Shown: piece by piece, positions 1 through 54,166 of the stretch
Numbering within the stretch: the stretch's first letter is position 1
Layout: every line of letters starts with the position of its first letter
Assembly (NCBI GenBank): GCA_964539505.1
Contig: CAZIJS010000006.1
Span: 1 to 54,166, forward strand
Direction: 5' to 3'
Length of the DNA: 54,166 nt
Origin: an uncultured Myxococcales bacterium
Lineage (GTDB): Bacteria; Myxococcota_A; Polyangia; HGW-17; SLPX01
The notes under the pieces: model-generated
Told to the model about the DNA's origin: nothing
Database searches by the model: none
The model's input: only the letters and a program-made list of their open reading frames with translations
Translations under genes and position numbers: made by a program

Positions 1-610
1 CAGGATTATTCTTGGTGCGCCGCGACAGGACCTGCATGGAACGCCGCACTTCTTCCTGGCGTCCGATCACCGGATCCAGCTTGCCCTTGCGTGCCAGGTC
101 GGTCAGGTCCCGGCAGTATCGCTTGAGCACGTTGTACTTGCCCTCGGGGTCCGGATCGGTGACCCGCACCGATCCGCGCACGTCCCCCAGGGCCCTCATC
201 ACCAGATCCTGAGTCATGCCGTTGTGCGCCAGAATCCTGCTGGCTTCACCGAAATCCTTTGAGACCAGAGCCAACAAAATATGCTCGGTGGACACGTACT
301 CGTCCTTGAACTGATCGGCCTGCTTGAAAGACTCATTGAGCAGGTCCTTGAGCCGGTTGCCGAGGTACTGGTCGAAAGCACCTCCTGAAACCTTCGGCTG
401 GCGCTCCAGGTAGGCCTTCAGATCCCCAGCCAGGGTCCTCGGGTCCACGCCCACCTTCCGGCAAATGGGCACCACGACACCATCGTCCTGTTGGAGCAGT
501 GCCAACAGCATGTGCTCGGCAGACAGCTCCTGGTGCTGATATCGCGTGGCGATTTCCTGTGCCTCGGCCAGGGCTTCTCTCGCCTTGATGGTCAATTTGT
601 CCATTCTCAT
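1..610 (-). CDS. clpB: ATP-dependent chaperone ClpB, N-terminal part (runs off window edge)
   Basis: Not in the ORF track. Manual translation from ATG 610 gives [21 protein letters not shown]...EHMLLALL...[13 protein letters not shown]...[47 protein letters not shown] upstream. Confidence 0.95.
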
Positions 611-688
611 GTCTCGTCCTCCTCGATTCAGGCGACGACCCGTGGGCCGCGGGCCTGACTCTTTGTTTCCGTTTTTTCGTCCGTTCCG

Positions 689-727
689 TTCTCGCCGTTC
701 ATTTTCTCGCCGTTCAATTTCTCGCCG
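689..727. repeat. 15-bp tandem repeat (about 2.6 copies) in the htpX-clpB intergenic region
   Basis: TTCTCGCCGTTCATT / TTCTCGCCGTTCAAT / TTCTCGCCG. Confidence 0.8.
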
Positions 728-960
728 CCGCCGAGGTCTGTGGCCAGGTGATCCGAGCCCTGTCGTGCAGACACAGCGGTCCCAGGGCGAAGCCGCCAGA
801 CGTTGCATCACGCCTCGTATCTCGTATCCGCCCACCGCCCCCGTCGCTTCCTGACGGGTCGGATTGTGCCGTTCGTTCCAAGAGTCGGCACCTTGTCGAA
901 GCCGACTCAGCCTGACTTCGACGCAGCGTTCCTTGACGGAGCCGCCCGCCGACAGCCACA

Positions 961-1827
961 TCAAGACATCGCCATACCCCTGAGCCTGCGCACCCGATCC
1001 TCGATGGGCGGATGCGTGGAAAACAGGCTCGCCAAAGTCCCGCCGGTCAACGGCTGGGCAATGTAGAGATGCTGCATCGCCGGCATCGCAAGCCTCGAAG
1101 GGGCCTGCTCGTGATAGGCCTCCAGACGCTCCAGTGCCCTTGCCAATCCCATGGGACTGCCTGCAATCTCTGCTCCCACTCTATCCGCCTCGTACTCGCG
1201 TCCGCGGCTGATGGCCATTTGCACAATCATGGCCAGCAAGGGCGCGAGGATCAGCATCAGCAATACGCCCAATCCGCCACCCTCGTCATCCTCGGCACCG
1301 CCGAACATGAAGGCAAAGCTCAAGACATTCGCGAGCATGGAGATGGCGCCGGCAATGGTGGCGGTCACCGTCTGGATGAGCATGTCGCGATTTCTGACGT
1401 GGGCCAGCTCGTGCGCGAGGACACCTTCGAGTTCCCTGTCCGTCATCATGCGCAGGATACCGGCCGTCACGGCAACGGCTGCATGCCTGGGGCTGCGGCC
1501 CGTGGCAAATGCATTGGGCGCGTCATCGGGAATCACGTAGAGCGCCGGCATGGGCAACTGTGCCCTGCGAGCCAGCCGTTCTACCATGTCATAGAGCGGC
1601 GGGTTGTCCGCCCTGGTCACCGGCATGGCATGGTGTGCTGCCAGCACCATCTTGTCGGACTGCCAGAGCGCCAAGAGATTCAAGACCCCAGCAAGCACCA
1701 ATGCGCCCACCGCCCAGGTCATACCGCCGATGGCATAACCCACCAGACCGAAGAGGGCCGTCAAAGCAGCCACGAGCACTCCGGTCTTGAGATAATTTAC
1801 GATGAGCTTTGCCACGCTGCCGAACAT
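961..1827 (-). CDS. htpX: Zinc metalloprotease HtpX (peptidase M48)
   Basis: PNAFATG, zinc motif AHELAH, SRGREYEAD, LFSTHPP and TM segments. Start moved to ATG 1827 (MFGSVAK). Confidence 0.95.
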   Translation of the reverse strand: MFGSVAKLIVNYLKTGVLVAALTALFGLVGYAIGGMTWAVGALVLAGVLNLLALWQSDKMVLAAHHAMPVTRADNPPLYDMVERLARRAQLPMPALYVIPDDAPNAFATGRSPRHAAVAVTAGILRMMTDRELEGVLAHELAHVRNRDMLIQTVTATIAGAISMLANVLSFAFMFGGAEDDEGGGLGVLLMLILAPLLAMIVQMAISRGREYEADRVGAEIAGSPMGLARALERLEAYHEQAPSRLAMPAMQHLYIAQPLTGGTLASLFSTHPPIEDRVRRLRGMAMS

Positions 1828-1897
1828 CGTTCCACCTTCCATCGGTTCCCTGCCGCACCTTCGTTCGTCTGCGGCACGGGCGCGTTTGCTGTCATTT

Positions 1898-1925
1898 AAG
1901 CTAAGCACGGATCTCTGGGAGTCAA
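1898..1925 (-). promoter_or_regulatory. Putative sigma70-type promoter of htpX
   Basis: Minus strand TTGACT-16 nt-TAGCTT about 70 nt upstream of the htpX start. Confidence 0.4.
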
Positions 1926-2159
1926 CGACCCCCGCGTCCCTGGATGGGGCTCACCGGACTCCAGGCACAAACCCTCACCCCACCGCATCGAGACCTTCCA
2001 ACAACCGTGTCGACACAGAGAGATTCCGCAATGCTGCAAGGAAGGAAGCGCGAATGCTGCGTTGAACTTGACAGCAATCCTTTTCCGAAACACCTTGCCA
2101 CCACGAAAAACGAACCAACAAAAACGACGGCTCTCTGTCATCGTGGAAGACATCGATTC

Positions 2160-3293
2160 ATGGACAGCACAATCAAAATCCTCGACCATGGCCAGGAGGC
2201 CTTCGACCACATCTTCCACAGAATCGACTGCGCACGAAAGAGCATCCAGGTGGGCTGCTTCGTATGGCGCGACGACGAAACGGGCCGTCTGACCGCCAGG
2301 CATCTGCTCTCAGCCGCCGACAGGGGCGTTTCGGTACAAATCCGCAAGGATGCCATGGGCGCCATCTACGAATATTTCGATCCCAACATGCTCAGCTTTT
2401 TCCACAAAAAGCTCTCGCTGTCCGACAGGGCGAGGGTCGAGGGACTCTGTGCGGTCTACGGCCATGGGAGTCCGAGAAAGCAACGGCCCAGTCCCCTGGC
2501 CCAGGCTCTTGCAGCCCATCCCAACATCGAGCTCCACACGAATGAAAAAATCTACGATCATTCCAAAGTATTCGTCTTCGACGAAGAAACCATCATCGTC
2601 GGAGGCATGGGAATGGGTGACGATTTCCGGAGCCGATGGGTGGATTTCATGGTGGAACTGGATCATCCCAGGTACGTCGAACGGTTCCGAGCCCACCGAC
2701 TCGGCCCGCGGCCGGTGGATTGGGACGACGCCATCGATTTCGTCGTCAACGTCTTTCTTCCCGGTGGCGGCAAACGATTCGACGTCTTGCCAACGAGGCT
2801 GGCGGCGATATCCGCGGCAAGACGATCCATCATCATGGAGATGGCCTACCTGGGAGACAGTCGCATCACCGATGCCCTGGTTTCCGCCCTGGACCGAGGC
2901 CTGCGCGTCGAACTCCTGGTCTCAGGCAGGGCCAACATCCAGCATGACCTCAACCTGCGCACCATTGCCGAACTGTTCCGCAGGACCAGGTATCCTGAAC
3001 TCTTCCATCCCTACCTGCATCCCAGGATGCTGCACAGCAAACTCATGATTTTCGACGAGGCCCAAGCCCAGATAGGGTCGACGAACTGCACCACCGTGTC
3101 CCACGACGGCTTCGAAGAGACAGACGTCTGGATCCGACACCGGCCCACGGTTCGTCGAATTGTCGACGTGGTCCGGCGGCACCAGGCCCAATCGCGATTC
3201 CTGACGAGCCCTCCTCTCTATAGCAGCCTCTATGCAGCCATCGAAAAACGTCTCCAGGACGGTCACAGCCACGCACCAATGGACGATGGATAG
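2160..3293 (+). CDS. Phospholipase D family protein (cardiolipin synthase-like, no N-terminal TM)
   Basis: Two HxKxxxxD motifs (HSKVFVFD and HSKLMIFD...GSTN). Start at ATG 2160 (MDSTIKILDHGQEAF). Confidence 0.85.
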   Translation: MDSTIKILDHGQEAFDHIFHRIDCARKSIQVGCFVWRDDETGRLTARHLLSAADRGVSVQIRKDAMGAIYEYFDPNMLSFFHKKLSLSDRARVEGLCAVYGHGSPRKQRPSPLAQALAAHPNIELHTNEKIYDHSKVFVFDEETIIVGGMGMGDDFRSRWVDFMVELDHPRYVERFRAHRLGPRPVDWDDAIDFVVNVFLPGGGKRFDVLPTRLAAISAARRSIIMEMAYLGDSRITDALVSALDRGLRVELLVSGRANIQHDLNLRTIAELFRRTRYPELFHPYLHPRMLHSKLMIFDEAQAQIGSTNCTTVSHDGFEETDVWIRHRPTVRRIVDVVRRHQAQSRFLTSPPLYSSLYAAIEKRLQDGHSHAPMDDG

Positions 3294-3585
3294 CCCTGAA
3301 TCGCTTTTCCAACAACCCTGTCTTCGGGTCCAAAATCGGGAGACAGAGACGAAACCTCGCTTCGAATGCAGCGCCAAACCAAGGCTAATGGGGCCAAAGG
3401 CAGCCGACTGAGTTTTTCCTTGCGAAAGAAAAACTGCGCTTTAAGACTTACCTGTTTGACGCACCCGGACGACGAGTCACTTCAATGAAAGATCCGGGTA
3501 TTCACACGATATCTTCGCGACCGTCTGGGTCGGTCCTGTGGCACCCTCCAGCACGGCCCGCTGCACCAGGAAACGAGGCAATGGC

Positions 3586-4494
3586 ATGATCCCCTATCAT
3601 CAGTTCGGCCCCTGGCATCTCGGACCCTTCACCGTCTACCCCTTCGGCATCCTGGTGGGAATGGCCATCCTGGTAGGAACCTGGATCGCACAGAACCGCG
3701 CAGAACAGTTGGGACTCAACCCAAAAGCTTTCTCAGAACTGATCATCTGGCTCTTCATCGGCGGCTTCACCATGGCCCACGTCGTGTCCGTGGTTTTCTA
3801 CTTCCCCGACCGTATCAAGGAAAACCCACTCGAACTCCTCATGTTCTGGAGAGGCATCTCCTCCTTCGGTGGATTCTTCGGAGGGGTGCTCGCCATCTGG
3901 ATCTACACAAAGAAATACAAAATGCCCATTTGGACCACCATGGACGCCCTGGCCTGGGGGCTGTCCGTGGCATGGATCTTCGGGCGCATGGGCTGCACCG
4001 TGGCCTTCGACCACCCGGGAAAGCCGACCCATTTTTTCCTGGCTTTCAAAAACCCTCCCTATCCAGTGCCGGAAGGCTACGACGCCATCCACAATCTCGG
4101 TTTCTATGAAATGCTCTACACGGTCTTTTTGGCCGGCACCCTCTATGCCGTCAACAAATGGGTGGTGGACCGGGGCAAGGGATTCGCCGGCCTGACACTG
4201 GGGCTGCTGGCCACGCTCTATGCGCCGGTGCGTTTCGGCCTGGATTTCCTGCGCATTGCAGACAAACATTACCTGGGCCTGACTCCCGGCCAGTATTTCG
4301 CTTTCGTGGTCCTGGCCCTGGGCCTGTGGATTTTGTGGTACCGCCGACGGGCCCCGGACGAAACCTTTCCTCCCTACAACTACAAGACGGGCAAGGGCGG
4401 CCTGCTCACCGAGCAGGCGCCCCAGCGGAAGTCTGCCACCGCATCCAACAAGTCCTCCGTCACAAAGAGCAGCAAGAAGGTCGCCAAACACTAA
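3586..4494 (+). CDS. lgt: Prolipoprotein diacylglyceryl transferase
   Basis: Multi-TM protein with WRGISSFGGFFGG, GRMGC, HNLGFYE and RFGLDFLR motifs of the Lgt family. Start ATG 3586. Confidence 0.85.
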   Translation: MIPYHQFGPWHLGPFTVYPFGILVGMAILVGTWIAQNRAEQLGLNPKAFSELIIWLFIGGFTMAHVVSVVFYFPDRIKENPLELLMFWRGISSFGGFFGGVLAIWIYTKKYKMPIWTTMDALAWGLSVAWIFGRMGCTVAFDHPGKPTHFFLAFKNPPYPVPEGYDAIHNLGFYEMLYTVFLAGTLYAVNKWVVDRGKGFAGLTLGLLATLYAPVRFGLDFLRIADKHYLGLTPGQYFAFVVLALGLWILWYRRRAPDETFPPYNYKTGKGGLLTEQAPQRKSATASNKSSVTKSSKKVAKH

Positions 4495-4631
4495 GAACCG
4501 TCCATTGGAACCAAGCCCAGTCTCCCTGTCACGAGATTTTCTCGAAAAACTTCTTCCCTGAAGGTGTGAGCAGGCTTGCGAACCACCGCCCATTCGGCAT
4601 AAACTGCCCCATACACCCGGGAACGGAGCGA

Positions 4632-7031
4632 ATGCCGAGACGCACAGGTCCATTGGTTCTGATTCATGCCTCGTCGCAGCGGGCCTCCTCGGTCCATGAA
4701 CTGCTCGTGGCCAAGGGCTTTTCTGTGCTGGAAGCCCAGGCAGCCGACCTCCTGGAACTCTTCCTGGAGTTTCGACCGGACATGGTGCTGCTGGAACACC
4801 AGGCAGGCAACCAGACCACAAAAGACCTGGCCCGTGGACTGCGGGACACGGACCTGGGGCAGGTCGTTCCCATCATACTATTTGGAGACCCTCCCGGTCC
4901 CGCCCCGGTGGACATCGTCTCCATGGGTGCAGACCAGTTCGCTTCCCTTCCCTTGGACGAAACCTGGCTCAAAGAAAAACTGGCACGTCTCGGAGGCAAA
5001 GAGCGCAGCGAAGAACAGTCTGACGCTGGAATGTCCAGTGGTGATGGAGCCCACCAAGGTAAGGAAAATCAACCGGTGCAGGTCGGCGGTGCCCTGCCGG
5101 ACTCCACCGCGCCTGGTCTGCCCACCCAGACCAAGATTCCGTCGGCGACCGGGGGCCTGGAGACAAACATGGACATCTTCGGGGCACCCTTGAACGAAGA
5201 CGCCAGCAGTGTCCTGGGCGCCATCTCGGACGTGCTCTCTCCAGCCGACCTCCCCATGGACCAGGACATCGACATCGACGACCTGGACGTGGAAACCACG
5301 ATTCCCGGCATCGTGGACCAGGGCAGCGGTATCTTGGAGGGGGACACCGGTGAATCCGATCTCGACGTTTCCGACGACACGGACCAGGACCTGGCTTGGA
5401 AGGATTCACGCACGAGCCGCATCGAAGCAGAAGAACGAGAAGAAGACGACGACTCCAGGTCCCCTCCCCTGCCCGCCAAGGCCAAACCAGGATCCCTCGG
5501 CGCGGTTTCCCTCCCTCCCTGGCAGGTGTCTACCAGCGGCTCGATGCCTGGCGGGTCAGGTCGCCCCGCGGCCCCGCAGCGCCCTTCTGGCGCCAATCCG
5601 CCCTCGCCGTTCGACCCCACGCACCTGGCAGAGATACCTTCATCGACAGAAGTCATCACCGACGGGAATCCGGCCAGCCCTGAGCAGGACACGGTGGTCG
5701 GGCTCAAATGGAAACTCCAGGAACGCAGACACACCAGGACCGGCCATGCGGACTCGCATCCCAAGGAGCGAGACGCTGAAGGCACTGGGCCCAATCAACC
5801 CATCGAGCACGACCACGTCTCAAGAGACGAAGAAACCGGAGCGCAGGCAATCGAGAAAAGCGCAAGGCAGCCAAAGACCGACGAGACGACCGGGACAGTC
5901 CATCAACCAGAAACTTCCAGACAACGGGTTACCCCAAGGCCTGGCAACTCGGCACAATGGATCCCCAAGCCCATCCGGCCCATCCCGGATTTTCCACTCT
6001 CCCTCGATGCGGTTCGTCCCATGGATGCCTTCATGGCCCTGGCCTCCCACCAGGTGACCACCGGTCTGCGCATCCACTGCGACGTCGATGATTTGGAGAT
6101 CATCTTTCGCCTGGACGATGGGTTTCTCTCCGGAGCTTCCTGCGAAGCCCAAGATCTGTCATTCCTTCACTGGGCAGTGCGACGATCCTTCCTGACGCGG
6201 GATCAAGTCAATGCAGTCCTCGTGTCTCCAACGGATGGCGGGGCCGGCGCCGGAGACCGGGTCTGGTCCCTCCTGGTGAATCAGAGATTCCTCGTGCCGT
6301 CTCAACTCGCAGGAATCTACCAGGCCTGGGTGGCCTGGCTGTTCTATGAGGCGGTCTCCTGGCGCAAAGGATCCATGGACCAGACGGCAGAAGACCGAGT
6401 GACCGTTCCGGTCCCGGTCCATCTGGATTGGGCGAGCCTGGTTTGCGAGGCGGTCCGGCGCAAGTATCCTGCCACCTTGGCCCTGTCCCTGGTAGGCGGC
6501 CCAGAGGTTCATCGCGCCTGGCGTTCCGAAGAGGCCATGCAACGGGCCCTGGCCTTGCCGGATCTGTCCGTCGCAGAATCCAGGGCACTGACCATGCTCG
6601 GTGAAGGCCTGTCCCTGGGTGAATGTGCCAGACGCACGGGGATTGGGGAAACCGAACTGGCGGCCTTGATTCACGGCCTCGACATCCTGGGCATTCTCAT
6701 GGCACCGGACCGACGGGTCGAGAGAGCCCCGTCCCTGGGCTCGCCCAGGGCGCAGGCGGTCCGGATCGAGGCAAAACTCGACCAGGTGCGTGAAGGCGAC
6801 TACTACTCGCTTCTTGGAGTCCTGCCAACGGCCAGCCTGCGTGAAATCCGGGCAGCCCACGAGCAAATGCGCCAATCCTTTGAAGACGCGACCCTGGCCG
6901 AAGAGGTCAGAACACAGTTCGCCGAGGAACTCACCTTGATTCGTGAGGCCCTCGACGAGGCCCTGGCCGTCCTCACCCACCCACGCTACGCCACACTCTA
7001 TGCCGAAGCCTTCTTGAAGGACCGCAAGTGA
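4632..7031 (+). CDS. Multidomain protein: atypical receiver, long acidic/Pro-rich linker, DUF4388/PatA-like domain, J-like domain
   Basis: N-terminal REC-like FRPDMVLLE...VPIILF...GADQF. C-terminal DYYSLLGVLPTASLREIRAAH. Start ATG 4632 after GGAG. Stop overlaps the fmt GTG. Confidence 0.65.
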   Translation: MPRRTGPLVLIHASSQRASSVHELLVAKGFSVLEAQAADLLELFLEFRPDMVLLEHQAGNQTTKDLARGLRDTDLGQVVPIILFGDPPGPAPVDIVSMGADQFASLPLDETWLKEKLARLGGKERSEEQSDAGMSSGDGAHQGKENQPVQVGGALPDSTAPGLPTQTKIPSATGGLETNMDIFGAPLNEDASSVLGAISDVLSPADLPMDQDIDIDDLDVETTIPGIVDQGSGILEGDTGESDLDVSDDTDQDLAWKDSRTSRIEAEEREEDDDSRSPPLPAKAKPGSLGAVSLPPWQVSTSGSMPGGSGRPAAPQRPSGANPPSPFDPTHLAEIPSSTEVITDGNPASPEQDTVVGLKWKLQERRHTRTGHADSHPKERDAEGTGPNQPIEHDHVSRDEETGAQAIEKSARQPKTDETTGTVHQPETSRQRVTPRPGNSAQWIPKPIRPIPDFPLSLDAVRPMDAFMALASHQVTTGLRIHCDVDDLEIIFRLDDGFLSGASCEAQDLSFLHWAVRRSFLTRDQVNAVLVSPTDGGAGAGDRVWSLLVNQRFLVPSQLAGIYQAWVAWLFYEAVSWRKGSMDQTAEDRVTVPVPVHLDWASLVCEAVRRKYPATLALSLVGGPEVHRAWRSEEAMQRALALPDLSVAESRALTMLGEGLSLGECARRTGIGETELAALIHGLDILGILMAPDRRVERAPSLGSPRAQAVRIEAKLDQVREGDYYSLLGVLPTASLREIRAAHEQMRQSFEDATLAEEVRTQFAEELTLIREALDEALAVLTHPRYATLYAEAFLKDRK

Positions 7032-8002
7032 CCGAGAAAACGACCATGCGAACCATCTTCATGGGAACTCCCGAATTCGCCGTCCCCACCCTGGAGGCCT
7101 TGCACCGTGCCACGGATTTGCTGCTCGTGGTGAGCAATCCCGACAGGCCTTCGGGGCGCGGACGAAAACTTCGCCCCACTCCCGTCAAGCAAGCCGCCGA
7201 ACGGCTCGACCTGCCGGTGTTCCAGCCCAAGAGTCTGCGACCTGCCGCGGTGCGCGACCGGCTGGCAGACCTGGAGGTCGATGCCATCGTGGTGACTGCC
7301 TACGGAAAAATCCTGCCTCCGGAGATTCTCGCAATCGCCAAGCTGGGATGCGTCAATGTCCATGCCTCCCTCTTGCCCGCCTACCGGGGCGCCGCACCCA
7401 TCAACTGGGCCATCATGAACGGCGAAAAGGAAACAGGCATCACCATCATGCTCATGGATGAGGGCCTCGACACTGGCCCCATCCTACGACAAAAAAGCCT
7501 GCCCATCATGGAAGATGACACGGCCCAAAGTCTCTCCGACAAGCTCGCGGGAATGGGCGCCGGCCTCCTGGTGGAAACGCTCGATGACATGGCACGTGGA
7601 CTGGTCGAGCCTGTGCCTCAACCCGAACAAGGCGCAAGCTACGCTCCCATGTTGACCAAGGCCCATGGACTCATCGACTTCGGTCGACCGGCCCGCAGGG
7701 TCTTCGATCACATCCGCGGAACCGATCCCTGGCCCGGAGCCTTCACCTTCCTCGACGACCAACGGCTCAAACTCTTTGCGCCCAGACTGACCAAGGGCCG
7801 CGGCGAACCGGGAGAAGTGCTCGGGCTCGAAGACGAGGCCCTGGTGGTGGCCTGCCGAGATGAGGCGGTGGCCTTGGGCCGTCTCCAACTGCCGGGCAAA
7901 AAACAAATGAGCGCTGCGGCATTGCTCCAGGGACGTCCCATCCCTCCAGGAACGATCCTGGGCACGACACCACGAGATGAAACCGGAGGTCCGAGGTCGT
8001 GA
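7028..8002 (+). CDS. fmt: Methionyl-tRNA formyltransferase
   Basis: IFMGTPEFA, NVHASLLPAYRGAAPINWAI, GLDTGPIL. Alternative start ATG 7046. Confidence 0.97.
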   Translation: MTEKTTMRTIFMGTPEFAVPTLEALHRATDLLLVVSNPDRPSGRGRKLRPTPVKQAAERLDLPVFQPKSLRPAAVRDRLADLEVDAIVVTAYGKILPPEILAIAKLGCVNVHASLLPAYRGAAPINWAIMNGEKETGITIMLMDEGLDTGPILRQKSLPIMEDDTAQSLSDKLAGMGAGLLVETLDDMARGLVEPVPQPEQGASYAPMLTKAHGLIDFGRPARRVFDHIRGTDPWPGAFTFLDDQRLKLFAPRLTKGRGEPGEVLGLEDEALVVACRDEAVALGRLQLPGKKQMSAAALLQGRPIPPGTILGTTPRDETGGPRS

Positions 8003-9363
8003 GTCGATACCACTCCAACAAGGTGCCGTCGCTTCCGACCCAAATCCGCGACCTGGCCTTCGATGCCTTGACCAGGACCGAACGCGCCGAGAAAAATCTT
8101 TCCTCGGCACTCGATGACATCTTCTCGTCGATGCGTGGTCTGTCGCCCAGCCAACGCGCCATGGTCAGCGAACTGGCCTATGGCACCACGAGACACCGCA
8201 GACTCCTGGACCGGGCCCTCAGCGAGCGGTCCCGACGTTCACTCAAGGCCCTCCATCCAGGCCTCCACAGGGCTTTGAGGCTGGCAGCATACCAGATTCT
8301 GCTCATGGACAACGCCAACCGGGCCCTGGCCGTGGATCACGCCGTGTCCTTGGCCCGGCGCATCGTCGGCAAAGGCGGTGCCGGCTATGCCAACGCAATG
8401 CTCCGGCGCATGGCCGACGATCCCAGACTTCCTGAGGTCACCAGGCTGCGCGACCGTATCGCGGTGTCACAATCCTTCCCAGACTGGATCGCGGATATCA
8501 TGATCCAGCGTCTCGGTCCCGACGAAGCGATCCAACTCGCCGAGGCACTCAACGAGCGGCCGGCCCAACACCTCCGCGCCAACCGACAACAGATCTCCAG
8601 AGATGAGCTTGTGGAACGACTCAGGCAAGCCGGCATCGATGCCCAGGCCGGGCGATGGAGCGACGATGCACTGGTGCTTCGGGGGCTGGCCGACCCGGTG
8701 CGACATCCTCTGTATGCCGAAGGTCTCTACGAAGTCCAAGACGAGGCCTCACAGCTCCTGGCCCCGATGCTCGATGCCAGGGCCGGAGAACGAATCCTGG
8801 ACGCCTGCTGCGGAAACGGGGGCAAGACCATGCACATGGTTTCCCTCGGCCTGGACAAAGGCCTGCTGGTCGGGGCAGACAATGATCGACCGAGACTCCG
8901 TCAGGCGCGAAATCGGGCCGGCAGAACGGCATCCTCGGTGCAATGGCTGCTCACCGATCTCACCCAGCCTGCTCTACGGCCCGCATCCTTCCACCGCGTG
9001 CTCCTGGACGCTCCTTGCACAGGGCTGGGAACCCTGCGGCGCCATCCAGAAGCCAAGTGGCGACTCCGCAAGGCCACGCTGCGCTCCGCGGTTCAACTGC
9101 AGCGTTCCTTGCTCGACCATGTCTCCACACTCGTTCGACCGGGAGGCATGCTGCTCTACGTGGTCTGCACCTTCACCAATGAAGAAGGCCCAGACCAGGT
9201 CCGCTGGTTCCTGGAACGCCACCCGGAATTTTTGCATCGTCCTCTCACCGGCGTGGTCCCAGCCGACCTGATCGACGACCAGGGCAACCTGAGCACCTGG
9301 CCCCATCGCCACGGAATCGATGGGTTCTTCGCAGCCGCATTCGAAAGGAGTCAAACTTCATGA
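7999..9363 (+). CDS. rsmB: 16S rRNA m5C967 methyltransferase RsmB/Sun
   Basis: NusB-like N-terminus, VQDEASQL, LDACCGNGGKT, DAPCTGLGTLRRHPE. Follows fmt with overlap. Confidence 0.93.
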   Translation: MSRYHSNKVPSLPTQIRDLAFDALTRTERAEKNLSSALDDIFSSMRGLSPSQRAMVSELAYGTTRHRRLLDRALSERSRRSLKALHPGLHRALRLAAYQILLMDNANRALAVDHAVSLARRIVGKGGAGYANAMLRRMADDPRLPEVTRLRDRIAVSQSFPDWIADIMIQRLGPDEAIQLAEALNERPAQHLRANRQQISRDELVERLRQAGIDAQAGRWSDDALVLRGLADPVRHPLYAEGLYEVQDEASQLLAPMLDARAGERILDACCGNGGKTMHMVSLGLDKGLLVGADNDRPRLRQARNRAGRTASSVQWLLTDLTQPALRPASFHRVLLDAPCTGLGTLRRHPEAKWRLRKATLRSAVQLQRSLLDHVSTLVRPGGMLLYVVCTFTNEEGPDQVRWFLERHPEFLHRPLTGVVPADLIDDQGNLSTWPHRHGIDGFFAAAFERSQTS

Positions 9364-10055
9364 TCGATCTCGCCACCCACATGCCCGCCATTGCACCGTC
9401 CCTTCTGAGTGCAGACTTCGGACGCCTGGCCGAGGAGGTGCACGCCCTGACGGACCTGGGATTGAATGTCCTCCACCTGGACGTCATGGATGGCCATTTC
9501 GTGCCCAACCTCACTTTCGGCCCGGGGGTGGTGGCGGCCATCAGGGAAACCACGGACGCTCTGCTGGATGTGCACTTGATGGTGGAGCATCCCGAGACCA
9601 TGGTTCCCTGGTTCGCCGACGCGGGGGCCGACCTCATCACGGTGCACGCAGAGGCCACGTGGCACCTTCATCGCCTGGTGCAACAAATCCATGACAGGGA
9701 CAAACGCGCAGGAGTAGCCCTCAACCCTGCCACGCCCCTGACTGCCGTGGAAAACATACTCGCCGACCTGGACCTGCTCCTCATCATGACGGTCAACCCG
9801 GGATTTGGCGGACAACGGTTCATCGAAACCATGCACAACAAAATCGCCAGGGCCAAGAACATGATCGATCAGAGCGCCTCGACGGCACTGATCCAGGTGG
9901 ACGGCGGCGTGGGCCCGCACAACGCAGAACGCCTCGCATCCCTGGGCGCCACCTGTCTGGTGGCAGGATCGGCCCTCGTGGGACAGACAGATCGCAAGGC
10001 AGCCATGCAGGCCATCTACCAGGCAGCCGACAGAGCCTGGTCCCATGCCGCGTAG
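9360..10055 (+). CDS. rpe: Ribulose-phosphate 3-epimerase
   Basis: IAPSLLSADF, HLDVMDGHFVPNLTFG, MTVNPGFGGQ, VDGG. Confidence 0.97.
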   Translation: MIDLATHMPAIAPSLLSADFGRLAEEVHALTDLGLNVLHLDVMDGHFVPNLTFGPGVVAAIRETTDALLDVHLMVEHPETMVPWFADAGADLITVHAEATWHLHRLVQQIHDRDKRAGVALNPATPLTAVENILADLDLLLIMTVNPGFGGQRFIETMHNKIARAKNMIDQSASTALIQVDGGVGPHNAERLASLGATCLVAGSALVGQTDRKAAMQAIYQAADRAWSHAA

Positions 10056-10070
10056 ACCGCTCTCCAGCCG

Positions 10071-10667
10071 TCAGTACCCTCCAAAAAGATCGGTGAGTTT
10101 GACGTCGAGCGCCGTGGCCACCTTGAACAGAGAACTCACCGAGGCGGAACTCTCCGCCCGCTCAATCTGGCTGAGCAGACTCACCGACAACTTGGTGCGC
10201 CGTGACATCTGCTTCAAGGTCAAGTTGCGCGCCTTGCGCAGCTCGCGGATCGTCTTTCCAATGGTGATGTGCAGTTCGTCTTCTCGACGAAGCACCAACC
10301 CTTTCTTTTTCGCGATGCGATGCAGGACTTCTCGAAACTCGTCTGCGGCAAAGGGCTTTTTGATATAGGCACTGACATTGTATTCAATGGAGGCTGTGGC
10401 AGTCTCCAAGGAGGGATACCCGGTCAAGATGACCACTGCGACGTCATCGTCTACCTTCCGAATCTTCTCGAGGAGATCCATCCCCGACATCTTCGGCATC
10501 ATGAGATCGAGGACCACCACGTGATATTCGAGCGCTTTGAGTTCATCGACGGCCAGTGTGGGATCGCTGAGCGTTTTGACGTGGTAGCCGTCGTGCGTCA
10601 AAAAATCGTTCAAATACGTGCAGACGTCCATGTCGTCGTCTACTACGAGAATGCTGAGCTGGTTCAC
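10071..10667 (-). CDS. Response regulator, REC plus XRE-family HTH (DigR-like architecture)
   Basis: VVDDD, LDLMMP and KKPF receiver motifs. C-terminal IRELRKARNLTLKQMS...LLSQIERAESSASV is an XRE HTH. GTG start after AGGAGG. Confidence 0.88.
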   Translation of the reverse strand: MNQLSILVVDDDMDVCTYLNDFLTHDGYHVKTLSDPTLAVDELKALEYHVVVLDLMMPKMSGMDLLEKIRKVDDDVAVVILTGYPSLETATASIEYNVSAYIKKPFAADEFREVLHRIAKKKGLVLRREDELHITIGKTIRELRKARNLTLKQMSRRTKLSVSLLSQIERAESSASVSSLFKVATALDVKLTDLFGGY

Positions 10668-10746
10668 GGCAGGACCTCCTGACCCAACCCGCTACTGGCT
10701 GACCGGCAGTCCGAGATAACGGCGCTTCCCCTGTTCCCACTACCGA

Positions 10747-10829
<83 letters not shown>

Positions 10830-10837
10830 CTCGGCAG

Positions 10838-10866
10838 TGTTTAGACCGAAACCTCGCGCTTGTCAA
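10838..10866 (-). promoter_or_regulatory. sigma70-type promoter of tRNA-Pro
   Basis: Minus strand TTGACA-17 nt-TAAACA, 12 nt upstream of the tRNA 5' end. Confidence 0.65.
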
Positions 10867-11160
10867 CACCTCCACACAGCGGCATCACCCGGCCGGACCC
10901 TGACTTCATCCGGTCGTCAGTCAATTGTCGTACTCGTCCCAATCCCTCTGCCTGCACCATTTTTTAGTATAACTGCAATTTGTGTTCGATCAACAAGGAA
11001 TTTCCCGTAAGACACCGAACAAATGCCGATTTCGCCCCCAACCGTAAGAAACGAGCGGCCCACGCGTGGATGTTCGAGCCCGGGACAGCAGTTTGTCCGT
11101 CATGCCACCTGCCACAGCCGACGAGAAGACTGCAAAACATGAAACGAAGAACGAACGGGT

Positions 11161-13158
11161 CTACCTCATCGAGATCTTTTCCGGCCCCCTGGGACCAGCA
11201 GCCTTGCCCGGCCAGGTCACCACCCCGACACCTGGTGCCGAGTGAACCCTGGCGGCGGCGGCCGCGGCCTTGCTCGTCAGGTAGACGATGAACCGCACGC
11301 CGCCTCGCCGGCGCACCACCTTGACGAACCGTACCTGGGAATCGGCCACCTTGTGGTTGCCCGGCCGCAGCCTGGATCGCACGCCCGTCATGTCCACCAC
11401 CACTCCCGGCGGCTTGGCCAGCCAATAGGAACTCAACGTCTTTGCCCTGCCCGTCACTCCGAGGAGCAGGGAGACTGTCCCGGCACGACGGCGGACCGCC
11501 AGACCCACCTTGGCCAGGGCTCTCGTGGCGCGATGCGAGGCGCCAGGCGACGCCTGCCTCTCGGCCGAGGCGGGACGACTCACTGGTCTGCGGTCGGCAG
11601 AGAGCCGCGGCTTGCGCAACGCATGCCTGCGGGACCGGCCTACATTGTCTGTGTGTCTCCGGGACGCCTGGCGCCCCACTGCCGGATCCTGCACATCTCC
11701 CCGACTTCCATTCGATGCAACAGGGGACCGACTCGCGCTTGGGCTGGCCGACAGGGCAGTTTTCTTGCGATCTGCCGGTTCCTGGTCCAGGCGTCCTTCA
11801 CCTGGATCGACGGCTCCTTGGCTCGCCCCCGACTGTTCGGAAATACCCTGCGTCTTTTTCTGGGCCGAAGACCTGTCATGGTGCTTGTTCCTGCCTCCGA
11901 GCAGACCGGCGACCCCGGCCCCGGCAGCCGCCAACAGAAGGCAGGACGCCAGGGTCACGGCAGCCCTGGACTTTCGCATCCTGCGCAAAAATGCCCTCGG
12001 GCCCTGGCCGCCATCCTGCTTTTCTTCCACCATGTCCACTGCTGCAGGCGCCGGAACCAGGGGCGCCGGTTCGAGACCGGACAAAGAAATCTCGGGTGGC
12101 ATGGCCTCCCCAATCGAGACCGGATCGGCAGGCTGTTCCGGCCGCGCCGAGACTGCCACAGGAGGCGCCCCATCCTTCCTCGTCACATCCGCGGGAGGAC
12201 GTGGCAACGATGCAGGCCGATCTGGAGTCGTGGCGCCAACGAAATCCCTGGGCGATGCTTCGAATGCCACCGATCCATCCTCGGAAGAACGGACCCTGCG
12301 TTCCAATTCACTGCTGTCCAACCGGATCCGCACCCGGCCGGCACCCAGTCCTCCCAGTTCCACCAGGCCCAACCTGGTCAACTCGTCACCGTCCTCGAGT
12401 CGCAGCGTGATTCGTGCCTCTGACCAGCCTCCCACAATCTCGATGCCATCCTCGGTGAGTCCCACCACCCTGCCTTCCACGAGCACCTGTTCCATGACCA
12501 CCTGCAAGGCGTCTCCAGGAGCAAGGGAGGTCCCCTCGGCCCTGGAGGGCCCATCGGCCCTGGAGGGCGCATCAGCAGGCGGCGGAGGCAACATCTCGGA
12601 GACAGGCGCTTGCGGCACCTCGACGGGCTCTGATCCCAAACCTGGCACCACGGGTCTGGGCGGAGGAGGCGGCATCATCCCAGAGGCGGGAGGCGATGCC
12701 ACGAGGTCGATGATCTCCTCGTCACCTGCCTCGCCCAGGATTTCGGATTCTCCCGGGTCCGCCCCAAATTCAATCGAACCGTCTTGGACTGGCTGCGCAT
12801 CCGGGTCGACCCCGTCTTCGACCGCCTCGAAAGAATCTACGTAGAGCTGCAGTCTGTCCAGGTCGTCGACGGCAATGCCCACGAAGGTCAAGCCCATGCC
12901 AGGGGGAGGAACCTGGTCTGCGGGACCAGACCTGGTCCATGCCACCTCCGTGTCCAGGGTCATCTCTTCGGAGTCGTCCGGCAGGGTCAGAGTACAACGA
13001 AGCCGCGTCCCCACGGGCAAGGGTCTGGTGGTCTTCAAAAAGAGTCCTCCCTCCCCGATGTTGACGGCACGATAACGCAGCGGCCCCTCCAAATCCTCGC
13101 TGCGACAGTCCACGTCCAAGTCCAACGGCACCCTGGCCGGTTGCGGCGCTTCAGTCAT
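11161..13158 (-). CDS. PilZ-domain (TIGR02266-like) membrane protein with Pro-rich linker, one TM helix and C-terminal AMIN-like domain
   Basis: Real start ATG 13158 after AGGAGG; the ORF-track extension overlaps the next gene. PilZ-like NIGEGGLFLKT...EVAWTR...PPGMGLTF. TM segment AAVTLASCLLLAAAGAGVAGLL. C-terminal YWLAKPPGVVVDM...VRFIVYL. Confidence 0.75.
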   Translation of the reverse strand: MTEAPQPARVPLDLDVDCRSEDLEGPLRYRAVNIGEGGLFLKTTRPLPVGTRLRCTLTLPDDSEEMTLDTEVAWTRSGPADQVPPPGMGLTFVGIAVDDLDRLQLYVDSFEAVEDGVDPDAQPVQDGSIEFGADPGESEILGEAGDEEIIDLVASPPASGMMPPPPPRPVVPGLGSEPVEVPQAPVSEMLPPPPADAPSRADGPSRAEGTSLAPGDALQVVMEQVLVEGRVVGLTEDGIEIVGGWSEARITLRLEDGDELTRLGLVELGGLGAGRVRIRLDSSELERRVRSSEDGSVAFEASPRDFVGATTPDRPASLPRPPADVTRKDGAPPVAVSARPEQPADPVSIGEAMPPEISLSGLEPAPLVPAPAAVDMVEEKQDGGQGPRAFLRRMRKSRAAVTLASCLLLAAAGAGVAGLLGGRNKHHDRSSAQKKTQGISEQSGASQGAVDPGEGRLDQEPADRKKTALSASPSASRSPVASNGSRGDVQDPAVGRQASRRHTDNVGRSRRHALRKPRLSADRRPVSRPASAERQASPGASHRATRALAKVGLAVRRRAGTVSLLLGVTGRAKTLSSYWLAKPPGVVVDMTGVRSRLRPGNHKVADSQVRFVKVVRRRGGVRFIVYLTSKAAAAAARVHSAPGVGVVTWPGKAAGPRGPEKISMR

Positions 13159-13321
13159 GATGGACCTCCTCACAAGGGCTGTCTGCAATTGGTTTTTCAC
13201 CGAACCCAACGCAGACTCTCTCGATCGAGGCGTATCACGGCCTTGCGAATGCCGCAAAAAACTGCCGGGGTGCAAGGTCCCTTTGCAAGAAAACGGAAAT
13301 GATGAGCCATCCATAGGGTCT

Positions 13322-15268
13322 TTAGCGAGACAATCCACGTCTCGAAAGGGGGAGCAGCAGCAAGACGAGCAACCACAACGAACCGGGCGGCCTGGACTTT
13401 CCGGACCTGCAGCCGCATCCACTGCTTTCATCCCTCGATGCGGAAGCATCCGCCGGGAAAACGCCTGCGTCCCAGGTCCCGGCATCTCCTCCGCTGTCTG
13501 GGGCGGCATCGGCAGTGCCTGCATCCCTCTCCGGCGGGGCCTGCAGGTGGCAGTTCCAGACACAACCGCCTGCCACACATGCCCAGGCCCCGGCCTCGTC
13601 GTCCTGACAGGTGCCGGACTGCCTGGACTCGCAGTCCCCGGCCCCACTGCATTCCGACAGATCGTCACCCAGGACAAACTGGTCCAAAACCGTGCCATCG
13701 AGACGCGTTGCAGTAAAATCGACCCTGGGTCCAGAAACATCCAAAATAACATAATGATACACAGATGCAGACACCTCGGTCCACCAGTCGCCGTCCACCG
13801 GGTAGAGGGGCGCACCGCCCCCCCCTGTGACCACGTACTTGACCCCGTTGACCGTCCCGCGCTCGTAATCATGGTCGTGCCCCGAAAACACGATCTCGAC
13901 CCCGTATTGCTCGAACAAGGGCACGAGGACCGCCTGGGCTTGGGTGTTGGGCCCGTGTGAACCGGAATCGTAGGGCCCATGATGCAGAAACACGAACCGG
14001 TGGAAGATGGTCTGGTCGGAGGCGGCATTGGACAACAGATCTTCGAGCCAAGTATACTGTGCACTGCCCTGGTCCCAGTCGCTGCCGTAGAGGTCGATGA
14101 CCACGAACAAGGCCACCCCGTATCTGACGGCATAGTACCGTTCGGTGCCCGACGAATCCCTGGGGAGTTCGAAGATGTCGAGATACCGGTCACCGGTCCC
14201 CTCGTGGTTCCCCAGCACCGGGTAGAGGGGAACGTCGCGCAGCATCTCGGCCGTCACATCGAAAAAGGTCTGCCAGAGGCCGTCGTCCGATCCGTCCGCC
14301 ACCAGGTCTCCCGTGTTGAAAATCAGGTCCACGTCGGAGGCGATGATGCCCTCGACCACCTCTCTGTGGATATCCGGTTGGCTGCGCGTGTCCCCGTAGA
14401 CCCCCACCCGAAATGCCGTGGCGCTGTCTTTCATCGTGCGCACATGCCCCACCGAGGAAGGCCACTTGGCACTCTCCACCCGATAGGTATAGCTGCTCTG
14501 GGGCAACAGGTCCGTCAGGGCCGCCACGTGGTGCGTCACCAGACTCGAATCCGACACCGACCTGCTCATGTCGTCTTCTGCAGGGCCATAAACAATGTCT
14601 GTGGGGGCCGGCTGATCCGTCTCCCAGACCACCAGCACAGACCTGCGATCCAGTTGCTGGAGAAAGGGACCCAAGGTGATTTGGGCATCCAGGGGCGGCG
14701 AATCGTATCCCCACAAGACTGGATCGAAGGACAGATCCGAGCTGCCCAAACTCGCATTGTGGACCTCGACGGCCAGGACGTTGTCCCCCTCGACGAGCAG
14801 TCCTGGATCGATGGTGAAACTCTCGACACCGTCGGTCACCTCGTGTCCCGATGCTGTATCGTCCGGCCCGAGGGCCCCGGCGGGCACGTGGGACCTGGCC
14901 ACTTCGGTTCCGTTGAGATAGGCCACGAATCCGTCGTCGAAGGAGACATCGAGCTGCAACGTGGTGGCCTGCTCGGCCCCCGCGATGAAATGGGCACGAA
15001 CGTACAAAGTCACGTAATGGTCCTGCATGTCAGACACAACCGTCCTGTCGTCGCCATCGCCGTACCCGATTCCAAACCCCTCCTCAGAGGATGTCCAGGA
15101 TGAGTCTTCCTGAAACTCCCTGTCCGTCCAATCGGCTGGTGGGGCAGATGTGCCCGGTCGGTAGAACAGTTGGCCGCCTTCCCGAAGATAGACCCAGGTC
15201 CCGGCCAGGGCTGGTGACGAAGTCACCAGAATAGCCAAAACAATCCCAAACGAACCGACCCGTTTCAT
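13322..15268 (-). CDS. Secreted metallophosphoesterase (purple acid phosphatase-like) with MYXO-CTERM-like sorting signal
   Basis: Signal peptide. Beta-sandwich domain (DDGFVAYLNG...NVLAVEVHN). Motifs YGDTRS, TGDLV, GNHE, GHDHDYER. C-terminus SSGCGCRS...LWLLVLLLLPLSRR. Confidence 0.88.
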   Translation of the reverse strand: MKRVGSFGIVLAILVTSSPALAGTWVYLREGGQLFYRPGTSAPPADWTDREFQEDSSWTSSEEGFGIGYGDGDDRTVVSDMQDHYVTLYVRAHFIAGAEQATTLQLDVSFDDGFVAYLNGTEVARSHVPAGALGPDDTASGHEVTDGVESFTIDPGLLVEGDNVLAVEVHNASLGSSDLSFDPVLWGYDSPPLDAQITLGPFLQQLDRRSVLVVWETDQPAPTDIVYGPAEDDMSRSVSDSSLVTHHVAALTDLLPQSSYTYRVESAKWPSSVGHVRTMKDSATAFRVGVYGDTRSQPDIHREVVEGIIASDVDLIFNTGDLVADGSDDGLWQTFFDVTAEMLRDVPLYPVLGNHEGTGDRYLDIFELPRDSSGTERYYAVRYGVALFVVIDLYGSDWDQGSAQYTWLEDLLSNAASDQTIFHRFVFLHHGPYDSGSHGPNTQAQAVLVPLFEQYGVEIVFSGHDHDYERGTVNGVKYVVTGGGGAPLYPVDGDWWTEVSASVYHYVILDVSGPRVDFTATRLDGTVLDQFVLGDDLSECSGAGDCESRQSGTCQDDEAGAWACVAGGCVWNCHLQAPPERDAGTADAAPDSGGDAGTWDAGVFPADASASRDESSGCGCRSGKSRPPGSLWLLVLLLLPLSRRGLSR

Positions 15269-15499
15269 CGCACAATCCTCCTGTCCGCCTCAAACACCAG
15301 ACCGCCACAAACAGTCCGCCTCGATATGGGACCACCATAAACCAGACCGCGTTCCATGCCAACGAACACCTCATCGCCGAGCAGCATCCCGGCCAGGGCC
15401 CGTCTCGTTGCTGCGCAAGTTTTCCTAGAAAAATGGCTGCTTTTGCATATGGTGTCATTGTTCATGTGTTTTCGGTCTGTCGTAGGAAGGGACACATTC

Positions 15500-16555
15500 A
15501 TGCCAGACAGCCGTCCCAAGGCCACAGTTCCCCTGACCCAACTCGTCTCCGCCTCAGGGTGAGCGGCGAAACTGGGACCAGAGGTTCTGGACCAGGCCCT
15601 CGGGGATTTGAAAATTCCCCACACCAAAGAGGTCCTCGTGGGATTTTCCCGGGGGGACGATGCAGGGGTGTATCGTCTCTCGGCGGACCAGGCCCTGATC
15701 CAGACCGTGGACGTTCTCACACCGATCGTAGACGACCCCTACGACTTCGGCCGCATCGCCGCGGCCAACGCCCTATCGGACGTCTACGCCATGGGCGGCA
15801 AGCCCTTGACCGCGCTCAACATCGTGGGCTTCCCGGCAGGCAGCCTGGACATCGAAATCCTGCAGCGCATCCTGGAAGGCGGCCTGGCCAAACTCCGGGA
15901 AGCAGGATGCGCCCTGGTGGGGGGACACAGTCTCCAGGACCCGGAACTCAAATACGGCCTGTCGGTGACAGGGATCGTGCATCCCGACAGGCTCTGGCAA
16001 AACCAAGGCCTGCGCCCCGGAGACGCTCTCGTGCTCACCAAACCGCTGGGTACGGGCATCTTGTCCACCGCGGTCAAGGCCGGCAAGGTGAGCCGACAGA
16101 CCATCGCGGTCATGACCGAGTCCATGGCGACGCTCAATGACCGGGCCGCGGCCATCGCTGCGACCATGGACTTATCGGCCTGCACGGATGTCACTGGTTT
16201 CGGCCTGGTGGGCCATGCCTGCGAGATGATCGACGGCACGGGCCTGGGCATCGAGTTCGATGCAGAGGCTTTGCCCTTGCTGCCGGAAGTCGAGCAATGG
16301 AGCCGGATGGGCCTGGTGCCGGGAGGCCTCGGACGCAATATGTGCCATCGTCTCGACCGCGTGGACCTGCGTCCCGACCTTCCCGAACACATCCTCGACC
16401 TGGTGTTCGATCCCCAAACGTCTGGAGGACTCCTCCTGGGCCTGCCTGCACACCAAGCCCGACGACTCGTCGAGCAACTCCAAGACTCACGCAGACAAGC
16501 CGCCCTGGTTGCCAAAGTCGTCGAAGATCCAGACGAGCGGATTAGACTCCTTTGA
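15500..16555 (+). CDS. selD: Selenide, water dikinase SelD (selenoprotein; in-frame UGA at 15560-15562 read as Sec21)
   Basis: ATG 15500 (GGAAGGG upstream) gives MPDSRPKATVPLTQLVSASG-U-AAKLGPEVL, in frame with the 15608 ORF. DDAGVY, AANALSDVYAMGG, GGHS, TDVTGFGLVGH, DPQTSGGLL. Confidence 0.95.
15572..15595 (+). promoter_or_regulatory. Putative bacterial SECIS element of selD
   Basis: CTGG-GA-CCAGA-GGT-TCTGG-A-CCAG stem-loop starting 9 nt after the UGA, with G in the apical loop. Confidence 0.65.
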
Positions 16556-16638
16556 CCTGCCTGCTGTCGGCCGACTTGCCTGCATCGACGCTCGTGCCCC
16601 ATCCCCCGGCTTCACGATTTCACGACACACAGAGAAAC

Positions 16639-17613
16639 TCAATCCTTGCCCAACCTGGCCTCGAAAATCTGGTGGTCTTCCTCGTAGCCGGTCAATGACA
16701 AAGTGACCACCTCCAGGCTGAGCCGGATCATCCGGCCGCTGGGCAGGCGCACGTGCACGAATTCATCCTCCTCGACGAACTCCACGACACATCGCCCGAA
16801 CTTGGGATGGTTGACGATGTCCCCGGTGACCGGCTCGACCCAGTCCTCGTCCCCGGCTTCTTCCTGGGCTGCAGCGTCACCGCCCACGAGCGCACCGTCG
16901 CCTGCATCACCGCCGCCCGCTGTCTCGGCAGGATTTGGCGCCTGAGCGTCCGGCGTGGCATCGGAGACAGGATCGGCCGGAGCGGTCCCTTTCTGCCCAG
17001 ACGCTTTCTTCCCTGCCTTGGCCGCCTTCTTCCCTGCCTTGGCCGACTTCTTCCGGCCTGCCGAAACCTCACCGTCCTTGCCGTCTTCCATGGCCATGGC
17101 CTCGGTGAGCACATCGTCCCATGTCACCTTCCCGGCCTGGGCGGCGGGTTGGTCCTGTTCGCTGCGCAGCTCGATCCGGTCCTTCCAGAGGGCCAGTCCG
17201 GTCTCTTTGTCCTGGAGTCGGCGCAAGATGAGATCGTCACAGGTCTGCAAAACGAACTCACAGGCAAACACCTGGCCGGAAAGCAGGTGACCGCCCAGCA
17301 TCTGGAGTCCGTTGTCCGTGCTCCTGGCGAGACTGGCATGCAGGTGACAAAACAGTTCGCCGTCCTTCTCGGTGACATTTCCGAGCAGTGAGACGATCTC
17401 CAGGTCGCCGAAGAACCGGCGTCCTGTCTCGTAGGTCCGAAGCTTCTGGTCGTAAGCCGTGAGCACGGCTTCGGAGAGCGCCCCGATGGCGCGAACCTCC
17501 GCGCAGCGCACCGAGAACTTGCGACAGACCTCGATGAGTCCCTTGAGCAAATCGTCCCCTCGTTCGAGTCTCCCAAGAATCATGCGGCCCGAGCGACTGA
17601 CGGATACGAACAC
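16639..17613 (-). CDS. PPC/DUF296 domain protein with Lys/Ala-rich linker and C-terminal Tudor/SH3-like domain
   Basis: RLERGDDL...AIGALSEA...EIVSLLGNV...HLHASL...GGHL (DUF296). AKAGKKA repeats. C-terminal GDIVNHPKFGRCVV. Confidence 0.8.
   Translation of the reverse strand: MFVSVSRSGRMILGRLERGDDLLKGLIEVCRKFSVRCAEVRAIGALSEAVLTAYDQKLRTYETGRRFFGDLEIVSLLGNVTEKDGELFCHLHASLARSTDNGLQMLGGHLLSGQVFACEFVLQTCDDLILRRLQDKETGLALWKDRIELRSEQDQPAAQAGKVTWDDVLTEAMAMEDGKDGEVSAGRKKSAKAGKKAAKAGKKASGQKGTAPADPVSDATPDAQAPNPAETAGGGDAGDGALVGGDAAAQEEAGDEDWVEPVTGDIVNHPKFGRCVVEFVEEDEFVHVRLPSGRMIRLSLEVVTLSLTGYEEDHQIFEARLGKD
17006..17054. repeat. 21-bp in-frame tandem repeat encoding AKAGKK(A/S)
   Basis: TTCTTCCCTGCCTTGGCCG repeated with 21-nt period inside the DUF296 gene. 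Confidence 0.75.
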
Positions 17614-17839
17614 GAAACACCTCCGTGCCTTTCATTTCGCATCGACTGGATGGCGCTTCGAAATAGTGTCTTCGGTGGGCTTCTGTCAAGCCGGGAACGC
17701 GCCACATCTTAAAAAAACAGCACAAACCCACGTTCATCCCCTTGTTTTACACCTCCATTTGGGCAAAACCTATTCCAACGCACCAAACGCCTCCGGGCCC
17801 ATGCCGGTTCGGACAGGACGCATCCACGCGGAGGATTCG

Positions 17840-19489
17840 ATGAAGATAGCATTGGCCCAGCTCGATCCCACGGTGGGAGACGTGGCAGGAAACCTCGCCA
17901 AGGCACGCAAAGTTTGGAAAAAGCATGCCGGCAAGGTAGACCTTATTGTGTTCCCAGAACTCTTCCTGGCCGGGTACCCCCCCATGGACCTCCTGGAGCG
18001 CCCCTCGTTCCGAACCGAACTGCAAACAGCGGCCCGGTCCCTGGCGGGCGACACGGCCTCCCGCCCGGAAACAGCAATCCTCATCGGGACCGCGGTCCCC
18101 ACCGACGCGCCCACGGGCAAAGGGCTCCACAACGCAGCCCTGCTCCTGGGCCGAGGACGAATCCTGGCGCAGCGTCTCAAGCGACTGTTGCCCACCTACG
18201 ACGTCTTCGATGAAAATCGATATTTCGATCCCGGTCCCAGACAAGAGCCGGTAAAATGGGCTGGTGAACGCATCGGGGTCACCATCTGCGAGGACGCCTT
18301 CACCAACATGGAAATCTGGCCAGACGTCCGTTACAGCGATGATCCGGTGGCCGACCTGGCCGCAGCGGGCGCCACGATCCTGGTGAACCTCTCGGCATCC
18401 CCCTTCGTCCTGGACAAAGACTCGGCGCGGTTCGCATGTATGGCCGGCCATGCCGCAAGACACCACGTGCCATTCGTGTACGTCAATCAAGTGGGAGGAA
18501 ACGACGAACTCATCTTCGACGGTTCCAGTTTCTGCTTGGACCCATCCGGGAAACTGGCGGCCCGACTGCCATCCTTCCAGGAAGCGGTCACAGTCCTCGA
18601 CACCGAGACTCCGGGAGAAGGTGTCTGGCCGGGCATGACGCGACCAGAGGCGGCACACAAAGCCCTCGTCCTGGGACTGGCCGACTATGTCGCCAAGTGC
18701 GGCTTCGAGAGCGTGGTCCTGGGCCTGTCGGGAGGCATCGACTCGGCGGTGGTTGCCTGTCTGGCTGCAGAGGCCCTTGGGCCCGACCGGGTCCTGGCCG
18801 TGGCCATGCCCTCTCGCTATTCGTCTTCCGAGAGTCTCGAACTGGCCCAGGCCCTGGCAACGAACCTGGGCATATCCCTCAAAATCGTGCCGGTGGAACA
18901 GCCACACCAAGCCTACCTGGACCTCCTGGCGCCGCTCATGGACTGGACCGGGCACGATGTGGACCTTGCCCAGGAAAACCTCCAGGCCAGGATCCGGGGC
19001 AATATTCTCATGGCCCTGTCCAATCGGTATGGCTCACTGGTCTTGTCCACCGGAAACAAGAGTGAACTGGCCGTGGGCTACTGCACCCTCTACGGAGACA
19101 TGTCCGGGGGACTGGCCGTGATCTCCGACCTTCCGAAAACCCTGGTCTATGACGTGGCCGAATACATCAACCAGGAACGTGAGGTCATCCCGAAACGCAT
19201 CCTGACGAGACCTCCTTCCGCAGAACTCAAGCCGGACCAGAAAGACACAGACAGCCTGCCGCCCTACCCGGTGCTGGACGAAATCCTGCGACTCTGTATC
19301 GAAGAACGCCTGTCGGGCGGAGAAATCGTGGACATGACAGGACAGGACCAGGCCCTGGTGGACCGGATCCTGCGTATGGTCCAAAGAAACGAATACAAGC
19401 GCCGCCAGGCCGCCATTGGTCTCAAGGTCACCACCAAGAGCTTCGGCATGGGCCGGCGCATGCCCGTGGCCGCCCGCTACCGTCTCTGA
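17840..19489 (+). CDS. nadE: Glutamine-dependent NAD+ synthetase
   Basis: Nitrilase-like domain (FPELFLAGY, KRLLPTYDVFDE, ICED) plus SGGIDS, ENLQARIR, TGNKSE, PSAEL. Start ATG 17840 after GGAGG. Confidence 0.96.
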   Translation: MKIALAQLDPTVGDVAGNLAKARKVWKKHAGKVDLIVFPELFLAGYPPMDLLERPSFRTELQTAARSLAGDTASRPETAILIGTAVPTDAPTGKGLHNAALLLGRGRILAQRLKRLLPTYDVFDENRYFDPGPRQEPVKWAGERIGVTICEDAFTNMEIWPDVRYSDDPVADLAAAGATILVNLSASPFVLDKDSARFACMAGHAARHHVPFVYVNQVGGNDELIFDGSSFCLDPSGKLAARLPSFQEAVTVLDTETPGEGVWPGMTRPEAAHKALVLGLADYVAKCGFESVVLGLSGGIDSAVVACLAAEALGPDRVLAVAMPSRYSSSESLELAQALATNLGISLKIVPVEQPHQAYLDLLAPLMDWTGHDVDLAQENLQARIRGNILMALSNRYGSLVLSTGNKSELAVGYCTLYGDMSGGLAVISDLPKTLVYDVAEYINQEREVIPKRILTRPPSAELKPDQKDTDSLPPYPVLDEILRLCIEERLSGGEIVDMTGQDQALVDRILRMVQRNEYKRRQAAIGLKVTTKSFGMGRRMPVAARYRL

Positions 19490-19641
19490 AACGCATTGTC
19501 TCTCTGGTGTCGGCGCCGACCTTGAACTCCGAGCCAAGCCCGGATACCATGCCCCGAAACGAGGCATCACCTGAACAAACAGGCCAGGCGACACAAACAC
19601 CAGGGCAACAAATCCTGGGCTTGCCTGGGAGGACGCACCGT

Positions 19642-22251
19642 ATGAGCGAAAACCCATCCATCCTGCAAAAAGCCATCAAGGCAATGTTTGGCAGCCCTCC
19701 CTCGGGCAAGTTCGGAACATTTTCCGGAGTATTCACGCCCTCGATCCTGACGATCCTGGGCGTGATCATGTTCCTGCGTTTTCCCTGGGTCGTAGGCCAT
19801 GCCGGGTTGCTGGGTGCCGTCCTCATCGTGATCATCGCCCACACCCTGACCCTCCCGACCGCGTTGTCTGTTTCTTCCATCGCCACGAACAGGACGGTCA
19901 AAGGAGGCGGTGACTACTACATGCTCTCACGGAGCATCGGCCTGGAAATCGGCGGTGCCATCGGCATCGGCCTGTTCTTTGCCCAGGCCCTGTCCGTGGC
20001 CCTTTATGTCCTGGGCTTCACAGAGGCCCTGATCAATGTCTTTCCCAGTCTCTCGGGTCCGGTGACCAGCATCGTCACCGTGATTCTCGTGGCAGGCCTG
20101 GCTTTTTGGGATACGTCCCTCGCGCTCAAGACGCAATACATCATCATGGCGCTCATCGTCCTGAGCCTCGTATCCGTTTTTACCGGTCAAGGGCCGAATC
20201 CTCCAGGCCACATCGAACTCTGGGGCACCACCGTGGACGGCAAGCCCCCCGAGCCTTTCGTCAAGGTGTTCGCCGTGTTCTTCCCTGCGGTCACGGGATT
20301 CACCCAGGGGGTGTCCATGTCTGGAGATCTCCAGGATCCCAAACGTTCCATTCCCCTGGGCACCATGGCGGCCGTGGCGGTCGGGTTCGTCGTGTACCTG
20401 GGGCTCATGGTCTGGCTGGGTATCCAGGTGCGCCCCGGGGACCTGCGCAACATCCACCACATCGTCTTCAAGGACATCGCGCGCTGGGGCTTCGTGGTGA
20501 CCCTCGGAATCTGGGGTGCCACGCTCTCCTCGGCCATGGGCTCGATCCTGGGGGCACCACGGATCCTCCAGGCCCTGGCACAGGACGGGATCGTGCCCCG
20601 TTTCCTCGGTAAGGGCCATGGGCCCACGAACATGCCCAGGGTAGCCACCGTCTTCTCCCTTCTCGTGGCCATCGCCGGCCTGGCTCTCGCCTACACGTCA
20701 CCATCGGGGCTCAACGCCATCGCCGCAGTGATCACCATGTTCTTCCTGGCTTCCTATGGGTTCGAAAGCCTCGCATGCGGCCTTGCCAAATGGTCGAAAC
20801 TTCCCAGTTTCAGGCCCACTTTCCAGGTCCCGGCGGCAATCTCTCTCTTCGGTGCCGCCGGCTGCTTCTACATGATGTCGCTCATCAGCCTGCCCGCCAT
20901 GATCGCCGCGGTGATCATCGTGGGCGGCATCTACATGTATCTCCAGAAAAAGAAACTCACCAAGACATGGGGTGACATGCGTCACGGCATCTGGTCGGCG
21001 CTGGTGCGTTCGGGTTTGCGCGTGCTCCGAGACGTGGAGTATCACTCCATCAACTGGCAGCCGCACGTCCTGGTGCTTGGAGGCTCTCCAATGGCCAGAC
21101 CCCATCTCCTCCATATGGGACGTTGGATCGGAGAAAACAGGGGCATCGTCACCTATTTCGTCCTGGTGGTGGGTGACCCGGTGCGCCAGGGACGCCGCCG
21201 CGCCGATGTCCAAAAGACACTGCAACGCAGCGTGCGTCGTTTCTTCCCCCTGGTTTTCGCCAAGGCACAGCTTGCTCCCACGGTCTACGATGGGATCATG
21301 GCCGTGGCCCAGTCTTACGGCGTGGCCACGTTCGAACCCAACATCATCCTCATGGGCTGGGCCAGGGATGAATCCAAATCCGCCGAGTTCGCCGACCTGG
21401 TCAAAAGTCTCATCGGTCTCGACAAGAGCATCTTGTTTTTATCGTACAAAGACACCCCACCGATAAAAATCGATCCCACGACCAACAAAATCTTGTCCCA
21501 GGCCGACATCGAAAAAGCCCTGCGGCGCGCCGGCAAGAAAGCCCGCAAGAAGGGCAACCGCAGTTTCGGCATGTCGAGACCTGGTTCAAGCATGGAGGTG
21601 CCGTCAACAGAATCCGCCAAGGACAGCCTGGTAGGCCGAAGCGCAGTGGAAGCACTCACAGAAATCCAGGGGTTCGGCAAGTGCCGGAGCATCGACATCT
21701 GGTGGGGCGGACAAGACAGCAACGGAACGCTCATGCTCCTGTTGGCGAGCCTCATCACCGAGGTTCCTTGCTGGTCCGGAGCCAAAGTCTTTCTCAAGAT
21801 GATCGTCCCGGAAGGCGCCCCGCTGAGCGAAACGAGACGGCGTCTCGAAGAAATCATCACGGAATCGAGGGTGCCCGCCGAAGCAGAAATCATCATGCGA
21901 CAGCCGCCCGGAAAACCCATCGCCGATATCATCGCAGAACGCAGCAACGCCGACCTGGTGATGCTGGGAATGAGGGCGCCCGGTGAAGACGATGACGGCG
22001 TGGCGTTCGTCCGGCGTATCAACTCCCTGGTGGAACGCCTGCCCACCACCATCCTCGTTCGGGCTTCATCGGACCTGGAGCATGCAGAGGTTCTCGCGGA
22101 ACTGGACTGGTCACAAAAAAGGCAGGCAAAGACGAAAACCAAGGCCGAGCAAGCACACCAGGTTGAACCAGGAACTTCCGGAAAGCACACCGAAACACAA
22201 AAAAACCAAGGAAGCGACGATCCGGAAGAAGAACCAGTCGCTGATGAGTGA
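19642..22251 (+). CDS. Cation-chloride cotransporter (SLC12/CCC, APC superfamily)
   Basis: KFGTFSGVFTPSILTILGVIMFLR, GGGDYYMLSRSIGLEIGGAIG, FFPAVTG, MSGDL, NWQPHVLV, IDIWW. Start ATG 19642 after GGGAGG. Confidence 0.9.
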   Translation: MSENPSILQKAIKAMFGSPPSGKFGTFSGVFTPSILTILGVIMFLRFPWVVGHAGLLGAVLIVIIAHTLTLPTALSVSSIATNRTVKGGGDYYMLSRSIGLEIGGAIGIGLFFAQALSVALYVLGFTEALINVFPSLSGPVTSIVTVILVAGLAFWDTSLALKTQYIIMALIVLSLVSVFTGQGPNPPGHIELWGTTVDGKPPEPFVKVFAVFFPAVTGFTQGVSMSGDLQDPKRSIPLGTMAAVAVGFVVYLGLMVWLGIQVRPGDLRNIHHIVFKDIARWGFVVTLGIWGATLSSAMGSILGAPRILQALAQDGIVPRFLGKGHGPTNMPRVATVFSLLVAIAGLALAYTSPSGLNAIAAVITMFFLASYGFESLACGLAKWSKLPSFRPTFQVPAAISLFGAAGCFYMMSLISLPAMIAAVIIVGGIYMYLQKKKLTKTWGDMRHGIWSALVRSGLRVLRDVEYHSINWQPHVLVLGGSPMARPHLLHMGRWIGENRGIVTYFVLVVGDPVRQGRRRADVQKTLQRSVRRFFPLVFAKAQLAPTVYDGIMAVAQSYGVATFEPNIILMGWARDESKSAEFADLVKSLIGLDKSILFLSYKDTPPIKIDPTTNKILSQADIEKALRRAGKKARKKGNRSFGMSRPGSSMEVPSTESAKDSLVGRSAVEALTEIQGFGKCRSIDIWWGGQDSNGTLMLLLASLITEVPCWSGAKVFLKMIVPEGAPLSETRRRLEEIITESRVPAEAEIIMRQPPGKPIADIIAERSNADLVMLGMRAPGEDDDGVAFVRRINSLVERLPTTILVRASSDLEHAEVLAELDWSQKRQAKTKTKAEQAHQVEPGTSGKHTETQKNQGSDDPEEEPVADE

Positions 22252-22316
22252 TCAGACGATACGCGAGGCGCGACTCCATCGATGGGCGGGCAGGAGCCCG
22301 GGATGAGGGGACTCAA

Positions 22317-22820
22317 TCACAGTTCGCTTTCATCCAGCCTTTCGAAAAGAGACGTGACCTGTGCCTTGTCGTCCTGGTCCCCAAAGATTTCCACGATGGG
22401 AAGGTCCTCGATATCGAGCACATCGTCGTCTTCCACGGGAACGGCGCGTCGCTCGCCCACGCGCCGTTCCTTGTGGATGAGCCGGCTGTCCGCTCTCCCG
22501 CTCCGGCGATCTCCAAACCTGCGATCCCGCTCCAGTCGCTGTCGGATTCCCTCGAGGGACCGGGGCAAGGGACTGAGCCGCATGGTGCGCACAGCACAGA
22601 TGTGGCACATGGGCAACCACTTTCCAAACAGCTCCACGCGCTGGAGATTCTCACGGCGTCGTTCGCCACAGATCACGCAGCGCGCCCCCACACCCACCGG
22701 CTGGGCTTCCTGCCATTTTTGATAACAGCCCCAACATCGGCCGCGACGCAATGTGGACACCTTGGCGCCGCAGACCTCGCAATGCAACTGCTCTAACATG
22801 CCGACGGCATCAGCTCCCAT
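22317..22820 (-). CDS. Hypothetical protein with four CxxC motifs and an Arg-rich repeat
   Basis: CEVC, CWGC, CVIC, CHIC; DRRFGDRR and ERRVGERR; acidic tail. ATG 22820 preceded by AAGGAG. Confidence 0.75.
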   Translation of the reverse strand: MGADAVGMLEQLHCEVCGAKVSTLRRGRCWGCYQKWQEAQPVGVGARCVICGERRRENLQRVELFGKWLPMCHICAVRTMRLSPLPRSLEGIRQRLERDRRFGDRRSGRADSRLIHKERRVGERRAVPVEDDDVLDIEDLPIVEIFGDQDDKAQVTSLFERLDESEL

Positions 22821-22985
22821 ACCAAAGCACTCCTTGTCTGGTGAAGGCCTCGAGTCACGATACCCAAGCAAACCTCCACGCGTCTTTCTCTTTGGTACTC
22901 CCAGTGATGATTTGGGGCAAAATTTTGCTCCGGGCGGATTTCGACAAAGAGTCGAACGAAACAACCAGGTCGAGGAAACGAAGAA

Positions 22986-23948
22986 TCAGCCCGCCAACAC
23001 ATTGAAGACGCGCCGAACCAGGGACATGCCCTGATCCAGCGACTGGCGATGATGGACCACAACGACGAACCGGGGTTTTCCAAAAGGAGACCAGGCCAAG
23101 AGAAACTGTTCCTCCGCCCCAGGACGACAGGCGCCCCCAATCAAGGAGACATCCAGTCCCGCCACCCCGGCTGCCTGGGCATATCCCGAACGGACTGCTT
23201 CGAGTGCCCCGGTCCGTACCAGGGTTCGGGCCGGATCCCCGGGATCGGACCGGGCTGCCGCAAGGGCAAACAGCCTTGCCTGCGGCAAGGTGAGTCGAAC
23301 GCCCACCCCCTCGGCAAAGAGACGCCACCTGGCCATCTGGTCATTCGGTCTGGGTCCAAGGGCGCCATCCATCCGAAAAAGGCGAGCAGCCAACTGATAG
23401 TCCGCCCAGGTCAACCGCACGGCCACCTGCTGCACGAAACTGCGGCAGCCCTTGGCCAGCGCAGACAGGGCCGTGAGTCTGCCGTGTCCGCCTGGTACGT
23501 CCCGGTCGCCCCTGCAGATCAGGGGCTCATCAGCGTGCAGTTTTCCGGTCCTCACAGCGGCGTACAAACAAAGTGGGGCCGAGGCCCAACCCAGTCCCAC
23601 CGTCTTCCAGTCCACGACAGACTCACCGGCGAGCCGACGGCCCCTGGCAAAATCGAGAACCTCCCAGCTTGCCTGTTCCCGGTTTCGAAGCAAGGTGGCC
23701 ACCCGAATCCTGGTTGCGGCCTCGTCGAACGAGCCCCCTGACCACCTGGTCTCTCCCACCAGGGGCCCTGTCTGCATGCTCCCACTCCTGGACAAGGGCC
23801 CCCTTCCACCAGCAGAACTTTTCTTACCGCGCCTTGAACGAAACGACCCGGTTCCAGCCTGCCGTTCCTTGGGTGCCCCCCACCGGTCGCAGCCCAGGAG
23901 TCCTGTGCCGAGCAGAGCGCAGGAACCCAAAAATTCACGCCGGTTCAC
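22986..23948 (-). CDS. Tat-type lipoprotein with degenerate penicillin-binding transpeptidase fold
   Basis: GTG 23948 after GGGAGG. NRREFL...LLGC signal. Scaffold motifs YAAVRTG, C-x-G, GHGRL, AWSPFGKPRFVVVV. Confidence 0.65.
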   Translation of the reverse strand: MNRREFLGSCALLGTGLLGCDRWGAPKERQAGTGSFRSRRGKKSSAGGRGPLSRSGSMQTGPLVGETRWSGGSFDEAATRIRVATLLRNREQASWEVLDFARGRRLAGESVVDWKTVGLGWASAPLCLYAAVRTGKLHADEPLICRGDRDVPGGHGRLTALSALAKGCRSFVQQVAVRLTWADYQLAARLFRMDGALGPRPNDQMARWRLFAEGVGVRLTLPQARLFALAAARSDPGDPARTLVRTGALEAVRSGYAQAAGVAGLDVSLIGGACRPGAEEQFLLAWSPFGKPRFVVVVHHRQSLDQGMSLVRRVFNVLAG

Positions 23949-24540
23949 CAGATCCCTCCCAGGGGGGCACGAGTCCCAGGGCACAACCCATTTGCACGGC
24001 GACCCGGTCGACCACGAAATCGATCATATCGGCAACGGACCGAGGCCTGGGATAGAACGCGGGCATGCATGGGACCACCGACGCCCCCATGGCCGCCAGC
24101 CGAGCGAGATTCTCCAGATGGATGGCGGACATGGGTGTTTCTCTCGGGGCCAGGACGAGCCGGCGCCGTTCCTTGAGAGCCACGTCGCAGATCCGATGCA
24201 CCAGGGTGCGGCCGGCGCCCGAGGCGACAGCGCCCACCGTCGCCATGGAACAGGGAAGAACCGCCGCCGCATCCCAGGAGACAGAACCAGACGCCAAAAC
24301 TGACCCGAAATCACAATCATGCAATTGGACCAGATCCAGACGGGCGTCTCGAAAATCATCGAGAAGCGGTCCGGGGCCCTGAGTCCTCTGCCAGGAAATA
24401 CCCTCTTCGTACGCAAGCACCCTGCGGGCGCCCTCTGAAACCACGAGATGCACCCGGTGGCCCTTGCCGGAAAGAGCGGCTGCCAATCTCCTCCCGTAAA
24501 TCGTGCCGGATGCACCGGTCAGGCACAGGACATATTTCAC
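23935..24540 (-). CDS. ubiX: Flavin prenyltransferase UbiX
   Basis: LTGASGTIYG, ASGS, PCSMAT, DVALKERRRLVLAPRETP, PAFYPRP. GTG 24540 after GAGGTG. Confidence 0.93.
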   Translation of the reverse strand: MKYVLCLTGASGTIYGRRLAAALSGKGHRVHLVVSEGARRVLAYEEGISWQRTQGPGPLLDDFRDARLDLVQLHDCDFGSVLASGSVSWDAAAVLPCSMATVGAVASGAGRTLVHRICDVALKERRRLVLAPRETPMSAIHLENLARLAAMGASVVPCMPAFYPRPRSVADMIDFVVDRVAVQMGCALGLVPPWEGSGEPA

Positions 24541-24967
24541 GAAACACCTCTTGGTCGCAACGCGCCGCAGCCGCGTCGGACACAACCAACCACACAATCT
24601 CCACAGACACAGTCGCAATCAAAAGAAAACTCTTGCGCGAATCAACTGACTCAAACAACTATCACGTTTTTTTTCAAAAACGCACAAAAAGTCCAGTCTG
24701 GACTTTCCCAAAAAAGGCCTAGAATCCAAAGGCGTTTTAACTATAATATGCCAAGGACTCGGCTCTGGCGTCGATGTGGCCGTATGAGGCCCACAATCGA
24801 AAACATCAATGACTGCGGTCAACCACTACCCAATCATCGATGGCCGAGGAGACCGCAAGAATTTCCGGGCATTTTTGGAGTCCGGTATCTGTTGAGAAAA
24901 AAACATCGACTCCACGGGCCTTCAGGCCCCAACAACTTCTGGATGCGACATCCAGAGAGGCTGGTCA

Positions 24968-25621
24968 ATGACGATTCGATTTTCAGCAAAGAGCGCAACC
25001 CGGGGATCCAGCGCATCGTCTTCGGCGAAACCCTCCAAAGGCAAAGCGAAATCCAAGCCCCGGAGCGCCAAGACGGCGAAAAAGGCACCAAGCCCTAAAA
25101 AGTCGGAGACCAAGAAAAAGCCGGTTCCGGAAGAAACGGGGGGGTTCGTCACAGGCGATATGGCAGTGTATCCCGCCCAGGGCGTCGCAGAAGTGGTGGG
25201 CATCGAAAAAAAAGAGATCTCCGGCATGGTCATCGAATTCTATGTCCTCAAGATTATGGACACGGAAATGAAGATCATGGTCCCAGTCCACAAGGCCGAT
25301 CAAGTGGGGCTGCGCCGCCTGGCCACGGCCAAGGACATCAAACAAGTCATGAAGATCCTTAAGGAAAAGGATGTCAAGCTCGACAAGCAGACGTGGAACC
25401 GGAGATATCGGGGCTTCATGGAAAAAATCAAGACCGGCTCTCTGTTCGATGTGGCGGAAGTCTACCGTGACCTGTCACGGCTCAAGAGCACCAAGGCTCT
25501 GTCCTTTGGTGAAAAACGCATGTTGGACACCGCCCGGAGTCTCATCGTCAAAGAATTGAGTGTTGCGCAGGACAAGCCCTACGACAAAATCGAGGCACAA
25601 CTCGAGAAACTCTTCGCCTGA
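24968..25621 (+). CDS. CarD family RNA polymerase-binding factor (CdnL-type) with basic N-terminal extension
   Basis: FVTGDMAVYPAQGVAEV, VGLRRL, TWNRRYR, IKTGSLFDVAEVYRDL, LSFGEKRML. Confidence 0.92.
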   Translation: MTIRFSAKSATRGSSASSSAKPSKGKAKSKPRSAKTAKKAPSPKKSETKKKPVPEETGGFVTGDMAVYPAQGVAEVVGIEKKEISGMVIEFYVLKIMDTEMKIMVPVHKADQVGLRRLATAKDIKQVMKILKEKDVKLDKQTWNRRYRGFMEKIKTGSLFDVAEVYRDLSRLKSTKALSFGEKRMLDTARSLIVKELSVAQDKPYDKIEAQLEKLFA

Positions 25622-25666
25622 CTCCCCCTCAGTTTTCGGGAAACTTTCTCCAAAAAGCGCCACCAA

Positions 25667-26092
25667 TCACGGCTTGCAGCCAAAACTTTCTTTAATCATA
25701 TCTAGTGCTTTTCGACAACTTTCAGACACCACCTTGCGCTGTTCAGGATCCTTGCCGGACGTCTCCTTCCACTTGGGGGCAGACTTGGTCCCCTCGTCAC
25801 AGGCCTTACGCAGCACTGGGTCTTTGGCAGCACAGCCACAGACGACCTTGAGATAGCGGTCGCAGACAGCCAACCCCGTGGGGGAGTCCGCCGCCACCCT
25901 GTCGGCCGTTCCCGGTCTCACGGCGGGCCGAGCCATGTCCGTCGCCCCGGCAACATCCCGCCCAGGTGCAGGGTCTCGCGGTGCAGCAGTCTCACCTTGC
26001 TGCTTTTCTGCGTGGCTCGCCGTTTTCCTATGATCGCATCCAGGTGACCACATGAGCACCCCAAGCGACAGCATGGACACCACCAGTCTCAT
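25667..26092 (-). CDS. Cys-rich putative lipoprotein
   Basis: ATG 26092 after GGGAGG. Signal peptide ending SPGC. TGLAVCDRYL...; six Cys in the C-terminal domain. Confidence 0.7.
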   Translation of the reverse strand: MRLVVSMLSLGVLMWSPGCDHRKTASHAEKQQGETAAPRDPAPGRDVAGATDMARPAVRPGTADRVAADSPTGLAVCDRYLKVVCGCAAKDPVLRKACDEGTKSAPKWKETSGKDPEQRKVVSESCRKALDMIKESFGCKP

Positions 26093-26112
26093 GACGACAC
26101 CCTCCCAGAAGC

Positions 26113-26415
26113 CTACTGTGGGCAATGTATCTGTTGCAAGGTTTCGAGAATCTTCAAGATCCGCTCATCCCGCAACCGATAGAACACCATGTTGCCCTGC
26201 TTGCGCGCCACGAGAATCTCACGGTCCCTGAGAATCCGAAGATGCTGGGAGATGTTGGGCAGCAAGACCCCCAACGCAGTAGCCAGTTCGTTGACGCTCT
26301 TTTCGCCATTCCTGAGAAGCCAGATGATCCCCAATCTGGTCTCATGGGCGAGCGCCTTGAGACAATTGCACGACCGAAACGTGATCTCCGAATCCAGTTG
26401 TGGTCTTTCCACCAT
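26113..26415 (-). CDS. ArsR/SmtB family transcriptional regulator
   Basis: LKALAHETRLGII...GEKSVNELA...NISQHLRILR...ARKQGNMVFYRL. Start ATG 26415 (alternative 26469). Confidence 0.92.
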   Translation of the reverse strand: MVERPQLDSEITFRSCNCLKALAHETRLGIIWLLRNGEKSVNELATALGVLLPNISQHLRILRDREILVARKQGNMVFYRLRDERILKILETLQQIHCPQ

Positions 26416-26783
26416 GAGACTCTTGCTCCCATTCGACACCTTGTGACCGATGCCGGACAAAAAAAGCATGTCACAAACTATGCACTTGCAAAGTCACTAA
26501 ACCATTTTCCACGGCATTGCAATACAAACCCCGCTCGCTCAAAGAGACTGATGCGTTGGTGCTCACGGTCTGGCACAGCAGTACAAACCAGTCTGACACA
26601 GCAGCCCAACCACAGTCGATTGATTGGGTCTGAAAAAAAAGCAAAAACACCAAAGGTCCCGGCGTTGACCCCTGTCATCTCGTATGGCACTTTAACCCCT
26701 GCGAGACAGCAGGGACAAAGCAGTCTCTTGGGACCGACTCGTGGAAACGGCGACCTTCCCGGCTCACCGGGTGCCACCCGGGA

Positions 26784-29405
26784 TTGAGCCGGAACGAGCC
26801 AACATTGTTCAAGGGAGAAACCTTCGTGCAAAAAATCGTTCTCGACAATCAGGTAACGATCGTCACATCCCAATCGGGCCTCCTGCCGGTGGTGGCCCTC
26901 CAAGTCTGGGTGGATTTCGGCTCAGCGGACGAACCCGCCGAATGGGCGGGAACGGCCCATGTCATCGAACACATGCTCTTCAAGGGAGCCCAAGGGCGTC
27001 CCGGCCAGGAGTTGGCGAAGAAAGTGGAGGCTTGGGGAGGCAACATCAACGCATGGACATCCTTCGATGAGACGGTCTACCACCTCGTACTCCCTGCGAG
27101 ACAGTTCAGCAAAGCTGCTCGTCTCTTGGCCCAGACAGTGCTCCACCCGGCCTTCGATCAGGCGGAACTCGACCGGGAAAAACTGGTCATCCTGGAAGAA
27201 ATCCACCAGGGCAAAGACCAGCCCGCACATCTTTGCTCCGAACGACTCTTTTCCACGGTTTTCAAAAAACATCCGTACGGCCGTCCCATCATCGGCTTCG
27301 ATCGCACGGTCCGCACAGTGGATTCCAAGGTGCTCCGACGCATCCACGAGAAACACTACCGCGGCGGCAACCTGACAGTGGTCGCCGTGGGAAACATTCA
27401 CGAAGGTCGGGCGGCCGAGGTCCTGGCGGCCGCCTTCTCGGAAGCCAAACGGGGCAAGACCCGTGGCAAACGCGACCCTGAACCCTTGCAGAGACGCCCC
27501 AGAATGGCTCTCCAGGCCGCGCCGGTGGAGGAAGAAACCTTCATGATCGGGTTCCCCGTGCCGGGATTTGCACATGAAGACATGCCCCTGCTCTCGGTGA
27601 TCTCGGCTCTTCTTTCGGAAGGAGAGAGCAGCCTGTTGAACCTCGCACTTCGCAGAAGACAAGCGCTCTGCTCAGACGTCTACGCCTATGCATATACCCC
27701 CAAGGACGCAGGTCTGTTCGTGGTTGGTGGAGCCGCCCCCAAAGACAAGGTCCAACAGGCGGTAGACCGGGCGGGGCAAGTGCTCGCTGAACTGGCGGAC
27801 CGCCCCCTGCCCACGGAAGCACTCGACAAGGTCCGCCGCATGGTGCGCGCCGATGTGCTGTTTCGCTCAGAAACCGTCCAAGGAGAGGCCAGGCGGCTGG
27901 GATACTATCAGACCATGGCGGGTGACCCGAACTACGAAGACCAGTACCTGGCCAGACTCGACAGCATCACCCCGCTGGATGTGATGTCTGCGGCCAGAAA
28001 GTACTTCCCCCCTGAAAAAACCACTTTTGCCCTGGTGCATCCCGAAAGCGAACGGGCAACGGGCAAGCGCCTCATCAAGGAACTCACGGCCGGCGTCACC
28101 GGGCGACTGGGCTCGTCTGTCGCCAAGACGACACCTATGAAAAAGCAGGCCTCCGGTGTCTACAAAAAAGTCCTGGAAAACGGTCTGACAATCCTTATCC
28201 TCCCTCGACAAGGAACGCCGGTAGTTGCCGTTCGCGCCATGTGGCTCGGAGGCCTGCTGGCCGAATCGCCGTCTCGAAACGGGCTGTCCACCTTGACTGC
28301 AGAGCTGCTCACCAGGGGGACCGAAAGCAGACCCGGAGACGAGGTCGTGCGACAGATCGAGTCCCTGGGAGGCGCCCTGTCTGCATCCAGCGGAAGAAAC
28401 ACCCTCAGCCTCCAGGCAGAGTTCCCTTCGAAGCATTGGGACGAGGCCACGGGCATCTTCCTCGACAGTCTCCTGAATTCGAGCTTCGAAGACAGCGAAT
28501 TCGAGTTGGCGAAACAGGCCCTGCTGGACGACCTGACCGCCAGGCGCGACAATCCGGCCGCTCAGGCCTTCGACCTCTTCCGAAAAACTCTCTTCGGGAG
28601 CCGCCACCCCTACGGACGGCCCCTGCCCGGTACCATCGAGACCGTGGAGACCTTGTCTGCCCCCATGGCCAGACGATTCCACAAGGCCCTGATCCAGCCC
28701 AACCGGATGGTGCTCGCCGCAGCAGGCGACATGGACCCCGATGGATTTGCCGAACTGGTGGAACGAGGGATGTCGTTGAAGGCCGGCAAAGGGACCATGA
28801 AGCCACCCGCCAGGCCGTCCTTCCCGAAGCGACCTCGGTTGGCTCGTGCCAGTATGAAGCGCCAGCAGGCCCATATCGTCCTCGGATACCCGGGCCTGTG
28901 CGTGGACGACGAGGATCGATTCGCCCTCAGAGTCCTCATGGGCGTCCTCGGCGGCCAATCCGGACGCCTCTTCGTTCACCTCAGAGACCGCCGGGGGCTG
29001 GCCTACCATGTCGGGTTCTACACCTTGCACGGCCTGGCCCCAGGCTACGCGGCCGCCTACATGGCCACGGATCCAAGCCGTCTCGAAGAAGCCATCGAGG
29101 GACTTCGAAACGAGTTGGGCACTGTCCGGGACAATCCTCCCTCGAACCGGGAGATCCAGAAAGCCAAGACCCACATCATCGGGTCCCATCTCATCGGCCG
29201 CCAGACCAGGAGCGCCATGGTGAATTCTCTGACCATAGACGAACTCTACGGGCTTGGACACGACGCCTTTCTGCGGTATCCAGATCGCATCCAGGATGTC
29301 ACCCGCGACGACGTGGCAGCCTGTGCCCATCGAATCCTGGACCCATCCCGGGAGGTGTGCGCCCTGGTGGCCCCCTTCCAGAGCAACGAGAATCAGGAGC
29401 GATGA
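26784..29405 (+). CDS. M16 family zinc peptidase (pitrilysin/PqqL-like, two-lobed)
   Basis: HVIEHMLFKG (HxxEH), NAWTSFDET, HPYGRP twice, LRDRRGLAY. Start uncertain (TTG 26784 or GTG 26826). Confidence 0.93.
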   Translation: MSRNEPTLFKGETFVQKIVLDNQVTIVTSQSGLLPVVALQVWVDFGSADEPAEWAGTAHVIEHMLFKGAQGRPGQELAKKVEAWGGNINAWTSFDETVYHLVLPARQFSKAARLLAQTVLHPAFDQAELDREKLVILEEIHQGKDQPAHLCSERLFSTVFKKHPYGRPIIGFDRTVRTVDSKVLRRIHEKHYRGGNLTVVAVGNIHEGRAAEVLAAAFSEAKRGKTRGKRDPEPLQRRPRMALQAAPVEEETFMIGFPVPGFAHEDMPLLSVISALLSEGESSLLNLALRRRQALCSDVYAYAYTPKDAGLFVVGGAAPKDKVQQAVDRAGQVLAELADRPLPTEALDKVRRMVRADVLFRSETVQGEARRLGYYQTMAGDPNYEDQYLARLDSITPLDVMSAARKYFPPEKTTFALVHPESERATGKRLIKELTAGVTGRLGSSVAKTTPMKKQASGVYKKVLENGLTILILPRQGTPVVAVRAMWLGGLLAESPSRNGLSTLTAELLTRGTESRPGDEVVRQIESLGGALSASSGRNTLSLQAEFPSKHWDEATGIFLDSLLNSSFEDSEFELAKQALLDDLTARRDNPAAQAFDLFRKTLFGSRHPYGRPLPGTIETVETLSAPMARRFHKALIQPNRMVLAAAGDMDPDGFAELVERGMSLKAGKGTMKPPARPSFPKRPRLARASMKRQQAHIVLGYPGLCVDDEDRFALRVLMGVLGGQSGRLFVHLRDRRGLAYHVGFYTLHGLAPGYAAAYMATDPSRLEEAIEGLRNELGTVRDNPPSNREIQKAKTHIIGSHLIGRQTRSAMVNSLTIDELYGLGHDAFLRYPDRIQDVTRDDVAACAHRILDPSREVCALVAPFQSNENQER

Positions 29406-31378
29406 CCGACGATCGATCCAAACCGGCGGACCCGACAAGGGACCGGCCCTCGCAGGAAGCTACAGACGCTGCATCCCACGGCTACGAACCCACTCAGCTC
29501 GCCGCGGCACGGCAATCGAAACCATCCGATCTGCCACAGTGGCCGGGCGAGGGGCCCCTGGCCACATCCCAAACGGAAATCCGCATGCCGCAGGACCGCC
29601 CCATGGAGGCATCGGGGCTCAACGTCCTGGGCTCTGTCCTGGCAGGCCGTTATCAGATCAAGGATCGACTCGGTTCCGGCGGTATGGGCATTGTCTACCG
29701 TGCCGAACACGTGGCTCTCCATAAAGACGTAGCAGTCAAAGTCCTGCTCCCGGAACTGAGTTCCATCCGGTCGGTGGCGGAACGATTCGAGCGGGAGGCT
29801 CTCTCCTTGTCGAAACTCGATCACCCCGGGATCGTTCGGGTCATCGATTTCGGAAGCACCGAGCAAGGGCTCCTCTATCTCGTGATGGACTTCGTGGAAG
29901 GAGAACCACTTTCCGACATCATCCGCAGAGAAGCGCCTTTCACCGCCGAACGGGCCGTCTCGCTCTGTCTCCAGATTCTGCTCGCCCTCGACCACGCCCA
30001 CGGCCTGGGCGTCGTCCACAGGGACTTGAAGCCGGACAACATCATGATCGTGGACCCCGGCACCAGGACAGAATCCATACGCATCCTGGACTTCGGAATC
30101 GCCAAGATGCTCCAGGACACCAACGAGGAGGCCGAACCCCTCACCCAGGCGGGCATGGTGTTCGGCACTCCCGAATACGTATCTCCGGAACAGGCCTCGG
30201 GGGAACCCGACAAGGTGGACATGCGGTCCGACCTCTACACAGTGGGCGTCATCCTCTATGAGATGCTCGCAGGGCACAGACCCTTCGAGGCATCCTCCCG
30301 CATGGCCCTGCTCAACCAGCACATGACCAAGAAGCCGTCGCCCATCCAAGTGGATCGGCCGGACCGGGTGATCCCACAAGGCCTCGCCGCCATCGTGATG
30401 CAGGCCCTGGAAAAAGACCGGAGCGAGCGTTTCCAGTCGGCACTGGAATTTTACTCGGCATTGATCCACCTGCCCATGGAACGTCCGCACTTCTCGCTCT
30501 GGCCGGGCGCCGTTCCCCCCGTCGAATCCCTCCCATCGGTGCACATGAAGCGCAGACGCGGTAAACGGATCGTCTGGGTCCTGGCGGCCATCATCCTTCT
30601 GACAGCCCTTGCCGGCGGGTTTCTCTGGTGGACGCAGCGTCACCAGGAACCTGCGCCCCCTCCCTCCAAAACCAACGTGCAAGACGTCGACAGCCTGCTG
30701 TCCGAACTCACGCCTGCAGAGAGAAAGGCCCTGTTGCCTGTCCGAAAGGCCCTGGTGGGGGTCAAGCCGTCCAGAGCCATCCGGCTGCTGACGCCCATGG
30801 TCGAAAAACAGAAAGACTCCGCTCCCCTCTGGTATCTCCTGGCCCGGGCCTACGGGATGCTCCATACCAAGACGGGAACCTTGAAAATGCTCTACTCGTA
30901 CCGCAAGGCTTTGGAGCAAGACCCCCAGCTTGCCCGCCGTCCACGATTCAAGCAAGACATCCTCTTCGCCCTCAACTCCAAGTACCGAGCCGTGCGCCAG
31001 GCCACGGTGGCACTCATCGACAGCCACATGGGCAAGGAAGCACGCGACATCATCGCGCAGGTGAGCCGTACCCACAACAGCTACCGGCTCATCCGTGACC
31101 TCCTCGTGGTGGCGGACAAACACGGCATCGCCGATGCCGTGGACAAAAAGCGCCTCTACAAAAAGATGCTCAACGACTCCCCGAAATGCGCGGAACGAGC
31201 CGAGGCCGTGCGCCAGCTCATGCTCACCAACGACCGGTCGGTCCTTCCATTCCTACGCCGGGCACTCAATCGCAAGCCATGGAAGGACGGGGGGCGCACC
31301 ATCTCCAACAAATGCATCGAAGACATCTTGCGTCAGGCCGTTTTGACGCTGGACCAGACAAATCGCACAAAAAAATGA
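29402..31378 (+). CDS. Membrane Ser/Thr protein kinase with C-terminal TPR/HEAT-like region
   Basis: ATG 29402 after AGGAG, overlapping the M16 stop. GSGGMG, VAVK, HRDLKPDN, DFG, GTPEYVSPE. TM IVWVLAAIILLTALAGGFLWW. Confidence 0.93.
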   Translation: MTDDRSKPADPTRDRPSQEATDAASHGYEPTQLAAARQSKPSDLPQWPGEGPLATSQTEIRMPQDRPMEASGLNVLGSVLAGRYQIKDRLGSGGMGIVYRAEHVALHKDVAVKVLLPELSSIRSVAERFEREALSLSKLDHPGIVRVIDFGSTEQGLLYLVMDFVEGEPLSDIIRREAPFTAERAVSLCLQILLALDHAHGLGVVHRDLKPDNIMIVDPGTRTESIRILDFGIAKMLQDTNEEAEPLTQAGMVFGTPEYVSPEQASGEPDKVDMRSDLYTVGVILYEMLAGHRPFEASSRMALLNQHMTKKPSPIQVDRPDRVIPQGLAAIVMQALEKDRSERFQSALEFYSALIHLPMERPHFSLWPGAVPPVESLPSVHMKRRRGKRIVWVLAAIILLTALAGGFLWWTQRHQEPAPPPSKTNVQDVDSLLSELTPAERKALLPVRKALVGVKPSRAIRLLTPMVEKQKDSAPLWYLLARAYGMLHTKTGTLKMLYSYRKALEQDPQLARRPRFKQDILFALNSKYRAVRQATVALIDSHMGKEARDIIAQVSRTHNSYRLIRDLLVVADKHGIADAVDKKRLYKKMLNDSPKCAERAEAVRQLMLTNDRSVLPFLRRALNRKPWKDGGRTISNKCIEDILRQAVLTLDQTNRTKK

Positions 31379-31463
31379 CCCGGCCGGAAAGACGCTCGAT
31401 GACGCAAGGGCGGATCGAGATGCAGGCCTTCCCTCAAGTGCGCCACATCGACAACGAATCGTG

Positions 31464-31823
31464 CTATTCGGACTCGGTATCCAGAGAACTGGCGGAGGGA
31501 TCGCTCGCATCACCGGTCTTCCCCGGACTCCCGGCAACCATCGAAGCACTGGCCCCGCCACGGATCCTGCGCCGTTTCTGGTAGGCCCACTCGATCCCCT
31601 TACCGGCAGCATATCCCAACAGGGCATAGAGCCCCGCCCAGAGAATCAATGGGAGTCGCAGAGACCAAAAAAAGATGTAAGTACGCACCGGGTGGGTGTT
31701 TTGAAAGACCAGGATCAAACCAAGGACCACCAACAGGGCCACTGCGGTCGCCTTGCGGTGTGTCTTGAGAAAAAAGACCATCGTTGCCCAGGTCCTCGCA
31801 AAGCCGCTCTTCGATCCCGCCAT
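31464..31823 (-). CDS. LapA/DUF1049-like small membrane protein
   Basis: LILVFQNTHPVRTYIFFWSLRLPLIL between two TM helices. ATG 31823 after GGAGG. Confidence 0.7.
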   Translation of the reverse strand: MAGSKSGFARTWATMVFFLKTHRKATAVALLVVLGLILVFQNTHPVRTYIFFWSLRLPLILWAGLYALLGYAAGKGIEWAYQKRRRIRGGASASMVAGSPGKTGDASDPSASSLDTESE

Positions 31824-31881
31824 ATTCGAACCTCCCAAGGCGATACTTTGAACCGCTCATCGAGCAGCGGCACTCGACATC

Positions 31882-32628
31882 CTAGAGTGCCGAACCAAGA
31901 ACCATGACGTCGTAGAACGCATGGGTGTACGCCGCGACACTGAGTCCTCGATACCAATATATCAACCCGAGGAGCATACCCGTCAACGTCCGGTATGCAA
32001 ATGCCCAGACTTCGAAAGGCTCACCGCCGGGCCAATGGTGAGCCGCAGAGAAGAGCAACGACGAGACAGCCAGGGCCGTGAACATGGCCCCGCTCTTCGA
32101 CCAGTTCGCCTTGCCAACCAGGAGCTTGACCAACCCGCCAAACAAGATGAGTCGAAACACCAGTTCCTCGTAGAGTCCCGCCCCTGCTGAAACCTGCACC
32201 ACGTCCAGCCACCCGCCCCGACTCCCGACTCCTCCGGCCATCACCGGAGGTTCCATGTGGAACACCTTCACGAGAAGGAACACGACCAACGATCCCAGGC
32301 TCACGGCATAGAGTCCCGCCTCGGCCAGGACAGGCCCAATGTTTCTCCAGGCGAACTCCTGCCTGCTCCTGGCCCACCACCAAAGGCCCATGAACCCCAC
32401 CAGCACGGCTATCTCCAAACCAAGGGTGACTTCCGGCCAATGCCGATCCAGGAGTATCAACCCCATGGACACCAGGTCCACCCCGTTCAGCCTTCCGTTG
32501 AACAGGGTGCCCAAATGATACAAAAGGGCCAGGGGAAAGAGAAAGAGCACCTCGGTGGACAGACTCGGCCGAGAGGCAAAATAGATCCACAATCCCCTGG
32601 TGCGATGTTTCTCCGGCAACCGCTTCAC
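31882..32628 (-). CDS. CPBP (type II CAAX/Abi) family intramembrane protease
   Basis: YEELVFR (EExxxR), FSAAHH, HAFYD, multiple TM helices. Confidence 0.88.
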   Translation of the reverse strand: MKRLPEKHRTRGLWIYFASRPSLSTEVLFLFPLALLYHLGTLFNGRLNGVDLVSMGLILLDRHWPEVTLGLEIAVLVGFMGLWWWARSRQEFAWRNIGPVLAEAGLYAVSLGSLVVFLLVKVFHMEPPVMAGGVGSRGGWLDVVQVSAGAGLYEELVFRLILFGGLVKLLVGKANWSKSGAMFTALAVSSLLFSAAHHWPGGEPFEVWAFAYRTLTGMLLGLIYWYRGLSVAAYTHAFYDVMVLGSAL

Positions 32629-32713
32629 GCATCACCTCCAAAAGCGACCGTTCCCAGCAGCGAGAGCACGTCATGATATTCCATACCCACTGACGGGTCC
32701 AATCCCCTGGTCC

Positions 32714-32932
32714 GACAATCAAGAAGCCATCGTACGAGATTCAGGTCTCTCCTGGACCATCGTCCGCCCCGGCTTTCTCACCAACGGTCCGAAAACCGGC
32801 GCGTACCGAGTCCTCACGGACATGACCGGCGTGAAAGCAGGCAAGATTTCCCGAGCGGACGTGGGCCACTTCCTGCTCGGGGAGGCCGAAAAAAACGAGC
32901 ATGTCTCCGGTACCGTCCTCCTGACCGCCTGA
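32714..32932 (+). pseudogene. C-terminal remnant of an NAD(P)H-binding (flavin reductase/atypical SDR) protein
   Basis: QEAIVRDSGLSWTIVRPGFLTNGP...ISRADVGHFLL is the C-terminal third of this family. No Rossmann GxxGxxG N-terminus and no credible start. Confidence 0.7.
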
Positions 32933-33047
32933 CAGACTTCTCACTGTAGGCAGCACCTGCGGAGCATGTCCCAGCCTCCCCTCCCGGCTTGACCCAATGA
33001 CAACAAGGTGGCAACGTCCCTGCAGACGATCAGGGAAAGGACTGTTT

Positions 33048-35348
33048 ATGGTCGAAGCTCCTCGAGGCAATCAAGGACAGGCCGGCAAGAAAAGGCCTCC
33101 GAATCGGGACGGGACAGCCCAGGAGACTCGCCAGGCCCAGATGCCGCTTGCCGGCTTGGGGTCGGTTCCACAAGGTGCCGAAAGCCTATCGGGAACCGTT
33201 GCACGGATCATCTACGAAAACCGCATGAACGACTGGAAGGTGGTGGCTGTCGAAGACGCCTCGGGACGTGAACTCGTGGCCACGGGCCGTCTTCCGGGTG
33301 TGCGTGAAGGTGAGAGCGTCACCCTCTGGGGCCGATGGACAACCACGAAAAAATACGGCCGTCGGTTCGAAGTGGATGGATTTGCCGTGGTCAGCCCGGC
33401 CACCGAACGTGGCATCCTCAAGCTCCTCTCCTCGGGATTCATCGAGGGCATCGGCAAGGGCCTGGCCAAGAGACTCGTGGACGAGTTCGGGTCTCAGACC
33501 CTCGAAATCATTCGAAACGACCCCGACAGACTGCGCAGCATCGAAGGAATCGGGCCCAAGCGCTCCCGGAGAATCAAGGAAGCCCTGGAGAAACACGAAG
33601 GCCTCCGCGAGGCCCTGGTCTTCCTCCAAGGCCACGGTCTGGGCATCGCCCAGTCCCAGAAGGTCTACAAAATATTCGGTGCCAGGACGATTGCCGCAGT
33701 GCAGACAGACCCCTACCGCCTGGTCACCGATGTCCGGGGTATCGGCTTTCTCACTGCCGACCGCATCGCACAGAGCATGGGTATCGCGCCGGACGCGCCG
33801 ACCAGGATCCAGGCGGGCCTGGTCCACGAACTCCAAACCGCGGCAGACGACGGCCATTGCTTCCTGCCGGAACCAGAACTCCTCTCGCGAGCCGCCGAGC
33901 GGCTCTCACTCGATGAACCCCTCGTGGTCGACCAGGTGGAGGCCTTGATCTCGCGCCACCTGGTGGTGGCACAATCGAGCGCCGAGCTGGGCAAACCCGA
34001 AGCACCCCGGGTGATCTACCCCGTGGGTCTGTTCCATGCAGAAACGGGTGTGGCCGCAGACGCGGCCCGGCTCATCCGCTCCGAGGGCTCCTCCATGCCT
34101 GACGCCGCCTCTGCACTGCGCCGAGTGGAACACAAGCTGGGACTGACCCTGGGAGAATCCCAGGTCGAAGCCGTGACCAAGGCTCTCGCCCACAAAGTGG
34201 TTCTGATCACAGGCGGGCCGGGCACGGGTAAGACCACCCTGGTCCGGACGCTGACCATGCTTTTCGAACAGGCCGATTTATCGGTGGAGCTGGCGGCTCC
34301 CACGGGCAGAGCCGCTAGGCGGCTGGCCGAGGTCACGGGCCGCCCAGCCAGGACCATCCATCGCCTCCTCGAGTATGCGCCCCAGGCCCGCGGCTTTCTC
34401 AGAAACAGGCAGCGTCCCCTGGACCTGGACGTGCTGGTGCTCGACGAGGTGTCCATGGTCGATATCGTCCTTGCCTTCCACGTTCTGTCCGCACTGCCGG
34501 ATCGGGCAAGACTCATCCTCGTGGGTGATTCGGATCAGCTTCCTTCCGTGGGTCCTGGATCGGTGCTCGCGGATTTTATCGCATCGGGCAGGGTTCCCAC
34601 GAGTCGGCTCACCCAGGTCTTTCGCCAGGCTGCAATGAGTAAAATCGTCACTGCGGCCCACCAGGTCAACCAGGGCCGCATGATCGATCTTACCGAAGGC
34701 AAAGGCACATCAGAGGGAGAATTTTTCCACCTCGACAACGACGATCCAGCCAAGATCACGGACCTGATCTTGCGGATGGTCACCGAGAGGATTCCCCGTC
34801 GCTACGGCATGGACCCGGTGCGCGACGTGCAGGTCCTCAGCCCGATGAAGCGCGGCCCCCTGGGCATCGACGCCCTCAACGATCGGCTCAGGGACGTCCT
34901 CAATCCGGCCAATGGAGCCGAACCCTCCGACGCCCCCTTTCGGCCCGGCGACAAGGTCATGCAGATCCGAAACGACTACGACAAAGACGTGTTCAACGGC
35001 GACATCGGCATCGTCACATCCGTGCATGCAGACTCCCTGGAAACGGTCGTGGACTTCGACGGCAGAAAGGTTCCCTTCGAAGCATCGGATCTCAACGAAC
35101 TGGTCTTGGCCTATGCCTGCACCGTGCACAAGAGCCAGGGAAGCGAATATCCCGCGGTGATCATGCCGCTGGTCACCGGCCACTACATGATGCTCCAACG
35201 AAACCTTCTCTACACGGCCATCACCAGGGCAAGAAAGCTCTTCGTACTGCTCGGGCCCTCCCGGGCGCTCAGAATCGCAGTGTCCAACGACCGGATCAGA
35301 CATCGATACACGGGCCTGGCTCCCAGAATCCATCGACTCCTGACATGA
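33048..35348 (+). CDS. recD2: ATP-dependent RecD-like DNA helicase (RecD2)
   Basis: HhH repeats (IEGIGKG, IEGIGPK, RGIGF), GGPGTGKTT, APTGRAA, DEVSM, GDSDQLPSVG, HKSQGSEY, LYTAITRA. Confidence 0.94.
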   Translation: MVEAPRGNQGQAGKKRPPNRDGTAQETRQAQMPLAGLGSVPQGAESLSGTVARIIYENRMNDWKVVAVEDASGRELVATGRLPGVREGESVTLWGRWTTTKKYGRRFEVDGFAVVSPATERGILKLLSSGFIEGIGKGLAKRLVDEFGSQTLEIIRNDPDRLRSIEGIGPKRSRRIKEALEKHEGLREALVFLQGHGLGIAQSQKVYKIFGARTIAAVQTDPYRLVTDVRGIGFLTADRIAQSMGIAPDAPTRIQAGLVHELQTAADDGHCFLPEPELLSRAAERLSLDEPLVVDQVEALISRHLVVAQSSAELGKPEAPRVIYPVGLFHAETGVAADAARLIRSEGSSMPDAASALRRVEHKLGLTLGESQVEAVTKALAHKVVLITGGPGTGKTTLVRTLTMLFEQADLSVELAAPTGRAARRLAEVTGRPARTIHRLLEYAPQARGFLRNRQRPLDLDVLVLDEVSMVDIVLAFHVLSALPDRARLILVGDSDQLPSVGPGSVLADFIASGRVPTSRLTQVFRQAAMSKIVTAAHQVNQGRMIDLTEGKGTSEGEFFHLDNDDPAKITDLILRMVTERIPRRYGMDPVRDVQVLSPMKRGPLGIDALNDRLRDVLNPANGAEPSDAPFRPGDKVMQIRNDYDKDVFNGDIGIVTSVHADSLETVVDFDGRKVPFEASDLNELVLAYACTVHKSQGSEYPAVIMPLVTGHYMMLQRNLLYTAITRARKLFVLLGPSRALRIAVSNDRIRHRYTGLAPRIHRLLT

Positions 35349-36262
35349 CTGACACCAACCCACGACAGGAAACACCCTTGGCTGCCGAGGATCACGAGAC
35401 CATCGAGTCTGCAGTTTCCTGCCGCAGCCTGACACGTGTCTTTCGGAGGAGAGGCGGAGATGTCGTTGCTGTCTCGGACATGAATCTCGACATAAAGCGT
35501 GGGACGATATTCGGACTGCTCGGCCCAAATGGTGCGGGAAAGACCACCACGGTCCGCATGCTCACCGGGCAGCTCCCTCCCAGTTCTGGTCATGGCACTG
35601 TCGCGGGATGCGACATCCGCAGGGATCGCAAAGCCCTCCACCGGCATATCGGCGTGGTGTTCGACCAGCCCAATCTCTATGACCAACTCACCGGGCGGCA
35701 GAACCTGCTCCTGTTCGCCTCCCTCCACGGAGTCTCGAAGAGCCGCGTCGAAGAAGTGCTCGAACAGGTGGACATGATGGATGCGGCCGGGCGGCGGTTC
35801 AAGTCCTATTCCAGGGGCATGAAGCAACGGATCGTCATGGCCAGGGCCCTGCTCCACGAGCCGAGCGTCTTGTTCCTCGACGAACCCACACTCGGTCTGG
35901 ATCCCTCGTCGCAGGCATCCATCCGCGATCTCATCGCCGAGACTGCGCAGGGTGGAACCACCGTGCTGCTCACCACGCACGACATGAACCTGGCCGACAG
36001 ACTCTGCCACGAGCTGGCCATCCTGGACCAAGGCCGGGTGGTTGCCGACGGACCGCCCAGGACCCTCAAGGAAGCCCAGGGAAAAGCCCGCATTATTGCA
36101 GTCATAGACGACGGCGGGACAGTCGAATGGCCCCTGTCCGACCCGGACATGCCCAGACAAATGGCCGATGTCCTGACCTCGGGGAAAATACGCAGCATCG
36201 AAACGAAACTGCCCAGCCTCGAAGACGTGTTCCTGGCACTGACGGGAAGGAGGCTGTCGTGA
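35345..36262 (+). CDS. ABC-2 type transporter ATP-binding protein
   Basis: GPNGAGKTT, YSRGMKQR, LDEPTLGLD, TTHDM. Confidence 0.95.
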   Translation: MTDTNPRQETPLAAEDHETIESAVSCRSLTRVFRRRGGDVVAVSDMNLDIKRGTIFGLLGPNGAGKTTTVRMLTGQLPPSSGHGTVAGCDIRRDRKALHRHIGVVFDQPNLYDQLTGRQNLLLFASLHGVSKSRVEEVLEQVDMMDAAGRRFKSYSRGMKQRIVMARALLHEPSVLFLDEPTLGLDPSSQASIRDLIAETAQGGTTVLLTTHDMNLADRLCHELAILDQGRVVADGPPRTLKEAQGKARIIAVIDDGGTVEWPLSDPDMPRQMADVLTSGKIRSIETKLPSLEDVFLALTGRRLS

Positions 36263-37344
36263 TGCAGCAGCCCAAGGGGAGAGTTCCGGGACGATTTTCG
36301 CTGATTCAGACCCTCTTCAAAAAGGAGATGCTCCTCGGGCTCCGATCCCATTCCCTCTACGTGCTCATCGGCCTGCCCGTGGTCATCTCCCTGTCCATCC
36401 GAGCCCTGGCAGGCGGCGCAGCAATGAAACCTCCGAAACTTGCGGTGGTGGGATCGGGAAAACCGCAGATCCTCTCCCTGATAAAGTCCTGGCCGGACAA
36501 GAAAATGCCGGTCCGACTCGTCACGGTGAACAGCGAATCCCAGGGCAGAAGCATGCTCAAGAAGGGCAAACTCAATGGTCTCCTGGTCCTCCCACCCGGC
36601 TTCGACGAACAGGTGGCAGCCGGCAAACGCCCCAAGGCGATTCTCTATTTCGACGAGAGCAGGGGCACGGCATCCTTCTCGCTCAGGCCCATCCTGCGGG
36701 AGCTGTTCCGGATCCAGGCCCGCCAGCTCGATCCCGTGCAGCTCCAGGTGGTGGGAATCCGCCGCATCTCCCTCTGGGAGTCCATGCTGCCGGCCTGGGT
36801 GGTGATGGTCCTTTTGTCGGTGCTCACGCTCATGCCCTCGGGGATCGGCACCGAGCGGCAGGCCAAGACCCTCGAAGCGGTGCTGGTGACTCCCGTCGGC
36901 TGGTGGGACTGGCTTGCAGCGAAGGCGCTCTACGGGATCACCGTGGCGGGTACGGGCGGCCTCCTGGTCCTCTGGGCCAACGGAGTCCGCGGCATGAACA
37001 TGCCCCTCGTGGCTCTGGCCATCCTGCTCGGGGCTGGAGTTTCCACTCTGGCGGGCCTGCTCATCGGCCTGCTCTTCGAGTCGCCCCAGGCAGCCTCGGC
37101 GGCGTCCTCGATCATCTACATCCCCCTCCTTCTGGGGGCTTTCTTCGGAGACAAGTCTGGGTGGATGGGAGCTGCCTCCAAATGGACCCCCAGCCATGCC
37201 CTGGTCCAGGTTCTCAGCGACGCTCTCTTCGTGGGCATGGACTGGGAAGAGGCGCTCTCTCCGATCCTCATCCTCACGACGAGCGTGATCCTGCTGGCCC
37301 TGGCCTCTGTCTGGGCGCTACGCCGGGAAGAACGCCGTGTCTGA
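36259..37344 (+). CDS. ABC-2 type transporter permease
   Basis: N-terminal TM, extracytoplasmic loop, ERQAKTLEAVLVTPV motif, five further TMs. Overlaps the ATPase stop. Confidence 0.88.
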   Translation: MMQQPKGRVPGRFSLIQTLFKKEMLLGLRSHSLYVLIGLPVVISLSIRALAGGAAMKPPKLAVVGSGKPQILSLIKSWPDKKMPVRLVTVNSESQGRSMLKKGKLNGLLVLPPGFDEQVAAGKRPKAILYFDESRGTASFSLRPILRELFRIQARQLDPVQLQVVGIRRISLWESMLPAWVVMVLLSVLTLMPSGIGTERQAKTLEAVLVTPVGWWDWLAAKALYGITVAGTGGLLVLWANGVRGMNMPLVALAILLGAGVSTLAGLLIGLLFESPQAASAASSIIYIPLLLGAFFGDKSGWMGAASKWTPSHALVQVLSDALFVGMDWEEALSPILILTTSVILLALASVWALRREERRV

Positions 37345-37464
37345 ACACCCAAGACGATCTCCTTTCCACTTCCAACAGGCCCTGCTACATTCCCAGAAGC
37401 TATCGGAAAGCATCGAGGACTCCCCGCTTCGGGGATTCCGCCAAGACAACAAGGAGGTCCGGTC

Positions 37465-38136
37465 ATGAAACGAGGAACCATGGTTTTCCTGACCCTCTGG
37501 CTCCTTGGCCCCCAGGCCAAGGCTGCCCAGTCTTCCGAGAAATCCCATGCCGACACCAGAGCCATCCAGGTGGCTCAGGTTACGGGCGCATCGGCCCAGA
37601 CCCCAGCACCCGAGGCAGCCTCCATCCAATCCAGGGGTTTTTGGATGGAGACCCACATGGGATTGAATCTACGCACCCTTGCCAGCACCGGCCCAGATCT
37701 GGGAAGCGGCCTGGTCCTGGGCTACAAGTTGCAAAAGCTCGTGGTGGGTCTCGGACTGGATCTCACCTATGCCTGGGACAAAAACAGCACGAACAACACA
37801 ACGGAAACGGACCAAACCCTCTCCCTCGCCCTGGGGCCAGTGGTGGAATTCCTGCTGGCCCAGTTCGGACCCGCGGGATTCTTCGTCACGGGAGCCGGGA
37901 AGTTCCTGTTTACCTGGCACAAGGAAAAGCAGTCCATGGGGCAGCTCTCAGTGGAGCAGAAGGACAAGACATACGGATTCGACCTCAAGGCTGGTGCCGG
38001 CGGTCGCTATTATTTCGGCGGCCGGGTGGGGCTCGGGCTGGAACTGGGCATGTTGTTTTTGTATACGAAAAACGGCGACAACAAGACCTTTGGTTTCGGC
38101 CCCTACAGCATGCTCACCCTGGCCACGATCTGGTAA
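37465..38136 (+). CDS. Putative outer-membrane beta-barrel protein
   Basis: AGGAGG RBS, signal peptide, alternating amphipathic strands (GLGLDLTY, AGAGGRYYF, GLGLELG), terminal Trp. Confidence 0.7.
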   Translation: MKRGTMVFLTLWLLGPQAKAAQSSEKSHADTRAIQVAQVTGASAQTPAPEAASIQSRGFWMETHMGLNLRTLASTGPDLGSGLVLGYKLQKLVVGLGLDLTYAWDKNSTNNTTETDQTLSLALGPVVEFLLAQFGPAGFFVTGAGKFLFTWHKEKQSMGQLSVEQKDKTYGFDLKAGAGGRYYFGGRVGLGLELGMLFLYTKNGDNKTFGFGPYSMLTLATIW

Positions 38137-38209
38137 CAAGGCCTTCCCATCCACAGCCACCGGCCCGCAATACAACCCAACCAGGACAGGGGCCAACGCA
38201 TTCCTGCCC

Positions 38210-40510
38210 CTACCAGCCAATGGGAATCCTGGATGCTGCCTGGGCATCCAAGGACCCGGCCGTGACGCCAGGCACATTGTCATAGCCGATCTGCAGCGAG
38301 ACGAACCGCCGCCGCAAAGCCTCGACCAGAGCCTCTGCCCTGCCTTCGGCATCTGTTGCACCAGGCTGGGGTGCCAACCCGATCTCGAGAGCCTCGATGC
38401 CGGTGGATCGGGGCAACACCCGAAGCCATGCAGCCTCAGGGCCCACCAGATCCATCCGGAGAGAACGCAGGAAGCGAAGGGACAAGAACCGACCCATGGC
38501 CTTGGCGTCCAGGCGCCATCCAGCCAGGTCGAGATGCTGCAACGCGGCAAAAGAAGCCAGGACGCGCTGTGCCCGGCTGGTCAGAACCGGCCATCGGGCA
38601 AGAGGGGCTTCTCCCACCTGGGCGATGGCAAGGGCCTCGATCCCGGACAGGCGCGACAGGCCAGAGACGAACAGGGATGTCAAGGCAGGATTGAGGGACA
38701 CCTGAAGCACCTTCAGATGCCTCAAGGACTGGATGACCCGCACCGCTGAGTCGTCGAGGCGGTTGTGGGCCAGGTTGAGCACCTCCAACCCGGTCAGACG
38801 AGAAAGCGGTGCCAGGTCTGAGGACCGAAGGTTCTTGTCGGCCAGGTTCAGCACCTGCAGATGCGCCAATTTTGCCAGGAAGGAAACGATCCTTCCGTCC
38901 AGGCCCCGACAGCCGGACAGGTCGAGATACCGAAGATAGGACATCTTTGCAATGACCGGGCCCAGGTCATTGGAACAATGCCTTCCCCGCAGGACCAATG
39001 TCTCGATGGGTGCCTCGACAAAGGGAGCCAGGGTTCGTGCGTCCAGATCCCGTCCTGTCTGTCTCGACTGCTGGACGAAAGGCAATGCTGATCGCACAAA
39101 CGGGCGCAGCCATCGGCTCACGACCGGTTGCCCGCCTGTCGTGGTGTCCAGGATGAGCATTTCCAGGCGAGGCAGACCCATGGGCGGCAAGGACCGCAGT
39201 GTTCGCCCCGTCCCAGCCACCAGCAGCGCCCTGAGCCGCTTCATCCCTGGAAACAGGTCTCGAAACATTGCTATCCAGGCATCGGAGGCCAGGGCCAGGG
39301 CCTCGACCCTGTCCAAGCAGGATCCGCAGGAAACCGGCTTACTCCCGCCGACATCGCTTCCCTGCCTCGTTCCCCATAATCCCAATTCCAGCAACCCGCT
39401 CGTCCGGGAAACCAAAGCAGCGACCGTCTGGGCAGACACCCGAAGGGCCAAGACCCGACGGATGCGATCCAGACCGCCCGAACGCGCCAACACCGAAAGG
39501 CCTGCGCCCGTCGCCGCAACGCTCCAAGCCCTCTTGGCCCTGGACGGCAACCAGGTGGGGTCCAGGTCGGAAGCATCCAGCGCACGCAGCCCCGTTGCCA
39601 AGGACTGATCCGCAGGTGACTTCGGCCCCCGGGGCGGCCAGAGCGCAGATACGGGACGACAGGATCCCGGTAACCAGCGCCCCCCACGCAGGCTTCCAGG
39701 CGGTACGAAACAAGCCCTGCCTGACCCGGACCCGAAGAATCTGAGGCCAGGGAGGGATGGCACCATGGACATGGGTTCCGGACTGCGCCCTGCGCCCCCG
39801 AAATCCCCGGCTCCCTTGGTCCTGGAACGCCGGACCCAGAGGGCGTAGAGTTTGTCGGCCAGAATCCTGACAGGTTCGAGAGACCCACGAGCCTGGTTTG
39901 CAATGAGACAAAGGGCCGGAGAACGGACCTGGGCGAGGGCCTGCAGGATCAACTTGTCCCAGGGCCGCTGCGCCAGATTCCAGGTGATGCTCTGCAGCGT
40001 CTTGGCATGGGACGCAATAATGGAAAGCACTCGTTTGCGCGACATCTGTCCGTCGATGACGATCCCTGTGACCAGGCCGTCTCGAACCCACAAGGGGCCC
40101 TGTCGCCACCAGCGATGGTCATCGAGGTCCGTTCGGATGCGACACAAGTCCCCCGAGACATCCACCTGCCCCAGGGCCACCGGCAAGGGGCGGGGTCTGC
40201 CGGCGCGACCAAGACTCTCGAACGCCACACGCACAGGAATGGACCAAGGCACCATGGGACGGTCCTGTTCATGCGCTCCTTCGGTCCTGGCCGGTCGTCT
40301 GCGGCCAGGCCGCTTCCCTGCCCGTACCATGCCAGACCCCTTTGCCGGTCGGCAGGAAGAAGACAAAACCAGGACGGCTGCGATCAACATGAAAACGCAG
40401 CGCCCTCCGCTCCCGTCCGAAAGCCGGTCAGTAAGCACGGCAGGTGAGATTCTTTCCCTGAACCAATGCTCTGCTGTTCGCTCTCGCATCATAGATTCCT
40501 GTTCGCACAA
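38210..40510 (-). CDS. Leucine-rich repeat protein, possibly a lipoprotein
   Basis: LRYLDLSGC, LQVLNLAD, LEVLNLAHNRL, LKVLQVSLN, LQHLDLAG. Hydrophobic LIAAVLVLSSSC near the N-terminus. Start uncertain. Confidence 0.75.
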   Translation of the reverse strand: MCEQESMMRERTAEHWFRERISPAVLTDRLSDGSGGRCVFMLIAAVLVLSSSCRPAKGSGMVRAGKRPGRRRPARTEGAHEQDRPMVPWSIPVRVAFESLGRAGRPRPLPVALGQVDVSGDLCRIRTDLDDHRWWRQGPLWVRDGLVTGIVIDGQMSRKRVLSIIASHAKTLQSITWNLAQRPWDKLILQALAQVRSPALCLIANQARGSLEPVRILADKLYALWVRRSRTKGAGDFGGAGRSPEPMSMVPSLPGLRFFGSGSGRACFVPPGSLRGGRWLPGSCRPVSALWPPRGPKSPADQSLATGLRALDASDLDPTWLPSRAKRAWSVAATGAGLSVLARSGGLDRIRRVLALRVSAQTVAALVSRTSGLLELGLWGTRQGSDVGGSKPVSCGSCLDRVEALALASDAWIAMFRDLFPGMKRLRALLVAGTGRTLRSLPPMGLPRLEMLILDTTTGGQPVVSRWLRPFVRSALPFVQQSRQTGRDLDARTLAPFVEAPIETLVLRGRHCSNDLGPVIAKMSYLRYLDLSGCRGLDGRIVSFLAKLAHLQVLNLADKNLRSSDLAPLSRLTGLEVLNLAHNRLDDSAVRVIQSLRHLKVLQVSLNPALTSLFVSGLSRLSGIEALAIAQVGEAPLARWPVLTSRAQRVLASFAALQHLDLAGWRLDAKAMGRFLSLRFLRSLRMDLVGPEAAWLRVLPRSTGIEALEIGLAPQPGATDAEGRAEALVEALRRRFVSLQIGYDNVPGVTAGSLDAQAASRIPIGW

Positions 40511-40578
40511 AAAACTGTCACTCTATCCATCGCGCGTCGTGATGGCCGCCCAGCGCAGTGATATCAGCCCTGGCTGGA

Positions 40579-40607
40579 TTGTCTCGACTCATTTTTGCGG
40601 ATACACT
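40579..40607 (+). promoter_or_regulatory. Putative sigma70 promoter
   Basis: TTGTCT-17 nt-TACACT upstream of the SpoIID-domain gene. Confidence 0.5.
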
Positions 40608-40672
40608 AAAATTATTTCGTCTCTGTTTCCAGAACGAACGAGCCTACGAATCACGAGGCAACAGGCGACCCA

Positions 40673-41830
40673 ATGCCCCATGCGACGCCACCAACTCGAC
40701 CACCCATGATGCCACGGCGTCTTCTCCCCGGACTCGTCACATTGGCTCAGATGCTGCTCGCCGTGGCATGCGGCATGGACCAGGGGCCTGACCTGGAAAC
40801 GAGACGCCAACGGATCATGGCCTATTGCACGGTGAACCTGGAAGGCCAGTCCATTCCCACCGAATCAGACTATTTGCCCCACGTGGTGGCCTGCGAAAAC
40901 GGGTCGGCTCCCTTCGAAGCCCTCAAGGCCCAGGCCGTGGCGGCCAGGACGTTTGCCTATTACAAAATGGATTCATCCGGGATCCTCCATGACGGCACCG
41001 GCGACCAGGTCTATACCTGTAGCAGACAACCCCAGCAGGTCCACTACGACGCGGTCAATGCCACTGCCGGGCAGGTGCTCCGCTACGACTCGGTGACCAT
41101 CTGCTCTTTCTTCGTGGCTGGTGCTATCCCCAGTACGAACGACTGCGTGGCCGCAGCCTCGGACTCGGACCCTACGAACACCGAACGTTACGTCACCTAC
41201 AACGAAGGCCTGACAGGAAACAACATCCACCAGACGACCCTTGGTTGGGTCAACAGCGGAAACGACTACAACCGCGGCTGTCTGTCCCAGAACGGGTCGA
41301 GCTGTCTCGACAGTCGCCGAAGCTACGACTATCGAGACATTCTGCGTTTCTACTACGGTGCAGACATCGCAATCGTCACCGCCGAAGGGCCCTGCATCCA
41401 GCCTCGGGACGGAGACTCGGACGGATACGATGAAACCCAGGATTGTGACGACACCGATCCGAATATTCATCCTGGAGCCCAGGAAATCTGCGAAAACGGC
41501 GTCGACGAAGACTGCGACGGGTCCGACGAGCCCTGCCCCGAGCCAGACGCTGCGATGCAACCAGATGCCGCGGTGGAGGCAGACAGAGACGCCGATCGTG
41601 ACGCAAGCCTGGTGGATGGAGCGACCAAGGATGGGGCCCTTCCGTTGGACGCCCATCCAGGCATGGATGGAAGTGGACAGGTCGATGCATCCAGTCCAGG
41701 AGAAGAAGGCTCGCTGTCGATCCGAGGCGGGTGCGACTGCCGGCAACCAGCCAGTCCTGCACATCCTTGGTTCATTCTGATTTGGGCGCCCCTGCTTCTC
41801 CCCATGCTCCGAAAGAACCGCAGACGGTGA
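40673..41830 (+). CDS. SpoIID/LytB-domain protein with MopE-like metal-binding repeat and MYXO-CTERM-like tail
   Basis: YLPHVVACE...EALKAQAVAARTFA; DGDSDGY...DCDDTDPNIHPGAQEICENGVDEDCDG; C-terminus GGCDCR...WFILIWAPLLLPMLRKNRRR. Confidence 0.82.
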   Translation: MPHATPPTRPPMMPRRLLPGLVTLAQMLLAVACGMDQGPDLETRRQRIMAYCTVNLEGQSIPTESDYLPHVVACENGSAPFEALKAQAVAARTFAYYKMDSSGILHDGTGDQVYTCSRQPQQVHYDAVNATAGQVLRYDSVTICSFFVAGAIPSTNDCVAAASDSDPTNTERYVTYNEGLTGNNIHQTTLGWVNSGNDYNRGCLSQNGSSCLDSRRSYDYRDILRFYYGADIAIVTAEGPCIQPRDGDSDGYDETQDCDDTDPNIHPGAQEICENGVDEDCDGSDEPCPEPDAAMQPDAAVEADRDADRDASLVDGATKDGALPLDAHPGMDGSGQVDASSPGEEGSLSIRGGCDCRQPASPAHPWFILIWAPLLLPMLRKNRRR

Positions 41831-41914
41831 CAGGTCATTGACAGGGACAAAACAGCCAAGGTTCGCCAAAGGCGGACAACCGGCCAAAATGGCAATGATG
41901 GCAATGCTCCCGCC

Positions 41915-41943
41915 TTGCCGTTGCGTTGCCAGCCTGCTATAAC
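41915..41943 (+). promoter_or_regulatory. Putative sigma70 promoter of the dsbD-like gene
   Basis: TTGCCG-17 nt-TATAAC with a TG extended -10. Confidence 0.55.
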
Positions 41944-41999
41944 TCCCCGAAAATCTTTCGTTGATCTGTTGGCTCGCCCAGGCGACATCGAGGCACAAT

Positions 42000-43331
42000 A
42001 TGGACCGAAAACTCCGTCGTTTCCTCGTCCTTTCAGCAATCGCTCTTCCCGTAATCGCCCTGATCTTCCAGGGCACTGCCCTGGCATCCGGCCATGGAGC
42101 CCTTCCTTCATCCTTCCGGGCGGCCATGTCCAAGGGCTGGGCTTGGGCCTATTTCTTCGTCTTCCTGGGAGGCGTCGGAAGTTGCCTGACGCCTTGCGTC
42201 TATCCCCTCATCGCCATCACGGTAAGCATCTTCGTCGGGGCAGAGGCCTCGGAAAACAAGCTCAAGAGCCTCGGACTGACGGGCATGTATACCCTGGGCC
42301 TGGCGGTCACCATGTCGGTCCTCGGGCTGGTGGCCGGACTGGCAGGGGGCAGGGGCATGGGGGATCATCTCGCAAGTCCCTGGGTGGTCATTCCGCTGGC
42401 TGCGCTCTTTCTGGTCCTGGCATCCTCCATGTTCGGAGCCTTCGAACTCAGGTTGCCCGCCTCCTGGAACGATCGTCTCAACCGTGTGGGAGGCGCCGGC
42501 CCCTGGGGTGCCTTTCTCATGGGACTGGTGGGAGGTCTCATCGCCCTGCCCTGCACCGGGCCGGTACTTGCGGGGATCCTGGCCTTCGTGGGCGCCAAGG
42601 GAAACGCTGTCATCGGTCTCACCATGCTCATGACCTATGCCGTCGGGTTTGGCCTGGCGTTCTGGGTGATCGCCACCTTCTCCATGTGGCTGCCCAGGTC
42701 GGGTCGCTGGATGGAGGGAGTCAAGGCCTTTTTCGGCGTGGTGCTCGTGGTGGTGGCGCTGTATTTTCTCGAAATCATCTTTCCCTCTTGGCGCCGTATC
42801 GCCAGTCCCCACTGGTGGTTTCTCGGACTGAGCCTGGGACTGGCCACGGCAGGAGGGATGCTCGGGGCATTCCACCTGACGTTCCATGGTTCTTCCACGA
42901 GCCAGAAGGTGCGCAAGGGCCTGGGGCTGCTCCTGGTCGTATTGGGGTCAATGGGCTTGCTCCATTTCATCATGGCGCCCAAGGTGCACCTGGCGCACCG
43001 GACAGACGTCGGCAAGACCCTTGCAGCGGCGCAGTCCGAGCACAAGCCCGTGCTCATGGATTTTTGGGCATCTTATTGCACGCCCTGTCTCGAGATGGAC
43101 AAACGGACCTTCGGCAACCCGGAAGTGGCCAAGGCGATCCGACAGCGATTCGAATTCGTCAAAGTGGACTGCACCAAGGATACGCCAAAGGTGCGCCGAC
43201 TGCGCAAGAAATACAAGGCCCTGGAACTGCCCACCATCGTCATTTTGGACAGCAGTCAAAAACTGATCTTCCACCATTCGGGCTTTTTGTCTCCCAAGGA
43301 ACTGCTCGAACAACTGGCCAAGGCAAAGTAA
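42000..43331 (+). CDS. dsbD: Thiol:disulfide interchange protein DsbD-like (CcdA TM domain plus thioredoxin)
   Basis: LTPCVYPLI and ALPCTGPVL in the TM domain, LPRSGRWM, thioredoxin DFWASYCTPC. Start ATG 42000. Confidence 0.88.
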   Translation: MDRKLRRFLVLSAIALPVIALIFQGTALASGHGALPSSFRAAMSKGWAWAYFFVFLGGVGSCLTPCVYPLIAITVSIFVGAEASENKLKSLGLTGMYTLGLAVTMSVLGLVAGLAGGRGMGDHLASPWVVIPLAALFLVLASSMFGAFELRLPASWNDRLNRVGGAGPWGAFLMGLVGGLIALPCTGPVLAGILAFVGAKGNAVIGLTMLMTYAVGFGLAFWVIATFSMWLPRSGRWMEGVKAFFGVVLVVVALYFLEIIFPSWRRIASPHWWFLGLSLGLATAGGMLGAFHLTFHGSSTSQKVRKGLGLLLVVLGSMGLLHFIMAPKVHLAHRTDVGKTLAAAQSEHKPVLMDFWASYCTPCLEMDKRTFGNPEVAKAIRQRFEFVKVDCTKDTPKVRRLRKKYKALELPTIVILDSSQKLIFHHSGFLSPKELLEQLAKAK

Positions 43332-43427
43332 CGAGCCAGGTCATGTCATAGACTCTTGGGGAATCCCAGGAGGGACCGAGAAAAAAAACGAAAGAGGGGG
43401 GCTTCTGCGATGATGGAGAAACCGGAC

Positions 43428-44000
43428 TCAGATGACAACCGAGGGAGTCTCGATGAGGCCGTAGTTTCCGTCTTCACGGCGGTAGACCACATTGACCGCC
43501 TTGGTCTCGGCGTTGGTGAACACCAGGAACGCACGGCTTTCGAGATCGAGCTGCATGATCGCCTCTTCGATGGTCAGAGGCCGCGCGGTAAACTCTGAAG
43601 TCCGGACCACCTCGGGCACAGCCAACTCTTCTTCCTCGATTCCGCTCTGTTCCGGTTCGGGAGCGGCCAGGACATTGTGACGAATGGACACTTCCGGGCC
43701 GGTTCTGGGTTTGTGGCGACGGATCCGATCCTTGTAGCGCCGAACTTGTCGTTCCAGTTTCTCGACGGCCCGATCGATGGACTTGTACATGTCGTCGGTG
43801 GCTTCTTCCGCCTTGAGCAGAAGACCGTTGTGCAACACGATGTTCACATCGACTTTGTGACGGTATCGTTCCACATCCAAGACCACGTTCGCGGTGATTG
43901 GATCCGTCAGGTATTTCTGTAACCTTTGGATCCGCTCATAGGCGTGCTCTCGGATGGCGTCACTGGGGTCCATTTTCCTGAAGGTGACGGAGAACTGCAT
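43428..44000 (-). CDS. hpf: Ribosome hibernation promoting factor (long HPF/RaiA)
   Basis: DMYKSIDRAVEKLERQVRRYK, EEAIMQL...FLVFTN...VNVVYRREDGNYGLIE. Lies downstream of rpoN. ATG 44000 after GGAGG. Confidence 0.95.
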   Translation of the reverse strand: MQFSVTFRKMDPSDAIREHAYERIQRLQKYLTDPITANVVLDVERYRHKVDVNIVLHNGLLLKAEEATDDMYKSIDRAVEKLERQVRRYKDRIRRHKPRTGPEVSIRHNVLAAPEPEQSGIEEEELAVPEVVRTSEFTARPLTIEEAIMQLDLESRAFLVFTNAETKAVNVVYRREDGNYGLIETPSVVI

Positions 44001-44103
44001 GCTCCTGCCTCCTGTGTGGTGGTTGGTCGAATACACCGAACTGCCGTCGGTGCGGGTTGCCGAATGGAAACGGGATTGGAGAAAAGCTGCGCTTCATCCT
44101 CAC

Positions 44104-45588
44104 TCAAAAATACCTGCGACGCTTCGATGAACTCAGGATCCCGAGCTGCTCGCGGTATTTTGCAACGGTGCGTCGAGCAATTTCAATGCCCTGCTCGCGC
44201 AAAATGGCGACGATTTTCTGGTCGCTGTATGGCTTCTTCGAATCCTCCGACGCAATGATCTCCTTGATCTTTTGTTTCACGGTCTCGGAAGCCACTTCCT
44301 GGCCGTCCGACTTTTGTATCCCACTATTGAAGAAGTATTTAAGCTCAAATATTCCCTGGGGCGTATGAACGTACTTGTTCGTCGTGACCCGGGAAATCGT
44401 AGACTCGTGCATTCCCACGTCATCTGCCACGTCCCGAAGCACCATGGGCCTGAGGTACGCAATTCCCTTGTCGAAAAACTCCCGTTGAAATTTCACGATG
44501 CTCTCGGTGACCCGGATGATGGTCCGCTGTCTCTGCTGAATCGACCGGATGAGCCACTGGGCCGACCGAAGCTTCTGCTGAATATATTGCCTGGCCTGCT
44601 CCCCGCCCTGGGCCATGGCAGCCCGATAATAATTCGAAATCCTGAGCTTGGGCAAACCGTCATCGTTGGACACCACGAAATAGTCGCCCGCCACCTTGTG
44701 CACGTAGACATCCGGCGTGATGTAATGCGGATCGTCTGCAGAATACTGGCGTCCGGGCTTTGGATCCAGGCTCAAAATCACCTTGGCGGTCTCATAAATC
44801 TCCTCGATGGGCTGATGGAGCGCCTTGGCGATGGCCTGGTAATCGTGCTTTTCGAGCTCTGCCATGTGGTCTGTGAGCATGGCCACCAGCACATCGGTGT
44901 CCTCACCGAGATGCCTCGCCTGGATGAGGAGACATTCGCTCAGATCCCTCGCAGCCACGCCCACGGGATCGAACTCCTGGATCCGACGCAAGACCGCTTC
45001 GGCCTGCTCGATATTGACCTGGGCCTGCTCGGCAATCTCCATGAGACTCGGCTCGCGAAAATAGCCGTTGGGGTCGATGTTACCGATGATGAGGGTTCCG
45101 ACCCGTTCCTCCCACCCCTCCATGTTGGACATCTGGAGCTGCCACATGAGATGATCCGTCAACGAAGGCTTCTTCGAAACCGTGGCCTCAAAGCTGGGGC
45201 CTTCTTCGTCGCGAACCCGGGTGGAAGGCATGGGAGCCGAAGCGCTGTAGTTCTCGAGGTAGGCGTCCCAGTCCACTTCGTTCACCGTGGACTCATCGCC
45301 AGAGACTTCCTTGACGCCGGGATCGGCCTCCTCGGGGGCCTTGGGGGCTGCTTCGCGATCGGGCGCATCCACGCCGGAAGCCTCCGGCGGTTCGGGGTCC
45401 CGGGAGCTGTCCGGCTCGGCTCCCACCTCGTTTCCGTCCTCCAGCACAGGGTTTTCGAGCAGCTCCTTGCGAACGACATCCACCAGTTCCATGCGCGAAA
45501 GCTGCAGCAACTTGATGGCCTGCTGTAGCTGGGGTGTCATGACGAGCTGCTGGGTTAGCTTGAGCTGCTGCCTCAGTTCCAGCGACAT
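44104..45588 (-). CDS. rpoN: RNA polymerase sigma-54 factor
   Basis: QLVMTPQLQQAIKLLQL, HESTISR, RpoN box ARRTVAKYRE. Confidence 0.98.
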   Translation of the reverse strand: MSLELRQQLKLTQQLVMTPQLQQAIKLLQLSRMELVDVVRKELLENPVLEDGNEVGAEPDSSRDPEPPEASGVDAPDREAAPKAPEEADPGVKEVSGDESTVNEVDWDAYLENYSASAPMPSTRVRDEEGPSFEATVSKKPSLTDHLMWQLQMSNMEGWEERVGTLIIGNIDPNGYFREPSLMEIAEQAQVNIEQAEAVLRRIQEFDPVGVAARDLSECLLIQARHLGEDTDVLVAMLTDHMAELEKHDYQAIAKALHQPIEEIYETAKVILSLDPKPGRQYSADDPHYITPDVYVHKVAGDYFVVSNDDGLPKLRISNYYRAAMAQGGEQARQYIQQKLRSAQWLIRSIQQRQRTIIRVTESIVKFQREFFDKGIAYLRPMVLRDVADDVGMHESTISRVTTNKYVHTPQGIFELKYFFNSGIQKSDGQEVASETVKQKIKEIIASEDSKKPYSDQKIVAILREQGIEIARRTVAKYREQLGILSSSKRRRYF

Positions 45589-45855
45589 TCATCCTCCTCC
45601 GACCGCCGCCGATACAGCCTTTTTCTGTCATCCAAACCAGGCTCGCACCACCAGCGGACACCATTTCAATGTAGCACCGAAAGCCCACCTGGAAAAGGGA
45701 AGATCGGACCAAAAGCAATGGCAGCAGTCTCCTACTGCATCCAGGAAGGAACCAGTGGATGGCCGTTGACCAGCAGTCAAGCCCGGCCTATGATTCGAGC
45801 GTCTTTCCGGCTGAATCCATCCGCGGTCGGACCAGAGAAACGTGCGGAGGCTCCA

Positions 45856-47058
45856 TTGAACAATCTCTCTCTCTCGGCCAAGAGGAAACGAGGACAGGTC
45901 GCCATCCTTTGTGTGGCAGCCGCCTCGATGCTCGCCACGGGCTGCCGGAAAAAGCCCAACAAGAATCGCTATGAAATCCTGGACCGATCGCCGGAGAAAA
46001 CAGGACAAGGAAACAAGACGGGTGGCAGCAGACAACGAAGCAGATCGGCCGGTCCAAGATCCGCCCAGGTTGTGGCGAGGCCGAGACAAGGCCTCACCAG
46101 GGCACCAGAGCTCCAGGTCATGTCCCAAGGAAGCAAACCACGAACACAGTTCACCGGTCGCCTTCCTGCTGGTCTGCAGGCGGTCTACCAAACGAGCGTC
46201 AGACAAGTCACGGCAGCACCCGAGCCCATCGGCTCGTTCGAGTCCTCCTTCCAATTTCGACTCACACAGACCCTGCTCGACTCAGCCCAAGCGCACAAAA
46301 GCGCCGACGATCCTGCCCCGAAGAAGGCTGTGCAGTACGAGCCGCACAAAAAGGGCAGACCGGCAACCTCCCCCAAAAAACCACAGACGAACGTTCCCTC
46401 CATTATGGGCCAGCCCTTGCGGGTGACCCTCGACCAGGTGCATGTCACCCTCCCCAAGCGATTTTTCGTCAATGGAAAACTTCTTGCCAAGCAGCTCGAG
46501 GGCGTCTCCTATCTAGCCAGCCTCTTGCCCGATGGCAGCCTGAGCAACCTCCATGTGGAAGGGCCGCTGCCCAAAGACCTCACCGCGAGCCTGGAACGAC
46601 TGGGCAGGAGCCTGAACCGGCTCCAGCCCCCCATACCCCGCCTAGCCTTGGGCAAGGGGGCAGCCTGGCGGGTCACGTCCCTGTTCAGGGTCGGGGGGCA
46701 CCTGTCTCTTCCACACACCGATATCCAGGTGACCATGATCACGGACTACCATCTGGATGCTTTCGAGCAGACGCCTTACGGGAGAGCCGGAAAAATCTCG
46801 ACGACAGTCTCTGTTCAGGGGAAAAACAAATCGACCACGGTCCCGATATCGGCCACAGGCCGCGGCAAAGGCTCCATTCTTCTCCTGGTCAGCCCCTCCC
46901 TGGTCCTGAGCCACAGCAGCCAGACAACCATCGAAAGCAGCGTCCAGGGCAAAAAGTCTTCCAACAGCACCTTCATGAAACTGACCCTGCAATCTTTGAA
47001 ACAGCCAAAGAACAAAGATGTCCGGGCCCAGACAGGAAAGAACGGCCGCCATCGGTGA
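45856..47058 (+). CDS. Hypothetical lipoprotein, beta-rich
   Basis: TTG 45856 after GGAGG, basic n-region, hydrophobic stretch and lipobox LATGC. No recognised family. Confidence 0.6.
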   Translation: MNNLSLSAKRKRGQVAILCVAAASMLATGCRKKPNKNRYEILDRSPEKTGQGNKTGGSRQRSRSAGPRSAQVVARPRQGLTRAPELQVMSQGSKPRTQFTGRLPAGLQAVYQTSVRQVTAAPEPIGSFESSFQFRLTQTLLDSAQAHKSADDPAPKKAVQYEPHKKGRPATSPKKPQTNVPSIMGQPLRVTLDQVHVTLPKRFFVNGKLLAKQLEGVSYLASLLPDGSLSNLHVEGPLPKDLTASLERLGRSLNRLQPPIPRLALGKGAAWRVTSLFRVGGHLSLPHTDIQVTMITDYHLDAFEQTPYGRAGKISTTVSVQGKNKSTTVPISATGRGKGSILLLVSPSLVLSHSSQTTIESSVQGKKSSNSTFMKLTLQSLKQPKNKDVRAQTGKNGRHR

Positions 47059-47143
47059 ACGGCACTGAAGTTTTGGCGGACTCATCGATGGGCCCACCCA
47101 TTTTATCCAAAAACCGCCAAGTCTTCGACCCGAGCCAATAGGC

Positions 47144-48748
47144 TCATGCCCCCCGCTCTGGACCACGGGACAGGAGACCTTCCGTCACCTTCGCATCGAA
47201 CCAACCAAAGAATTCAGACAGGCACTGCTTGCGGCGATCATCGAGGAAATCGAAATTTTCGCCCCGGTCGATGATTTCCCAAAAATCCTTCGAATCGATA
47301 CTCATGAGTTCCGAATAAATCGACCGGAGCCGGTCGGGTTTTTCGTCTTTCATGTCATCGAACACACGCCGGGCCAGATCTTGCTCGCCCTCTGCCAGGA
47401 AATACGTGGCCAACTTGATCTGGGCCTTGCGCACGCCGCGAAGCGACGTCTCTTGCTCCTCGGCCTCCGGTTCTTTGTCTACCTGGAGGAAGATTGCCAG
47501 CAGTCTATCCAAGGCCTCGGAACCCTTTTTGTGGGAGCGTTCACACAGGGTTCCCAGGTCATAGGCCACCGTTTCCGTCACGAAGGACAGCTTCATGCCA
47601 AAAGCCACCTGGGCATAATACTTGAAATATCCTCCCACCTCTACGGCCCGTTTCCATCGCCCTGCATCGATCATGGCTTCCACGAGCTGGCGGTACTGGT
47701 TGAGGATATTGTATGCGGTCCGAATGTCCCTGGCGTTGAGCGTGGCCCGCATGAACGTGTTGAAAAACTTGACGGTCAACCCGAGAACCTCGTCCTCGTG
47801 CTCTGCCAATGCCGCCACGCCGAGATACCGCGTGTTGATGGCAATCTCGTAGTTGATGTCGCGCATCCGGTTGAGGGCCTCGGCATACACCATCTGGTAC
47901 TGGCGCAGCAACTTGTACTCCACCCAAGTCCGCTGCCGCGACATCTCGTCGAGCCGCCCCCTGCTCATGGCCACGAAATCGGGATCCGAAGCCACCGGCC
48001 CGGTGATCTCGAACCACTCCTCCGGCAGATTCTTCTTGCGCACCAGGTACTCTGCACCAAGGTCGCGCAGGGCGTCCACCGAACGGGATGCAATGATCTT
48101 GTCCTTGTTTTCGAGCGTGTTGAGCGCTACGTCAGACAGCTCTTCGATCCCGTCAATCATCATGTCTTTGGCTCGGGGCAAAATCGCGAGTGCCCGGCCA
48201 GACAGGGACCTGTCCACGGTCTGTTGGCGAATTCGGGACACCACATTTTGTGGATCGAGAAAATGAAACACGTAGGCGAAATAGGGGGTCATGGCCAAAA
48301 TGGCCATGGTCAACAAGACGAAGAGCACCACGAGCCCCACTACGGGCACGTAATACTCGGCTCCCGCCCGAATGGAAAACGTCACCCAAATGCAATAGAC
48401 GGACGTGACCACGAAAAAGGCCAGAAACGACAGGTTCGTCTTGTCCGAGACGAACATCTCGGTGATCCGGGGCGTGTACCTGGTGGCGGCCAATTCCACG
48501 ATAATCGATGCCACCGTGATGAGGATACCCAAGAGAGCCGCCACGACTTCTGTCAGACCACTCACCATCTGCTGGGCATCTCCGGGCTGTGCCCCCACGA
48601 TGAGATCCCAAAGGCCCACTCCCGAATGACGCCCCACGACATAATAATCGATGAACACCACCAGGACGAGCAGGGACAACGAGGCCATCCCGAGGACCAC
48701 GAGCGGCCGAAACCAGATCCGCCATCGGTTCGCCACTGCCTCGCGCAT
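47144..48748 (-). CDS. DUF2254-like membrane protein
   Basis: Four N-terminal TMs with IIVELAATRYTPRI motif, then a long helical cytoplasmic region. Start ATG 48748. Confidence 0.7.
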   Translation of the reverse strand: MREAVANRWRIWFRPLVVLGMASLSLLVLVVFIDYYVVGRHSGVGLWDLIVGAQPGDAQQMVSGLTEVVAALLGILITVASIIVELAATRYTPRITEMFVSDKTNLSFLAFFVVTSVYCIWVTFSIRAGAEYYVPVVGLVVLFVLLTMAILAMTPYFAYVFHFLDPQNVVSRIRQQTVDRSLSGRALAILPRAKDMMIDGIEELSDVALNTLENKDKIIASRSVDALRDLGAEYLVRKKNLPEEWFEITGPVASDPDFVAMSRGRLDEMSRQRTWVEYKLLRQYQMVYAEALNRMRDINYEIAINTRYLGVAALAEHEDEVLGLTVKFFNTFMRATLNARDIRTAYNILNQYRQLVEAMIDAGRWKRAVEVGGYFKYYAQVAFGMKLSFVTETVAYDLGTLCERSHKKGSEALDRLLAIFLQVDKEPEAEEQETSLRGVRKAQIKLATYFLAEGEQDLARRVFDDMKDEKPDRLRSIYSELMSIDSKDFWEIIDRGENFDFLDDRRKQCLSEFFGWFDAKVTEGLLSRGPERGA

Positions 48749-48948
48749 CGATCCCTTGTCTGGCAGTTCGTTCGATCGGTCTCCAGGCACCCTTCCGACC
48801 TCCCGGGGGCAAAATCCCTGTTGTGAAGATGAGCACCAACTCTCGATGCCAAAGAAACCTACCACCCAGACTCTCTCTTTACAAGAAATGGAGGCCATGG
48901 CAAAGATAGCCGCCGGGAGCATATGACCAAACCCCCAAGGAGGCCGCC

Positions 48949-50169
48949 ATGCACAATCCCGAAAGAGCCATGACCCAGACCAAGAGGGAATTTGGAGAAC
49001 ACGGAGGCGTCTGCGCATCCATCGAGCGATCCGCCACCTTCACGGTCCTCGATCCCAAGGAGATGCCGGAAATCTTCGCGGGCTTGCGAGGTCCTGAAAA
49101 GGGCGGTTGTTTTCTCTACAGCCGACATTTCAACCCCACGGTCGATGTCCTGGCCCGATACCTGGCGGCCATGGAAGGAACCGAGTTCGCGGTCTGCACC
49201 GCCAGTGGCATGGGAGCCATCTCCACCACTTTGCTCCAGGTCTGCGACGGGGGCGGCCACATCGTGTCCAGCGACACGATTTACGGAGGCGCCCATGCCT
49301 TGCTCGGAGAAATGTTTCCCAAGTTCGGCATCGAAACCACGTTCGTGGACCCCACGGACATCGATGCCGTCGAAAAGGCCATCCGGCCCGACACCAAACT
49401 CCTCTATACGGAGGTGATGGCCAACCCCACCCTCAAGATTGCAGACATCAGGGCCCTGGCAGACCTGGCCCACGCCAAGGGCCTGGTGCTCGTGGTGGAC
49501 AACACCTTCACCCCGGTCATGGTCTCGCCAGCCGACCTGGGCGCAGACATCGTGGTCTATTCCCTGACGAAATACATCAACGGCGCCAGCGACATCATCG
49601 GCGGAGCGATTTGCTGCTCGCGCGATTTTGGCTACCAGCTCATGGATCTCCACAACGGTCGGGTCATGCTCCTGGGACCCACCATGGATCCTCGGGCCGC
49701 CTTCGACGTGATCCAGCGCCTTCCCCACCTGCCCCTGCGCATGAAAGAACACAGCCGCAGGGCCATGGCCATTGCATCGAGACTCGAAGAAATCGGGGCG
49801 CCGGTGGTCTACCCCGGATTGAAGAGCCATCCGGGCCACGAGCTGCTTGCCTCCATGCTCAACGAGGACTACGGATTTGGCGGAATGCTCACCGTGGACT
49901 GCAAGACCACCGAGAAAGCCGACGAGTTTATGGCCTTCCTGCAAAACGAGGAGGACTTCGGCTACATCGCCGTGTCCCTGGGCTACTTCGACACACTCAT
50001 GTCCTGCTCCGGCTCCTCGACATCTTCTGAGATTCCCCCCGAAGACCAGGCCAGGATGGGCCTGTCACCTGGGCTGGTGCGTATGTCCATCGGCCTCACC
50101 GGAACCCTCGACGATCGCATCGCCCAGATCGAAAGAGCCGTCCGCAAACTCGGCCTGACCGCCGAGTGA
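48949..50169 (+). CDS. Cys/Met metabolism PLP-dependent enzyme (methionine gamma-lyase-like)
   Basis: YSRHFNPTV, ASGMGAI, DNTF, SLTKYING (PLP lysine), AVSLGYFDTL, GLVRMSIG. AAGGAGG RBS. Confidence 0.9.
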   Translation: MHNPERAMTQTKREFGEHGGVCASIERSATFTVLDPKEMPEIFAGLRGPEKGGCFLYSRHFNPTVDVLARYLAAMEGTEFAVCTASGMGAISTTLLQVCDGGGHIVSSDTIYGGAHALLGEMFPKFGIETTFVDPTDIDAVEKAIRPDTKLLYTEVMANPTLKIADIRALADLAHAKGLVLVVDNTFTPVMVSPADLGADIVVYSLTKYINGASDIIGGAICCSRDFGYQLMDLHNGRVMLLGPTMDPRAAFDVIQRLPHLPLRMKEHSRRAMAIASRLEEIGAPVVYPGLKSHPGHELLASMLNEDYGFGGMLTVDCKTTEKADEFMAFLQNEEDFGYIAVSLGYFDTLMSCSGSSTSSEIPPEDQARMGLSPGLVRMSIGLTGTLDDRIAQIERAVRKLGLTAE

Positions 50170-50300
50170 TCGTCATCTGCGACCAGCCGCGGGCCAGCGC
50201 CCAGGATCTCACGGCAATCAGCGTTCCGAAAGCCGTCACATCCAGTTGGTCCATGGTTTTGCCTTGCCTGCATCGGGCAGAATCGATACCCTTGAAAAAT

Positions 50301-50332
50301 AAGGCGGACGACACATCAGGTCCGCTTTCTTT
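50301..50332 (+). terminator. Possible intrinsic terminator downstream of the PLP enzyme
   Basis: GCGGAC-10 nt loop-GTCCGC followed by TTTCTTT. Confidence 0.4.
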
Positions 50333-50376
50333 GAAAAACGCAAAACAAAAGACAGAGCAGACCCGGTCCAAGAACC

Positions 50377-51693
50377 ATGCAAACCAGGAAGACGAATACA
50401 TACGAAGTCTTTCCGCCTTCTCCAGACGCCCCGGCCACAGAGCCGCCGAACCGTCCTGCCGGCGTCGTCCAGGAACCGGACCAACTCGATCCGTCTGCAC
50501 TCCCCGAACCGGATCGCACCCTCCTGTCTTCCTGTTGGGAACTGGCAACTCAATACAAAGACCGCGGGAGAGCCGGCGAATCCGTGGAGTATTTTCTGGT
50601 CGCTGCAGCGCTGTTCGAACGATCCGGCCAGGTCCCCAGGCGCATCTACGAACTCGTCCTGGAACTGGATCCGGACAATGCCCTGGCAGCATCCCGGCTC
50701 GATTCCGACGGCGTTTCGGGATCGCGTGCCGCACTCTTCATCCAGCACGTGCTCTCACGCCACGATCCCAGCCAGGTTCGCAAAGTCCTCCAGGACGAGC
50801 GGCAGCGCAACTGGGTGACCCCTCCCCGGGGCGCACAGCAAACCTGCCCGGACTGTGGGATGGGCATTCCCAATGGCCAGGATCGCTGCACATTTTGCGG
50901 GGCAAGTCTTGGCACCGGCTATAGGAAACGCGCCACGGCGGCCTACAGGATTCCAGGGAAAACCAGGACCCTGCCGGGCGGAGTCCCGCTGACGCCCCCC
51001 CCTGGACCAGCGAGGCAACCAGCCGAAATATCGGGCCGGGCTGACGCCGCCCCCGAGCCGGCAGCATTGCCACAGGCAGCGCAGTCCGGCCGGCAAGATA
51101 CGAAACCAGCCACTACCCGTCAGGGACTGGTTCGGATACTGGACCTGGAAGGGGGCCTGCTCACCGAGGGCCTGGTGGGCCAAGAGGGCTGCCTGGTAGG
51201 TTCAGCCCGGGGTGGTCTGGGCCAGGACCTCACAGGTATTCCACGAGAGGTCCTGCATATCTCGTTTTCGAACGACACTTTCACCTACGAGGTGACAAAC
51301 AGTGCTTCTGTGTACCAGGTGATCCAGGGATCGATGGGCCTGGAAGGGCCACGGATCGTGCAGGCCGGAAACCAGTTGTTCCGGTTCACGGGTCGAAACG
51401 GTCGGGTGGAGGTGGAACTCTTGTCCCAGGACGGCGACACCTCGACCATCTGCCGATTTGCAGGCCCCAGCATCACCATCGGCAGGACAGACAACGACTT
51501 GGACCTGCCCAACGACACCTACCTGGCGGATCATCACTTCCAGGTCACCATGGACCATGCAGGCGGGCTCACCATCACGGACCTGGACACGGACTCGGGC
51601 ACTTTCATCGCCCTGGACCGGCAGGGCACGTTGCCCCCTGACACAGTGGTCCGAATCCAAAATCTCTTCCTGGTCTTGACCCTTCCAAGTTGA
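50377..51693 (+). CDS. Zinc-ribbon and FHA domain protein
   Basis: TPR-like N-terminus (YELVLELDPDN), CPDC...CTFC, Pro-rich linker, FHA-like ITIGRTDND...HHF...DLDTDSGTFI. Confidence 0.75.
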   Translation: MQTRKTNTYEVFPPSPDAPATEPPNRPAGVVQEPDQLDPSALPEPDRTLLSSCWELATQYKDRGRAGESVEYFLVAAALFERSGQVPRRIYELVLELDPDNALAASRLDSDGVSGSRAALFIQHVLSRHDPSQVRKVLQDERQRNWVTPPRGAQQTCPDCGMGIPNGQDRCTFCGASLGTGYRKRATAAYRIPGKTRTLPGGVPLTPPPGPARQPAEISGRADAAPEPAALPQAAQSGRQDTKPATTRQGLVRILDLEGGLLTEGLVGQEGCLVGSARGGLGQDLTGIPREVLHISFSNDTFTYEVTNSASVYQVIQGSMGLEGPRIVQAGNQLFRFTGRNGRVEVELLSQDGDTSTICRFAGPSITIGRTDNDLDLPNDTYLADHHFQVTMDHAGGLTITDLDTDSGTFIALDRQGTLPPDTVVRIQNLFLVLTLPS

Positions 51694-52454
51694 TCGGTGG
51701 TCCCTTGGACAAGGCTTACGCTCCACAAAAGCTCATGGCCTCTTTTCTGGGTCTCCAGCCCTACGACAGGGTCCTGACCTTGCAACGAGCCCTGGCCGAG
51801 ACCATCCAACGAGGATTCTGCAACGAGACCATCCTGGCCCTGGAGCATGCAGCGGTCATTACCCTGGGCAAACGAGCCAACGTGAATAACATCACCGTCC
51901 CCAGGGCCTGGCTCGAACAAAAGGAAATCGCCGTTTGTCCCACGGAACGGGGGGGCGACGTGACCTATCACGGGCCGGGACAGCTCGTGGTCTATCCGAT
52001 TTTCCGTATCGGCCGGGCCGTCAAAGCACATGTGACCGCCTTGGCCCAGGCCACGGCCCAGACTTTGGACAGCCTGGGAATCGAGGCGGTCTGGAGCGAC
52101 CAGCGACCCGGACTCTGGGTGGGCAACGAAAAAATTGCGGCAGTGGGTGTAGCGGTCCAGGGAGGCGTGGCCTTCCACGGTCTGGCACTCAACGCCTCGG
52201 TGGACCTGTCTGCATTCGAGGCCATCGTGCCCTGCGGCCTGACTGACGCCGGGGTCACGTCCATCAAAAACATCCTGGGACACAGTCCGCCCTTGGAAAT
52301 GTTGGCCGAAGAACTCCTGGTCCGCCTCTCCTCGATCACAGGAAGGCCTGCCCCTACATTTTTTTCGCCGCCGCAACTTTTTTCATATTTTTCCTCACTG
52401 AAAACTCCACGTCTGCAGGCAATATCTCTGGATTTTCTCCAAGAGACGGCCTAG
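51690..52454 (+). CDS. lipB: Octanoyltransferase LipB
   Basis: LEHAAVITLG, RGGDVTYHGPGQLVVYPI, KIAAVG, HGLALN, IVPCGL. Confidence 0.95.
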   Translation: MIGGPLDKAYAPQKLMASFLGLQPYDRVLTLQRALAETIQRGFCNETILALEHAAVITLGKRANVNNITVPRAWLEQKEIAVCPTERGGDVTYHGPGQLVVYPIFRIGRAVKAHVTALAQATAQTLDSLGIEAVWSDQRPGLWVGNEKIAAVGVAVQGGVAFHGLALNASVDLSAFEAIVPCGLTDAGVTSIKNILGHSPPLEMLAEELLVRLSSITGRPAPTFFSPPQLFSYFSSLKTPRLQAISLDFLQETA

Positions 52455-52494
52455 CGACGCCCTGGCGACGCCCTAACGACGCCCTGGCTCTGCC
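52451..52494. repeat. 11-bp tandem repeat, 4 copies, upstream of pilX
   Basis: CTAGCGACGCC CTGGCGACGCC CTAACGACGCC CTGGCTCTGCC. Confidence 0.8.
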
Positions 52495-52510
52495 CGGATC
52501 GATTCTTGCT
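52495..52510 (+). promoter_or_regulatory. Putative sigma54 (-24/-12) promoter of the pilX cluster
   Basis: CGGATCGATTCTTGCT has GG-N10-GC spacing with TTGCT at -12, 47 nt upstream of the pilX start. Confidence 0.4.
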
Positions 52511-52557
52511 TAACAACTGAGCAAACATTGGATTTCTTCGATTCTGGAGGAAAGATC

Positions 52558-53166
52558 GTGCCACGTCCATTGCCACCCAACAAGGCCACCCAGCGACAAG
52601 AAGGGTTTTCGCTCCTGGTGGTGTTCCTCATTCTTTCGGTCATGGCGGCTGCCGCCATGGCGGTGCTCATGACCACCAGGACGGACATCAAGGTGGCGGG
52701 CCACGAAAGAGAACATGCCGTGGCATTCTACGCTGCCGAGGCTGCGCTGGCGTACGGCAAGGCCGAGTTGCTCCCGAAATGGAGCACGACACAAAAATGG
52801 ACCCCAGTCCTCAAGACGAGCAGCTACCGGGCGGGCGTCACCAGGGACTACCGATTCGGCGGCAACGGACTGCCCTCCATCCGCGCCACCTACACCTTCC
52901 GATTCGTCAACAACAGCGACGACCCCAGCGGAAAAGCCGACACTGACTCGGACGGCAGGGTGGTCATCGTGGGGATCGGCAGGGTCTACGACGCCGGCGG
53001 CAGGAAACTCACGGCCACGGTGACCCTCCAAAACGAGGTGGAATGGCACGTCCAGGCAGCAGGAGCCGGAGGCTACCAGGCCCAGCCCAACCAGGATGTC
53101 TCGGGCTCGGCCAGGAAACATCCCGACACGGCGGGGGTTCAAATGAACTCTTCGTCGTTCCTGTAG
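52558..53166 (+). CDS. pilX: Type IV pilus minor pilin PilX-like
   Basis: Prepilin cleavage site QEG|FSLLVVFLILSVM (no Glu5, as is typical of PilX), AFYAAEAAL motif. GTG 52558 after GGAGG. Confidence 0.8.
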   Translation: MPRPLPPNKATQRQEGFSLLVVFLILSVMAAAAMAVLMTTRTDIKVAGHEREHAVAFYAAEAALAYGKAELLPKWSTTQKWTPVLKTSSYRAGVTRDYRFGGNGLPSIRATYTFRFVNNSDDPSGKADTDSDGRVVIVGIGRVYDAGGRKLTATVTLQNEVEWHVQAAGAGGYQAQPNQDVSGSARKHPDTAGVQMNSSSFL

Positions 53167-53205
53167 GCAGAAATACCCACCCTCGAAGGTGGTGAGGAGA
53201 CAGCC

Positions 53206-53760
53206 ATGAAAAAAGTAGCCATCACAGTTCTCCTGGCAGCCGTGACATGGGTCCCCATGAAGGCCCAGGCCTACGATCGATACGCCCGGGGAAGGACCCT
53301 CTACTTTCGGCGCTGCGGCCCCTGTTTTAGCATGGGCTGGAAATGGGCACCCAAACCCCTGCCCAAGCCCCTGGACCTCACGAAGATGGCCAAGACATGG
53401 ACCCCGGCACAGGTTTGCACCTGGATGCGCGCAAACAAGAAGAAATTGGTGCCTCCCGGCTGCTACCCCGGACACATCAGTCAGCGTGAAAAGCTCGACA
53501 TTCTGTACTACGTCAAGCGCAAGACCGAAGGACCCATCCACAAACCCATTCTCAAGGCCATCTTCCGGAGGTACCGCCACAGGATTCATCTCAGGCACAC
53601 AACCCTGGCCAAGAGACGTTCTGCATTGCGCACTTATAAAAACATGAAAGAAATGCGGCGACTCCGGCGCCGCCGGACCAGACGGCATCCCAGGTGGAGC
53701 GGCAGCATCACGGCACCCACCCATGCTCCCACAGGAAAGACGAGGAGGTCGGCCAGATGA
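53206..53760 (+). CDS. Secreted cytochrome-c-fold protein, TfcP-like, with CxxCF instead of CxxCH
   Basis: Signal peptide AQA|, GRTLYFRRCGPCF, PLDLT, TWM, PPGC, ISQREKLDILYYV, basic C-terminal tail. Lies between pilX and a pilY1-like gene. Confidence 0.65.
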   Translation: MKKVAITVLLAAVTWVPMKAQAYDRYARGRTLYFRRCGPCFSMGWKWAPKPLPKPLDLTKMAKTWTPAQVCTWMRANKKKLVPPGCYPGHISQREKLDILYYVKRKTEGPIHKPILKAIFRRYRHRIHLRHTTLAKRRSALRTYKNMKEMRRLRRRRTRRHPRWSGSITAPTHAPTGKTRRSAR

Positions 53761-54166
53761 GACGCATCGTCAGCATGACCCTGGTCCTGTCGGCAATGGG
53801 ATGGCTCCTTGTTCCGGGCAGTTCCTTGGCTGCCAACCCCTATTGTTTCAACTACCTGGACCGAACAACCTACGACAGTGGTTTTTCCGACGGCGACTTC
53901 GATGCCCGCACGGACGTCAACATCGACAAGGGAAAGCTGGTGCTGGAAACCGACGACAAAAAGCTCGGAGACACCAACCGGATCATGGTGCGCACGCGCC
54001 AGGACATGAAAATTTACTACCTGTACGAATCAGCAGGCGGCAGCCACACCCTGGGCTGGTTCCTCTGGGACGACAACGTCAAGAAATATACCCTGCCCTC
54101 CGGCTGGAACTACACCACCACCACCTGCTCGTCGGACTCGGACTGCGATCCGGGCATGCGCTGTCT
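53757..54166 (+). CDS. Secreted PilY1-like/DUF4114-type adhesin, N-terminal part (runs off window edge)
   Basis: Not in the ORF track. ATG 53757 overlaps the previous stop (ATGA) and follows GAGGAGG. MRRIVSMTLVLSAMGWLLVPGSSLAANPYC...YLYESAGGSHTLGWFLW...CSSDSDCDPGMRC, open to the end. Confidence 0.65.
   Translation, partial: MRRIVSMTLVLSAMGWLLVPGSSLAANPYCFNYLDRTTYDSGFSDGDFDARTDVNIDKGKLVLETDDKKLGDTNRIMVRTRQDMKIYYLYESAGGSHTLGWFLWDDNVKKYTLPSGWNYTTTTCSSDSDCDPGMRC

Follow-up and report, generated by a model that had tools for sequence, protein, structure and literature searches.

A heme-His-less, cytochrome c-derived and TfcP-like protein in the pilX-pilY1 slot of uncultured Myxococcia

Introduction

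What can be the role of a cytochrome c-like protein that lacks the heme-holding His and is encoded in a cluster of genes for the tip of a pilus? The question is raised by a gene for a protein of 184 residues in the DNA analyzed here, a stretch of 54,166 nucleotides from an uncultured Myxococcales bacterium (hereafter the window). A described counterpart is TfcP (Mxan_0363) of Myxococcus xanthus, a non-canonical His/Cys-ligated cytochrome c that stabilizes PilY1.1 at low calcium (Herfurth et al. 2022, PMC8833165). By this published description, TfcP is a protein of 153 aa with a signal peptide, the heme-attachment motif C31xxCH, Cys91 at the distal position and a charged C-terminal extension, and its authors proposed that the heme is only structural (PMC8833165). 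An initial annotation of the window had taken the 184-aa protein for an orthologue of TfcP that either has lost heme and relies on two disulfides, or binds heme through an undescribed set of ligands. Here, we follow the protein from its gene cluster to its descent and its relatives, and weigh these two outcomes together with further readings of the four cysteines.

Results

Gene cluster and protein features

The 184-aa ORF lies, as had been claimed, between a pilX-like gene and a coupled pilY1 gene (Table 1), its stop codon overlapping the pilY1 start in the sequence ATGA (53757-53760). The PilX_N match of the 212-aa ORF upstream is weak (E 0.0065; 16.9 bits against a Pfam cut-off of 25.5). 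Of 23 further loci, 20 have a match to a pilX-like profile, made from this ORF and two orthologues, in the ORF directly 5' of the small gene; a 21st match, in L107, falls elsewhere in that locus. The PilY1 beta-propeller, on which the initial annotation had made its reading depend, is present: followed into the contig extension (L002, G000:C6:52000-62182), the downstream gene carries YLYESAGGSHTLGW and matches PF05567 above the cut-off (E 4.6e-10; 39.4 bits against 28.1), and its product also matches DUF4114 in Pfam. Near its C-terminus, at residue 938, the window PilY1 has the calcium-motif-like (EF-hand-like) site DTDGDGFSD, and a DxDxDGxxD-like motif is kept at the C-terminal end of all complete PilY1 orthologues checked. 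Further 3' follow a pilV-like gene, a PilW gene (PF16074, E 6.2e-15) and a GspH/FimU-like gene, so that the cluster reads pilX-x-pilY1-pilV-pilW-fimU, with the 184-aa gene as x.

Table 1. Positions of the features of the pilX-pilY1 segment in the window
Feature	Positions	Strand	Basis
pilX-like minor pilin gene	52528..53166	+	ORF, 212 aa, TTG start at 52528; alternative GTG at 52569
RBS-like hexamer GAGGAG	53194..53199	+	read from sequence; 6 bases 5' of ATG 53206
heme-His-less, cytochrome c-derived, TfcP-like gene	53206..53760	+	ORF, 184 aa
candidate Sec signal peptide, residues 1-22	53206..53271	+	MKK, hydrophobic run, AQA before Y23; by eye
C37-G-P-C40-F41, former CxxCH heme-attachment motif, Phe replacing the proximal His	53314..53328	+	sequence; alignment to CxxCH; codons Cys37 53314-53316, Cys40 TGT 53323-53325, Phe41 TTT 53326-53328
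Trp47	53344..53346	+	Trp in 29/29 four-Cys, 0/18 aligned CxxCH sequences
Cys71	53416..53418	+	Cys in 29/29 four-Cys, 0/19 CxxCH, 0/14 two-Cys sequences
Cys86	53461..53463	+	Cys in 62/62 sequences; aligns to invariant distal-ligand Cys85 of CxxCH alignment A2
basic C-terminal extension, partly helical	53560..53757	+	composition; model
pilY1 gene, 5' part	53757..54166	+	ATG 53757; exits the window, ends at contig position 57236

All residues on which the initial annotation had built, namely Cys37, Cys40, Phe41 (TTT), Cys71, Cys86 and His90, are found in the sequence. Structure prediction models the region of the signal peptide as a helix over residues 3-14, and inspection of the N-terminus by eye revealed no twin-arginine motif. 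From residue 118 onwards the protein continues into a tail of 67 aa with 24 Lys and Arg residues (36%) and a single Asp or Glu, in which the full-length model places a helix at residues 134-160. At E values up to 1, the 184-aa protein matches no Pfam family, and the cut-off of PF00034 is thus not reached; Pfam matches are likewise absent for the homologues P0011, P0021, P0029 and P0035. NCBIfam returned nothing for the protein, and no TfcP model is among the matches.

Descent from class I cytochromes c

In the absence of a domain match, where does the protein come from? One search yielded 18 homologues and another 23. The 18 homologues, which reach down to 34% identity, form the four-Cys alignment A1, with 29 invariant columns. 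Searched against 1.84 billion representatives, the profile of A1 retrieves its own family and then CxxCH proteins (E 1.9e-7 to 2.8e-4). Compared by hhalign, A1 and A2, the alignment of the CxxCH relatives, match at 99.1% over 123 columns (E 6.6e-19); CxxCF is thereby placed on CxxCH, and the invariant distal Cys is the counterpart of Cys86. Conversely, the window gene is the only match of the CxxCH profile in its genome (E 4.1e-15). Five of eight scanned CxxCH relatives pass the PF00034 cut-off, and the A2 profile reaches PF00034/PF13442 proteins at about 1e-8. The class I cytochrome c origin put forward in the initial annotation is thus borne out by the match between A1 and A2 and by the PF00034 matches of A2 members; common descent with class I cytochromes c is supported, at the level of sequence, by a chain leading from A1 over A2 to PF00034.

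For the domain model (pLDDT 87.7), at least 48 of the top 50 VIA rows are c-type cytochrome entries, the best match having Z 4.7 and an rmsd of 3.4 A over 65 residues; in absolute terms the fold matches are weak, Z not exceeding 4.8, TM being about 0.45 and Foldseek E values lying above 1, and neither of the two models has a Foldseek match with an E of 0.001 or below. An Atlas feature search grouped the protein with c-type cytochrome clusters at 0.96. Against PDB sequences, the A1 profile gave weak cytochrome matches (8qk0_A, E 0.08; 5b6q_A, E 0.69), alongside three ribosomal proteins that were drawn by the basic tail.

Two of the fold matches invite comparison with known systems. Second among them is the heme domain of TsdA (4v2k_A, Z 4.5, rmsd 3.2 A over 67 residues). 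TsdA, the SoxA family and DsrJ are His/Cys-ligated c-type cytochromes and likewise have a Cys at the distal-ligand position; they are, however, heme enzymes of sulfur metabolism, whereas the window protein is devoid of the proximal His and encoded in a pilus operon. At rank 8 stands 3ayg_A (Z 3.8, with a very wide chain range); 3AYF/3AYG is a quinol-dependent nitric oxide reductase with a heme-free cytochrome c-like domain. That domain likewise keeps the cytochrome c fold without heme and provides a precedent, but it is part of a membrane enzyme rather than a free periplasmic protein, is not known to be based on disulfides and has no link to pili.

A clade without the heme His

The family, as represented by 62 sequences, occurs in three forms: 19 members have CxxCH, 29 have a CxxC followed by a residue other than His, and 14 have only Cys40 and Cys86. 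All 29 members of the second, four-Cys form add Cys71 and Trp47. At position 41 they have Phe (13), Leu (5), Val (4), Thr (3), Ile (2), Ala (1) or Met (1), and never His (0/29); the 14 two-Cys members have Ala or Ser. When the trait columns are left out of the alignment, the tree separates the 43 His-less sequences from all others by a single branch (SH-aLRT 92); support is 97 for the four-Cys group and 96 for the two-Cys group. One loss of the His is thus enough. Conservation of a non-His CxxC throughout a clade, a check proposed in the initial annotation, thus turned out positive.

Phe41 is neither chance nor error. Its codon, TTT, would need at least two changes to become CAT or CAC, as had been pointed out, and positions 53100-53900 are covered by contigs of the runs X1 (2018) and X2 (2025) from two studies, which agree on Phe41, these being contigs rather than raw reads, one of which may be the window's source; their sole difference over this interval is a G>A at 53607 in X2. 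The initial annotation had considered a sequencing error at 53326-53328 unlikely. The agreeing contigs from the two studies rule it out, and His is found at this position in none of the 29 four-Cys members. That the gene is a decaying cytochrome relic, or codon 41 a misread one, is scarcely credible: nothing beyond the missing His speaks for it, while the frame is intact in all members, the 18 homologues keep their 29 invariant columns down to 34% identity, the runs of the two studies agree, and the His-less state is conserved across an order.

Inheritance in the pilX-pilY1 slot

A PilY1 orthologue is found directly 3' of the family member in 29 of 30 loci, of which 10 are CxxCH, 7 four-Cys and 12 two-Cys; the sole locus without PilY1 is L069. 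The full order pilX-x-pilY1-pilV-pilW-fimU also appears in L071, a CxxCH locus. The family is present in both genomes of the window's family (2/2) and in 14 of 20 genomes across three other families of its order, and was detected in none of 18 genomes from 14 other families of the class. This distribution argues for vertical inheritance of the family, and in the window's order of the Myxococcia, to which, as to the window's own family, L003-L005 belong, His-less forms dominate. As to the quality of individual loci, L072 is a spurious pattern match with many stops, and in L069 (P0031) the frame enters RND-adaptor-like sequence on a contig of 1843 bases, which may be chimeric.

The CxxCH forms in the same slot are uncharacterized cytochromes c of uncultured Myxococcia with a distal Cys, homologous to the window protein by the hhalign match of 99.1%. 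They comprise the proteins P0027, P0028, P0032-P0034, P0036, P0037 and P0039-P0043, and the loci L070, L071, L101-L105, L107, L108 and L128. They have the same neighbors, including an orthologous PilY1 with the motif YESAG.SHT.GW, and differ in that CxxCH is kept, Cys71 and Trp47 are missing, and the tails are short and Pro-rich.

Relation to TfcP

How close, then, is the window protein to TfcP? By the published description, the two have much in common: a signal peptide (a candidate one here), a small domain of the class I cytochrome c type, a Cys in place of the canonical distal Met, a charged C-terminal extension, and, in a cluster of minor-pilin genes, a position directly 5' of pilY1, the start of which overlaps the stop of the gene. 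The match of this slot to the TfcP papers bears out the earlier claim. The hosts of both belong to the class Myxococcia. There is, moreover, no conserved Met or His near the distal Cys86, as the definition of the TfcP family given in PMC8833165 requires. Unlike TfcP as described, the window protein has no His after its CxxC, and heme attachment is thus not expected; invariant Cys71 and Trp47 are added, the tail is longer and almost purely basic, and the first Cys is 49 residues away from the distal Cys, compared to 60 in TfcP.

A protein with the C31xxCH, Cys91 and length of 153 aa of TfcP was not found with the A2 profile in 301 Myxococcota genomes, with inspection of the 29 best loci; the small CxxCH ORFs seen at these loci encode NorC-like diheme proteins, and several loci showed none. 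Likewise, the PF05567, A2 and A4 profiles uncovered no protein fitting the description of TfcP in ten large genomes. Among the candidates rejected were 11 full-length-looking proteins, which are generic cytochromes without PilY1, three further ones, which are canonical Met-type cytochromes, and the CxxCH protein of L108, which has 153 aa and a Cys spacing of 57 where TfcP has 60. No TfcP-like protein came up with the CxxCH profile in those Myxococcota and Myxococcia genomes of large size (9-12 Mb) that were examined, and none of 17 other Myxococcota PilY1 loci has a small CxxCH gene beside PilY1. The published TfcP may therefore be only distantly related, or may stem from a cytochrome c that was recruited separately.

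Kinship with TfcP is proposed here from its description and gene order, and TfcP-like is used in this sense. Since the link to Mxan_0363 is one of description, the resemblance could be convergent, or the role unrelated to PilY1, for example binding of an acidic polymer or a membrane by the basic tail. In their content of Lys and Arg, the tails of the His-less forms (26-50% over 61-111 aa) by far exceed the tails of the CxxCH relatives (9-30%). Yet the strict synteny with pilY1 and the start/stop overlap, at 29 of 30 loci, and the unbroken series that leads on from CxxCH forms in this slot argue for a conserved role tied to PilY1, making such explanations quite improbable.

Heme loss and the four cysteines

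Of the two outcomes proposed in the initial annotation, loss of heme with two disulfides is favored and binding of heme through new ligands is disfavored. Three observations argue for the former: seven different residues, none of them a ligand, occur at position 41, Cys71 appears only where the His is absent (29/29 four-Cys against 0/19 CxxCH members), and the sister clade is without Cys37 and Cys71 together. This two-Cys clade retains Cys40 and Cys86, and over the whole family Cys71 is tied to the His-less form that keeps Cys37 (29/29, against 0/33 of the others). The family alignments contain no invariant His, Met or Lys column. As the window genome keeps two Cytochrom_C_asm genes for cytochrome c maturation, the loss of heme would be specific to the 184-aa protein; the genome also has 12 DsbA-like and 2 VKOR matches. 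On balance, we lean towards a heme-less, TfcP-like helper of PilY1 that derives from cytochrome c, stays in the same pilX-pilY1 slot and has the disulfides Cys40-Cys86 and Cys37-Cys71; judged from its sequence, this pilus helper probably works without heme. Counting against it is the finding that heme-binding-deficient variants of TfcP are unstable and inactive in M. xanthus, as described in PMC8833165.

Another point runs against this reading: all four-Cys members (29/29) retain the two Cys of the CxxC, with an enrichment of Pro at the site between (C-x-P-C in 19/29, against 0/18 CxxCH members), and the motif may thus still have a chemical role of its own. In one such role, a cytochrome c fold would have been converted into a periplasmic thiol-disulfide oxidoreductase or isomerase specific to the Cys-rich PilY1 of this clade; in this enzyme, C37-G-P-C40 would cycle between dithiol and disulfide, and Cys71-Cys86 would be structural. 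CGPC, the motif of the window protein, is the active-site tetrapeptide of thioredoxin. Among the PilY1 proteins linked to four-Cys members, six whose genes are complete or almost complete have 1.17 to 2.12 Cys per 100 aa, and one from a partial gene has 5.6; those linked to CxxCH members are poorer, at 0.80 to 1.32, but this trend is weak, as related genomes are not independent samples. Inserts rich in Cys occur in PilY1 of the window and of L003, L004 and L005, all four-Cys loci, and are absent from that of L071. Nevertheless, we consider a redox role of the CxxC unlikely, as the two-Cys clade has the same slot and PilY1 partner without a CxxC, as Pro is absent in 10 of the 29 four-Cys members, and as no thioredoxin-fold chain is among the fold matches listed.

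The four invariant Cys could also bind zinc or another metal as a tetrathiolate that replaces the structural role of the heme, the CxxC formed by two of them being an arrangement shared with many zinc knuckles. Given that the two-Cys clade manages with two Cys, that there is no second CxxC, and that the protein is apparently exported by Sec into a disulfide-forming periplasm (as seen from the DsbA-like and VKOR matches), such a site is very unlikely. Iron-sulfur cluster proteins are linked to export by the twin-arginine pathway; an Fe-S cluster is unlikely here, since the signal peptide is without a twin-arginine motif.

Could heme nevertheless be held by thioether bonds to the CxxC, its sole axial ligand being, for example, the thiolate of Cys86 or a conserved Tyr? 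All four-Cys members (29/29) retain the two thioether Cys as well as the distal one, Tyr33, Tyr101 and Tyr102 are invariant in A1, and the genome has genes for cytochrome c maturation. However, seven types of non-ligand residue follow the second Cys, and a filled pocket accounts better for the gain of Cys71 and Trp47. His90, which the initial annotation had listed among the residues of a possible new ligand set, finds no support, with His in only 2 of 41 sequences. Furthermore, the exceptional motifs CXXCK and CX15CH require dedicated lyases, as described in PMC3601427, and the cluster contains no gene for one. We thus regard retention of heme as highly improbable.

Discussion

What does a heme-less descendant of a cytochrome do at the tip of a pilus? 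In the scenario that we favor, the 184-aa gene product would be a periplasmic accessory protein of the tip module of type IVa pili. Its ancestor would have been a small His/Cys-ligated class I cytochrome c, of the kind that related bacteria encode between pilX and pilY1. In the lineage of the window, the proximal His would then have been lost, and heme would no longer be attached; instead, two disulfides, most likely Cys40-Cys86 and Cys37-Cys71, would hold the fold, and added aromatic residues such as Trp47 would fill the former heme pocket. Newly exported PilY1 would be met transiently by the protein, which probably stabilizes it or aids its binding of calcium, and this contact would precede the entry of PilY1 and the minor pilins into the pilus machine. 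We infer this last, PilY1-directed step from the gene order, the translational coupling and the published work on TfcP.

The TfcP-like architecture of the slot has already been published; no relevant heme-less TfcP or heme-less cytochrome c-like protein was found in the literature searched. The TfcP-like module would thereby be widened beyond the cultured Myxococcales of the 2022 paper (PMC8833165). Whether the heme of TfcP is a mere structural prop could not be cleanly tested earlier, as the heme-site mutants described there are unstable (PMC8833165). Nature seems to have performed the experiment: in a whole order of uncultured Myxococcia, the gene has stayed at its place in the operon although the His that holds heme is gone. 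The loss of this His was met in two ways, either with four Cys, Cys71 being added, or with two Cys only. The resulting graded series, from the heme form over the four-Cys form to the two-Cys form, offers material for studying how a fold that depends on a cofactor can be rebuilt once the cofactor is gone. If the His-less proteins are indeed free of heme and still support PilY1, the function of this family would lie in the protein surface or the tail, and not in heme or redox chemistry.

Gene Cluster

The final 1.6 kb of the window hold three forward-strand genes: a pilX-like gene, the 184-aa gene studied here and the 5' part of a long ORF. The contig extends to 62182, and on this extension the long ORF is identified as PilY1, with a PF05567 match (E 4.6e-10, 39.4 bits against a cut-off of 28.1) and DUF4114, which bears out the PilY1 beta-propeller that the initial annotation expected downstream. 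A 100-N run inside pilY1 leaves 34 of its residues unread. Downstream follow pilV-like, PilW (PF16074, E 6.2e-15) and GspH/FimU-like genes. A Ser/Thr protein kinase adjoins the minor-pilin cluster, both here, where it lies downstream beyond the GspH/FimU-like gene and carries receiver domains, and in the CxxCH locus L071 of a relative, where it stands upstream on the opposite strand. The ORF antisense to the pilX-like and 184-aa genes is regarded as a side effect of the G+C-rich coding strand.

Coordinates of features in the window (W), its extended contig (L002; contig C6) and loci of relatives
Feature	Location	Strand	Remark
pilX-like ORF	W 52528-53166	+	ORF reading
184-aa ORF	W 53206-53760	+	GAGGAG ahead of start
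CGPC motif	W 53314-53325	+	thioredoxin-like
Codon 41	W 53326-53328	+	TTT
Long ORF (pilY1)	W, ATG 53757	+	5' part in window; ATGA overlap with stop of 184-aa ORF
Antisense ORF	W 52510-53724	-	404 aa
100-N run	L002 2168-2267 (C6 54167-54266)		begins at first base past window
PilY1 insert	L002 ~2550-2660 (C6 ~54550-54660)		outside window; Cys/Arg-rich, 7 Cys
Ser/Thr kinase	L002 7432-10182
Ser/Thr kinase	L071 3070-5283	-
CxxCH member P0031	L069 25-846

The 184-aa protein begins with MKK, a hydrophobic run and AQA before Y23, carries the motif C37-G-P-C40-F41 followed by Cys71, Cys86 and His90, and ends in a 67-residue tail with 24 K+R and one D/E. Two runs, each from a different study (one from 2018, labelled hydrothermal vent metagenome, the other from 2025), have contigs covering positions 53100-53900, and one of these contigs is possibly the window's source; they differ only at 53607, where one run has A for G. 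In the 18 homologues from the first search C37, C40, C71 and C86 are invariant and position 41 is occupied by F, I, V or A, and this conservation is stronger evidence for a real Phe41 than the agreement of the two contigs. The earlier reading of the Phe codon as genuine thus stands on both counts.

Descent from Cytochrome c

Pfam and NCBIfam yield no match to the 184-aa protein. A profile of the 18 homologues, run against 1.84 billion representatives, finds 23 proteins at E <=0.001: further members of the same kind, two with a single Cys in the motif, and nine small ones whose motif is a true CxxCH (E 1.9e-7 to 2.8e-4). The nine were aligned with one cluster member, P0040; the invariant positions of this ten-sequence alignment include C36, C39, H40 and C85, and the distal position is without Met, which is the rare His/Cys layout. 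In hhalign the His-less and CxxCH alignments match over 123 columns (99.1%, E 6.6e-19), CxxCH pairing with CxxCF and the distal Cys with Cys86. The CxxCH profile recovers His-less genes in three other genomes (E 1e-14 to 1e-15), and in the window's genome its sole match at E <=0.01 is the 184-aa gene (4.1e-15). It also extends, at about 1e-8, to ordinary PF00034/PF13442 proteins, and of eight CxxCH relatives scanned, five score above the PF00034 cut-off.

The predicted structure agrees with this descent, although the evidence is weak in absolute terms. While the full-length model is poor (pLDDT 66), residues 23-118, modeled with 38 sequences, reach pLDDT 87.7 and pTM 0.77. With this model Foldseek gives no match at E <=0.001, its top rows being cytochromes c6 at E >=1.3. 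An all-against-representatives fold search returns 120 chains at Z >=2 and none at Z >=5; at least 48 of the best 50 of these have titles that name a c-type cytochrome or an enzyme containing a domain of this type, led by 8hn3_B (Z 4.7, rmsd 3.4 A over 65 residues) and the His/Cys enzyme TsdA (Z 4.5). In an Atlas feature search the domain falls in c-type cytochrome clusters (score 0.96), and 27 of the 30 hits belong to a single family set.

The Same Operon Slot in Relatives

The CxxCH relatives occupy the same position. In L071 the order is pilX-like, P0028 (CxxCH), PilY1 with YVYESAGASHTFGW, pilV, pilW and fimU-like, one base being common to the stop of the small gene and the start of pilY1; L070 holds the 3' part of a CxxCH gene, then PilY1 and pilV. 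In the CxxC-nonHis loci L003, L004 and L005, PilY1 lies directly downstream and is 51-68% identical to that of the window. In 300 genomes from the class to which L003's genome belongs, full-length matches were numerous, and 34 places were fetched; 23 carry a family member, each directly 5' of a PilY1 orthologue (profile E 0 to 1e-82) and, in 20 of the 23, directly preceded by a pilX-like ORF. The remaining 11 were rejected as family members, being generic cytochromes without PilY1. Overall, PilY1 adjoins the family member in 29 of 30 loci. In the exception, L069, a contig of 1843 bases, the CxxCH member continues in frame into what resembles an RND membrane-fusion protein's C-terminal half; this is either an assembly chimera or a genuine fusion.

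Three Forms of the Family

By motif, 62 sequences were sorted into three forms, the motif of L128 being read separately. Cys86 is present in all 62, and Cys40 in every sequence that aligns there.

Residues that distinguish the three forms
Form	n	Position 41	Cys71	Trp47	Other
CxxCH	19	His	0/19	0/18 aligned
Four-Cys (CxxC-nonHis)	29	F13 L5 V4 T3 I2 A1 M1	29/29	29/29
Two-Cys	14	A or S	absent	absent	L or M at 37; extra aromatics (CAMWW)

Profile search and alignment, the check proposed in the initial annotation, show that it is the lack of His which is conserved in a clade: none of the 29 four-Cys homologues has His at position 41. The motif C-x-P-C occurs in 19 of the 29 against none of 18 CxxCH members, and the four-Cys tails measure 61-111 aa with 26-50% K+R, CxxCH tails of at least 15 aa having 9-30%. 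The two-Cys sequences (loci L109-L115, L117-L120 and L129, with P0029 and P0035) keep only Cys40 and Cys86, carry the motif L(A/W)(E/R)CAMWW, and have the same charged helical tail and the same place between pilX and pilY1; by their sequences they would be another heme-less variant, one that occurs in a different family of the window's order. A short basic C-terminal end (e.g. RRSAR, RRSRR, RKSK, GQGDHR) is seen in nearly all of the homologues P0001-P0043, across all three forms, and may be a conserved C-terminal signal.

A tree built with the trait columns removed separates the 43 His-less sequences from the rest by a branch with SH-aLRT 92; support is 97 for the four-Cys and 96 for the two-Cys group. 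A minimum of two changes is enough for all forms, and an earlier 41-row tree agrees. On this unrooted tree, the direction from CxxCH to His-less is taken from CxxCH being the general state among cytochromes c.

Distribution

Contig numbers and coordinates place the genomes of L003 and L004, classed as Myxococcota, class Myxococcia, in the same family as the window, and that of L005 in its order. Among relatives, at E <=1e-5, the four-Cys profile matches two of two genomes in this family and, in three more families of the order, 4/5, 9/14 and 1/1; in a further 14 families of the class (18 genomes) it has no match. Strong matches (E <=1e-49) are of the four-Cys form, while most weak ones coincide with two-Cys loci. 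In a thin sample of the whole phylum, one of 401 genomes matches, that of the window. The distribution follows kinship and therefore fits vertical descent within one uncultured order.

Probable Loss of Heme and Putative Disulfides

The initial annotation left two outcomes, loss of heme with two disulfides or heme held by an undescribed ligand set. Heme is probably gone, since the residue after the second Cys is a variable non-ligand and the family has no invariant His, Met or Lys column; His90, the candidate ligand, is H in only two of 41 sequences and drops out. Known departures from CxxCH, CXXCK and CX15CH, are described in PMC3601427 as requiring their own lyases, and the window's pilus cluster encodes no dedicated lyase for non-CxxCH attachment. 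With two Cytochrom_C_asm genes, the organism can still make cytochromes c. Its genome has 12 DsbA-like and two VKOR matches, of which two look fused or adjacent.

Cys71 is restricted to sequences without His41 but with Cys37, and the two-Cys sister clade lacks both Cys37 and Cys71. This covariation suggests the pairs Cys40-Cys86 and Cys37-Cys71, which we prefer on that ground, although the cysteines may instead be joined as 37-40 with 71-86. The initial interpretation is supported in part: of its two outcomes, heme loss with disulfides is favored by the variable position 41 and the Cys covariation, and TfcP orthology remains a proposal.

A Possible Helper of PilY1

Kinship with TfcP (Mxan_0363) of Myxococcus xanthus is putative, argued from a common architecture, the unusual distal Cys, the place of the gene and taxonomy; profiles found no TfcP-like gene in the large Myxococcota and Myxococcia genomes examined. 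According to PMC8833165, TfcP is periplasmic, outside the pilus, and stabilises PilY1.1 at low calcium, stimulating calcium binding at its DxDxDNxxD motif; its authors view it as an inert cytochrome with structural heme, its heme-site variants are unstable, and that study did not show direct TfcP-PilY1.1 contact. The gene lies immediately upstream of pilY1.1, as is typical of that cluster type (PMC13190605). A DxDxDGxxD-like site is retained near the C-terminus of the window's PilY1 and of every complete orthologue checked. We therefore infer a similar helper role: the 184-aa protein would do the same job as TfcP, now independent of heme.

Cys-rich inserts are seen at the corresponding region of PilY1 in the window's own locus and in the four-Cys loci L003, L004 and L005, and none in PilY1 of L071; the window's PilY1 also has an N-terminal C..C..C module. 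Per 100 aa, PilY1 has 1.17-2.12 Cys in six full or nearly full genes of four-Cys loci, and a partial gene has 5.6; the range is 1.07-1.49 next to two-Cys genes and 0.80-1.32 next to CxxCH genes, a trend that is weak because the genomes are related.

The literature searched holds no description of a heme-less form of a TfcP-like protein, and such a form would be of real interest to those who study type IV pili or the evolution of cytochromes c.
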